Assembly: GCA_964057225.1 (NCBI GenBank)
Contig: OZ059895.1
Coordinates: 9,238,001-9,302,000, forward strand
Reading direction: 5' to 3'
DNA from: Auanema rhodensis
Lineage: Eukaryota > Animalia > Nematoda
DNA length: 64,000 bases
The notes beneath the pieces are model-generated. The model worked only from the letters and a program-made list of their open reading frames with translations, was not told the DNA's origin and searched no databases. Numbering within the stretch: the stretch's first letter is position 1; each line of letters opens with the position of its first letter. A program made the translations under genes and the position numbers. Below are positions 1-64,000 of the stretch, piece after piece.

Positions 1-20
1 TTAGCCATTTGCTCCATTTA

Positions 21-114
21 GGACAAAGGCTCGGATAACAATCAGACAGAACGAAAGGAAATTCCAAATATGGTAGCTCAAAACTACGAAGTCGAACGAA
101 TCAAAAACTTGTAA
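21..114 (+). CDS. Probable terminal exon of a gene starting upstream of the window (DKGSDTNQTERKEIPNMVAQNYEVERIKNL*)
   Basis: TTTAG acceptor near 20, open frame to TAA at 112-114, AT-rich 3' region with AATAAA. No homology recognised. Confidence 0.35.
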
Positions 115-888
115 TCATTATTGACAAGCTTTTGCATGTAAAAAATATATATTATTAAGAATAAAATAAATGTTAGACTATATTTGATATATTTAATGAA
201 GAATATGAATAATATATGTTGGTACTATAGAGAATAGAAAAGATTAAAACATCATATAAATAAATGAGAAACAACATATATGTCAGTATATGTAAATAAA
301 TATGAAAATATAGTTGAACTTATTGAAAACACTCCAAATCTTAAATAATAAGAGAGGAAAGTGAATGAATGAGAAACATACATAGATCAGTCAGTTAGTG
401 AGGATTTGCATGATAATGCAACAAGATCCTTTAATTAGTCCATCCGGTCAATAGTGCTACTAAATTAGGTTTTCTCCAACGCGCAGCTTATTTAGGACGG
501 AAAATGCTAATAAAATTGGGAAATCGTGTAGATTTGTCTAAGTAAACACCTTGCTTACTTATACAATTATTAAACACATGAAGTTCTTTGACTAAAAGAG
601 AAATATTACATTTTAAGGAGGCGTTGGCATAAAGGTGCCAGTCACTATTATTCCCAAGTGACAAACATGAAAAATCAAAACGTACTCAAAGAAGTAACTT
701 GGATATTCTTTATCATATTCACATCTCCTAGTCGTATCGATGATCATGATGAAAGTCAAGCTATTCCAAGTCTCTAACCAATATAAACACACATATATTA
801 TGCAAACTTTTTTAAAAAAGAAACAGAAACTATATAAATCTCTTTAAAAAAAAATCTTTTTTTAAAAATTATAATAAATAAAATAGTA

Positions 889-965
<77 letters not shown>
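889..965. repeat. (GA)n microsatellite with two GAAA interruptions
   Basis: Directly visible purine tract. Confidence 0.95.
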
Positions 966-1068
966 TAAATCAAATAATTGCTGATAAATTCATATAGTAC
1001 AAATGAAATTATTCAAATTTATATGACGTTTTCACGTGGCATTTTCTCATTTTTTATCAACGCAATGA

Positions 1069-2036
1069 ATGACTCGGTCAGGTATTTCTCCCAAGGCAAG
1101 CATATTGCTTTTATATTCAGAAAAAAAATTCCATACTAAAGCTATTTTCAGTAAGATCGCAGTCTATTCTTCTACTTTGTTTCATAAAATTCATAGCTGG
1201 TATTCTTATATTTTCTATATATTATTAAAATAAAAATAGTTGGTATATTTCTACAATGCGCTAATGTTTTTGGAAGAAAGAAGCACGCAAGTCAAATCTC
1301 TCAGCAGGTAAAAATGATTTGTGTAGAAATATATTTCCAGAATTTAGAAGCAAGGAAGTGGAATAGTAGGAGTTGGTGGCCCAGAAGAGATAAAAGGTGA
1401 ACCTGCTAGCCGGCTTAAAGAGGTAAATTTCAGATGTATACTTCGCCATGCATATATTTTTTGAAAGAATAAAGAAATAGATAAGCAAAATCAGATAATA
1501 CAAAAAGCTGAAGATACAAAAATGACTCCAAAGGAGGTAAAGTTTTGTGCAAAATAGTTTTACACATTAGGCTGTCAGGAACGTATTGCACAAGGTAAGG
1601 AAGTGCGAAAAAAGACGGATTATGCTACCTTTTTGGATGTCAGCAGTGATTGGGAAGACACTTCCAGGAGCACTAATGTAAGTGAAATTATCTGTTTTCT
1701 TATGTTTAGATTTAGAAAGACAAGTGTAAGACTCCCAAAGAAAATACTATGAAAGATCAAAATCAGAGAGGTAACGAACTCAATCTACCGGAGGGTCAAA
1801 AAAATGAAAAGGAATTGAAAAGTGAGAACATGAGTGAGAAGAAAGTCAACCTGGATAACGAAAGGAAAAGCGAAAAAGAAACAAAAGATGATGAAGAAAA
1901 GGAAGCTAGACAGAGGGAAGAGTCACCACCAGGGCAACTTGCTGCAAAACCAAGAGAAACAGGCGGTCAAGACGAAAATGTTAAAAAAAAAGAAAACGAA
2001 GATAAATTCAAAGCAAAAAAATTAAAAACTGTTTAA
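1069..2036 (+). CDS. Small nematode-type protein: N-terminal hydrophobic segment, ERIAQGKEVRKKTDYATFLDVSSDWED motif, Lys/Glu-rich tail
   Basis: Spliced by eye: MTRSVRSQSILLLCFIKFIAVGIFLQCANVFGRKK...MTPKE|ERIAQGKEVRKKTDYATFLDVSSDWEDTSRSTN|KDKCKTPKENT, joining ORF 1749-2036. The motif resembles the DY-x-T-x-x-DV-x-SDW motif I recall from small nematode-specific proteins. Middle exons uncertain. Confidence 0.55.
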
Positions 2037-2086
2037 TCTTTTATTATATATTTATATATTAATAAAAATATTTTTTGTCAAAGTAT

Positions 2087-3028
2087 TTATAAGTTGTTAT
2101 TAGCTTCTTTTTGGCAAGGTTGTGAGGCTGGAACCACCTCCTGAATCTAGTTGCAAATATAATTTATAGAATAAAGCAGGCAAACCTTCGAATATGATAG
2201 ATAGTTGTTGAAAACCTGGAGGAAGCACATGTTAAAAGCCACAGTAATATGCAAAGTTATTGCGCCTAGATACATCCAAAATGGTCCGAGTTTCGCATAA
2301 AACTTTTCGGAATTAACGAACTTATGAGGTATGCTTTCAATATAAGCATTTCTATTTCCTACAATAAAACACACATAGTAAATGATAATTGAAGAGGAAT
2401 TTACCTATTGCCATAGTTAAGACAACGCTCGCTGCTACCACATCAGTGAAAAACATCAGGCATTTGATAATTGTTTTATGCCAGAGAACAAAATGGGTAT
2501 GATTGAAAGCTATGCCAACAATCTGTCAGAAAACAAAAATTAATACTTAAATTTGTTCTTAAAATCTTACAGCTAAGCAGATCCCAGTGAAGTATAATAT
2601 TCCAACGGTAGTAATAACTACTCGAAAAATAATAATATTATAGAAATATCCATTTCTTTCCATAGTATAATAAGTTAATCCAATTAAAACAATAAGAAAA
2701 ATCTATATAAGACACAATTCATAAGATTAAGAAGTTAAACAAAATTACTTGAACAGCACAAGTTAGCAGAGCTGATGTAGATACATGGAAAAGTTCACAG
2801 CAAGCTGTTGGATAATGTGGACGACATCGTGATTCAATCTATAAAATAAATTATATATTTTCTTTATTAATATTAGTTTAGTTTTACCATGAAAAGAGAA
2901 AGGGAGATGTTTTAAAAAATCAGGAAGAATACTTTAAATCGATAATGTTCAATGTAGAATATCAGAACACAAACCGGATTTTGAAAAAAAACTCTTACCT
3001 TAACAGTATCAGTAGTCTTACTTGTCAT
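2087..3028 (-). CDS. Small multi-pass membrane protein (nematode 4-TM/LAPTM-like type)
   Basis: Exons MTSKTTDTVK, IESRCRPHYPTACCELFHVSTSALLTCAVQ, VVITTVGILYFTGICLA, ORF 2147-2374 core (GPFWMYLGAITLHITVAFNMCFLQVF), last exon IQEVVPASQPCQKEANNNL*. Internal junctions not fully resolved. Confidence 0.45.
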
Positions 3029-3494
3029 TCTTCAGCATGAACGATGACTCCCAAAACTAAATGTGTTGTTCGAATCTATATATACTAAAATTAAAAATTT
3101 GAAAGAGTTAGTAATATTTGAGGGGACAAACCTCAGTCGCTGAACAAGAACGGTCAGAATCAAGAATGACCTCATTTTTGCTGATCAATAAACGTCGAAA
3201 CTGGAAAACACAATGACCTTAAGGATTTCGGCCCATTTCATGAACATGATATAGAAATTTTGAGAAGGATAAGTTCTGAAGCCATAATCAGAATGGAATT
3301 ATCTTATACAACACAAAAAAAGAAAAATTTAATGAAAGATATTAAGGTACATCTTATTAACAAATGGTTGAAACAAATCTATTTAATCCATATTATGTCA
3401 TATAATAGTACTTTGTACAAAAACGGCAAAAATTCTCTACGAATATGTTGACAAGACGATAAAAACCCGCTTGAAGTATTTAAAAAAAAGTAAA

Positions 3495-6400
3495 CTAGAA
3501 AGGTTTGTGGAGCTTAAGAACTGTTTGTAAAGAGTCAGGAAGAGAAGACATAATATCTATTCTTCTAGAAACTGAAATACTGAGCATATAACAGGCTAAA
3601 GCTGCACTTCCATGCCAAGGAAAAGTGTAAAGTTCACAAGATTCTTCCTAAAATTGACATTAAGGAATTATTTTGTTTTGTGGACCGAACCTTAAATTTT
3701 TGCTTAGAAATGCCATCAAAAAGTTGCCGAAATGTAAGTACGGATCCAGTATCAGTTTCAGAAGCTAATAACGATTTATTGGCAAGAACTTGAACTTGTT
3801 TCACTACGTTTGAAGAAAAGGATTTATCTGTAATTGGTCAAATTTAAATAAAAACTAAGAAAACAAGCTATACCTTTCAATAATATTGGACAAGCAAAAC
3901 GGAGAACTAAAATTACACTTATAATTTTTCGAGATAATAGAAGAGATTCGGTTGAATGTTCTTGAGTTGTTTGGCATATTACTACCAAAATATTACGAAG
4001 GATTTCATTCTGAGAAACAAGATCATTCAAAGATTTAATTATTAGACTGATATGAGCATCCTTAAAAAGAAAAATAACTTTTATGATCTAAAACAATGAT
4101 TAAACCTCTGAAATTTCAGTTGAGTTTTCATCTAACTCCTCTCTTATTAATTCTATAAACTCAGTTCTACATAGAATTTGAAGTAACTGAGATAAAAATG
4201 TTGTCGTTAAAGAATCTTGTCGAAGAATACTGTCAAATGAACTTGTTTCTAATGAGTATGTCATAAGTCTTCTTAAAATTTTAAAATAAATATAAATCAT
4301 CTATTGAGTTATACCTCAGCATTTGATATAACATCTTTTTTCTAAATAAGAAATGTGAGATAACACATACACAGAAAAAGTTTTTTTCTTGTGAAGTCAT
4401 TACATCTGATATCTGTATCATACTATCCATTGGGCAATTTCTATAAATATCCTTGTCTTATATTTTTAAGATTTAAAATTTCAAAAACATACAATAGCCA
4501 ATTATTAAAGGATTCATAACAACATGATTCCAAAACAGGTATTCGTCGTATTCGAAGAGTATAATCTAAGCTTATATTCCTGTCATCAATAATATTACAA
4601 GATTCGTTCAAAGTAAAAGCTCTAAATACTTGGCCTATTAAACAAAATATTATTGTAAACAGAAAAAAAATCCAAATACCTTCTTTATTATTGTTTGAGT
4701 GCGATAGTACAGACAGCTCTATAGTTTCAAAATCAGGCATAAATCTGAATATTAAAGTAAGAATCATATAAATAAATGTATTAGCAGCTTACGGAATAAG
4801 CACGGATTGATCAAATACAACTCTTCCTTTTGTTTTGCTATCAGTAGTCATAGCAGGAATTGGACGAGAAGACCACAGCTATAAATAATTTTCATAATAA
4901 GAAAATCTTGACAAAACTTTTTTTTAAAAAACAGGGCGAATAATAGAAACCTGGACGTTATCAACGCAACAATGAGCTGAGTACAACATATTCTTATGCA
5001 GATCGCTGGATCTAAAATTTAAGAAATATTTTTCAGTTATTACTAGAACCAACCACCTGAACTTATTCACACTTAAAGATAACAAAGATACATGTAAAGC
5101 ACTTCTAGCTAATGGACTAGAAAACCTAAACATGAAAATTTCAAACTCGAGCCTATTACAATGAATTTACCTGAATGTACATATGCAATAAACAAAATCG
5201 AAAACAGTTCTAAAATTAATAAAAACTCCAGTATTAGAATTTTTAACGAATGCACAAGTAAAACGTCCAAAAACAGAATCATCTACTGGAGTAATTGATG
5301 ATTGAGACGACTTAAAAACAAAGTTACGCACTGCCTAAAAAGGATAAACTCTTTTCAAAATAAAAATAGAACAACTTTTATTTCAAATAAAGTTTCCATG
5401 TCACTATGCAATTTCCAAACTAAAAGTCGACCCTTTTTCCACATATGAGATCTAATGCCTGAAAGAAATAATCTTTATTAACCATTCTTCAGGCAATCTA
5501 ACAAACATTTCCATAAAATCTCCACACTGGCTACATTCTGATAATCTAAAGATATAGTTTTCATGTCTTAAAGAAAACTGTTATAGGATATTTCATATAT
5601 TAAGTACCAGATCCAGAAAACGAATAGCAACTGGAACTATAAGATAGAGGAAGATAGCTACCGGAATACAGCACACTTCGAGATAAATTGACACCTCGGT
5701 ATAAAGGCATGTTACAATAACTGAAATAATCCAAATAATCTAGATATAAGAAAGAAAATCAACTTGTCTATTATATGGCCTATCGTAGGAAATCTTCTTT
5801 CGCATAGAAGATAGCCCCATGATTCTGCCTTGATTAAGAACTGTTGTATACTACTATTTCCAATATTAACCAATAAAACAAAATATCCTGTATCTTGTGT
5901 GGGACATGGCTTCAAGAGGAAGGTTCCCTTACCACCTAAATCGGTAAAAAAATAGTAAAATTACGTATTCAATACAAACAAAATAATGTAATCCCAGGAA
6001 ATAATAAATATGGTTAACTATCGTATTTGAAGGAACAAATTGATAAATTGAAATGTAAACGAAATCCTTCCTCATATCGTCTAATTATCATATATAAAGT
6101 AGACAAATAATAAAAACTATTTACCTGATTTTAAAGCATCCAGAGCAGCCGGTAAGAGAACAGGATGAAAACAAGGCAAAGTGTCATTCTTGTTTTTATC
6201 AATCTAAGATAAGTATGATACTATTAAAAAAGGGATTAAACAGTAAGAATACCACAGGATATAGTAATGAAGAATCAACACTACCCATTTGGCCAGATCT
6301 TTCATTTTTAGCATAAACATAATTGCCTTCAGCTTCACCTACTTTTGATAGAATATCACCATACCAAACCCTAAAGAAAGGTAAAAAGCCAATTTCATAA

Positions 6401-6531
6401 AACCTGAACCTTTTTTACTTACTCTATTTGTTTTCCATTTATATATTCCTGCTCGTTGACAGCAATAAATTTATTAGAATTATCCTTAATTATGTATATC
6501 AAAATATATAATAAATAAAACTATATACCAT
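3495..6531 (-). CDS. Divergent p120 RasGAP (RASA1/gap-3-like) paralog 1: SH3-SH2-PH-C2-RasGAP, N-terminal SH2 decayed
   Basis: SH3-like GDILSKVGEAEGNYVYAKNERSGQMGSVDSSLL; SH2 GTFLLKPCPTQDTGYFVLLVNIGNSSIQQFLIKAESWGYLLCERRFPTIGHIID; C2-like GRVVFDQSVLIP; GAP motifs ILRQDSLTTT (Arg finger position), VLRFACPILL and VVKQVQVLAN; stop after LKLHKPF. Start is inferred. Confidence 0.75.
3523..4559. repeat. Copy 1 of ~1.04 kb direct repeat (offset 3418)
   Basis: Matches 6941-7977. ORFs 3824-4030/7242-7448 and 4100-4300/7518-7718 are identical. One mismatch noticed (C3580 vs T6998). Confidence 0.95.
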
Positions 6532-6912
6532 ATTTTATAAAATACCACCATAAATACAATCGATTTTTAATTTACAGTCAATATCATTTTTCTCATTACA
6601 TGAAAAGAACCGGGCAATTTACTCAAACAGATTGCCATCCAAAAATACTATGGCCCATTGATGCAATAGTTCCATCGAGTTAAATTTCCTTTTAAAGCTA
6701 ATTTAGCATTGGCGCAAAGTTATTTTTAGTATTAACCATCAATTGTGTAAACTAAAACTTTTATGTACAAAACAGAAACAAAACGATAACAATTAACTTC
6801 CGTGAGCTGTATAAAATACTGTGTACATATATTAAATAAATAACAAGGCACATAATTGATAATACATTAATTACATAGAACAATCTGAATATTATTGTTC
6901 TGATTGAAGATT

Positions 6913-9900
6913 TTAACTATCTTTATGCACTTTCAAAAGTTTTTGTAAAGAGTCAGGAAGAGAAGACATAATATCTATTCTTCTAGAAACTGAAATATTG
7001 AGCATATAACAGGCTAAAGCTGCACTTCCATGCCAAGGAAAAGTGTAAAGTTCACAAGATTCTTCCTAAAATTGACATTAAGGAATTATTTTGTTTTGTG
7101 GACCGAACCTTAAATTTTTGCTTAGAAATGCCATCAAAAAGTTGCCGAAATGTAAGTACGGATCCAGTATCAGTTTCAGAAGCTAATAACGATTTATTGG
7201 CAAGAACTTGAACTTGTTTCACTACGTTTGAAGAAAAGGATTTATCTGTAATTGGTCAAATTTAAATAAAAACTAAGAAAACAAGCTATACCTTTCAATA
7301 ATATTGGACAAGCAAAACGGAGAACTAAAATTACACTTATAATTTTTCGAGATAATAGAAGAGATTCGGTTGAATGTTCTTGAGTTGTTTGGCATATTAC
7401 TACCAAAATATTACGAAGGATTTCATTCTGAGAAACAAGATCATTCAAAGATTTAATTATTAGACTGATATGAGCATCCTTAAAAAGAAAAATAACTTTT
7501 ATGATCTAAAACAATGATTAAACCTCTGAAATTTCAGTTGAGTTTTCATCTAACTCCTCTCTTATTAATTCTATAAACTCAGTTCTACATAGAATTTGAA
7601 GTAACTGAGATAAAAATGTTGTCGTTAAAGAATCTTGTCGAAGAATACTGTCAAATGAACTTGTTTCTAATGAGTATGTCATAAGTCTTCTTAAAATTTT
7701 AAAATAAATATAAATCATCTATTGAGTTATACCTCAGCATTTGATATAACATCTTTTTTCTAAATAAGAAATGTGAGATAACACATACACAGAAAAAGTT
7801 TTTTTCTTGTGAAGTCATTACATCTGATATCTGTATCATACTATCCATTGGGCAATTTCTATAAATATCCTTGTCTTATATTTTTAAGATTTAAAATTTC
7901 AAAAACATACAATAGCCAATTATTAAAGGATTCATAACAACATGATTCCAAAACAGGTATTCGTCGTATTCGAAGAGAATAATCCAGGTGCTCTTGAGAC
8001 TCTGACACCTGAGTAGATTCTTGCTCATAAAGTGGAAATCGCCGAAAGATTTGGGCTGCAGCATTGTGAATGAGAAAGAAGATTAAAAAAAAAACTTACA
8101 TTCTTTACCTGTTTCAGAATGTACGAAAACAGAAACCTCCGCTGTTTCTATAGCGGGTACAAATCTGAAAATGTTAGGATTAGATATGCATTACGGTAAT
8201 TCTGCTCACGGCATCAAGAGGAATTGATCGAAAACAACACTGCCATAACATTTCGCCCCAAACATAGGAGGTAGAATTGGAAAAGAGCAGATCTACAATA
8301 CACAATTATAGATCTCAATCATATTCATAAGCAATACATTGACATTATCTACGCTACATTCGGCTGAGTACAGTTTGCTTTTCTTCACTTTACTTGATCG
8401 AAACTTTATAACTGACAAAGAGAGTAGAGCTACCCTATCTACAAATTGTGTGGAAAATCTGAAATAATATAAGCATATCATATAACGAATAGTTTATAAA
8501 ATTTACATACCCGAAATTATAAACACAGAACAAATAATCTGTAACTGTGCGAAAATTTAAAAATATCCCCATTCTAGAATTTTTGATAAATGCGCATGTG
8601 AATCTCCCGAAAACGCTATCATCTACAGGGTAGATAGAAGAATCGGATGATTTAAACTTAATTGTTCGTCCAGTCTACAAATTTAAAATAAACTCTATCA
8701 CTATAAACGTTTCTACCTTCACTTCCATTATTAATTCTGAAGCGTCATCGTATTTCCCTAAGATAATAGTACCCTTTTTCCATAACTGAGATCTCACATC
8801 TGTAAAATGATTAAATGAAAAATGTATATATTGCTCTATCAGCCATACTTTTCCATAAAACATTTACTTCCGCTACAATTTCGTACTTTCTTGTATTAAT
8901 ATCTGAACAATAATAAATTTAAACCATAATAATATTGGTATTATTGTAAACTTACCAGAAAAAGATGTCAAGTAACAACTACAGCTAGAAGACGACGAAA
9001 CATATTTAGTTGAATACAGAATACCTCTTGATAGAGTAATACCGTGATATAGTGGCATACTACAATATCTAACAAAGATGAAGCTGAATGAAACACAAAT
9101 AACAGTATTAATGAAACCTGTCGATTATATGACCAATTGTTGGAAATCTTCGACCACATAACGTATATCCAGACTCCTCGGCTTTAATAAGAAATTGTTG
9201 TATATCACTATCTCCAACATTTGCTAATAGAACAAGAAAACCAGTATCGTTAGAAGACGGTTTTACTAGAAATCCTCCAACACCACCTAAATAATTTTAT
9301 TACGAAAATCTTGAATCGAAGATAATTTACCTGTTTCTAACTCATTTAATGCTGAAGAAAGTAGGAATGGGTGAAAATATGGTAAATTAGTATTTTTGCT
9401 AGTATCAATCTAAAAATCTTAGCAATGAGTACTGTACATTAAATTAGCAGTTACCACAGGGAATAATAAAGATGAATGAACTGTTCCCATTTGTCCGGAT
9501 CGTTCATTACGTGCACATATTATTTCATCTTTACTATCTCCTATTTTGGAAATTATGTCACCTGCTAACAAGCTAAACAATAAAAATAACAAAAAAACAA
9601 TACTAAAATGCTTACGGAAGTTGATGATCCTCTAATTGCTGTAAATCGTGTAAGGTTATGAATCTTTCAATATTGCCCTGAAAAACTCATAGCTATGGAT
9701 ATGTGCTTGATCCTACCATATCTTCAAGAACTGAAGCATTCACAAAATCAAGCCCGCTTAATCTGCCAAACTCATCACTACCACATGAAAAAAAGCGAAC
9801 AATATCAGAAAGAGATGTAAAGCGCATGCCCATACAAAAATAGTGCGAACCAAGAAACAAAATTCTACAATTTCTTAGTAACTAAGTGTTAAACTGAAAA

Positions 9901-10283
9901 AAACTCACGGTGTATGCTCGATTATAGATATAGATTTTAATACAGACAAATAATATTGGCCATAACAGTGACCACGAAGCATAAGAGATCCTGGGGAGAA
10001 AGTCTAAATTATCGGTGTGATTATTATGTTAAAGGCTGTATGAGAAGTTATACTTTTAGAATCTGCTCGGCATCCTCTGTACTAATGTACTTTCCTAGCT
10101 TTAATTTTTTGAGTGAAGAGACCTAAGCATATGATATTAAACTGATATAAAATCTTAAACCATAAAAATCTTGTATTTTGCAAAAATTAAGGCGTTGTAT
10201 AAACTGATATTAAAACATACTAAGTTAAGTGGCTTCGGAGAGTTTTCGCAGCACCATTCACACACCAACCGGTCATCAGCGTC
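6913..10283 (-). CDS. Divergent p120 RasGAP (RASA1/gap-3-like) paralog 2: SH2-SH3-SH2-PH-C2-RasGAP
   Basis: N-SH2 TFSPGSLMLRGHCYGQYYLSV...HYFCMGMRFTSLSDIVRFF; SH3 ITLHDLQQLEDHQLPLLAGDII; C-SH2 GGFLVKPSSNDTGFLVLL...GRRFPTIGHIIDR; same GAP exons as paralog 1; stop after LLKVHKDS. 5' end uncertain. Confidence 0.8.
6941..7977. repeat. Copy 2 of ~1.04 kb direct repeat
   Basis: Matches 3523-4559, including intron sequence. Confidence 0.95.
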
Positions 10284-10923
10284 TAAAATAAGAAAAATAA
10301 AACTTTAGTGTATGCACAAACTAACTATTCTTAGCTATAATCATAATATTTTTTAGTTGGTTCTAGTTGAAATTGATGGTTCCAGTTGTATTTGAAATGT
10401 TTCTCAACTTTAAGTTATGAACCGCAAACAGCTGATTAAAAATCCATCATAAACTTCACTCTCATGATACGATGTGAAGCTGACTTAAAATGGTAATTAT
10501 TAGTATTCCTTTTCAATACTTCAATACATTCAATTATTTCTCGATAACAAAATCAAACAACTTAGTTTCTTTCATATTAACTGCGCTTCGGGAAAAAGCG
10601 ATCTCCAAATTTAAAAACTGTAAAATTGAAAATATTATGTAAATACAATCGTTTTTGGTTCATCACATTATTCGATGTACCAAATGATATTTACATTCAA
10701 AAGTCCCGCTATTCGGAAATATTGATGTGCTCTTGCGAATTTAAGCTCCTATTACAATATTAATCATATGCATGCTGGCACAGAGCCACAGCTTACTACA
10801 GTAGTCCGGAAAGCGTCAGGACCGCTTGCAACTGCGGCTGCATCGCATCTACGGCTTTGTAGCTAATATTTCTTTCCTTTGAGATCTATGTTTTTTTAAC
10901 AATATTGCTAGATTTTTTTCATA

Positions 10924-12422
10924 ATGTCTGGAGGGACACCTCGAAAGTTTAGCGAGAAGATTGCTATTATGGAAAGAAAGCAAAATGAAGATGTCAATAA
11001 ATTTGAAGACATTATGCGTGAAGTTCGGTCTATTACTAGTACCAATGAAACACCTTCTTCTGTAAATGGCACTCTTCTCCCTCCTTCTTGGCCTCAAATA
11101 GGAGGCTCATTACCAAATGTTGCAAATTTGCCTAGTTATTCACCGGGAGAAAGTTGGCAATGGGAATCCCGTAAACCTGCTTACCAACCCCGTAACTCTG
11201 ACATTGCTTATCACCCATATCGCGGACCAAGAAGCCCAGAACGTGTTCCTCCTCTTCATTTTCATTATGCTTCTTATCCCACTCAAGAAACTCTACAACC
11301 ACCAGAAACATGGCAGCAGTGAGTAGTACAAAACATTACTGATAAATGATAGCCTGTTTTAGTATGAATCGAGCACGATCTGATCCAGCATTAAATCGGA
11401 CTTACCCTGTTCAGCATTCTCAAATAGTCGGTCAACACATGCAGAATTGCGTATGTTTATGCCTTGAGTATTTACATTTTGAATGTCTTCATATTCAGAT
11501 GCCACCAGGATGCAGATCTATATACGGTGGCCCAGACATGGGTCCTGGTCCTAGTGAAATTAACCATTGCTCAGAAAACTCGCAAATGAATCAGCAAAAC
11601 ATGATTAGTCCTATGCTTGTCAACTCTCCTCATGGACAAATGCTTCAATCATATCAGTAAGTTCGAAGAATGCATTTACTATCATTTTAGTCATTTAAAT
11701 TTTTTTTTTAATATTGGTTTGTTACAATATTATTTCTTAGTTATCCAAATGGTAGCCCAATGCAGTCACCTCAAGGCTCACCTATGGGATCTTCGTTGGT
11801 ATTGGACGATAGAAATCATTTAATGGAATTAAGTCCACCAGTGGGGCATGCTTATTCCCCCGAGGTAAATGACCAATTATATTTCACAACAACATCAACG
11901 AATTTAGGTTGGAAGTTTACCAAATCTAGAGCAAATGACTCCAACTGGATATCATGCGGTCGTTGGGCCCCGGTAAGAAATTTAAAAAATTAGAAAAAAA
12001 TTTTGACTATTCTCAAAAATATTTCAGACATAGTACCGGTGGCCAATGTGGTAGACTTGTACCAGCACCTGTGTTAACGTCAGAGTCTCAAAGTGCCCCT
12101 ACCTCTCCTCATAACGTTTTTGATGCATGCCTTCAGCCGCAGTGGCCTGCAGCAAGGTTGGACTTATTTTTTTACTCTATCTGATTTTATGGATTTAGAA
12201 CTTTCTCAAATTCCCCTGAATCCCTTGACATTCCAAAATTAGTACTGACTAATCCGGAGGGGACACATGGTTCTCACTTAGAATGCTTTAATGATTTACA
12301 GGTGAGAAATGAAAGTAAAACAATAGCTTTCATATTTCTTTCAGCATTTAACTTTGGATTCTTCAGATGTGAATTATATGAGTAATGGAATAGATCCAAC
12401 TAGAACATCACTTTCAAACTAA
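10924..12422 (+). CDS. crtc-1: CREB-regulated transcription coactivator (CRTC/TORC)
   Basis: TORC_N motif PRKFSEKIAIMERKQNEDVNKFEDIM; GGSLPNV and RARSDPAL (AMPK/SIK-type sites); IPKLVLT calcineurin-docking-like motif; TAA at 12420-12422. Confidence 0.92.
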
Positions 12423-12745
12423 AATATTGATACACAAGATACTTCAAAATACATTTTAACAAATCTTTCCTGCCTAACCTGCCCGTTTTAGCCCATATCA
12501 TATGACATATTAAAATCAATTCATGTGATCATCAGGTATATATAGTTCAATTAACTGCGAAGCTGCAATAGCAAGCCAGGGTCTTAAAGTAATTGTACAT
12601 ACAACTTTTTTACTAATGGACAAATTACTTAGTAATTTTATTTTAAAACTTAATAAAAATTATCAATAATTTCAACGTATAACGAACAACAACAACAATA
12701 ACAACAACAATAACATTTGAATAAATTGTTTTAGCTATTCAGGGT

Positions 12746-14930
12746 TCAAATTCGTACTGACTTGAAGACTGGCTCTTCAAAAACGTTGAACGTTTTATTT
12801 GCTTTTGATACTTGTGCTTTCTTGCTGTTATTTAATACCAATTCCAAAGCTCCAATAGTTTGACAAATCTAAAAAAATTGTTCCTAACAACATTTTTTGA
12901 GAAAGAAGACAGACTTGTGATTGTAAATGGAGTTCTTTCGTCAAAAGATCGTTAATTTTTTGCATTCCTTCCAATACTTTAGGCTCGACATCTTCCTTAG
13001 CATATACTTCTATAAATATTAAATAATCATTGTTTGGCTCAGAGATATACGAACCGAAAAATGAATAAGCTACGACAGAAAGAATCTCAAAATAATTATT
13101 TTTCATCATGAACCTATTTAAAAACCTGCAACAATTTTAACTTCATAAACATATCGGTGTAAATCGTACTTCAAAAGGTTGGTCTGGACCAATGTAGGAT
13201 GTCCGGCTAAAGCTGCTTTCAAGGCATTTCTATGAATTAACTGTCTCAGCCAACCAACAACTTGCTGATATTGAGTTGAAACGTAGAAATCTAAGGAATG
13301 TATGAGTTTAAATACTATAATAAAACCATACTTTTGCTGAATAATACATGTATAATATCTCCATGACGGTAACCCTTCATCAAAATGTCTATTTTATCCA
13401 GTTTCTAAACAATTTTACAGTTAATAAAATAAATTTTTTTTTACCGGTTCAGAAGGAGTACTTTTACTTTTCTTTGTAGGCTTACTAGGTGCACTAGGTA
13501 AGACGGCAGGTGCAACAACATTTGAAGTAGTTTCTAAAAATTGATTAAGTCAATGAAGAAGGTGGGTAATGCACCTGTATATGTCTTTGAATTTCTCATA
13601 TGTACTGATAATAGATTGCCCATTCCTATAGCAATTCGTTGATTATCTTTAGATACAGCCATAGAATAAACTGGAGCTGCAACTGAGGTGGAATATGACT
13701 AAAAAGTAAACAAAAATAGGAAGCATGCCACATTAATAAGATTACCAATGAAAGTGTAGACATGTTATAGAAATTAATTCTTTTGTCAATTCCTGCAGAA
13801 ATAAAAGCATTTGATGCCATAGTTAAGGATGTAACAGTTTTATGGTGATGCTGAAGATTGGTCAACATATGTCCACTTGCAGTTAAATCCCAAACTCTGT
13901 ATAGTAAATAATAAAAAATATAAAAATAATCACGCTAACTTAACAGAATTTCCGGCAGCGGAAGCTACTAAGTTTTCACCCGGGAAGAAAGCAAGTTTTT
14001 CAACTGGCAATCCTACATCAATGTCTATGGAAGCACCATCGGCTGCACAACATCTTGTATCCCATAGTTTAATCTATACAAGGGGATTTGAAAATAAATG
14101 CGTAAATGAAATTACCTTATGATCATATCCACCAGAAATTATTAGATGTTCATTAATAGAAGATACAAGACCAGTACGAATAAAATCTTTGTGAGCTGAA
14201 AACTCTTGAATAGGCTTCGACCTAAAATATAGATAATGAAACAACTACTAAACTAAAAAATATGTTACGCTGTATTGGCTAAATCCCACAACTTAACAAT
14301 TCCGTCGTCAGCCATTGAAATTAACGTTTTTCCGCTTTGAGTGAAGTTCGAAACGCGAACAATATTATCACTAACTTTAATACTACGAAGAGGGGCCTAT
14401 AATAAAAGCATGTTATGCTCACAATGGATTTAGGTTAATTACTTTTCCCAAACCAGAAACATGGCAACAATCGAAGACTCTGATTTTGCCCTCATCTCCT
14501 CCAAGTGCTGAAGAAAATACGTTAAAATTATAAGTGAGCATAAACTAACTTAAAAGTTTTCCGTCTGCTCTAAAGCAGGCACCATGTACAGCTTTTTTAA
14601 ATCTGAAGGGATAAAATCAAATTAAAAATAAGAATCCAGAAAAATACCTAGAAAACAAATTCAGTGGTTCACATACAACAGCATCAAAAAGCGAAAGTCG
14701 AACAGAACTCGTAGTAGCTATCATGGGAGGATCAATCGGACAAAAATCTACAGAACTAACTTGACCCGGCTCTTGAAAGACCGACAATAACTTAAAAATC
14801 AGAGATTACTGTTATATAAATATTATTATTAGCCTGCCTGCATTTTTTTCCAATATAATGAAACATCGTCCAAGTAATTTTCCTGATTAGAAAAAGGAAT
14901 TCTACCCGCCGGTTGGTACACAAGAGTCAT
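12746..14930 (-). CDS. UTP15: U3 snoRNA-associated WD40 protein UTP15
   Basis: WD repeats (AHKDFIRTG, ISGGYDHKIKLWDTR, LQHHHKTVTSL), N-terminal YWKKMQ, UTP15-type C-terminal region (LIHRNALKAALAG). Confidence 0.85.
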
Positions 14931-15056
14931 CTTAAATACAAATTATATGAAGAAAAAAAAATAATGCTATAAATATATTAAAACGAAGAACATTGTAATA
15001 CTAAGAAAAAAACAACAATAACAATTTATACAATTAACAAATAAATCAACAACAAT

Positions 15057-18000
15057 TTAAAACGGATTTAATAAGTTCAAAGCCATTTCTTCTTCATCAC
15101 GTAATGTTCTAGAGGCCTTCTTTTTATTTTTCTTAGGAGATTTTGATACTTTTTCTTCGATTTGCTCTTCTTCCATTTCCTCTTTGATATCTTGAAATTA
15201 TAATATCATTACAGCAGAATTAACTCAAAAATTTTTACATTTTGGATTATCTGGATCTGGCAACCAATCCAAATCAACTGGGTCTTCATCGGATTCTTCA
15301 TTATCGAACTCATAGTCGGCACTTGCTGTTTTAGGTCCTGATTTCTTTTTTTCCAATTCCTTGATTCTTCTCTTCTTTTCTTTTAATGTCTTCTTATCCT
15401 TCTGTAAAGTTAATTTAATTTAATTTACAAACCGAATCAACGAAAACTCACAGCACTCTGTGCAGCCATGTTAACTTTAGCTTCTTCAATATCTAGACCA
15501 CTCTTTTCAACATCTTCTTCCATTTCTTGAACATTAGAAGCCTATAAAATTAATATAGTAATGGACATTTGAATAAAAAATTTACATCTTCTTCATCGAA
15601 GACAACACGCTTATTAGATACGACACCCTTCCTAAGAATTTTTTTGGCAAGAGCAATTTTGCTGATAGTTTTTGGATCATTTGTTTTTCGACCAATTTCA
15701 TCAAGATTGATCTGGAACATTGTTCTATGTAAACAAAATGTAAAAAAAAAGACAAAACCTCCTCTTTAGTATCGTTCAAAGCGTTAAATACATCTCTTTG
15801 CTTAATGGTGAATATATCATCATCAGCACCATTCGAAGTATCCTGCATATATCAAAAAAATTACATAATATTTTACAAACTCTAACCGTTTCTTCAATCT
15901 TGAAAGTAATTTCTTCAGTTTTAGGAACTTTAGTTTCTTTCTTATCCTGCTCCTGAACATATGAATAGTTAAATTTATATGTAAAGTACTATACTACCTT
16001 GTCTGCTTTCCTTTTTCGCTCTCTGAGGAAACGTACTTTGGGTGCAGCCAACAGCCCATGAGCGTTTGAGAGAGCCTCAACATCAATGCTGTTAACATCG
16101 AACACCTTTTTGTTTTTCATCAAGTAAATACTTTTTATATAAGCAACAATACTCTAAAAAATATCATACATAAAAATATAAGTGAATTTCAAGAAAATAC
16201 CCTTTGAGCAAACTCTTTGAGTTCAGAAAATTCTGCAAGAGTGGATTGCAACATCGGTCGCGCATCAAGTATCTTATCCTCATTTACTCTAAACATTTTA
16301 TGATCACAAAATGATTAATCAACTGCTTACTTTTGCTGCTCAATGGGAACATTATATTTCTTGAATAATGAACACATTGATTTTTCCTGTTCCTTAGTAA
16401 GGAAAAGGAGAGAACTACCTGTAGTGTCCATTCGAGCAGTACGCCCTACTCTAAAATAATCTAATATAATACACATATTACATAAATATATATATACCTA
16501 TGAATATAATCTTCCATTGTTGGAGGTGCATCAACTTGAAGAATCCAATCTATATCAGAAAAATCAAGACCTCGGCTTGCTACATCCGTTGCTATCATAA
16601 CAGCACGCTAAAAATTTCTCAGTTTGAATTTATGACAAAAAGATGAACGTCGTACCCTTGAATTTTCAAACTTCTGGAACACTTCTACTCTTTTAGATTG
16701 ATTCATTGTTCCCCATAGTCCCATAAGCACCACACCGGGTCGTAGATGACAGAAAGCATCCGTTAAGAATCTGGCCTACATCAATCATCATTTTTTATAT
16801 TTTTTCTTCTTCATTTTACCTGCTTACAATTTGTTACAAAAACTAATGTTTTTTGTTTAGTATGCGTTTTTATAAATGACCATAACATATTAATTTTTTG
16901 ATGCTCTTCAACAACCATATACGATTGTGATAGACCTTTTGGTGTACTTATCTCAGAATTAAGATGAGGATTTACAAAATAAGGATCCTTAAACATTCAT
17001 AAATTAATATAATTAATACACTTAGTAACTAACTTTAGCGCATACTCTACTTAAATCTTTGATACTTTTCGTTTGAGTTGCAGAAAACAGAAGAGTTTGT
17101 CGATCACGAGGTAAATTGTCCATTATAGAATTTAACTAAATAAAATTTTGTATACATAACCTCTTCTAATTTTAATTCTAACCTGGGTAGCGAAACCCAT
17201 ATCTAACATACGATCAGCTTCGTCTAGGGCTAATACTAAAAGATGATCACAAATAAGCTGTTCGTTTTCATCCATATGCTATATAATAAGAAATGTACCA
17301 AAACAAAATAAACAAAAAAACTCTACCTGTAACAATCGCCCAGGGGTACAAATTATTATATTAACTCTTCCTAAACGATTTCGTTCATATTTTAAATCGG
17401 TCCCTTAATAAATATAATTTTAAAAAAATTTAATAATTGAATACCTCCGATTAGCAAAGCACATGAAAAATCATGCCCTTTTCCAATATTATTTAAGCAT
17501 GTGAAAGTTTGAAGAGCTAATTCACGAGTTGGAGAAATGATCAATGCTCCTAAACCACACTGTGGCGACCAATAATTTCTCCACAAACATTCTAAAATCT
17601 TTAAAGAAACACATATAATAGTGTGAAAATAATTACCGGGATAAGCATAGCTAGAGTTTTACCGCTTCCAGTTTTTGCTGCAGCAACGACATCATGACCC
17701 AAGAGGGTTAGAGGGAGCGAATCTCGTTGAATATCGGTTGGATCATCGTAACCGCACTCGTCAAGACCCTACACATATAAATATATAAATGTATGTATAA
17801 ACGTATATGGAAATAAACCTACGTTTAATGTTTTATTGGAAAGAGGGTATTCCTTGAATGAAGCTTTGATAGATTGCAACTGAAAATAAATATTAAATAA
17901 TGTAATTGCTTATAAAGCTAACATGAGTAAGCGTATTATATTTGGAAGTTACATCCTCAATAGGCTGCTCCACCTCCCTCTTTTTTGCCTTACGCTTTGT

Positions 18001-18057
18001 CAAATAATCCCATCCTGTTCCTCCTCTTTCAGATTTTTTCAATTGTATATGAGACAT
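15057..18057 (-). CDS. DDX10: DEAD-box RNA helicase DDX10/Dbp4
   Basis: [71 protein letters not shown], acidic C-terminal LDWLPDPD motif typical of DDX10. Confidence 0.9.
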
Positions 18058-18562
18058 TCAAAGTTATCTAAAATCATATATTGAAACATATGATTTACCA
18101 ATTATTCTTAATTTTTATCGTACTGATAAAGGTTTTTTAATTCTTTTTAGTCACACAAGAAGTAAATATTAAAAATATAATCAAAAATTCGAAGAAATTA
18201 AATAATTCGCATGCTTTCATGTTATGTTAAACATGGGTCTCGAAACGATAATCACTTCTATGCACAGTTTGCAAGCTCCGCCCACTTAACAGGAGTCTCA
18301 TCGGATCTTGCTGAAAACAGAGCAAATTTGAACTACTTGTGTTCTACTTTCATTGCTTTTCATTTAAATATTCTCTTTAACTTTGATTGGCGAAATAAAG
18401 CTTACTCAATTATATGTAAATATATATGTATTTTTGAAATTAACTTGAAAATTTAAAATAAAATGAGTTCTAATTTCTCCGAATATCGACTTTTTAAGAT
18501 TTTAAGTTCATTGCTCATAGAATTTTTAGATATTTTGTAATGAGAACTAGAATTATTTGCGA

Positions 18563-21500
18563 ATGATGAGTGATGTTCAATCAATAGTATCCAAATATGA
18601 TCAAACTGTTGAAAAAATAGAGCAATTATTGAATCAAGTCAGAAGGGTAATTTCAAAATAATTCTGTCGACTTGCTCGTTAAATTTATTCTTTAGGAAAG
18701 AGATCAGATAGCTAAAAAAAGCAAAATTACGACCGATCGACGTGATATTTGTAACCAACGTTTGAGTAATTATGACGAATCAATTTGTTCATTCGAAAAT
18801 TGTGGGACATCGGCCAGTGTAGATTCAGTATCTGAAGTCTCCGCTGATGAAAAGTTCAACTCTGTCATATTCGAAAATCTGAATTTTCGTTTTCAGGGGT
18901 CCAACCACTTCTCATGATGCTTTTGAAACGTCATTAAAACAAAACAATAAGGATAGCAAAAAATATGTTAGACCCCATATTCTATAAGATCTTTGAAAAC
19001 TATTTTTTGAATATTAGAATAAGTTGTGTTATGCTAATTAATTTTTAGAAACCGAAAAGAACGTCAGAAAGGCTGGCCCGATCTCAAACGGCCTTGAAAT
19101 ATGTAGGCCAAATACCATATATTTTAAACTTATTTTTTCCTTCAGAAAGAAACCACCCCGGATATGAACGCTGATGATGCTAACACTCCAAGTGGTTCAG
19201 AGTTAAACAGCTTTTGTTTTCGTAGTTTACGCGTTCATTTCAGGGATAGTGTAGTTGATGAAGAAGATTTAGAAATACAAGAGCAGATTCGTCAAGAAAA
19301 AAAGAGTAAAAGGCACAATAAGAAATCTAATGAAGGAAAAGAGTCTGAAAAGGTGAAACCTTTTTGTATTCTAAATTCAATAGTTCTATGTTCAGAAAAA
19401 GTCAAAAAAGAGAATAAGTAGCGATACTGATTCTGATGTTGATCAATTATTGATCCAATCTAAAAGAGTTCTGCGTGGTCGTGCTCTGAGACGTCAAAGA
19501 AGTATGTTAACGTTCTTTTTGTAATAAAGGTATTGTTTTTTAGATGCCAAAAAGTCTGAGAGTCCTGAAGGAACACTAAATAGTGCAAAACGTCGAAAAA
19601 CTGAGGCATCAGTTCTTGATGAGGGATCTGATAATTCTGAAGAGGAGGAAGAGCAACCTCCAAAAACACCAAAAAGCTCAATTAAAGCTAAAAATGCTGG
19701 TTCTTCTGGACTGTCTAAAAGCTCTAAGGATTTGGAAGAGACTGTGCAAGAGGGTGAACTCAGGTGAGAAACTCCAATTTAATTTAAATTAATTTTGGCT
19801 GAGTTTAGTTGTAACTCTGAGGACGTCGAAGTTGAAGACGATGAGGCAGATGAAGAACCAATACAACGAAGACGTGCAGTGATAGGAAAGGTTTTCATAA
19901 ACATTTTTAATTTTTTGAATCGGGTTTCTTAAAGAAAACAACAACCTTGCTAAAAGTAAGCCGAATGCTCCTTTCCTCAGATTCTGAAGACGATGATCAA
20001 AATCTTAAAAAGAAGAAGAAAATGTTAGTTAAGATTATATTTTTAATGAGACATTCTATAATTTAGAATTCTCTCGGAGAGTGAAGGTTCAAATTCTGAA
20101 GAGCCCGAAGCAACAAATGAAGAGGTTTGAATGTTCAGAAAATGTGTATGTGTATGTATCTTTAATAGGAAATCCCTGAGCTTGACGATGTTCCAAAAAA
20201 AGGCAAAGGAACCACAAAAAAGATTATGGGCAAAGACAAGCTAACTAAAGAGACTGTTAATGCTGAAAAGGCTGAAAAGGTTCGAGTGTATTAATTATTT
20301 TTTAAATATTAAAGACATTTTAGGAACGGAGAAAGCGTTTGGAAGTAAAACAGAAAGAATTCAATGGTATTGAATTAGCGGATGGTACTGATTTGGCAAC
20401 GGCTTTATCAGGCAATTCTGCGATCCCTAAACTAAAAGTAAGTGTGTATAGTAATAACATATCTTTATTCTGATTTCCAGTCGGTCGTACTTGATCCTGA
20501 TAAGGATTCCGAACCACCAGTTCCTGTTGAAATTCATGCATCAATAGTAATAACTAATGCTTTAGTTTTATAATTCTAATGTCTTTTTAAGGTTCGTATT
20601 TTGAAACACCACCAAGCTGAAGGCGTTCAATTCATGTATGATAGTGCATTTGAATCGGTTTCTCGTTTGGATCACGAAGGCGGAGGAGGTATTCTAGCTC
20701 ATTGTATGGGTCTTGGAAAAACGTTGCAAGTAAAGAAATTCAAATGTTTTTTTTTTAACTCTAATGGCTTTTTAGGTGATTACATTCCTACACACGGTTA
20801 TGAACCACCCAAAAGTAGGAAAGAAAGCGCGAACTGCTTTAGTAGTTGTTCCTAAAAATGTAGTAATAAATTGGTTTAAAGAGTTTAAGAAATGGCTCGA
20901 TGATAATGATCCCGCTCTTGCTTCAATTGGAGTAATATTTAAACCAACATTTATTTTAATTTTTAATACATTTAGGTATTCGAGCTCGATTCTTTTAAAA
21001 CATATACAGATAGGCATTTAGCATTAAAAAATTGGCACACTAGTGAAGGTTAGATTCTTTTTTTTTTCAATTTTCCTATTTGAAACATTTTTCCAGTACC
21101 TACTGTTATGATAATTGGATATGATATGTTTCGTATTTTAACCCACGACGAAGAAGATAATAAAAAGAAAAAAACTAAAAAGATAACTAAGAAAAATAAA
21201 CGATTGGCTAAGCTACAAGCTGATTTTCGATCTTTCTTGCAAGATCCCGGTATTTTATTAAAAGTTAGCCGATTTAACTATTTCGAAATATAGGACCAGA
21301 CATTGTTGTATGCGATGAAGCTCATAAGCTCAAAAACGACGAGTCTGCTTTATCTCGTACAATGGTAAAGATCAGAACAAAGCGAAGAATTTGTCTGACA
21401 GGAACTCCGTTACAAAATAATCTGATGGAATGTGAGTTTTTAGCTCTGAAATTTACTTTTTCCTCATATAAACGTTGTAGATCATTGTATGGTGAATTTT

Positions 21501-24147
21501 GTGAAACCAGGTTTACTTGGAACTAAGGCTGAATTTGCTAATAGATTCGCTAATATAATCACTAGGTTTGGTAAATAAGTTTTTTTCTCATTTTTGTTTT
21601 CTATTTTAAGGGGACGAGTTAAAGATGCTACTTCTCTAGAGGTGAAATTTATGAAAAGAAGATGCCACGTGTTGTTCGAACATTTGAAAAAATGTGTTGA
21701 CGTATGTTTGAGATTAGTTAAGCGAAAAATTGTTTATAAACTTTCAGAGAAAGGATTATCGCGTTCTAATGGACGCAATTCCGCCAAAGCAAGAATATGT
21801 TATTAATGTCCGTATGACGGATAGACAGTGCAAGCTATACAAGTTGATTAAAACGGAAATTCTTTTGTTTAGTACTAATTTTCAGAGCTTTCTTAGAGAG
21901 CATTGTGAACAGTGATAATGGAGGTCTCTCTAAACGCCTTTTACCTGATTATCATGTTTTATCTCGAGTGTGGACTCATCCCTACCAATTAATTGTTCAT
22001 GAGCAAAAACAGGAGCGAGATGTATAATGTTATTTGAGAACGTTTAAATATTTACATCATTTAGCGTCTTTTACGTGATGAATTGGAAGAAGACGAAGAT
22101 TTTATTGATGATGGAGAAAGTGGTTCCGAAGTTGATACTGAAGGAAACGACGAGAGTGAGGACTCTGATGTTATTCCATTGTCAGTTTTCTTGTTTCCAA
22201 TCTCTAACTTTTTGTCTATTCAGAGATAACGATGTACAGTCAAAAGATCAGAGGAAATCTAAAAGATTATGTGGAGAATCGCCAGAACTTGATGGTAGTA
22301 CCACTCCACCTGAATATTCTGGATGGTATGTTTTTCTCTAGTGTTATCAATTTTTATTTTGTGTTTAGGTTTTCTAGTACTGGATTAGTTTCTGAAGATG
22401 ATAAAATTGATTTCAAGTTAAGTAATAAGCTTGTGCTTCTTTTCTCTATCATTCGTAAATGTGAAGAAATTGGTGACAAATTGTAAGATTTGTTCGACAC
22501 TTAATTAATTCATACATTTATTTAAGACTTGTTTTTTCACAATCACTTGAATCACTTAGTCTTATTAAACGCATGTTAGAGCATCTCTCTTCTACGGGTC
22601 AATGGTACAGCGATGGGCATGAAGCTGTGAAATCTGCTGGAGAAGTAGTAAAATCTTCATTAGCCAATTTTATAATTGTTTTGTTAGAATTGGGCTTGGA
22701 CCGAAGGAAAAGATTACATGGTAATTGATGGATCTGTACAATCTGTGAAACGTGATGCAGTACAGAGCACTTTTAATAATCCGGACAACTTGCGAGCCAG
22801 GTATGCTATTTTTGGATTTATATTCATAATATGTTTTCTCTTGTAGATTAATGTTAATTTCTACACGAGCTGGTTCATTAGGAACTAATATGGTTGCAGC
22901 TAATCGTGTAATTATTTTTGACGCTTGTTGGAATCCTTCTCATGACACACAATCTTTGTTCCGAGTTTATCGTTTTGGTCAAACAAAACCTGTATATATT
23001 TACAGGTTCATTGCTCAGGTTTGGAGGGAATTATAATGTCACTATTTTTGTTTTTAAGGGAACAATGGAAGAAAGAATTTATAAAAGACAAGTAACGAAA
23101 GAGTCTACTTCAATGAGAGTTGTTGATGAAGCTCAAATTCAACGTCACTACGATGGCCATGATTTATTGGAATTGTACAGGTTAGTTCAACTATTTAAAT
23201 AGTATATTCAATAATCTTACATCGGCTATCCCTCTTACAGGTTTGATCCGGATGAGTTGAAAGAAGAAGATCAGGATAAAAGACCTAGTTTTGCACCACC
23301 AAAGGTATTATTATGATCATAGTGTATTACGTCATTTGGGATTTCAGGATCGATTGTTAGCCGAAGTTCTTCTTAACGAAAAAGATTCTGTGGTTAATTA
23401 TTTCCAACACGATACTCTATTTGCGCATGTTGAAGAAGAAAAACTGACAAATGATGAGTTGAAAGAGGCATGGGATGAGTATGAAAAAGACAAGGCAAGC
23501 ATTTGAAAAGATTCAATATCATCATAAACTTTTAGTTGTATCCTGGTGGCTTCCGAGGTGTACCTCTTGCAAATGTGAATGGCATGTTGCATCCGATGGG
23601 GGCTCGACAGTTAGAAGCACAAAAACAAGCCCTTGCTATACAGCAACAACGACAAACGGTTTTTGTTTCACCTTTCTCTATTTTTTATAATACTAATATT
23701 AAGGCTTTGCAATCTTTAAATCAAGACCCCGTATTTATGAATTGTTTTACTGTTAGAGGTATGGATAATGATACAGCTATGAAGGTATGAATACTATTAT
23801 TTATTATTATATATAATAATGTCTTTAGGTAACTTATCTGAAAAAGGCTCTCGAGGATTTGTTACCAAAGATACCTGATGATATGAGAGGAGGAATAGTT
23901 GAATTCAATTCATTCTTTTTAAATTTCATCACAGTTAGTTTACAAACTTTTCTTCTCCTCTATTCGTACCTTTCAGCAAGCCAGCGAAGGAGGTCATAAT
24001 TCCTCATGGCTTTTAAACAAGGCAGTCGCAACTTTCCGCACTGTTGTCAAAATGGTACGAGATATTCCAAGTTGTCGACCAGTATTGAGGCATTTGTACG
24101 GAACAACAAGTCAATTTTTCGATCCCACCGAGCCTCCTCCAATATAA
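18563..24147 (+). CDS. xnp-1: ATRX-family SNF2 chromatin remodeller
   Basis: [87 protein letters not shown]; acidic low-complexity N-terminus. Start codon tentative. Confidence 0.92.
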
Positions 24148-24650
24148 TAAAGGTGTGGATAATGTGATCGTTATAATATCTACTGGCAATAGGAGTATTG
24201 ATTGTTTTTTCATTTCGTTTTACTCGCAGGACTGGTTTTAAAGTTGCATGATGTTCTTTCTTATATAGCTTGACGCTTGCTTTCTTGATCTCATCATTTA
24301 TCCTTTCCTGATTTCAAAGTTTTGCTTACCAGAGACATTGTTCTAAGCTTTTGAAGAAGGGTCTTCTGTTAAATACTTATGACTAATCTTACTATCCCGA
24401 GTTAAAATCAGTCAAACTGTAGTATTCAGCAATTGTTTTCTATAGCCTTAATCTTTTTTCCCAGTATTTCTTATTCACTTTAACTTTGGCCCATGTTCTA
24501 CAATTTCTGTAAAAAGCAAATTGTCTTATAAATATCTTATTTAAATTCCTGTCATTGAGCGATACTATGGAGAGCCCGTTTTGGTTCCGACCTACATAAA
24601 ATACACGCTGTGTAAAAACACAACAAAATAGCACGTTTTCTCTTATTCTG

Positions 24651-27600
24651 CTAAAGCCTCTTCAAAATTCCACCAGAGCTAAAGATAGAACCACCGGTTA
24701 TGCCAGCTAAACCGTTAGCGTCTGTACTCGGAATGGATGTTAATTGCTGCATGTTTCCAGGTGATAACTGAATAAATGAATGGTTATTATCAACAAATTT
24801 ATCTATCCGTCTTACCGCATTCCTTGTTACAACTCCTTCAGAAGAAGTTAGAAAATTACTTGAGACAGCTGTGCGAAGCGGAGAAGCCAGTTGCCTTAAA
24901 AAAAGTGAGAGTTAGCCAATTGTGCAAAAATGTGTTAAAATGTACTTTTGACATTCATTTCCATAGAATACACTGTAGTTTACCCAATCATCATTATTTC
25001 TCCGTTCCTAAAGGAAAAATATTAATAGAATACTTGATTTCACTTCAGTTTCAAAAGTTCAAAAGATAATTTTTCCGCACTGTCGTGTACAAACCATATG
25101 ATTATCGGAACCTGACTGACAGAAACTACGGAGGGTTAAGCCTTTTCTTCGGCAATATTGAGCAAAATCTTGTTCAACCTATAACAAGAAAAGGAAATTG
25201 GCCAACCTTGGAGAAATATCTCATAGATAGAGGGTAATAGTTCAACTTAGAAACAACACTACAGCATGCACTATCATCATCATCATCATAGTTACTTAGC
25301 GGCTTCTCCTGCAGACAGGTGACCGTGAGAACAAACAACATCAAGCAATAAATAAGAATTCAAACAAGTAAATTGCATGTTAATACATAGCACTTCGGTG
25401 CATGTTACTCAGCCAAATATGCTCGTTTAAGTGACAAAAACAACTAAAAGGTTTTCACATCATAAAACCAATTATGTATTTAACTATATATGATGATGAT
25501 GATAATCTTGTGAAATTTAACGAAACACTCAAGAAAAGCAGATGCCACAATGTGTTTGTCACAATAAAGCTAATTATTGAATAATACTTAGCATAAGTTT
25601 GGTTTAAAATTATAAATAGTAGCATCAAACAACATTTAAATATATGAATCATAACATACCTGTAGCTTTGCTTTGAGAACTTTCAAAGAAAAATCTAAAT
25701 CTCTAGTTCCGGGTACACCAGGTTCTCCTAATTTAGGAGCAATATATCCATCTAAGGAATCAATTGATTCTGATCTTTGCACTTTTCGAGGCTGGCTAAC
25801 TAAGTGCAAACCGATGTTAACTTGGCCTCGACCGGTAAGTATCTATAAAAAAATTATTAAAACTAGAAGAAATTAAATAAAAGAATATACATTTTGTTTT
25901 TCTATACGTATGGATCGTTGTTGTTGATTTTCGTCTGATGTTGAAGGAAAGTCTCTAAAAAGAAGAAGAAAATACTGAGAATTATATTAGAAAATACTAT
26001 AACTTTTTTAAAACTTCAGAAAAACGTGTTTTAATATTAATGGATTCTTACAATAAAATGTTAATGTTCCAGTAAAACTCACGTGCTAGTTGAAGCGTCA
26101 CATAGTACACGGTGTTTAACAGAATTTCGATCTGACTTAGCTGCGTCAAACTCTTCTTTCAAAGCGAAGGCTGTATTCTCATCCAATTCTTTTTCTACTT
26201 CAGACAATTGAGTTTCACGACACTCAGCATTGGCAAGAGAAGCACTGAGAGAAATATCAGCTTGAGGAGTTTGAAGAGGGACAACGGGTAAATCATTTTC
26301 AATCATAAATGTTTTACGCGAAAGTTCCATTAAAACTGCTGAAGGTACATCTACCTCAACACTATTGGAATTATTCTGAAACATGATATGTGGAATATGA
26401 AATATCTGCAATAAAATGAAAACGAATTGATAAGACTTACAATACATGTATCCCTAAGGTTTAAATGAAAATTCTCAGGCTTGACACTGCGATAAGATGT
26501 TGGTGCTGATATAATTCCAGTATCAGAGTTTTCTAACTCAGAGGCAAGAGAATCATACACGGAATCGAACGATCGACTTCTGAAATTGGTTGAGCACATT
26601 GGTTGAAAATTATTTTTTTTAGTTACCGATGAGGAGCTTGTTGGCGGAATTTAATCAATTCTTCCTCTGCTTCGTAAAACATGCTCTTCATCTCCAAATA
26701 GTCGTTCTTAAGAAAAAAATTGATGAAAACAGAGCTTCAATTTCAAACTCAAACCTGTAAAATTTGCATCTCAGAAAGAAGAGAACATTGTCGATCTGAT
26801 GCATCATCTAATTGTTTTGAAATTTCATCATTGATACTCAAAAGCTGAAATTGGAAAATTAAAACTAAAAAATGAAATGATATAAATTACTTTTCTCTCT
26901 TTACTATGTCTCAATGCAATTTCATGTAACAACTTTTCAATTGACTGTGATTGTACCGTGCATTCTTCACTTTTTAATTGAATGGCTGATTGTAATCCTT
27001 CAATCTAAGAAAAAAAATAATTTAAACTCAAAAATCAGAAAATACTTTTTCATTTGCTGCCTCTACTTGCTTCATCAAGTCGGTCATCTGTTTTCGAGAT
27101 TTTTCATCTACACCATCAACTTCTTTTTGAAGTGTATTTGTCTAGAAGATAGGAAATAAAAACAAAATTTAATTGTTGGCTTACTTCATTTCTTAAACGT
27201 CTATTTTCTGAAAGAAGTTTATCAATTCTCTGCCGTAAGGAAGTATCATCATTTCTACAATTTCAGAACTTTAAAAAGCATTTACGAGACACAAACTATA
27301 CCCCATCGCATCATCATCATCATAGTAAGAATAAACCCGTAATAATTCAATTCTTTTATGAAGCTCATGATTTAACTGGACAATAGTTTCGGCACTTGAG
27401 GCCAAATTTTCTTCTAAAAACTCATTTCTGAAAGAAACAGCAATGCTTTATCAAAAATGGCAATGTATAACCTTGTTTGTAGCTCCCTGTTCTGTTCTAA
27501 TAATGATTGACCAATCTGGGCGGCAAGTTCAAGATCCCTCTCGGCCTAAAATGGAAAAAAAACATGTTCGATGACAACATCTGCATTTCCTTGCTAATTC

Positions 27601-30600
27601 ATTTTTAGAGAAAACAAGATTTGTTAGGAGAATCAGTTAACGATTATATACTCAAACACAAGAAAAAGAAGGTTAGAGAAGAATTCTTTTCTGTTTTATG
27701 AAACAATAAAAGTTTTCGTGTTATTGACATAGAGACTTGTTGAAATTTAAATTTTACCTGACACAGCCTCTCGGAGTAGCCGCTTCCCTCCGGAGACGGT
27801 CCGGCCATCCAACGGCGAGCTCTACTTTCTGAAATACAAAAAAACATAATAAACTATATTTGAAGTACTTTTAACAAGTATTATTCAGCATAATTCCAAA
27901 GACAAAAACTCATAAAAGATATAAGATTAATGCTAAATGTAACTATTATCCCAGATTAAACCTTTGATAGAGTTGATGATTATAGGTAATTATAACTATT
28001 TTTTTTGGAACTACATGAATAATATTCTATTTGATATTTTGAATTATAATTTTGTAAAAACGAGGAAAAGGTAGTTGTTCGGAAGATTAGACAGTTCGAA
28101 AATTGTAAAGAATGGAATCAAGAAAGATTTGTGTTCAAATATTGACAGTTGAACAAAGCACAGCAGCACCAGAAGAAGAACAGGAGCACAGCCAAAGCCA
28201 TAATATATGTATAACTACAAAAAATATGTTTTATAATATAAAGAAAAGAAGAAAGATGAATGAATATTGTATTTTTCAGATTTGTTATTATAATATATTT
28301 ATTGATTTATAAAAGAAAAACGTTATATTTAATTGTTTTTAGTGATGCTGCTCATCAGAGGTTGAGCAAATGGATCCGACGTACACTGATAACGAATAAC
28401 AGCAGCACTATCTTCCTCACATATTTTTCCAATGCTCTCTCTCTCTATCTATCTATTTCTCCTTTTTCATGACGTATCTTTCATTATATAGTTGTCTCTT
28501 TTTCTAAGGTTGACATACACATCACATCGGGAATAGATGCACTTTGACAACTTTCGGGAAAAAGCCTAAGTTTCAGCTTACACTAGCGTTCTGAAATCAA
28601 TAATATGCTTCTCAGAATACGACAAATCTTTCTTTTTTTTCATTTTCTTCTTTTGGAAATAAATAATTCATTCAGATAGCACACTCTTTTGTTTTTGAAT
28701 AGTTGTAACTGACTATACGACAAAAATTTGAATTTATTTCAGTTAGTTTTCGTCGTTTGAAGATAACGGTGAAGACAAATACGCCTGGGGCTTATAGCAT
28801 GCCTTCCGTTTACTGTATTAGTTGAACTAACAAGACTTTGTTGAACTAGTACATAGAAAACGTCAAATGAAGAAAACTTTAAAATAAACAATTTGTGAAA
28901 GAAATGAATAGTGGTCGAAGAGTATACGAAAATGAAGTGGAGAAAAAGAAACTCAGTGCCAATTGAAAAACTATCGTTTTTTGTTTTTTTAAACTTTTAA
29001 ATGATATTATGTTAAAAATTAGAAGAAACCGATAAATTGAACTGGCGGGAAAAGACTAATGATGAGAATAGGCCAAAAATGAAAAAAGAATTAGTTGAAG
29101 GCCATCTGTGAATTAGGAAAGCACAATGAGTGGCTGGCTAATAAATGACATAATGTCAGATCATTCTTCGTCTTGTTGACCGTAAGGAAATATTGGAATT
29201 GATTCGAGTATACATAGAGACATAAGACAATATCTATACGAAATAGTAAGCTGTAGTAGACTTCTATTAAGTTCATTCATAACATTCACTGTAGATATAT
29301 TTTCCGTTTCATTTTAACAAAAGGTATTGTTTTAGATGTTTGAATATCCGGTAGAATTATGATGTATTCATCAGAAAGATGGCTGAAAGAAGCTTTTTTT
29401 CGAGTTAAGCAATCGAGCTACGGAAATTAGAAGCTTTGGGCAATGATTAGATTGAAAAGAATTTTTGTGATAATGCAGTCATATAAATGTATTTGATTCT
29501 TTAAAAAGAAAGAAATCGAACCAAAGATCAAACAGCAAACGAAGAAAATGAAATAAGTTGTTGAAGGAAAAGAAACAGTTCAATATACTATATATATCCA
29601 TACAAATGCTAATAAATATATTTTCATTCAAATACATATCGAAAATTGAAAATACTACGATGTAACTAAACTTTCAAATATAAAATTAAAAGCTGCAGAA
29701 AATATGAATAGTAATATAGATTTTTTTAACTTAAAATATAGCGGAATAAGGTTTCGAGGGTGTCGGAATTTTAAAATCCAAATAGGCACTTTGATCGTTT
29801 AGTTTAGCCCTGTGTGTATGAGTATGGATGGTTGCGAAGAGGGGAACAGAAAGAGAAGCAGAGGCGAATGGAGAGTTAGAGGGTTGGTGGGAAGGCGAAG
29901 GGAGACGGCAGCACACACACACTATTGATTATGCTGCTGTGATGAAAACGAGAGAAGAGAAGAAAGAGAAAAGAGAGAAATAGCTTCAAAGGTCGAGAGA
30001 AGAGAAAAGTTTGATATTGTCAACAGGAATATTTTCTACCTCTCTGAGTTACTTTTATCATTTTAATATATTTATGAGTTTTTACAAATTTGTTTCATAT
30101 TCTATTCATATTCATATAGTTATATGAATGAACAAAAGTTTTTCTTGTGAAAAACTAACAATTGTTTCTGCAAATAACACAATTGAAAAAGTTTTGGTAT
30201 AACGATAGTTCCGGTAAATATGCCTCAGGACATTTAATATTAGAAAACGATGTGAAAACAACAAGCAATGCTGTCGATTGGATACGATTTTTAAAGGAAA
30301 ACCTTGAAGGGAAATTAGATAACAAAGGGTATCTCGATGTAATTCGGAAAAAGCTAATATAAAAAAATTGTTTGTTAAATATTCTGCTGAAAACTTAAAT
30401 TACTCACGATAGATGTAAAAGCGATCAATAAGATCATTATCACCATCTTTCCAACGGCTTTGTTGATTATTGATCTTTACATAATTTGGCTGAGAGGGAT
30501 CGGAACTAATTTCTAAATTGGATTCTGTATCCACTTTGCTCTGATTTTCTAAAATTTGGATAGACAGTCGAATAATGTAGGAAGCGTATTGGATGCAATC

Positions 30601-30771
30601 TGAAAAATATCTTGAAGTTAAATAGATCATAGGAAGAATTGAAGCATCATAATTTTCAAGGAGAAAGTATACGAGAACGAAGTTTTTTTTTTTCGGGGAA
30701 AGAGGAACAGTTGTTCTTAAAAATTTTGAAGTATCAATATGTGAATTATTCATTGTAAACATGGATATCAT
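24651..30771 (-). CDS. trak-1: TRAK/Milton mitochondrial trafficking adaptor (HAP1_N coiled coil plus Milton motif)
   Basis: AERDLELAAQIGQSLLEQNRELQTRNEFLEE (HAP1_N) and GEPGVPGTRDLDFSLK (Milton-like). The exon ending at 30408 joins the exon starting near 27828 in frame; a shorter start MAGPSP is possible at 27808. Termini tentative. Confidence 0.82.
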
Positions 30772-32478
30772 TTAATATTTTATTTTGTCGAAGACAGTTA
30801 AATATTAGTTATCAAAACTAAAGAATACAAACAGTAGGATGCTAATTTTCCTGAAACAAGAGAGCAAACTTCACAATATAAGCTGAGGGTAAACTAATAC
30901 TAGCTGAAGATTTTACAAACTGTAACATTATATTCTCTAGGAAACATTTTGAAAGAGAATTTTTGTTAACTTTCTCTTTTTTCAAGTCAATAATCAACAT
31001 AAGGACGACTTAGATATGTTTCAACAAGAAAAAAGAAAAAAATACTCGAGAACGTGTAATTCCCAACGAAATTCTTCTATTTGACATATTAATTTTGATA
31101 AAACGTTCAGTTGTTTTTGCTCTCATTATTACGTGATATTCTCTCACTTATATTTGATATAACATAGATCCTCTTAAATTAATCTTCTGTACAGACAAAA
31201 AAAAACAAAAACATGTCATTGCAAAATGTATTTTAAATAGAATTAAATAAAAAAAACATGAGATAAAGAAGATTTTATTCCATATTTTCTTTCTTTTTCT
31301 TCATATTGGCAGAAAAAACGTAAGTAAGAAGAAAAGAGGCCATGGATGCAGAAATTATGAAAATTCTCATAAGGTATGCACATGAGAAGTAAAATCTCTC
31401 TGAGATCAGGTTATGCATGCACGCATGAGTGTGGAAATCTTCGATATAGAGCTTGAGCGCAGATCAAATTTATTTTAAACACTTTAGGATGCAAAGAGTT
31501 TTAAAGAAATATAATTCTACAAACTACTATGAATTTCAATCAAATAATATATAATTAATAAGATGATATAAAGCAGACAGACAGCTGAGAAAAAGAAATA
31601 ACTGATAAAATAAATAAAAGGTCTACCTAAATGATATAGAATTACAAACAGTTGTCTTGTTGTTGTATTCATAACTATGATTCATATAATTGAAGAATAA
31701 AAGATATAATTCAGGGCGATTCGAAAAAAATATAAAACAGCATAGTATGACACTTTGACAAGATTAAACTATTTTAATATTCATCAGTTACACGGATTTC
31801 AAAAATTCCGGAATACTGTAAACTTATAACTTCAAACGCGATGTAGACGAATCAAAGTGAAAAAACTGAAATTTAAGTTGAAAAGGATGATATCTATTTC
31901 CAAATTTCAGAAACGCCCTCTTGCACTTGGAATAGCTCCTAGATTTTATTTGTTAAAGCAATACGAGCGCATCATTGTTTGACAAGTTTACAAAATTAAA
32001 AGCAAATGTAAATACATACTTATGTACTTTTTTTCCAGAAGATTAGTGATAGAGTTTTTCTTTTTTATTGAAGGAAAGATTAAATATATTCACAAAAATT
32101 TTGAAAGAGTCATCAGAAGTTGCTTAGTAACCTGAAGTATATTTCATAAAAAAATTATATTTGCATATTTCATCTACACACACTATAATTTGATCTTTAA
32201 TTCACGAAAATAATGTTTCCTGTTCAATTTGTCTTTCCAAATCTACAAACCGTGAATTTTTTGAAAACCTAAAAAAAATTGGATAACCGTGCTCTAATGC
32301 GAAGAACGCAGGACATTTAGTTTACTGTAACTAAGAACTGCCAACGTTCCGTCCTATTTATGTTGCACTTTTCGTTTTCTGAATTATTTCGAACTTATTG
32401 TGATGTTTTTTGTATTTCTGCTTTGAAAGTTAAATAATAATGTCACCCTTTAAGGTTGTTCCCCGTTAAATACATGAG

Positions 32479-35400
32479 ATGTCACTACTTGTAAAGTTTG
32501 AATCTAAATCTGCTAGAGTTAAAGGTGTGTAGATTAGGGTATAGTGGTGTTTGGAAATTTGACTCTTTGAGGTATATCGTTTCATCCAACAAGACCATGG
32601 GTTCTTGCTTCACTTCACAGTGGTGTGATACAGTTATGGGATTACCGTATGTGTGTGTTACTTGATAAGTACGATGAGCATGATGGCCCTGTGAGAGGCA
32701 TCTGCTTTCATCAAGAACAGCCTATATTTGTATCTGGTGGCGATGACTATAAAATCAAGGTATAATTAGATATTTTTTCATTTGTTTATGATATTAACTA
32801 GGTGTGGAACTACAAACAAAGAAGATGTATCTTTACTCTATTGGGACATTTGGATTACATCAGATCCACATTTTTCCACCATAAGTATCCTTGGATCATA
32901 TCTGCTTCAGATGATCAAACTGTACGTATTTGGAACTGGCAAAGCAGGAATTCTATTGCCATTTTAACTGGTAATTTGTTTCTGTGAATTTTCAATATTT
33001 AAAGTGTTTTTATAGGTCATAATCATTATGTAATGTGTGCACAATTTCACCCAACAGAGGATCTTGTTGCATCTGCTTCTCTCGATCAAACTGTTAGAAT
33101 CTGGGATATCTCCGGGCTTCGTATGTTTCAAAAAAGTTTAATAGAATTACAAAGTCTGCTTCTAGGCAAAAAACAAATGCCTGGCGGAGGTGCCGCTGTA
33201 GCACGTCCTGGTGCTCCAGCTTCACAAGCTGATCTATTTGGACAGCCAGATGTAGTTGTTAAGCACGTACTAGAAGGCCATGATCGAGGTATATTGAAAT
33301 TACGAATTACTTTGCACACCGTTTTTTGTATTCAGGTGTTAACTGGGTTGGATTCCATCACAATATGCCAATTTTGGTATCTGGTTCTGATGATCGCCAA
33401 GTTAAGATGTGGCGTTATAATGAAACCAAAGCCTGGGAAGTAGATAGTTGTAGAGGTCATTACAACAATGTATCCTCAGTTCTTTTCCATCCTAATGCTG
33501 AACTTATTTTGTCCAACTCTGAAGATAAGACTATCAGAGTTTGGGATATGCATAAAAGAAATGTCTTGCATGTCTTCAGGTACATCTATTGGCTTAAATT
33601 TCTTAATGAGGATCTATATTTAGACACGAAAACGAGCGCTTCTGGGTTCTCTCAGCTCATCCATCATTGAATATGTTCGCTGCTGGTCATGATAATGGAA
33701 TGATTGTATTCAAGGTTCAAAGAGAAAGACCCGCCTATGTTGTAGTTGACAATTTCGCTTTTTACGTTAAGGAAAAGCAATTACGTAGACTTGATTTATC
33801 CACCAGGTACTAATTTCTGGTTTTAAACTTATATTCAACCATATTATAGCAAGGATATTGCTGTCTGCAAGCTTAGATCTGGTCCAACCTTTATGGTACC
33901 ATTTTACTCACTTGCTTTCAATCCTGCTGAAAACTGTTTCCTTCTCGTCAGCCGTTCTGAACGCAGGGATTCCTGTCTCTATGATTTGTACAAAGTATGA
34001 ATCATATGCATAGGCCATGTTATGAAATATGTTTAGATAAATAAAGATTCCGATGGAAATAGCGAAGTTCCCGGCCAGAGAGCTCAAGGTGTTGCAGCTG
34101 TATGGGTAGCTAGAAACAGATTTGCCATCCTAGACAGAAATCTAGAGGTAAGTATTACAATTACTATAACTTCATAAAATTATGGGTTTAGATTTCATTG
34201 AGAGATCTTTCTAACAAGGAAGTCAGAAAGATAGAGTTAACTACTCCAGTTGATGACATCTTCTATGCCGGTACCGGATTGTTGTTATTGAAAAATGACG
34301 AAGGACTACAGCTATTTGATGTCCAACAAAAGCGTGTTATGGCTCATGTTAAAGCGAATAAGGTGGGACACTGTAGCATTTCTAAAATATCCAGCCAATG
34401 ATGTTTAAAACAAAAAATCTACACATCGATCTTATTCGAGTACTTAATAAAAGCTATGTGATAACCGAGAACCTGAGGCTGCAAAACTAAAACCATTCAT
34501 TTTTGTGGTTTTAATTCAATTTCTTTATATTTTATTTTTCATATCAAAACGTTTAAGGTCAAATATGTGATTTGGTCTCGTAACATGGAATACGCTGCTC
34601 TTCTTTCCAAGCATAATTTAACATTGGTGGATCGCAAACTCGAAGTTCTATGTACCCAGCAGGAGTCGACAAGAATTAAGAGTGGATCTTGGGATGAAGA
34701 TGGCGTTTTCTTATACACTACCAGCAATCATATTAAGTTTGTTTTGAAATAATTATTTTTCTTAATAGTAATTTTTAGATACGCTCTTTCTGCCGGTGAT
34801 ACCGGAATCATTCGAACTCTCGATGTTCCTCTATACATTCTCGCTGTTATGCCTGGAGTACTTTATTGCTTGAACAGAGAAGCTACTCCTGTAGAGGTTC
34901 CAATAGATCCAACTGAATATAAATTCAAACTAGCCCTCATTAACAGAAGAATCGATGAAGTAACATAGCTTTGCTTAATTTTTTAAAAAGTATAATACTT
35001 TAGGTTCTTAACATGGTAAAAAGCGCTAACCTAGTCGGACAATCTATCATTAGTTACTTGGAGAAGAAGGGATACCCAGAAATTGCTCTTCATTTTGTAA
35101 AAGATGAAAAAACAAGATTTGGATTAGCTCTTGAATGCGGGAATTTGGAAGTTGCCTTAGAGGCAGCTAAGGCAAGATTAACTCTATTGCCTTAACTAAT
35201 ATGATTCTAATTGTTTAGATTGTTGATGAGAAGATGGTTTGGGAAGCATTAGGTGAAGCTGCTCTAATCCAAGGAAATCATCAAATTGTCGAAATGGCAT
35301 ATCAACGTACTAAAGACTTTGAGAAGTAAGAATTGATATATGCATCGAAGTTCTTACGTGAGATTTCAGGCTATCGTTCCTTTATCTTGTTACGGGTAAT

Positions 35401-37367
35401 ACTGAAAAGTTATCAAAAATGATGAAAATTGCTCAAATGAGAAATGATGCTCACGGTCATTATCAAACTGCTTTAATGTTGGGAGATATAGAGGAAAGAA
35501 TCAAAGGTATAGTTTAAGTTTAGAAAACTTTTATCGTTATTTAGGAACAGATGTTTCATTGGTTTTTTTTTCAGTTCTCAAAGGTGTTGGGCAAAACTCT
35601 TTGGCATATCTAACAGCTGCAACTCATGGTCTGACTAACGAAGCTGAAGACCTTAAAAACGATTTACAATCCAAGGGACAGCCCCTTCCACCTGTAGATC
35701 CATCTGCACGTTTCCTTGCTCCTCCTCCTCCAATTTGTCAAGTAATTGATTATATTATGTAGTCATCTAAAAATGAATTTAAGCTCGAAGATAATTGGCC
35801 ACAGTTGTCTGTTTCTCGTGGGCCATTTGATCTTCATCTTCTCGGAATTGGTAATAACACTAAGGGTAGCGGATCTACTGCCACAAAGAATGCAGCTTCT
35901 GCTGCCTTTACATTAACAGAAGACGTCGATGTAAGAAAAAGATTGTTTTCCCTTTTACAAAAAGCAATCCTTCCAGATCGATGCCGGTGATGCTTGGGGA
36001 GATGGTGGTGATTACCTTATTGACGAGAACGGAGAAATCGAAGTTGACGAAACTGATTTGGCTGGTTCTGCTGATGACGGTGGCTGGGATGTTGACGAGG
36101 ATCTTGCCATTCCCGACATTCCTGATGAAAATAAATCTGGTATAAATTCATTATTGATTATAACTGTTTCATCCAATTTATTCAGAATCTATTGTACCAA
36201 ATCGTGGTGTTACTCCATTTACTCACTGGGGGAACAATAGTCGTCTTGTAGCCGACCATATTGCTGCAGGATCTTTCGACACAGCTGCCAGATTGTTGAA
36301 AGATCAGCTAGGTGTTATTAACTTTGAACCATTCCGTTCTATATTTATGACCCGTTATGCATTGTAAGTTTGTGGCTGAATATTTGAATGCTATTCATTT
36401 TTTATAGATCTCGAGCTTCTCTCGAAGCATTACCCGGAAGTGGCCCTTCATTCACATATCCTCTTCGTAACTGGCAAGATGCTACTGGAAAGTATGCGAT
36501 TTCGGTTTTATTCTCATGTATTAACGATTTTCTTAAAGGACTGGACTTCCTGCTGTTAGCGTCAGACTGTCAGATTTGGCAACCAGACTTCAGCAATGTT
36601 ATCACCTAACAACAGCTGGAAAGTTTGCGGAAGTAATCGTTAGGTTTAGAAAAATTCTTCTCCTTGCTCCTCTCCTCATTGTTAATTCTAAACAAGAGGT
36701 ATGATTATACTCGAATATTTCTTTAAATTACCAGAGTATAGGTTTCTGAAGCCGAACAGTTAATTGAAATTTGTCGCGAATATCTTGTTGGATTGTTATT
36801 GGAGAGCGCAAGAAAGGTTCTATACTTAAGAATTTGGTTTATTATTTTCATTTGGTTCAGGAAATTCCAAAGAATGATCCCAAGAGTCCACTTCGAAATG
36901 CGGAAATGACAGCTTATTTCACACATTGCAACCTTCAGCCAGTTCATCGTATTCTTACTTTGAGATCTGCTGCCAATGCTTTCTTCAAGTTAAAGCAAAT
37001 GAAAACTTGTGCATCTCTCTGTCGCCGTCTTTTGGAACTTGGACCAAAGGCTGATTTAGCAGAGACTGTAAGGAAAATGTTAGCTGTAGCCGAAAGAGAC
37101 AACAATGACGCTAATCAGGTATAAAATGAATTTAAATGAAGTGGCTGAATCGGTGTTTTTCTTTAGTTACAATATGATGAGCATAATCCATTCGTACTGT
37201 GTTCCCGAACATTTGTACCAATTTACCGTGGAAAGCCAAGTTGTAAGTGTCCGTTCTGCGGTTCTTCCTACACCCCAGGCTGTGAAGGATCTCTGTGTGA
37301 TGTATGTGAAGTTAGCGAAATTGGTAAAGACGTTATTGGTCTAAGGATATCCACTTTACAAAAGTAA
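32479..37367 (+). CDS. copa-1: Coatomer alpha subunit (COPA)
   Basis: [39 protein letters not shown]40 repeats, [34 protein letters not shown]-terminal CPFCG...[19 protein letters not shown]. Confidence 0.97.
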
Positions 37368-37684
37368 GACTAAGTATTTTTTCTGTGATATAGATAACAA
37401 GCAAAGGAATTTTCTGGTGTGTTCTTTCGTACGATAATTTTTTGTATTTCATTGTAATAAGTTATTCATATAAGAATGTGATCTAACACTTTAGTTTTTA
37501 ATTTATGCGGTTGTTTTATGGTTAAGGGTCTAATTTTTATTAGAGCTACTGACTTGTAATTTATTCGAATTGTGATAATAAATTATTGTTTTATCTATTT
37601 TTAATGGATGTATGTTAATATCATATCCAATATTTCAATTGTTCTCAAAAAGGGTTGCGGAAAAATCGATTTATAGGGCTAATA

Positions 37685-39480
37685 ATGGTGCCTTTCAACT
37701 CTGATTTAGCTGACGGAAGTGTTGATGTTGAAGATGGACATAGTAAGCATGTGCAAGTCTCGTTTTTTTCTAAAGATGAGATGTAAGTATTACCTCTTCC
37801 ATGGGAAAAGCATAGGTGTTTTTCTTTTAGATTTGATGATCTCCCCGAAGCAGTATACGATGTTCCTACATCTGCCGATGCTGAAAATTTGAATGCCCTT
37901 CTCAATAAAACTATGCAAACAGTAAATGGCATGACTATTCTTTATTTTTTGGATTTTTCTATTTTTTATTTTAGAAGATTGGGTTGAACGCAATGTAGAA
38001 CTATTAATCGGTGATACGTTTATTCGAACTTCCTTAGAAGAATTTATTGAAGAGTTTCATATCCAAACTGTAGGAATATACTTTAATTTGGATGTTTTTC
38101 TATCAATTTCTAGGAAACTGTTATAAAAGTTGAATGCATTTTACGCCTTGAAGCCCCTTCTCCTAAGCATGATCTCCCTGCACCTGATTGGGTCTCCTCT
38201 GTTCACATTTTAAAAGAAAGGTAATGTTATCATTTACTTATACCTTATCATGCTTATGGTTTCAGTATTCTATCAACAACATACAATGGCGAAGTTATTT
38301 GTTGGGGATCCAATGGAAAACCTATCTTTCAGGTTCTACGGGATAAGGGAACTGCGTATAAATGTAGTGCTGTGATAGGAGGTAAAAAATAACATAAGGA
38401 AATATAAAGAAATCTTGGTATTTTGTAGATAGATCAGCAAAAAAATATTCATTTGTTGTTGGTGGAGATGCTTTAACCTTGTTTGATATTGATGGAAATC
38501 AAGTTTCTACCAAGGTTCGCGAATGCTTTCTAATCGTTTATAATTATATATTTTAGGCCATATTCCGAGGTCATGAGAGAAGTGTTGAGAGTGTATGTTG
38601 TAATGCTCAAGGTACTAGACTATTATCAGGAAGCTTTGACTCATATGTCAAATTATGGAATTTAGAAGGTAGATATATATACTATGATATAATCTTATTA
38701 TTTGTTTTATTTGAGACAATGATTCTACGACTGTTTATGAAAAGATAGATGCAGAAAAATCCAAAAAAAGAAAAGAAACTCATGTTACTAAGGTTTAATC
38801 TTAAGCTTTAAATATAATTTCTTACTATAATTTTAGACTCCAATTATCACTCTTGGAGGTCATAAAGATGCTGTTGTAGCACTGGCTTGGTCTATTAAAA
38901 ACGAAAATAATGCCATATCCGCTTCTTGGGATCAAAGTATGATCGTCTGGGATCTTGAATTAGGTATAGATTTCATAATAAATAAAATAATACTAATATT
39001 GGTTTGTAGGAGGAGAAATATCGAAGATAAGAGGACAAAAAGCATTCACTTCTATTGATATTAACATAAATACTGGAATAGTTATCGCTGCTAATACAGA
39101 TGCGACTCCAAGACTTTATGATTTGAGAAGTCAAGGTATTTGAATTCTTTTTCTTCGTTTTTTATCAGAGAATTTCAGAAGGGTCATTGGTCAAGCAGTC
39201 ATTCACTGGTCACAAAGGGTGGATTTCACAAGTTGTTTGGAGCCCAGATAATGCTAATACATTTGTTTCTTCTTCTTTTGATAAAACTGTAAAAATGTGG
39301 GATATCAGGTAAGATATATGCTTATATACAAACAATGTATTTCAAATATTATTAAGATCCTCTAAAACTTCTTTGTTTGACTTACATGGACATGAAGACA
39401 GAGTATTATGCGTTGATTGGAAAGACCATAGCATTGCTTCCGGATCTGTTGATACTACTGTTAAAGTGTTTTCAGTATAA
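37685..39480 (+). CDS. wdr-12: Ribosome biogenesis protein WDR12/Ytm1 (NLE/UBL domain plus WD40)
   Basis: HVQVSFFS...VYDVPTS...[67 protein letters not shown]. Confidence 0.9.
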
Positions 39481-41073
39481 ACTGATTTTTGTTGTTTTTG
39501 TTATAATATTGATCAAAAATTGTTTTGTTACTTGTTATGCCCCGTACTTGTTGAAACTAGAGTTGCATAAACTTTAAAAACTTTTAAATTTTATTATTTT
39601 TTAAAAGAAAAATTTACTGAGGAATTACTCAAATCCAGATTTGCCCATGTGTTCGAACTCTTATTCTTAAAATAGCATAATGGGGCTTATTTGAACTGTC
39701 ATAATACTTATTTTATCTTAATGTTTTGAATTGTTATTGTGAAATAGGCTAGGAGCCGAAAAGTGCAGTCACTCATTGGGTTATCAGAGTCCATTCTTGA
39801 GAGATAGGATATCTATTCACGTTTTAAAACAAAATTTATCGTTGAACTATTTTCCAGTGACAATGCTATTTAATCGTTTTACGGCTATTGTATTCACTTT
39901 ATGAGCAAGATGCCAACTTGCAGATTTTATTTTGATAATCTATGTTTGTATGATAGTCAAATAATATTGTGTTTCCAATTAGATCTAACCGCATTTCATT
40001 GGGAAATGTTTAAAAATGGAAAGTTTCATAAAATATAGAAATGTTGTCAGTTATTTGTCATGTTGTTGGTAATTATAGTGTGTCAAGAACGCTATTATAG
40101 GAAATTCATTTTATTTTTAATAATATTTTGAGCAAAATAGGAGGATGACGAGCAATCCAATGCGAATGAAATATTATTATTATAGACATAAAGAAAACAT
40201 AGATAAGATATTTTCAGTTATGTCAATTGAACAATTGAACAATTATTCAAGTTGTTGTTCTGAAATTAATAATTATAATTAGTTGTAAATGGATGATTTG
40301 AAAAAAACAAAACTTGTAGCAAGCTTTGCAAGCTATCAAAAAAAACATAAACTAAATATTAAACTCATTAATGATAAAACCTCACTGCATAACAATTATT
40401 ATTTTCATGCAGATGGTATATGTATTTCTGAAATAGTTAGAATATGGTATAATGATTTCTATTATGAATTTGTTGAAATGTAAGTCAATTAGAATTAAAA
40501 ATAAATAATAATAATAATAATACATTGAAGTGGTAATATATTATTATTTCAATTATAAATTAAAAAAAAAAGAAACAATGATAAAATAAAAAAGCGAAAT
40601 TTGAGGAAAGCAACGAAATGATTATGAGAATAACATAACCGTATAATGTACGTATTAATAAATAAAACCACATAATTTAAGAAAAAAACATATCTGAGCA
40701 GTAAGAACGAATTAGAATTAGCTGTAATTGAAACATCATCATAATAGAAATAAAATAAAAAATGATATGATTAGCCAAATTTACCAAATCGTAAATCATG
40801 TTGTTGTTGGTCAGCTATTTGTATTCTAAAGCAAAATCAACAGGCAGAAGCAGAAACAAAAGAAATTGGATAGAATTTAGTTTTTTTATAAAAGTAAAGA
40901 CCGTGTGAGATGACGATTGATAACTTTGTATAATTATGAAAGAATAAGTAAATCTAAGAGCACGTCAGGCATAACTAATCAAATGAATATATCCGCTAAG
41001 ACTCAATTAAACAATTTCAACACAACCAGAATTATAGCAAACACGTGAGCATGTGCGAACACATTCACAGAAC

Positions 41074-44000
41074 TCATAAAACATGCATTCGAACGATAAG
41101 CAAGGCCAAGATCAATAGCTGACCTGAGATGGGAGCAGATGATGTCGTTGATGGAGGTACTTCAGATGAAGATAAAGATTCTGCATTCGCCCAACAGTCC
41201 GAACAAGAATCGGTCAGCGAGCGAGTTGATTTCGATGAATAGCTTGTTTTTAGCTAAAACAGTAACCCTAAAGGTTAATTAATTTAAATTTGATTACCTG
41301 ATCTACTGGATTATAATAATCATAAAGGACAATCTGAGCCGGTTTTGTATCAGCAACATTGTAAGATAGATCAGAGTTCAAAGTAAAGCAAATTGGAGTT
41401 TCATCGAGCTAGAAAGTATAAGTATTCAATCATTAAATGAAAAATATATTTACTGAATTGAAATATAAATTCAATAAAGTGTCATCATTCACAAATTCTG
41501 CTCGTTTGATTCCAGATATTTGTGAAATTGAGTTGGATTCTTCTACATCATATCTGAAAATAGGAAAACATATGTAAGAAAGATGATTCTTGTTATTTAC
41601 CTGTATCCAGTGAGTGTTGGAATTTCAGCAACTGCCATATTGGACTGAGAATTACTTCTCGTGTAGCTAAATGAGTAGAATTAAGGTTATATACTATAGA
41701 AGTAGGATAGAATATTGATGAGAATTATCTTACTTGCAACAAAGATCCAATTGGAGACGATTTCCGTTTCGAAGTTCTTTAACATCTTGACTACAGTAGA
41801 ATGGAGCATCATTAACATGTTGATTACGGTGATAGGAATATGATACCTACAGTATCCTTATATAGCTTAATAGAAATAGAATAAACACATACCTGAGCGA
41901 ATACAATTCCTTTTCCTTGAGCTTGAAGTTGCACAGATGAATCAGCATGAGGAATCTGAATAAGATTGAGTTTTATCATTGTTTTGCAATCTATCAATTT
42001 ACTTCATAACTTTGAAGAACAAGAGAATTTATAGGAGATACAGTGAAAAGTTGTGTATCAGCTCCATTTCTAACATTTACGGTAACATTACTATCTGCAC
42101 TATATGCTACTTGACCATAAGATCCTTAAAATAGAATTATATGAAATGAAATATCAAAATTTTTGTTTTACCCAAAGCGAGAAGAGCAACAACAGTATCT
42201 TGTGTTGATGAAAATCCTCCTAAGGCATTACGTTGAGAACTTAACCATCTTACAATTGGGAATCCCTTTAAAACAAATTATTTAATTAGATATGAATAGG
42301 AGATATACCTTATTAGTCTTCTTATCTTCCATGTAACTCAATAAAGCATAAGCAGTAGTTTCAACATCAACTGGACGAGGTTGGAAGAAATATTGTGATT
42401 CTTCCTTTGGCGTTTCACCCTTTTGAGAGCTCCAATGTACAGATCCATCTAAATTAAATATATAGAAAGATTACAAATGATTAGATCTAATACCTGATGA
42501 AGTGATTTGTAATTCCTCAAGTTTTTCCAATGAGGAATCTTTTTTATCGTGATTTGCTAAGTGAAGTGCATATGTTACAACAGAAAGAGCATATGAATCA
42601 TTAGAAATTGAGACAAGGTTTTTCTCCAAAAATTGCAGAGCACCTTCATTTCGAACCTAAGAATTGAAAAAATAATTATTTTTATAAATTAATATAAAGC
42701 TTACTCCATTTTCAAGCAAAGCAATAGTAACATAAGCTGTTAATCCAATACCACCTTCACTGGCACCTCCTTGCATATCTTTATGATGAACCTCACCGTG
42801 CTCAGCAAAGGCTCCAGTTTCCTTAAATTCAATCATTGTAATTATATCGTCAAATATTATAATTCCTACCATCTGTTGAGCATTTAAGAATGCAATACTC
42901 TTTGTTAATATTTCAGGATCAACAAAGATAAAGTCACGAGCTTGAGCAAATGAACGAACAACGAAAGCTGTTAGCCAGGTTGACCCAGCCTTATCACTTT
43001 CTCCGAAAGCAGAAAATGAATTATCACTTCGTCTAAAAAATTTCTTGTTCTTTCTTTCAAAATTATTTGAAAGTTACCGATAAGTTAGTTCACGCTGATA
43101 ACCAGATTCCATATACTTTTTAGCTTTTGCCTCTAAGCCTGGATCAGCTCGATTGATAGCTTTCAAATATCGAAGAACAACAATATTTGGAACAAAGTTC
43201 AACATATTTTGTTCTCCACATCCAAATGGCATACGAACTAGTTTATCAATATTACTTAAAACTGGTCCCATGATATCTCCTAATAATAAAAATCTTTAAA
43301 TCAAAAATGGATGATATCATACCAATAACATCAACTTTTGCTCGTTTAGAACCTTCTACAACATCATCTGGCCATAATAAATCAACTTTAGTCGAATATT
43401 CCGTGCTGTTACTGAGATCAATAACAATAGGAACATTACGATCTACACGATAACCTTCTGGCTATAATGAAAATATTGTAAAACTTTGATAATTTGGTCG
43501 AAATTACTTCAACTCGTAATGGCATTTCAACAGCATCACCAGCTAAAGAAGCTTGAGCTGTAACAGATAGTTCAACCATTCCTATTTGATTAGGAACAAT
43601 AGGGAAATATACAGCCTTGGAAACTCCGCCTCCGGGAACTGACACAATTCGTTGATTATATCCTTTAGGTCCAGATCTAAACTTGAAGTTTATTCTTAAC
43701 GTTTTATCAGAAATCACATACTCTTTACTGATACTTCCATCTTTGTTCATGAATCCAAAACCAGAAGTTTCATCATGCTTCAAGGTAACTGTCACCTTAA
43801 ATGATTGATCAAAACCCGGAACTAATTGTAAGCTTACATCTTGTTCTTGTTCCAGATAGTTGAAAACAAGAACTCTGAGTCCGAATTTCTCACCACGCTT
43901 AACAGAGTATGGCAAATCAAGACGAATGAAGAATGGTCGGAATACACGAAGCTGAATCTCTTTTAGAAACAATTTCTTTCGAGAGTTATACCTTAGCATT

Positions 44001-44907
44001 AGAAGCAGCAATTCCTAACCCGGTTTCATCATTAATAGCAAATGCCGAAGCAACCCAGGATGTGATGGTATCAGGAGCAGTAGCATGATATACAACTTCG
44101 CCATTTTCACTGAAAAATTGGTTTTGCATTTGCTTTGCCCTAAACACAGAGGAAAAATATACACTTTAATCCCTTTCTCTCTATAATATAACTAATAAAA
44201 TATTATATTAACATTAGATATTCTCACATGTTTTTCTAGAGAATTACGTTGATTTGTTGCAAAATGTTTGGTTTTAAATGAAATCTATTTAACCGTTCAA
44301 TTACTATATTATTTGATAAAGGGCCATATGCTACATATTGAATGATTGAGGGCTCAAACCTGGCCTGAAGATCTATCCAAACCCAAGTTTCAGGGAAAAA
44401 TGAACGCAAACGCGGCTCTGCAATATCAAATGCTGTTGCAGCCATAAATGGCGCTCTAGCTACTGCTTCCATGGGCATCATTACAGCATCGTCTAGAACT
44501 CTGGACGATTTCAGATATACGGCAACTGTAAATTCAATCAACTGCTAAGCACTATAGAGATAAGCATATATAGTGAGCTTGGTAAGACTGATAGTAAGAT
44601 CAGAAGTAAGACAGCAGCTGGTAAAGTACTTGGCCATAACGAGTAGATTATGCGACAACACAAGCAAAAACAGCAAACTCAGTCACTGATTTTGAAGAAA
44701 TTCTTGTAATACCACTTATCTCGTGTTTTCTTCAACCAGATTTTCATATTAAAAACATAAAATAATAGAAACGTTGTCAGCTACCAACAGAACAACACGC
44801 GCAGAGAAGAAATAAGTGTTATTAGGAGAAGAAACAACAAAAATTTGACAACAGACATTGATAGATATTTGAATATCTTGATGAATATTTATAGAGAGGG
44901 TGAAAGC

Positions 44908-44949
<42 letters not shown>

Positions 44950-47900
44950 ATATTACCCAGAATCAACCATAATAACCATATTATTCATATATACTTCCCA
45001 TCATCCCGATTCCCTCCTTCCTACTAATGAATTTCGATCGTCGAATTCATTAGTTCTACTGTATTTCGAAAAACAGAAACTCACTTGGATGCAACATCAG
45101 CCCAAATCCATGTTTCCGGAAATTCTGTGCGAACACGTATCGCTGGGCCCTCATCTGGAGATGGTGAAGGGGCTCCTGATCCAAATGCCACCATAGGGCC
45201 TGGACCTCCGGCAACTGCACTGAATACCATTTCAGGCCACACCCCAACTTAAAAAGAAAACCCTCATTACAGAAAGAAATATGAAAAGTAAAATAATTGG
45301 ATGCAGGGTAACAGCAAGGTCAGAAGTAGAGAAGCATAGAATGTTGTAGCAAGACTAGTTCAGTATATAAACTGATCTTTCCAACGATAATCCCAGATAA
45401 TAAGCGTTTTGGGTCGAACTTAGAAGCATAACTCAAGCATGCTATTCACTCCTTTCACAATCACACAATCATATGATGTTTAAAAGATATTCAAGAAAAT
45501 GCCTTACTTGCTGGACCCATTAAACCATACCCAAGTTTCCGGAAAATTCCGGCGAACTATAGGAGGTGAATTAATGCCAAGCGGTGCTGGCGGAGGGGAA
45601 TCCAGTGCTACTCTAGCAACAGCGGGATGAGAGAAAAAAATTCGTTCTCCTGTAAGTAGAGAAGTACTTGTGCAAATGTTAATTCATAATACACCGGATT
45701 TCATCACCCTAAACCCATTAGGACATAAATGACGAAGACAGAAAAAAAGGACAAATTCGAATCATATCATCAATTAACGTAAAACTTTAATTTCAGAAAT
45801 AATTGAAAAGAAACTTAAACAGTCTTTTATATATATTTCATATAAAAACTGAATAAAATCTCTTTAATTTCTAAATTTAAAGTCAAATATATTAACTATT
45901 CACTATAATTATCTAGCACACATTATCTCTGATTTTTCAACAAATTAATATTTTAAAAAAAGGAAAAAAAAGACAAACAACGAAAGCACCGACTTAGAAG
46001 ACATATCTTCCCAGATCCACATTTCCGGGAAGTTTTTACGTATTACAGGTCCGGGAGATGAATCAGAGCTTCGTTCACTGAATTCTGGTACAGGTTGTGG
46101 TCCATCTAAAGGAGCCAACATGTTTAAGTCGACTTTCCTACTGACAGCAGAAAGATGAACAATTCCTAATAAGCAAGCACGTTAACTCTTGCTTGGATGA
46201 ATAAAATAAATTTCAATAAAGATTATTATATTCTCTATCGAGTGTTTTTGCTTAAAAAATCTTTTTTTTCTTTGAAAGAATTTGGAAAGAAAGATGAAGC
46301 TGTAAGTATTAAGACAACTAATAGTGTCTCTGAATAGATGAGGAAAAGGAAGAAGATAAGAAAACCATAACCAATAACCCGAAGAATTAAATTAAAAGTA
46401 AGGAATATGAAGATTAAGATTAAAAACATAAAATATTAGCTAAATACAAATGTTAATAGTTAATAAATAAAAATATAAAATTAATATTAACAAGCAGAAT
46501 TAATTGAATAAAAACAGAAATTGCTTAATAAAGAAGAAAAACTTACTTGGTGGTTCAGGTTCACGATACAGATATGCATCAGTCAATACGACAAGTCCAG
46601 CATTCTGAATATAAGCATGAATTTAGTTAAAACATTGTTTGAAACCTCGAAAATGCTTGCGGCATCTTTGCCTCCAACACCCCACCATGGATTCCAGATG
46701 CTGCGACGACGACGACGACGATCAATTATTCCTTCCCAAGGACGGAAACTGTTACTAAAGCCAGTAGTATCATATTCATCAAGATCACTTTCAACCTAAA
46801 ATTCAACATTTTTAGTATATTTCAAAACTATATGATACCAATTGAGGAGTAATATCATTTCCTGATTTAAGAAGCAATACAGATTGATCTATCGCCAGAA
46901 GTCCAACATATGATCCGGGATCTGCCTGTACACGTACAGATACAGATTCACCAGGTTCACATTGAGCACGATCAATAGAAAGAGTAACCTGAATAATATT
47001 TTCTTATATTTGATAATGATATTGAGTTTTTTACATTGTTACGGAATAATCCATCAACACGGAAATCAGTTGCATCAACTAAAATCTCTTGATTAGATGG
47101 TCTTACAGCATATACAATCAAACGAGATTTAGGTGACATCTAGAATAATTAATAAAGAAAAAAAGAAATATTAGTTTCTTACTTCACTGCTAGCAGGGAA
47201 ACTGATAGTAGCATGTTCAGAATTGACAGGTAATTCCTTTGACAAGACAACAGAACCGCGTGACATAACCTAGAATTGAACTTCGATGTAACTTCAGAAT
47301 ATGATTTTACCTGATATGTCAATACAGAAATGCTTTCAGTTGCTTTCACAGAAAATGACAATGTTTTTCCAACCTCTAGAACTCCTTCATTATCGGCTAC
47401 AATCTGAAGAAAGAAAAACAAATCTGTAAAATGAAAATGCTGCTTCTCTTATACCTGAAGATATGACTTTGATGGTGATTTTCCAGCTTCAACATATAAA
47501 CTACTGTATATAACAGCATTAGTGAAGTTATCTTGTCCTGTTCTATCATAATGAGCCTGAAAATCAACATTGTTTCAAATACAAGTTCAAAAGTCTTTAA
47601 TGCCTCAATCCGAGCAGAAGTGCAGTTAATGGGTGGCTGTAAACTGTGAATAGCACTACCATGAGCATCCAAATCTACGATTTTTATCTAAATAAACTGA
47701 ATTAGATCAAGTTTTAAAGTTTAAACTTGCCTCCTTATCTTCAAGTTGATTTGTAAAATCAGGATTAAATGGATAATTATAATAAGTACTGATCTATAAT
47801 TGAAAAGATACATTTCTATAAAAGAATTTGTAAAACAAACCTGAACTCTACGAGGTACAGATGCTTTAACTGGCATGTCATTCATTTCTTTTAAAGATAT

Positions 47901-49595
47901 AACAATATTGTAGAGCAATCCTGGTTTGAAACTATCACCTTGTTTTTCAAGATCAAGCTTAACATCATGACGATAGGTTGATACCTAAATAATAAAATAT
48001 ATAGATTATAGATTAATATCTTAGTTATATATTACATGAGCTGTTCCATTACGTTCAGTTTCAGTTAGATCTTCAGCAACTGTAGCAACGATTCTGATGC
48101 TTCCACCGCCATACTCTTGGACAAGTTTATGATTTTTCAAATCTTCATTTGAGAATGTGAAAGAAGCTTGTCCCATGTTGTTAAGAACAGCTGTTTTGGT
48201 AATTTGTGTTTCCTCCTCCACCTATAAAAATAAAATAAAAAATTTATAATTTGCATGATTTCAAAAAACCTGAGTTGTTGTTCCGTCCTCATTAACAATA
48301 ATAGGACGAGGAATAGGATGCCAACGATGCCATGGTTGTTCTAAAGTAACTTTAGCTTTTCCAGCTACTCCTTTACCATAAGTATATCTAAATGAAATAA
48401 AAATAAACAAAAAACAAGAAATATTCTTACTTAGCATCCACCAAAATGGTTAATTCATCAGAAACCGTTATGTATGATGGTGATTTAACGTTTACTTCAA
48501 ATTTAGGTAACACATACTATAATTTAATTTTTTTGTGAAATTAAAATGAAAAAAACATTTTCTATTACTTTTTCCACAGTAAATGGTTTGGTGTATCCTA
48601 CACCAGTTTGAGATTTAACAACAATAGACCAGTCTCCAAGAGGAGGTTCAGATGCAAGTTGCAATTCAGAAGAGTATACTCCTAAAAATAATATTAATTT
48701 TAAATAAATTATTTTAATTCAAATACTATTTGTTTTATAAATTTATATTAAAAATTAAAATAATCAAATATTTACCTTTAACAAGTTCTTTTTTCAATTC
48801 TTGAACAATCACATTCTGATTTGGATCTATTATTTTCACATCAACTGTTTCTTTAACAGGTAATAACTCAGGATTTAATATGATTACTCGATATTTAACT
48901 AAAAATTAAAAAAAATTATTTTTTAATAAAAAAAATAAAATTTAACCATCAGCTCCTGGTTTATAGATAGCTTTATCTGTTTGTACAAAGATAGAAACAC
49001 TTTTTTGATGATAACGAATCTCTTTTTCATCTTCAAATAGTAAACGTCCTCCCAAAGTTTCGCAGCGTACATAAGCCTAAATAGCTAAATTATAAAATAT
49101 TTATAAGATATATACTTACCTTATAACTGTTATCAGGTAATAAACCTTCAGCGGGAACTTTATCAATTGTAACAGTTTGAGGAAAACCTTAATCAAAATT
49201 ATAATAATATAGATTTTGAAGTTAACTTTATACCTTGCTTAATGTTATTAATAACTTTAGTAGCTATAGTATCATTTTGCAATGTTCTAATTTCAAAATG
49301 TACAATATGATCATCGTCGGAGCTTTTTAAGATGTTCACAGAAGCAGAATAGGGTAGACCGGGACGCACAACAGAAGGTGCAACAACCATATACGATCCC
49401 AATCTGAATGTAATTCTGATGATTTACTTGATATGCCCATGTACAATACCTTTCTGGTTCTGGAGTTGTTGTACTGACAGGAACCGTGGGAATCAAAGGT
49501 GTTACGGTCCCAATACTGTCATCTGTCTCTGAGGTTTGGCAATAGCCGACACTTAGAAGACTGCATAACAGCAGCACGGTCAATCGATCCCGCAT
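41074..49595 (-). CDS. tep-1: Thioester-containing protein (CD109/alpha-2-macroglobulin family), signal peptide and probable GPI tail
   Basis: Signal peptide [14 protein letters not shown]; [10 protein letters not shown]; YVLPKFEV; furin-type RRRRRS; FPETW bait-flanking motif; thioester motif PFGCGEQNM; HHKDMQGG; GGFSSTQDT; hydrophobic C-terminal tail. Confidence 0.96.
44360..44525 (-). CDS. tep-1: tep-1 alternative bait exon D (166 nt; ...[20 protein letters not shown])
   Basis: TTTACAG acceptor, GTTTG donor, phase 1/2, FPETW motif. Confidence 0.85.
44908..44949. repeat. Compound (TA)n(GA)n microsatellite in a tep-1 bait-cluster intron
   Basis: Directly visible. Confidence 0.9.
45085..45247 (-). 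CDS. tep-1: tep-1 alternative bait exon C (163 nt; ...[21 protein letters not shown])
   Basis: TTTAAG acceptor, GTGAG donor, phase 1/2, FPETW motif. Confidence 0.88.
45508..45649 (-). CDS. tep-1: tep-1 alternative bait exon B (142 nt; ...[20 protein letters not shown])
   Basis: TTACAG acceptor, GTAAG donor, phase 1/2, FPETW motif. Confidence 0.88.
45994..46165 (-). CDS. tep-1: tep-1 alternative bait exon A (172 nt; ...[19 protein letters not shown])
   Basis: AG/GT flanks, phase 1 in and phase 2 out, open frame, FPExW motif. Confidence 0.85.
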
Positions 49596-52500
49596 CACGC
49601 TGAACAAAAGAATTTTACTTCAATAGATTTACATATAATTCATAAAATTGAAGAAAAAAAATGTTAAAAGAAGTTGTAAAGAAGATGTAAAGAAACCTTT
49701 TGTTGAAAAGGTTTTGAAAAGATTTTCAAGCTATGAAAACTGATAGGACTCGGAGTTCTGCTTCACTGAATGCCCCAATTTATATTTATATATATATTTT
49801 TTTTGTATAATTATCATAAATCGGATGAATTTTATAAGATTAATAATGTATTGCCTATATTAAAACAGTCTATTTTTTTGTTTTTTTGAATTTATAATGG
49901 AAATGGGCCAAAAAAGGTATGAGCAACAGCTATGTTATGAAGATTGACGAAAAGGTCATTGCATATAGTCAATTAAACATACTTAAATATATTATATATA
50001 ATAGTGTTTCTTGTACTTATATAAAGCAAATATTTTGAAACTATCGAGTTAAAATACGTTGAGATAAATTCCTCTTTTACATACAAATGGCCAGGAAAAG
50101 AATAGCAGAAAAGAGGACGAGAGAAACCAAGTGACTTCAATGCTGCTAATTTATCATCAATTTTCCTTGAACAATGAAATTCGCATTAAACAACAGAAGG
50201 ACATCATCAACTGTCTGAAGAACATGTGCATCATAGATTGTTATAATGTAAAACAGATCGTTAAGATTTAAAAACATTGAATTTCAGTATTGAAAGCAGA
50301 ACTGTGTTGAACTTAAAGGAGTACATGTCAATGAGAGAAGACACATACATACATACATGTATCTATATGATGAAGATAGTTAGATATATCGTTTTGATGT
50401 TATAAGATAGGAGGATAAGAATAGTTACAAGAGGAGATTGAAATGAAAATCTAATGGAAGATAACGGAACAAATGTTTCTTTGAAATTGATACAAGAAAC
50501 GGGAAGATTAATTTGAAAATAAAAAAAAAGCCAACATACAGACAGAAAAAGACAAGGTGAACAACAGCATTAAGGGAAAAATGAACATTGCCAGAATGAA
50601 TCTTTTCAATTTCGGACAAAATATTCCATTGATTGCCGAATTAGTTTTTTTCGGAAAAAAATGTTGTTTTAGATGAGCGAATTCCATAAGAATAAAGCCT
50701 GTCAGTCGAATCATTTGACCAAGCACATATCAACAAAATCGCCGAAAAGAAACTTTGTGATTAAAAAGATGACCGACGAACATTTCGGCAGATGCGGTAT
50801 CATTGGACTTCGTTGTCTTACTTGACAATAAAAATTACATATTCAAAAGAAAAACGAAGAAGAACAAGGAAGATACGAGTTGGAAGATGACAATTGATTC
50901 CAACAAAAGATGGAAATAAAATAAAGAAGGAACGAGGTATTCTTTCAAGAAGAAACCTGTAAGACACACAGACAAAAATGGATAAAACAATAAAAAGTGA
51001 AAGTAGTATTAATAAAAGTATAAAAGTTCAAAGAAGAAACAATTAACTACGATTTAAAAAAATAATTTCGCATCTGATGATACGAAAAGTTTTAATAACG
51101 CTTAGCATGGCTTGAACTTGCTGTAACCTTTCGAGAGAATTGTTACTTCAAGTGTAAATTAAAATATAAAGGTAAATAAATAGGGAATAGAAAAAATATT
51201 TCTAAATCTATATGATGATGTTCCGCAACAGGCACTCAGCAGCAGCCGTCACGATCGCCCTGTGATGGGCCCACAGGCGAACAGGATAACGAAGATTGAT
51301 AACAAGAATTGGGACAACTGTGAAAACAATCTTCTCTGTTTCTCATAGTTCTCTACTCTATCTTAATAATTTTCTCCCTTTTTATCTCTTACTCCGTTAA
51401 CGTTCATATCAGCGAATTTGAAAATTTTCAGACAGATTTAGAGAGCGTAAAGTAAAGTAACATAAAGAATTGTTAATCCAAATACGTAATAGCTTCATGT
51501 TCTTCCCTATTCGGCAAATGAAGAACAGAGAGCAAGTCTCAATGACGAATAATAGTAATTGTTGCGAAATTCAAGAATTTGTTGAATAACCTCCAAGAAA
51601 TTGAAGAAAATGTACTTTTGCACAAACAAAATAGAATCTACGATTTGAAGGCATCACACCAAATCTCACAATAACCTACTACTAGTTCTAGAATGAATAG
51701 TTACTCAAAATAATAAAAATGAAGTGTGTTTCCTTTAAAGATTTGAAAGAATCCCATCAAAGGATTGTTGACGATCGGAAACCCAAAAGCATGCTCTAGT
51801 TAAGCTGATACAGACACACAAATGGATTATTCGAATTTGAACAGTGCGCAAGAAAAACGATAATGAAAAAAATAAATAAATTGTGTATTCGCCCAATAGT
51901 TCTGTAGTTTTACAATGAGTCATGTCCTGTGTATTCATAGTTTGCAGAAGTATACAATTACGATTTTTACTGAACGTTCAGTGGGCAATTTAACAAAAAG
52001 TTAAAGACACGCTATTCATAAGTGTGACAGATTTTTGTGATGATCTTTCACTGAACTATTGCCGATATTTAACCTGGTATGACATCATTTAAACAATTCA
52101 TGATGGAGAAGAAAATAAAAGATATTTATGCACATCTTCTTCAAGTACCACAATGAACATGAAATAAAACTGTTGACAAATTATCAAAAAACGTTTCAAA
52201 TCAGCAAATATATTTAACAAAAACCACAATTCAAAAGACTAACTAGATACCAACTAAGATTTGCAGAGCAGCATTGAAGAACTTTATTTGATCTTCGCAG
52301 TTGAACTGGAGGTTGTAACAACATCAATCAAATTATCTAGACAACTGTACTTAAAAAAATTAAATTGAAAATAAAGTAGTAGCTTTTAGACAATAAACAA
52401 ACTGCAATGAAGTACAGATAAAAGGAGTAATTTTACTGTATTATCTTGGATTTTTGCTCTTTCTATCATATCTGATTAATAATAAATAAGATTTTAGAGT

Positions 52501-52873
52501 CAACCTAAATGTAATAGTTAAAAGGAAATGACAATAAATTGGAGCTTTTCTGATATTTATAAATATTAATACAAAAGCAAAAGCTTATATAAATAATATA
52601 TAAAATGGATGATATACAAATCTTTTTTTTTTCACAAATGTCTGGTTGTAAATCAAAATATAAGGAACTAAGTGACACATATGTCAAATGGAAATGAAGG
52701 GATGTTCTATTTTACAATTAATATTTCTGTAATTTTCAAAAAAAACATCGTTATCGAAGCAATATTATAGAATTTATCGAAACCCTTCATATATTACTAT
52801 CACATATAACGTCGTGTCTAATGACAAATAACAAAAATGGAAATAATTAAAACATTGCATAAATTTAATTTAT

Positions 52874-54678
52874 TCAGAAAACGATATCATGAAATTGGCC
52901 TGGTACAACAGCGTGACTTTTCTTAGGAGGCGCTCTCTGTTGAGCTTGATGATGATGGTGCATTCTGCCTCGGTTCACTTGACCACGAGGAGTATTAAAT
53001 TCAAAATGAGAAGTCTGAAAGTTTCAATAAATAAATGAAGAAAAGAATAGAAACTTTACTTTTCCATCAACGAGATCCCTTACATTATCTTGGGGGTGTG
53101 GGTAGGAGAAGAAAAATGCATGATTTAAGCAATCCTCTGCAGATAACCGTTTTGACGGATCCAAGCACAACAATTGATCTAACATATCCAAGCCTTTATC
53201 ATCCTGAATATAACTAACATAAGTTATGTTGACTATGATGACTAATACTTTAATATAATCTTTCATCCGATTAGCTAATAACCGTGGTTGATTTGGTTTT
53301 AATTCGACTTTATTATATAATGGGAGTTCAACAACTGTGGGCCACACTTCGGGAGTTATAGACCCGCATAACTGAACAATCAGATCTAACTGTTTTACCT
53401 CAGAATCTCCCTATAAATGTTCATTCAATAAAACGATTAAATTGACGAAAAAACCTGCATAATTGGAGTTCTCGTCCACAATTCGGCCATTATGCATCCA
53501 GCACCCCATGTGTCAATTTTAGTTGTATACTTACGATCCCCTATCAAATATGAAGTGAAAGCACGAATCTTTAAAATCATATACCTAATAATAACTCTGG
53601 AGGTCTATACCAAAGAGTTACTACCCTATTGGTGTACAGTTTCCCTGGCGCTGTACCAGAAAATGAAGAAAAAATATAAATACTCGTTAATTGCATGCTA
53701 ACTTACCACGAAAAAAAGGTCTGGCTAATCCAAAATCTGCTAGTTTGAGTACACCTTGATTTGTTAACAAAACATTGGCAGCTTTCATATCTCTGTGCAT
53801 TATACCAGATCTGTGTAATTTTGAAAGTCCACTTAGCATATGCTGAATAAAGAAATAATTTACAGAAAACTGTGAGAACAATTACCTTCATCAATGTTTT
53901 TATATGAGCTATATTCATTCGAATCTTTTGATCGCTTAATAACCCTGCTAAATCATGATCACAAAATGCGAAAACAAGGTAAAATGTTGATCTATCTTTT
54001 GGATTTGTAGAAGCTTAACAGGCTAAAATATTCCGGAACTTTCGAAAGATAACATACATTTACTACTACAGACTTCTATTAACTCTGTTACATTTTCATG
54101 TTTCAACTGTTGTAACATTTTAACTTCGCGAAGCGCAGTTATAGGAAACTGAAAATATATATTGAGAAAAAAGTTTTATAAAGCTAAGACACATACTCCT
54201 TCTTTCTCATTTTCCATTAAAATTTTTTTTAAAGCTACCATTCTGCTAGTGGATTTGCATCTAGCTTTAAATACTTCTCTGAAGTTAGAATAAATAGAAA
54301 ATATGATAATTTATAATTTTACCCAAATGTTCCTTGTCCTATTTTTGCTAATTTTTCATAACTACTAACATCTTTCATATATGGAAACTTTGTTTTTTGT
54401 ATATAATCCAACAAATTGGATGTAATCTTAAAAACAGTTGTTAAATGAATAATAAATTCTAATAACTGACTTTCGTTGCATTCATAGCTTCTATCTCCTC
54501 GGCAGTTGGAGGACCTCTGGGAGCATGAGAATTACTAAAAGAAGGAAGGTTATACTTGAAAATGATAAGAAACAAGCCTTGTATGATGTCTGTTGTCGCG
54601 AATCTGGGAATGTTGAGGTTGTTGTTGAGATTGTAAAGCAGGCATGACTGACTGTTGAGTCGATCCGCCTGGGAACAT
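52874..54678 (-). CDS. cdk-9: Cyclin-dependent kinase 9 (P-TEFb kinase)
   Basis: [72 protein letters not shown]. Confidence 0.96.
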
Positions 54679-55336
54679 TCTTCAAAAAAATATTTTAGGA
54701 CAATTTATGTTTCAAAGTTGTCTACAAACAGAGCAAACATATGCACACCATTATATTAAGGAAATCATTTGAACAACTAATAATACATTGATGAATATTT
54801 ATTTTTAACATTGAATGTTTTCAAAATGGCTACTATACAAACATATCTTTGTTACTCATATTTTATTGGAAAGAAAACTGTTTTGATTGTAAAATAATCA
54901 GATTATCAAATATAAAACAAAACAAAGTTTCAGCTAATAAAACCAAATGTTCATATTAAATATTGCACGTTAAAGCCCTGAGAAATCTACAAATTAAAAA
55001 AAGATAAAGCCAGTATAAGCCTAGTTAGAGAAAAGATGCCAATTTAGTATTAACAGTAGAGCGCATTTTCTATTATCGTCGTTCACAGACTTATATTTTC
55101 CAACATATGCAATTCTTTAATGAGGTTGACCGATGGATAATTTTTAATATCTTTTATTCTATTTATAAATCTATAATATTAAATTCCTAATAATTTCTCT
55201 TGCAAATAATAGAACTGAATGACAATTAATCAATTGGAGATTTGTTTCTTACTTATCTTGGCTCCCTCATGTGATTGCCCATACATGTTATATATCTTTT
55301 TTAAATTAAAAAAAACCTGACGACATTAATTTTAGT

Positions 55337-56280
55337 ATGATCTCTCCGATTGAATTTTTACCCGTTGAAACCTTGCTCCACATTTGCAAATTCTTGCCTG
55401 ATTCTGACATAGCTCGATTGTCTCATTGCTCGCGCACTTTGAGGTAAAAAACATTTAAAAAATTGTCTTTAATCATCTATTATACAACAGATGCAAGCTT
55501 GTAACTGGACGGAAAACCATTCCAAAATTCTCTGTTTATAAAGATACTATACACATAATTTTGAAAAAGAAAAGCATAACGATTCTAATAGAAAAAACAA
55601 GTCACCCGAAGAACATACTATTAAAACGTTTCTTCAGCAAGGCAAGTAATATTCAATTAAAAGCTCAAAATAGCTCTTTGCTTTCAGTATTCTAAATTAA
55701 ACGAATCTATTCAAAATTTAAACGTATATTGTAAAAATATGTTGATTGAATCAGCTGATCTCACACCCAAAATGGTCGACACTCTAATGCTGCTGAAGGA
55801 TTCGTGCAAAGATGCACGCCTCGCTTTAGTCCTAGGGAAATGCTCGGTATTCACTTATTGAGGAACTAGCGAACATATCTATTCTTCAATTAAGATTGAC
55901 AGTAGTGGTTTAAGAAGTATTTTCGAGAGTCTTCGACCGGCATCTCTGCGCATTAGGGGCACCTTCAAGCGTTCAGTTATTGACGATGATGTGGGTGTTT
56001 TGATTAATACAGAAACCCGATCAATATGTTTTATAGAGTATACCTGATTACCTCTGCGATATTGAAATTGAAAACGATCTCACTGATCCTACCAATGTGA
56101 TGACAATCGGTGACAAGACTTATAAGAAAATGCTAGATCAGTTCGAATGTTTTTCCAAATTGTGAGTTTTTATCTTTAATTGTTCTTGAATAATGAACTA
56201 TTTTAAGTCGAATCATGCGGCAGGCACCATTCCACATTCCTGATTATTCCTTCAGATACCCTACTCATATATCTAGATGA
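55337..56280 (+). CDS. F-box protein
   Basis: IEFLPVETLLHICKFLPDSDIARLSHCSRTLR fits the F-box consensus; downstream exons are open. An upstream exon near 55219 and a 3' end at 56396 are also possible. Confidence 0.65.
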
Positions 56281-56614
56281 ATATGTTTTCTTCCAATATT
56301 TCCTTTTTATGTTAATTCGAAAAACTGATACTCAAATTCACTGGCTTTACTATTCCTGAGCATGTAACACTTATGCAAACATATGGTCTCGGATAAATCT
56401 CTTCAAGCGAATTCCATTTCACTCTTTTTACTTTAAAATATGTTAATATGCGATCTGAATAAAATGTTTGTTATTTATTTTTTTTATTTTAATCTGCAAC
56501 CAGTGCCACTAATCTCACAAGAAAGTTTTAATTCTAATATAAAGTTATTGAGAAAAAACTTAACGAATTTCATATGGTTATGGCATTTAGAAAACATAAT
56601 TAGAATTCTCAAAG

Positions 56615-58579
56615 TTAAGATTTTTTAGGAGAGTAACGTGGTTGACAAGGGAATTCGGTTTCGTTATGTACTTTATACAAGCCGTTATTCAATACTACGT
56701 CTCCCTATAAATAAGATTATGCTTAACAGTTGGTACACTCTTCTAAACAAACTTGAATATCAGAACTGGACCCGTTTAAAAAATTATTTTGAGTGAATAA
56801 TATGCGAATGTCACTGTGAATGTATAATTTTCCCTTTTTATCCGTTGCCAACCTGGAACTCAACAATACTATAGAATTTATACATTTTACTTTACCTTAA
56901 ATGCAATAGATGAAGTAGTTTTTTCTCTTTCCCGTCTAATTTTCTCAAGGAATATCTTTGTCGTATAAATGTTTGTGACAATGGTGGCATATCATCAACA
57001 TCAAAATTGGTTATAAATGTTCGAAGCACAACATCATCGGGATTTGACAAAGTCTAAAAGAGTATAGGGATAGACATAACAATAGTTATAACTTACAACT
57101 TGTACAGTCCCTATTCTTGGAATGTTATATCCTTTTGTACCCAGCGAAGATAACGAAACTACTCCCTGTAAACAAAATATGTGTTAAGAATGTCTTAGGT
57201 GTCATACTAAGCATGGTAAAGACTCAAAGTCGTTAGAATCAAATACAAATACACGAACAGGTAGAGATGTCGAAGGTGAACAAAACGACCCAGTAGCAGC
57301 TATAAATACTTGAAAAAAAGATTTTTGAAGTTATACTCACTAATTTGCATTGAAAACCCTTCTAAGCTTTTTATAGGTTCCAAACGCCCTTTCAGAGCAC
57401 TCTCTTCGAAATTGCCCAATAAGCTCAAACTTTGCGAAGACTTGACTCCTTTCATTGCTCCTCGAAGCGTTATACTAAAATACTATTGTAGTATACCTCA
57501 CAAAGTGTTCAAAGTAAATAAATTTTAATTCACTAAAAACTTACTCGCTGTGCTTATTTGGAGGTACGGGGCTGGAATTAAGAAAACGAGACTATAATGG
57601 GAAGCCATTTCCATATACAAGTCTTTATAGAAATTACCTTGACTATACTACTCCTTGTTCGCTGTCGAGCTCTACTACCAAGGGATTCTTTCAGGGAATT
57701 AGCTAATTCTTCGACAAGATTTGAACTAGAACTAGAGGCATCACTACGAGGAACTGATTCATCAAGTCGTAATTGTTTGGCAATTGGTCCTTCATTATCC
57801 AAAGTCAAAACTTTGTGCTTAAGACTTAAGGTATCTTTGAAAAGCCTATCAACAGGTGAAACAGCATGTAACATCCTGGCACGAGACCCGATTGGATCGT
57901 TTATTCTGGAATGATATATATATAATTCACCGATATAGAATGTGATCTAACGGAAGGCAAAAAGAAGGTAAAGTAGGCAATGATTCAGCTTTCAGATATT
58001 CAACCTTAATACTGATTGCACATTCCGTATCCAATACACAATTAGGAAATTCATACACATGCTGCGTAGAATTTCTTAACGTAGATAAGCTGCCACTGTG
58101 ACTTCGCCTAAAAACAAGCGTAAATAAAAAAATTAATAATGAATACTATACCTATACATAGGAATGCAGCTACACGCACCAGGATCCGTAAGCCAATTGC
58201 TCAACTGTGAACGAGGCAAAAAGCAGCATATTGCTTTTTTAAGATCAACTGGCGAAACGTCGAAGTCCTAAGTTTCAAAGCCATTAAAATAATAGTTATA
58301 TTTAAAAAACCTCCAGAACGTTAGTAAGCTGAAAAGTCCATACTTCTACCACGAGGCCACAGAAACATTCTAGTCCACATGTTTCGTGCACAAGGACTGT
58401 CTAAACAAACTCTTGAATTAATATTCAAAGAGATACACAACCTCAACAATGCAATTCTTTTCTTTTAAATCAAAAACAGGTGGAGGAATAGCTGGAAATT
58501 CGGCATATGATTCAGCTCTTGCTGATGAGATCACAGAAACAATTTCATTAACAAGGCTAGAAAACATTTTCAAAGGCAT
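56615..58579 (-). CDS. Atossa/FAM214 family protein (DUF4210 plus Chromosome_seg domains)
   Basis: SLLGNFEESALKGRLEP, GVVSLSSLGTKGYNIPRIGTVQVTLSNP, DMPPLSQTFIRQR, LLHLLHLR, GKLYIHSDIRILF, PCQPRYSP match FAM214/ATOS conserved blocks. Start uncertain (up to ~58770). Confidence 0.85.
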
Positions 58580-58968
58580 TATACCAATGAGAGTAACTGA
58601 ATAAAATATAGTATATAAAGATATTACAAAACAAAAACAAACAGATTTGGTGGTGTTAAAATGCTTCGGTAAATTATCCAAGTTCTTATAAGCTGTGCAG
58701 ACGAGGGCTACAGGAGCATCTCAAACAAGTTTGAGGACAGCATCCCGTTCAAGCAGTTACAGCTTCCCTGTAATATAAACTGAATATATTAAGAACAAAA
58801 AGAAAAAAATATTGATTGAACTGTTATTGACAAATGAAATTTGAATAAAAAACTTATGAAATGTTTTAATTGACAACTTAACAACAATAAAATTTTGAAG
58901 ATTAACAAATTAAAAGGTCAAATATAACTAAGCAGCAATACAATCTAGACACTATCTTTAACAAAACA

Positions 58969-60078
58969 TTAACGAGCAGCAGCAGCGCTTCGGAAAATAC
59001 GACGACGCGTTTGTCCTGTGCTGTGTCTCTCTTTTTCAAATTCTTGCATAGTCTGTTCAACAGCTAACTCATGTTCCAAAGTTGATCCTGTTCTATAGGA
59101 AGCAACAAGATCATAATGCTGGTAGTCATTAACCTGATTTAAAAAGCAAAAATAAGATAATCAAATCAAAATAAATTTCTTACTTTTGTCTTATGAAACT
59201 TTCTTTTAAACCATGGAGTGGCACTACTCCAACTATTTTCAATACCTTTACAGTCATAAAGCTCCCATCGTCTGGTCCATGGTGGAGGCCTAAGCTTAAC
59301 CTGAAACAAATAAACTAAAAAAATTAACGAAAAATCCAAAACAACCTTAGTAGTGTTAATAGGGACAGGTGTTCCTGCAGGATGGGCTATAGGCTCAAGA
59401 TGGAAATCAAAAGTACTATACTCAGCAGGAGCATCAACCAAATAAGAAAGATCATTATCTAATCTTTTCTCTAATTTTAATGTTTCTATTTTCTTGATAG
59501 TTGGATTATACAGTTCGTACATAACCTCAACTCCTAGAAATTAGATAATTTAGTAATTGTTTTAAATGAAATACAATATTACCAATTCCATCAATAACAT
59601 TTCTTAAAGTGAATTGGTGCTTGAGACCTTCTCTCTCCCTTCTAATACATATTCCCACAAATCTATGTTCTTTACTGCCCAAATTAGGATCTACAGTTGT
59701 GACAGCAACAATGGAACCTAAGAGGACGGTACATAATTGCATGTAAGGAGTAGCTTACCAACATAAAACTCCGGAATATCTATATTCATGCGTCTTTCCA
59801 ACATATCATTACGTTGCAACTCTTCAAAAAGAGCATTTCTACGATTCCAAACAGGTGATTGTAAAAAATCGGGATATATTAAACTAAGAAAATAGATAGA
59901 AGTCGATTGTCACATTAATAACTTACGGAAAATCTGGAATATGATTGATGTGCTTCATTTTTTCTTTTAAGTTGCTTTTCTTCTGGGATGCTGATATGGG
60001 ATATGATGAACAGGCAAATCGCCGCAATGAATGCGATAATGACGATGAAGCAGTTTTCAAAGTTGTCCCCAGCGACAT
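58969..60078 (-). CDS. mrpl-19: Mitochondrial ribosomal protein L19
   Basis: [64 protein letters not shown]. Confidence 0.93.
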
Positions 60079-60351
60079 CTGAATCATGAAGTTATAAATG
60101 AAACCGAATTAACTTAAATGATAAAGTACATAAGGTTAATAACTCTAAAGAAAAAAAAAACATAATTGAGCAGCACTTATTAATATTTATAAATTTACAC
60201 CATAATATATAAGAAATGTCATTGAAACCCAGAAAATTGCATGCATTTAATACATGAATACAAAAATGACAGTAGAGTTAATAAATATGTTGAGATCATG
60301 ATAACTTTTAGAGAAATCACTGACTATTTAAAAATACGGTTCTCTTGCGCT

Positions 60352-60435
60352 TATCCCCCTACAACCCCATAGCTAGCTCCGCCCCATTTGCCGAATAGCA
60401 CACGGTTGTTAGGAGCAGCTCAACTAGGAGAGATA
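60352..60435 (-). other. GC-rich predicted stem-loop between rnf-145 and mrpl-19
   Basis: Minus-strand nested arms TATCTCTCCTA/TAGGGGGATA, AGCTGCTCC/GGAGCTAGCT and TGCT/GGCA in an AT-rich background. Confidence 0.45.
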
Positions 60436-60564
60436 TGATATGCTTATACCTGCATAATTTAACAAATTAATTTAGTTTGCAAATTTACAAAAAATATATA
60501 ATGCATCTTAACATCGGCAAAAGGGAGGGAGCAATAACTGAATAAACACCGGAAAAATTATAAG

Positions 60565-63270
60565 TTAACGAAACACATCGCCGTCGCTATCTGTACTTCG
60601 TAAAGTATATTCTGTATTAGCATTTGAGGAAATCGTGCTGTCATCCGAATCATAATCTCTAAATTTCAAGTCATTGATTGTTTCTATGAAAGAAGTTTGA
60701 AAACCGTTCTCTTAATAATGGCCACATATCTCTAGCTCCATCCATTCTATGAATTTCTCGCCATTCTGCATCTCTTGATGCTTCGTGTTCATCATGTTCT
60801 ACTGGTGGTTCCGTTGATATTTCAGTGTAGCACAGAGGACAGACCTTAAGTAAACACATAAATACTTATAATAAAACTCAGATGATTTTACTTGTTTCAC
60901 AGCTAGCCATTTTTTCAAGCACGAGCCATGGAAATAATGCTTACAAGGAGTAACTCTAGCTTCTTCAACCATTTCCATTATGCAAATTGCACACAAATCT
61001 CCACGATCTGATTAATCAAATTGCTCGATACTAACAAATATAGAAAAAATGAACACCTTTTAGCTCACTCCCGTTTGCTTTAGCTAACTGGCTGATGTTT
61101 TTCGTAGCTTGTCGACGCGATACCAGCATCGAATGCAAATCATCCATTCTATAAGAATGTCATCTACTTTGAAACATATCAATAACTTACTTGTTACATA
61201 TGTTGATAACAATATGAAATATTATTATTCCTAACGTTACTATAGTCCAGTCACCTGAAGAAGAACTATTAAAGTAAATTGAATGGGATTGAAAAAAACC
61301 TTGCACCACTAAAAATGTTCCATAACTAACAACAGTTACCGCAACCAGCAGCTCAACAGTTTTAGTGATTGCCTTGACGCCAAACAACAAATCATCGCTT
61401 TTCTCCCATGGTTCTGTAGAACGCGACTGTAAAATTCAAATAAGATGATTTCGAAATATTTCACTAACATCCACGACACCAATGAAATACTGAGCTATTG
61501 CAGACGCGCTATGTAGAGAAACAAGTACACTATGGGAACAAATGATTATACACCTGAAAAAGCTTATATGCCATTTTAATAAATTATAAAAAATACCATA
61601 AATCAAGAGGTAGGAAAGTTAAGATAGAATAGCACATTCCAATTGGAGCAAATAGAAGAAAAACAGCCAGAATAAGGCACCGTAAATGTCTACTCCTATT
61701 ACTACTGGGACATGCAGCCAATACTAGCATTTGTGGCTCCAAAAGCTGATACAAGGAATGCAAAAGAGCAGAGGCAACTTAACAATATCATATTATTCAA
61801 CAATAGAATGTAACAACTAACCAATGAATAAAGCTAGTCCCATTAAGAATGCTTTTTTCTCAGTTTTCATTCCAATTAAACTTGTTTGAGCACATAGAAG
61901 AACCAGAACAAAAGCTTCAGCATATCTATAATGTCTTCATTACTTGAAATATAAAAGACAGTATAGCCTACCCAGAGTTGTTAAGTACATGTCCATGATC
62001 CCTTCTGCCTCCTACCGCTAGCTGGGCACCATCGACAATCCATTTAGAAATATATCCAACCGTTAGAGCTAGCGAAAGTAAAGACAACGGTGTGTTAGTA
62101 CTTTCCGCTACTCCAGAAAGTAGTACAGGACCGGCTTCACGCCAAGTTCTTCCCTAATAAAGAAAATAAAAATAGCGGATTTTTCAACTACCTTTTCAAA
62201 AATTTCTACATATACTCGAATTCCAAATAAAGTTAACCAGGCAAATGTTAACAACTCTGCTAATCTTAAGCGGCGCCAAATCTCAGCACACCCTGATCTT
62301 TATCATGAAAACAATTTTTAATAAAGCAGATTACCTGAAACTAATCCTTGATTCACAAAAATGTTTTTTAAACTTCTTAGTGTGCTTCCTAAACCTTGTA
62401 ACATTTCTGGAACAAGGTATAAGATATACACACACATGAAAACCATAGCCATAGAACATGATATATTATGAGCTGAAGCAAGAAAATTAAAATATTATTA
62501 AATTTGACATTTATACCATATATCAAATTGCCTAAAGCTATTCCACACATTCGAGCTAAGATAGGTCCTGTGAACATTGCTAGGCAAACCCTACCAAAAT
62601 CATTCTCAATTCTCAGAATAAAAGCTTGGAAAACGGCTAAGAATACCTAAATTATGTTCATGAAATAGGTCTTCTTAATCAAACTAACTTGAGCAAAAAA
62701 ATGAAAACCATGTCTTTCTAACTTTACAAAATCGTCTAGATGAACTTCTTGTTGTTTAGATGACTGTTCAAGAAAAACGTATACACAGGATAAGTAGTGG
62801 GCGAATGCGAAAACTAAAACACTTAGTGCGCATGCATACATTCGAAAAAGCTTCGACAAAGGCAATGTAATAAGAAGAGCACTTATTATTAAAACTGTAG
62901 AAGAGAACAATTATAAATTTAAGATGAAATGATCGTGGAACCTGAGTAACTGAGAATAATGGCGGCGGATTGATCAAAATCTCTCCTATGAACAAAATCT
63001 AATATTGTTGAAATATCAAAATATGAATTAAAAGGAGCCTAAACAATAATGAATGTACTATCAAATACTACACGTTCAAACCTTTGAGAGCATTTCTTGC
63101 GATATTTCTTCAAAGCTCACATCCTTGTTTCTCCACCACAATTCCAACAATAATAAACCGGGTAGACGTAAAACAATATCACAAATTTCCTCAGCTATTA
63201 CTCTGAGTAAATTCATACCATCGGTCATCTGACCAAAATGTTCTGTGCGTTGTAAGCCAAAGTATTCCAT
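60565..63270 (-). CDS. rnf-145: TRC8/RNF145-family multi-pass RING-H2 E3 ligase
   Basis: N-terminal VLRLPGLLLLE, many TM exons, WEKSDDLLF, RING-H2 CAICIMEMVEEARVTPCKHYFHGSCLKKWLAVKQVCPLC. Confidence 0.9.
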
Positions 63271-64000
63271 TATCTATTGTTTGTAAAGAAAACTGATTTC
63301 ATTTGAGTTTGTGGCTGTAATATTTCGATTTATAAATAATATTTTGATAGTTTGACAATTATATAACTAGCAACTAAGTATCAGTTAAGAGAACTTTTCA
63401 GTTAACAAGTCATGTTTTTTTTGACTTCTTGGGAAGAAAAACAAAAAACAAATGACATAACAAACAGAAAATTACGTTCAAAGTTGCGAAAGCAAACGGA
63501 AGGCACATTACATCTGATCATGCACCAAAAAGACTCGCTTCAAATTATTAGAAATCATGCTATAATTTATGAAGCTCTTGTTTATAATACGACTTCCTAT
63601 ACCATTTAACGGGCTTCGTGAGCCTGATGAATAAGCAATTGATTCAAAAAGTGTAGGGTATCACACGCGCAAGTTTCGGAACGTAAATAGTATTGCCATA
63701 TTTGAATTTATTTAATTATCAAAACTTATGAAGGACCTGCTAGTCAATACTTCGCGGACTCAGCTGCCCATTCTTTTACGGTAAAACTTGAAAATTGTTA
63801 ATAAATAAAAGGGGTACGCAAACACGCGTGAAGTTATTGTTGAAGTTGAACCGTGCTAGCGAGAATATGCATAGGTTAATCTTCGATCTTTTCATAAAAT
63901 CCATTTCTAACTGTACTAGATTACTATTTTAGATCAAATATTAGTTTACATATTTTTTATAAACGTATATGATTGAGTTAACCCAATTGTGCTTTTCTAA

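What the first reader, a model, noticed from the sequence alone, without database searches (positions are those of the whole stretch)
44109..46547. Four mutually exclusive bait-region exons in tep-1: a splice-encoded protease-sensor repertoire
Seen: between the constitutive exons ending ...YREPEPP (46547) and starting [18 protein letters not shown] (44109) lie four separate exons (45994-46165, 45508-45649, 45085-45247, 44360-44525). Each ends in its own FPE[T/M]W[IV]W motif, which occurs once per A2M-family protein. Lengths 172/142/163/166 are all 3n+1, with phase 1 entry and phase 2 exit, so including one keeps frame while zero, two or three shift it. Their N-terminal parts are unrelated (Pro/Ser-rich, Pro/Ala-rich, Gly/Pro-rich, Met/Ala-rich). 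Established: this region is the protease-cleaved bait that triggers the thioester, and Drosophila Tep2 diversifies it by alternative splicing. Inference: this nematode makes at least four TEP isoforms tuned to different host or microbial proteases. I cannot tell whether this is already annotated in related nematodes.
Basis: partly seen in the sequence, partly recalled or inferred. Interest (0 to 1): 0.85.

Follow-up and report, generated by a model that had tools for sequence, protein, structure and literature searches.

The report
Alternative bait exons in nematode TEP-1
A nematode thioester protein gene (TEP-1/CD109 type) carries four interchangeable exons for its protease-bait segment, and RNA shows at least two used one at a time; this is real, but the same design is known in insects and molluscs and is already annotated in other nematodes.

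Summary
Four tandem exons lie on the minus strand: A 46165-45994, B 45649-45508, C 45247-45085 and D 44525-44360. They sit between constitutive exons ending at 46547 and starting at 44109. Each is 3n+1 long, open only in the required frame, and ends in its own FPExWxW motif. No other such motif occurs in the 64 kb window.

Assembled RNA from four runs joins 46547>C>44109 in all four runs and 46547>D>44109 in two runs. Exon A is joined to 44109 once, at low depth.

Only single inclusion keeps the reading frame. Skipping, or including any two, three or all four cassettes, gives a premature stop.

The gene is the nematode TEP-1/CD109 orthologue, and the cassette encodes the end of the bait region plus the first strand of the A2M domain.

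The design is not new. Parascaris (4), Brugia, Acanthocheilonema and Haemonchus (2 each) already have annotated alternative isoforms. My scans of genomic loci found 7 cassettes in Pristionchus and 9 in Necator. Caenorhabditis has one. I found no paper describing this in nematodes. Tuning of isoforms to different proteases remains an inference.

The parts
41074..49595 (-). Approximate coding span of the TEP-1/CD109-type gene, from the signal-peptide ATG ([14 protein letters not shown]...) to the stop after a hydrophobic C-terminal tail
   Evidence: Minus-strand ORF pieces. tblastn of nematode TEP-1 orthologues covers 49399-41131. Pfam hits: MG3, A2M_BRD, A2M, TED_complement, A2M_recep.
46646..46796 (-). 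Constitutive exon holding a polybasic RRRRRR/S site (46720-46703) and the conserved [11 protein letters not shown] segment
   Evidence: RNA contig pieces and the joint 46646>46604 in all 4 runs. Translation. Orthologues carry RRKRS or RKKRS at the same place.
46547..46604 (-). Constitutive exon ending ...[13 protein letters not shown], which leaves one base of a split codon (phase 1)
   Evidence: Joints from 46547 to 45247 and to 44525.
45994..46165 (-). Cassette exon A, 172 nt (...[20 protein letters not shown])
   Evidence: Open frame and splice sites. Joint 45994>44109 in run X1 at depth 3.5. That contig starts at 46163, so the acceptor joint itself was not seen.
45508..45649 (-). Cassette exon B, 142 nt ([11 protein letters not shown]...[17 protein letters not shown])
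   Evidence: Open frame, ttacag acceptor and GTAAGG donor, 49 % G+C. No spliced RNA evidence. One 172-nt contig (45342-45513) runs from the last 6 nt of the exon into the intron. The most similar cassettes elsewhere are Haemonchus P0157 and Necator RVFF...IRRNFPETW.
45085..45247 (-). Cassette exon C, 163 nt (Gly/Ala/Pro-rich, ...[18 protein letters not shown]); the dominant form in the RNA contigs
   Evidence: Joints 46547>45247 and 45085>44109 in all four runs. It lies inside 5 kb transcript contigs in X1 and X3.
44360..44525 (-). Cassette exon D, 166 nt (Met/Ala-rich, ...[17 protein letters not shown])
   Evidence: Joints 46547>44525 and 44360>44109 in runs X2 and X4, as 223-nt contigs parallel to the 220-nt exon C contigs.
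43992..44109 (-). Constitutive exon starting with the base that completes the split codon, then [18 protein letters not shown] (A2M domain)
   Evidence: Pfam A2M profile positions 11-50.
43209..43223 (-). Thioester motif GCGEQ
   Evidence: Translation of ORF 43295-43077. Pfam TED_complement, E 2e-21.
45023..45054 (-). 14-bp hairpin in the intron, 30-60 nt downstream of the exon C donor
   Evidence: RNA fold -13 kcal/mol, z -3.9 against shuffles. Function unknown.
44993..45025 (-). Purine-rich intron segment that can pair in two parts with the 5' half of exon B (45637-45585)
   Evidence: RNAduplex -31.5 kcal/mol. About 3 % of 824 control windows of the same pre-mRNA pair as well or better. Suggestive only.

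Best explanation
This is the TEP-1/CD109 orthologue of a nematode whose nearest relatives here are Strongylida. The protein is secreted, carries a thioester, belongs to the alpha-2-macroglobulin superfamily, and probably has a GPI anchor.

Between the bait-region domain and the A2M domain, the gene holds four tandem, homologous cassette exons that are spliced in one at a time. Each supplies about 30-45 variable residues (the C-terminal half of the bait or hinge stretch) followed by the conserved R..FPExWxW strand that begins the A2M domain. The mature proteins therefore differ only in the segment that proteases cut to trigger the thioester.

Shown: the exon anatomy, single inclusion of C and of D between the same flanking exons, A joined downstream, and loss of the reading frame for every other combination.

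Inferred: (1) wrongly spliced mRNAs are removed by nonsense-mediated decay, as in C. elegans exon clusters whose lengths are not multiples of three; (2) exon choice is regulated, because the C:D depth ratio differs between samples; (3) the isoforms differ in which proteases cleave them.
For: - Sequence anatomy.
- Spliced RNA contigs with canonical CT..AC (GT..AG on the minus strand) joints at 100 % identity. These are 46547>45247 with 45085>44109 in 4 runs, 46547>44525 with 44360>44109 in 2 runs, and 45994>44109 in 1 run. No cassette-to-cassette joint was seen.
- Only single inclusion stays open.
- Pfam: A2M_BRD ends in the exon 47003-46815 and A2M starts in exon 44109; TED and A2M_recep lie downstream. 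The thioester motif GCGEQ is present.
- The orthologue's best solved relative is human CD109 (E 4e-50). The alignment breaks across the variable stretch and restarts at VRKHFPETWIW.
- The same architecture is annotated as alternative isoforms in Parascaris, Brugia, A. viteae and Haemonchus. It is also present in genomic loci of Pristionchus (7), Necator (9), Gnathostoma (3 or more), Strongyloides (2) and Bursaphelenchus (2).
- CD109 is a bait-triggered protease inhibitor (PMC12927315).
- NMD enforces mutually exclusive (ME) splicing for non-3n clusters in C. elegans (PMC4165533).
Against: - Exon B was never seen spliced, and the acceptor joint of A was not seen.
- The RNA evidence is assembler contigs from four runs of one study. 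Contigs drop rare variants, and their depths are poor measures of expression.
- No test of NMD, of protease cleavage or of regulation was possible.
- No docking/selector pairing signal above chance was found.
- Searches with the A and B peptides found no database protein.
Confidence: 0.82

Rival explanations
1. The working repertoire is smaller than four. Exon B, and perhaps A, would be a decaying or essentially unused duplicate, and the gene in practice toggles between C and D.
For: B has no spliced support. A has one low-depth contig (depth 3.5 against 115 for C in the same run) and the weakest donor, GTCGGT. Peptide searches for A and B found nothing.
Against: - B keeps a 47-codon open frame in an AT-rich genome. 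My rough estimate is that this happens by chance about 2-3 % of the time.
- B also has the best donor of the four (GTAAGG), an intact R..FPETWVW motif and exon-like G+C of 49 %.
- Cassettes of the RVFF...IRRNFPETW type are annotated in Haemonchus and present in Necator.
- Contigs from four runs of one study cannot show absence.
Confidence: 0.25
2. The isoforms are real but serve endogenous, stage-, sex- or tissue-specific roles rather than sensing host or microbial proteases. Examples would be matching the worm's own proteases or matrix and signalling partners, as reported for CD109 and for the sex-specific gonad isoforms of scallop TEP.
For: - The C:D ratio differs sharply between samples of one study: D is absent from the X1 and X3 contigs, but is above C in X2 and close to it in X4.
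- Scallop TEP isoforms are sex-specific in gonads (cited in PMC7016707).
- CD109 has signalling roles (PMC12927315).
Against: Sample identities are coded, so the axis of regulation is unknown. In snail, shrimp and scallop some isoforms respond to immune challenge. The two readings do not exclude each other.
Confidence: 0.4
3. This is not alternative splicing at all. The parallel contigs would come from paralogous genes, haplotypes or contaminating genomic DNA.
For: The run type is only guessed as RNA, and the tool warns that DNA can be present.
Against: All pieces match this one locus with 0 differences and skip 250-2021 nt exactly at GT..AG borders. The 5 kb contigs are fully spliced. The cassettes lie in tandem inside one gene, and there is no second copy in the window.
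Confidence: 0.02

Closest known systems
Annotated TEP-1 (TEP1-F) isoforms of other nematodes: Parascaris univalens (A0A914ZVE4, ZUN3, ZX28, ZUN5), Brugia malayi BM_BM11471, Acanthocheilonema viteae, Haemonchus contortus (A0A7I4XSE1, XRN4)
   Same: The gene is orthologous and the cassette sits at the same position. In Parascaris it follows the identical [13 protein letters not shown]. Each alternative ends in R..FPE[ST]W[IVL]W, and the same downstream exon follows (GEAxY...PDTITSW).
   Different: The number of cassettes differs: 2 in filariae and Haemonchus annotation, and 4 in Parascaris and here. The variable parts are barely alignable between species. These are database annotations. I found no paper describing them.
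Drosophila Tep2, scallop (Chlamys/Azumapecten farreri) TEP, Biomphalaria BgTEP2 and BgCD109, shrimp A2M-2: alternatively spliced bait or hypervariable exons
   Same: Tandem mutually exclusive exons encode the hypervariable central region. The lengths and sequences vary and the C-terminal residues are conserved. Reported numbers are 5, 6, 12 and 8 cassettes (PMC7016707). BgCD109 and the scallop TEPs fall in the same CD109-like group in the homologue search.
   Different: The phyla differ. In those systems isoform-specific tissue, sex or challenge expression was measured. Here only depth differences between four coded samples are available.
Caenorhabditis TEP-1 (ZK337.1; C. elegans O46015, Q7JKM0, Q7YTU0; C. 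briggsae; C. bovis)
   Same: It is the orthologous gene with the same domain order. The bait region is also varied by splicing.
   Different: There is only one FPHTWIW exon in the C. bovis locus. The isoforms differ by small optional segments upstream (ERRLNTPGGLT, GTFMRRNK or none), not by exchange of whole cassettes. tep-1 is not in the C. elegans catalogue of mutually exclusive exons (PMC4165533).
Human CD109 (PDB 9fx2, 9fx3, 8s3o)
   Same: It is the best solved relative of the nematode orthologue (E 4e-50). Shared features are the VRKHFPETWIW strand, a thioester, bait-triggered protease conjugation and a GPI anchor.
   Different: I saw no sign of a cassette array in the sources used here (not checked in the human gene). 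The furin site of CD109 lies near the C-terminus, whereas the nematode polybasic site lies about 60 residues before the cassette.
Dscam exon 6-type docking site/selector control of mutually exclusive exons
   Same: A cluster of more than two mutually exclusive exons.
   Different: No shared selector, and no docking complementarity above shuffled controls. There is only one two-part exon B/intron duplex of borderline rank.

Membership tests
Alpha-2-macroglobulin / TEP / CD109 thioester protein superfamily | Domain series MG - bait region domain - A2M - thioester domain - receptor-binding domain | tested here: met
   Pfam hits in order along the minus strand: MG3 (48449-48264), A2M_BRD (47003-46815), A2M (44165-43439), TED_complement (43295-42285), A2M_recep (41408-41271).
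Alpha-2-macroglobulin / TEP / CD109 thioester protein superfamily | Thioester motif GCGEQ | tested here: met
   [11 protein letters not shown] is read in ORF 43295-43077.
Alpha-2-macroglobulin / TEP / CD109 thioester protein superfamily | One FPETW-type strand per protein, directly after the bait region | tested here: met
   Correctly modelled orthologues carry one such motif each. The alignment to solved CD109 restarts at VRKHFPETWIW. Each cassette here carries exactly one.
CD109 subgroup (GPI-anchored) | C-terminal GPI-attachment signal | tested here: inconclusive
   The last exon ends in a Ser/Thr-rich stretch followed by the hydrophobic tail [16 protein letters not shown]. No GPI predictor was run.
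Mutually exclusive bait-exon arrays of invertebrate TEP/CD109 genes | Tandem homologous exons with the same phase and their own splice sites | tested here: met
   8 columns are invariant, including R, FPE, W and W. All four are 3n+1.
Mutually exclusive bait-exon arrays of invertebrate TEP/CD109 genes | Exactly one cassette per mature mRNA | tested here: met
   Met for C and D, with both joints seen. Half met for A, with the donor joint only. Not observed for B. No cassette-to-cassette joint was seen. All other combinations hit a stop.
Mutually exclusive bait-exon arrays of invertebrate TEP/CD109 genes | Regulated, isoform-specific expression | tested here: inconclusive
   D is absent from the contigs of X1 and X3, but is above C in X2 and close to C in X4. 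Contig depth is a poor measure and the samples are coded.
Mutually exclusive bait-exon arrays of invertebrate TEP/CD109 genes | Isoforms differ in protease susceptibility or target binding | not testable with these tools
   This needs recombinant isoforms and protease panels.
NMD-policed mutually exclusive exons (C. elegans non-3n clusters) | Multiple inclusion or skipping creates premature stops | tested here: met
   skipping and every 2-, 3- or 4-exon combination stops within 50-99 codons of the start of the test construct.
NMD-policed mutually exclusive exons (C. elegans non-3n clusters) | Aberrant isoforms rise when NMD is disabled | not testable with these tools
   This needs smg knock-down or mutants.
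Docking-site/selector RNA pairing (Dscam exon 6 type) | One docking site complementary to a selector next to each cassette | tested here: not met
   No 7- or 8-mer of the first or last intron has complements in all three inner introns beyond shuffled expectation. Whole-intron duplex energies are within the shuffled range. No long inverted repeats were found.

The most novel reading that the evidence does not exclude
The bait-exon array is an ancestral feature of nematode, and perhaps bilaterian, CD109-type genes that evolves by rapid birth and death of cassettes. Counts seen here run from 1 in Caenorhabditis to 2 in filariae, Strongyloides and Bursaphelenchus, 4 here and in Parascaris, 7 in Pristionchus and 9 in Necator. 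Under this reading the textbook model C. elegans has secondarily lost a splice-encoded repertoire of protease sensors. That repertoire would be largest in some parasites and would be switched between samples (C against D here), possibly with the help of the exon B/intron duplex and the hairpin after exon C.
Probability: 0.4. Interest if true: 0.55.

Novelty: new member of a known kind. Interest (0 to 1): 0.36.

Why it matters
It gives a clean, RNA-supported case of mutually exclusive splicing that changes only the protease-sensing segment of a thioester protein. It also shows that this design, known from flies, scallops and snails, is widespread in nematodes but missing from Caenorhabditis, the nematode where TEP-1 would normally be studied.

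A practical point follows for annotation. Several public gene models fuse neighbouring cassettes into one protein: Necator, Steinernema, Halicephalobus, Globodera, Panagrellus and Rhabditophanes. Knowing the one-of-N rule would correct them.

For parasites, cassette number and usage would be a simple read-out to test against host or microbial protease exposure.

Tried and rejected
1. Docking/selector RNA pairing as the exclusion mechanism. The inverted-repeat search, whole-intron duplex energies against shuffles (the first attempt timed out) and shared complementary k-mers gave nothing above chance.

2. One-to-one orthology of cassettes A-D with cassettes of other species. Local alignments of the variable parts against shuffles and a maximum-likelihood tree of 35 cassettes are weak. 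C is nearest Pristionchus cassette 3 (48 %). D groups with Pristionchus cassette 4 (support 85/82). B is nearest the Haemonchus and Necator RVFF type. None of these groupings is robust.

3. Direct protein evidence for the A and B isoforms. Word-index searches with each peptide returned nothing. A blank here says little.

4. Pfam on the cassettes alone gave no hit. This is expected for about 50 residues, of which only about 10 are conserved.

5. Loci for Brugia (P0173), Trichinella (P0213) and Steinernema (P0164) could not be fetched by exact-product look-up.

6. Species identification. The RNA runs are coded, and exon identities only place the organism nearest Strongylida (64-86 %).

7. Papers on nematode TEP-1 splicing. 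None were found.
Full report
**What is in the sequence**

On the minus strand, the exon ending ...[13 protein letters not shown] stops at 46547, leaving one base of a split codon. The exon starting at 44109 supplies the last base of a split codon and then reads [18 protein letters not shown].

Four exon-like blocks lie between them:
- A, 46165-45994, 172 nt
- B, 45649-45508, 142 nt
- C, 45247-45085, 163 nt
- D, 44525-44360, 166 nt

Each has an AG acceptor and a GT donor and is 3n+1 long. Each is open only in the frame dictated by its neighbours, and each ends in R..FPE[T/M]W[IV]W. A six-frame scan of the whole 64 kb window finds this motif only at these four places. The blocks are 42-54 % G+C, against 23-34 % for the introns between them. 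An alignment of the four peptides shows eight invariant columns near the C-terminal end and little similarity before them.

**The gene**

Minus-strand ORF pieces run from about 49595 (signal peptide [14 protein letters not shown]...) to about 41074 (a Ser/Thr-rich stretch followed by a hydrophobic tail). They match Pfam MG3, A2M_BRD, A2M, TED_complement and A2M_recep, in that order. The thioester motif GCGEQ is at 43223-43209.

A2M_BRD ends in the exon 47003-46815, and A2M profile position 11 starts in the exon at 44109. The cassettes therefore fill the gap between the bait-region domain and the A2M domain.

An exhaustive HMMER search with a constitutive exon, followed by a homologue search with a full-length hit, identified the gene as the nematode TEP-1 ('TEP1-F', CD109 antigen) orthologue. 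By exon identity the nearest relatives are Strongylida (64-86 %), so this is probably a clade V nematode.

The best solved relative of a Parascaris orthologue is human CD109 (E 4e-50). The alignment covers the bait-region domain, breaks over about 95 residues, and resumes exactly at VRKHFPETWIW. Each cassette therefore encodes the C-terminal half of the unalignable bait stretch plus the first strand of the next domain. CD109 is a protease inhibitor: bait cleavage triggers a conformational change and thioester conjugation of the protease (PMC12927315).

**RNA evidence**

Four runs of one study (stored as assembler contigs) hold about 15 % of the sampled words of the 2.7 kb stretch, roughly what the constitutive exons plus one cassette would give. 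Laid on 43900-46800, the contigs match with no differences and skip introns exactly at GT..AG borders.

- Exon C: the joints 46547>45247 and 45085>44109 occur in all four runs. In X1 and X3 exon C sits inside 5 kb transcript contigs.
- Exon D: the joints 46547>44525 and 44360>44109 occur in X2 and X4. There the assembler produced parallel short contigs of 223 nt (27 + 166 + 30, with D) and 220 nt (27 + 163 + 30, with C). That is the signature of two alternative paths between the same flanks.
- Exon A: a 197-nt contig in X1 joins 45994 to 44109 at depth 3.5. It starts at 46163, two bases inside the exon, so its acceptor joint was not observed.
- Exon B: no spliced contig was found. A 172-nt piece (45342-45513) runs from the last bases of B into the intron and is not evidence of use.
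- No joint links two cassettes.

D is missing from X1 and X3, but its depth is above C's in X2 (7.9 against 3.2) and close to it in X4 (29.9 against 36.2). This hints at regulated choice. Contig depth is a weak measure, however, and the samples are coded.

**Why one at a time**

I joined the flanking exons with every subset of cassettes. Only the four single inclusions stay open. Skipping, every pair, every triple and also all four together run into a stop within 50-99 codons, because a second cassette is entered in the wrong phase.

In C. elegans, 14 of 19 mutually exclusive clusters with non-3n exons depend at least partly on nonsense-mediated decay (PMC4165533). The same policing is the natural inference here, but it is untested.

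The introns between cassettes are 260-559 nt, too long for steric exclusion. I found no docking/selector complementarity above shuffled controls.

Two local RNA features deserve a test:
- A 14-bp hairpin lies 30-60 nt after the exon C donor (-13 kcal/mol, z -3.9).
- A two-part duplex forms between the 5' half of exon B and a purine-rich intron segment after exon C (-31.5 kcal/mol). It ranks at about the 3rd percentile of 824 control windows. This duplex is the subject of another first-stage note, s1-379036. It is suggestive, not established.

**Comparison with what is known**

Alternative, mutually exclusive bait or hypervariable exons are well described in other invertebrates (PMC7016707):
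- Drosophila Tep2: 5 isoforms
- scallop TEP: 6 exons, with sex-specific and challenge-specific use
- Biomphalaria BgTEP2: 12 exons
- Biomphalaria BgCD109: 8 predicted, 4 seen
- shrimp A2M-2

I found no paper on this in nematodes, but public annotations already contain it:
- Parascaris univalens TEP1-F isoforms carry four different cassettes after the identical ...[13 protein letters not shown].
- Brugia malayi, Acanthocheilonema viteae and Haemonchus contortus each have two annotated alternatives. For Wuchereria only one clean cassette is annotated, plus a model that fuses part of a second onto it.

I scanned genomic loci for cassette-type exons between the two conserved anchors:

| Species | Cassettes |
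|---|---|
| Caenorhabditis bovis | 1 |
| A. viteae | 2 |
| Strongyloides ratti | 2 |
| Bursaphelenchus okinawaensis | 2 |
| Gnathostoma spinigerum (truncated contig) | at least 3 |
| Pristionchus fissidentatus | 7 |
| Necator americanus (over 17 kb) | 9 |

All but one of these cassettes (one Necator cassette gave no model) can be modelled as 3n+1 with the same phases.

Caenorhabditis instead varies the bait by small optional segments in front of a single FPHTWIW exon, and tep-1 is absent from the C. elegans catalogue of mutually exclusive exons. Several public models wrongly concatenate cassettes: Necator P0320, Steinernema P0235, Halicephalobus P0163, Globodera P0175, Panagrellus P0328 and Rhabditophanes P0183.

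Orthology of individual cassettes across species is weak. C is nearest Pristionchus cassette 3. D groups with Pristionchus cassette 4 (support 85/82). B resembles the Haemonchus and Necator RVFF...IRRNFPETW type. Necator shows recent local duplications. The tree as a whole is poorly resolved. The picture fits birth-and-death evolution of cassettes with fast divergence of the variable part.

**Verdict**

This is a genuine mutually exclusive bait-exon array in a nematode TEP-1/CD109 gene, with two isoforms fully documented, a third half documented, and the fourth (B) still only predicted.

It is a new member of a known kind: known in arthropods and molluscs, and already annotated but apparently undescribed in nematodes. 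The functional claim, that isoforms are tuned to different proteases, rests on analogy and needs biochemistry.

Noticed in passing
window 46720-46703 (minus strand): Six consecutive Arg codons followed by Ser (RRRRRR/S) lie about 60 residues before the cassette. The position is conserved as RRKRS or RKKRS in other nematode TEP-1 proteins. It looks like a furin-type processing site, which would place the variable segment near the new N-terminus of the second chain, much as the activation site of complement C3 lies after its RRRR linker (my recollection, not tested).
   Followed up: partly
window 41253-41077 (minus strand): The last coding exon ends in a Ser/Thr-rich stretch and the hydrophobic tail [16 protein letters not shown]. 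This pattern is expected for a GPI-anchor signal, as in CD109. No predictor was run.
   Followed up: no
window 45054-45023 (minus strand): A near-perfect 14-bp hairpin lies in the intron just downstream of the exon C donor (-13 kcal/mol, z -3.9). It could be a splicing element or the remnant of a small palindromic insertion.
   Followed up: partly
window 45637-45585 with 45025-44993 (minus strand): A two-part duplex can form between the pyrimidine-rich 5' half of exon B and a purine-rich intron segment after exon C (-31.5 kcal/mol). About 3 % of control windows pair as well. If real, it could mask B or loop out B and C.
   Followed up: partly
window 44899-44958: A (TA)n(GA)n microsatellite lies in the intron between cassettes C and D. 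The read tool skipped it as a repeat.
   Followed up: no
L007 12505-29447 (Necator americanus), L004 5272-9088 (Pristionchus fissidentatus): These loci hold large cassette arrays: 9 candidates in Necator, three of them recent duplicates ending VKIRTEFPESWIV, and 7 in Pristionchus. Public protein models for Necator, Steinernema, Halicephalobus, Globodera, Panagrellus and Rhabditophanes fuse two or more cassettes into one protein, which is probably an annotation error.
   Followed up: partly
window about 54530-52877 and 61011-60568 (minus strand): ORF pieces of a CDK-like protein kinase (…[11 protein letters not shown]…, …[13 protein letters not shown]…) and of a RING-finger protein (…CAICIMEMVEEARVTPCKHYFHGSCLKKWL…) lie upstream of the TEP gene. 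They are ordinary neighbours and were not examined.
   Followed up: no
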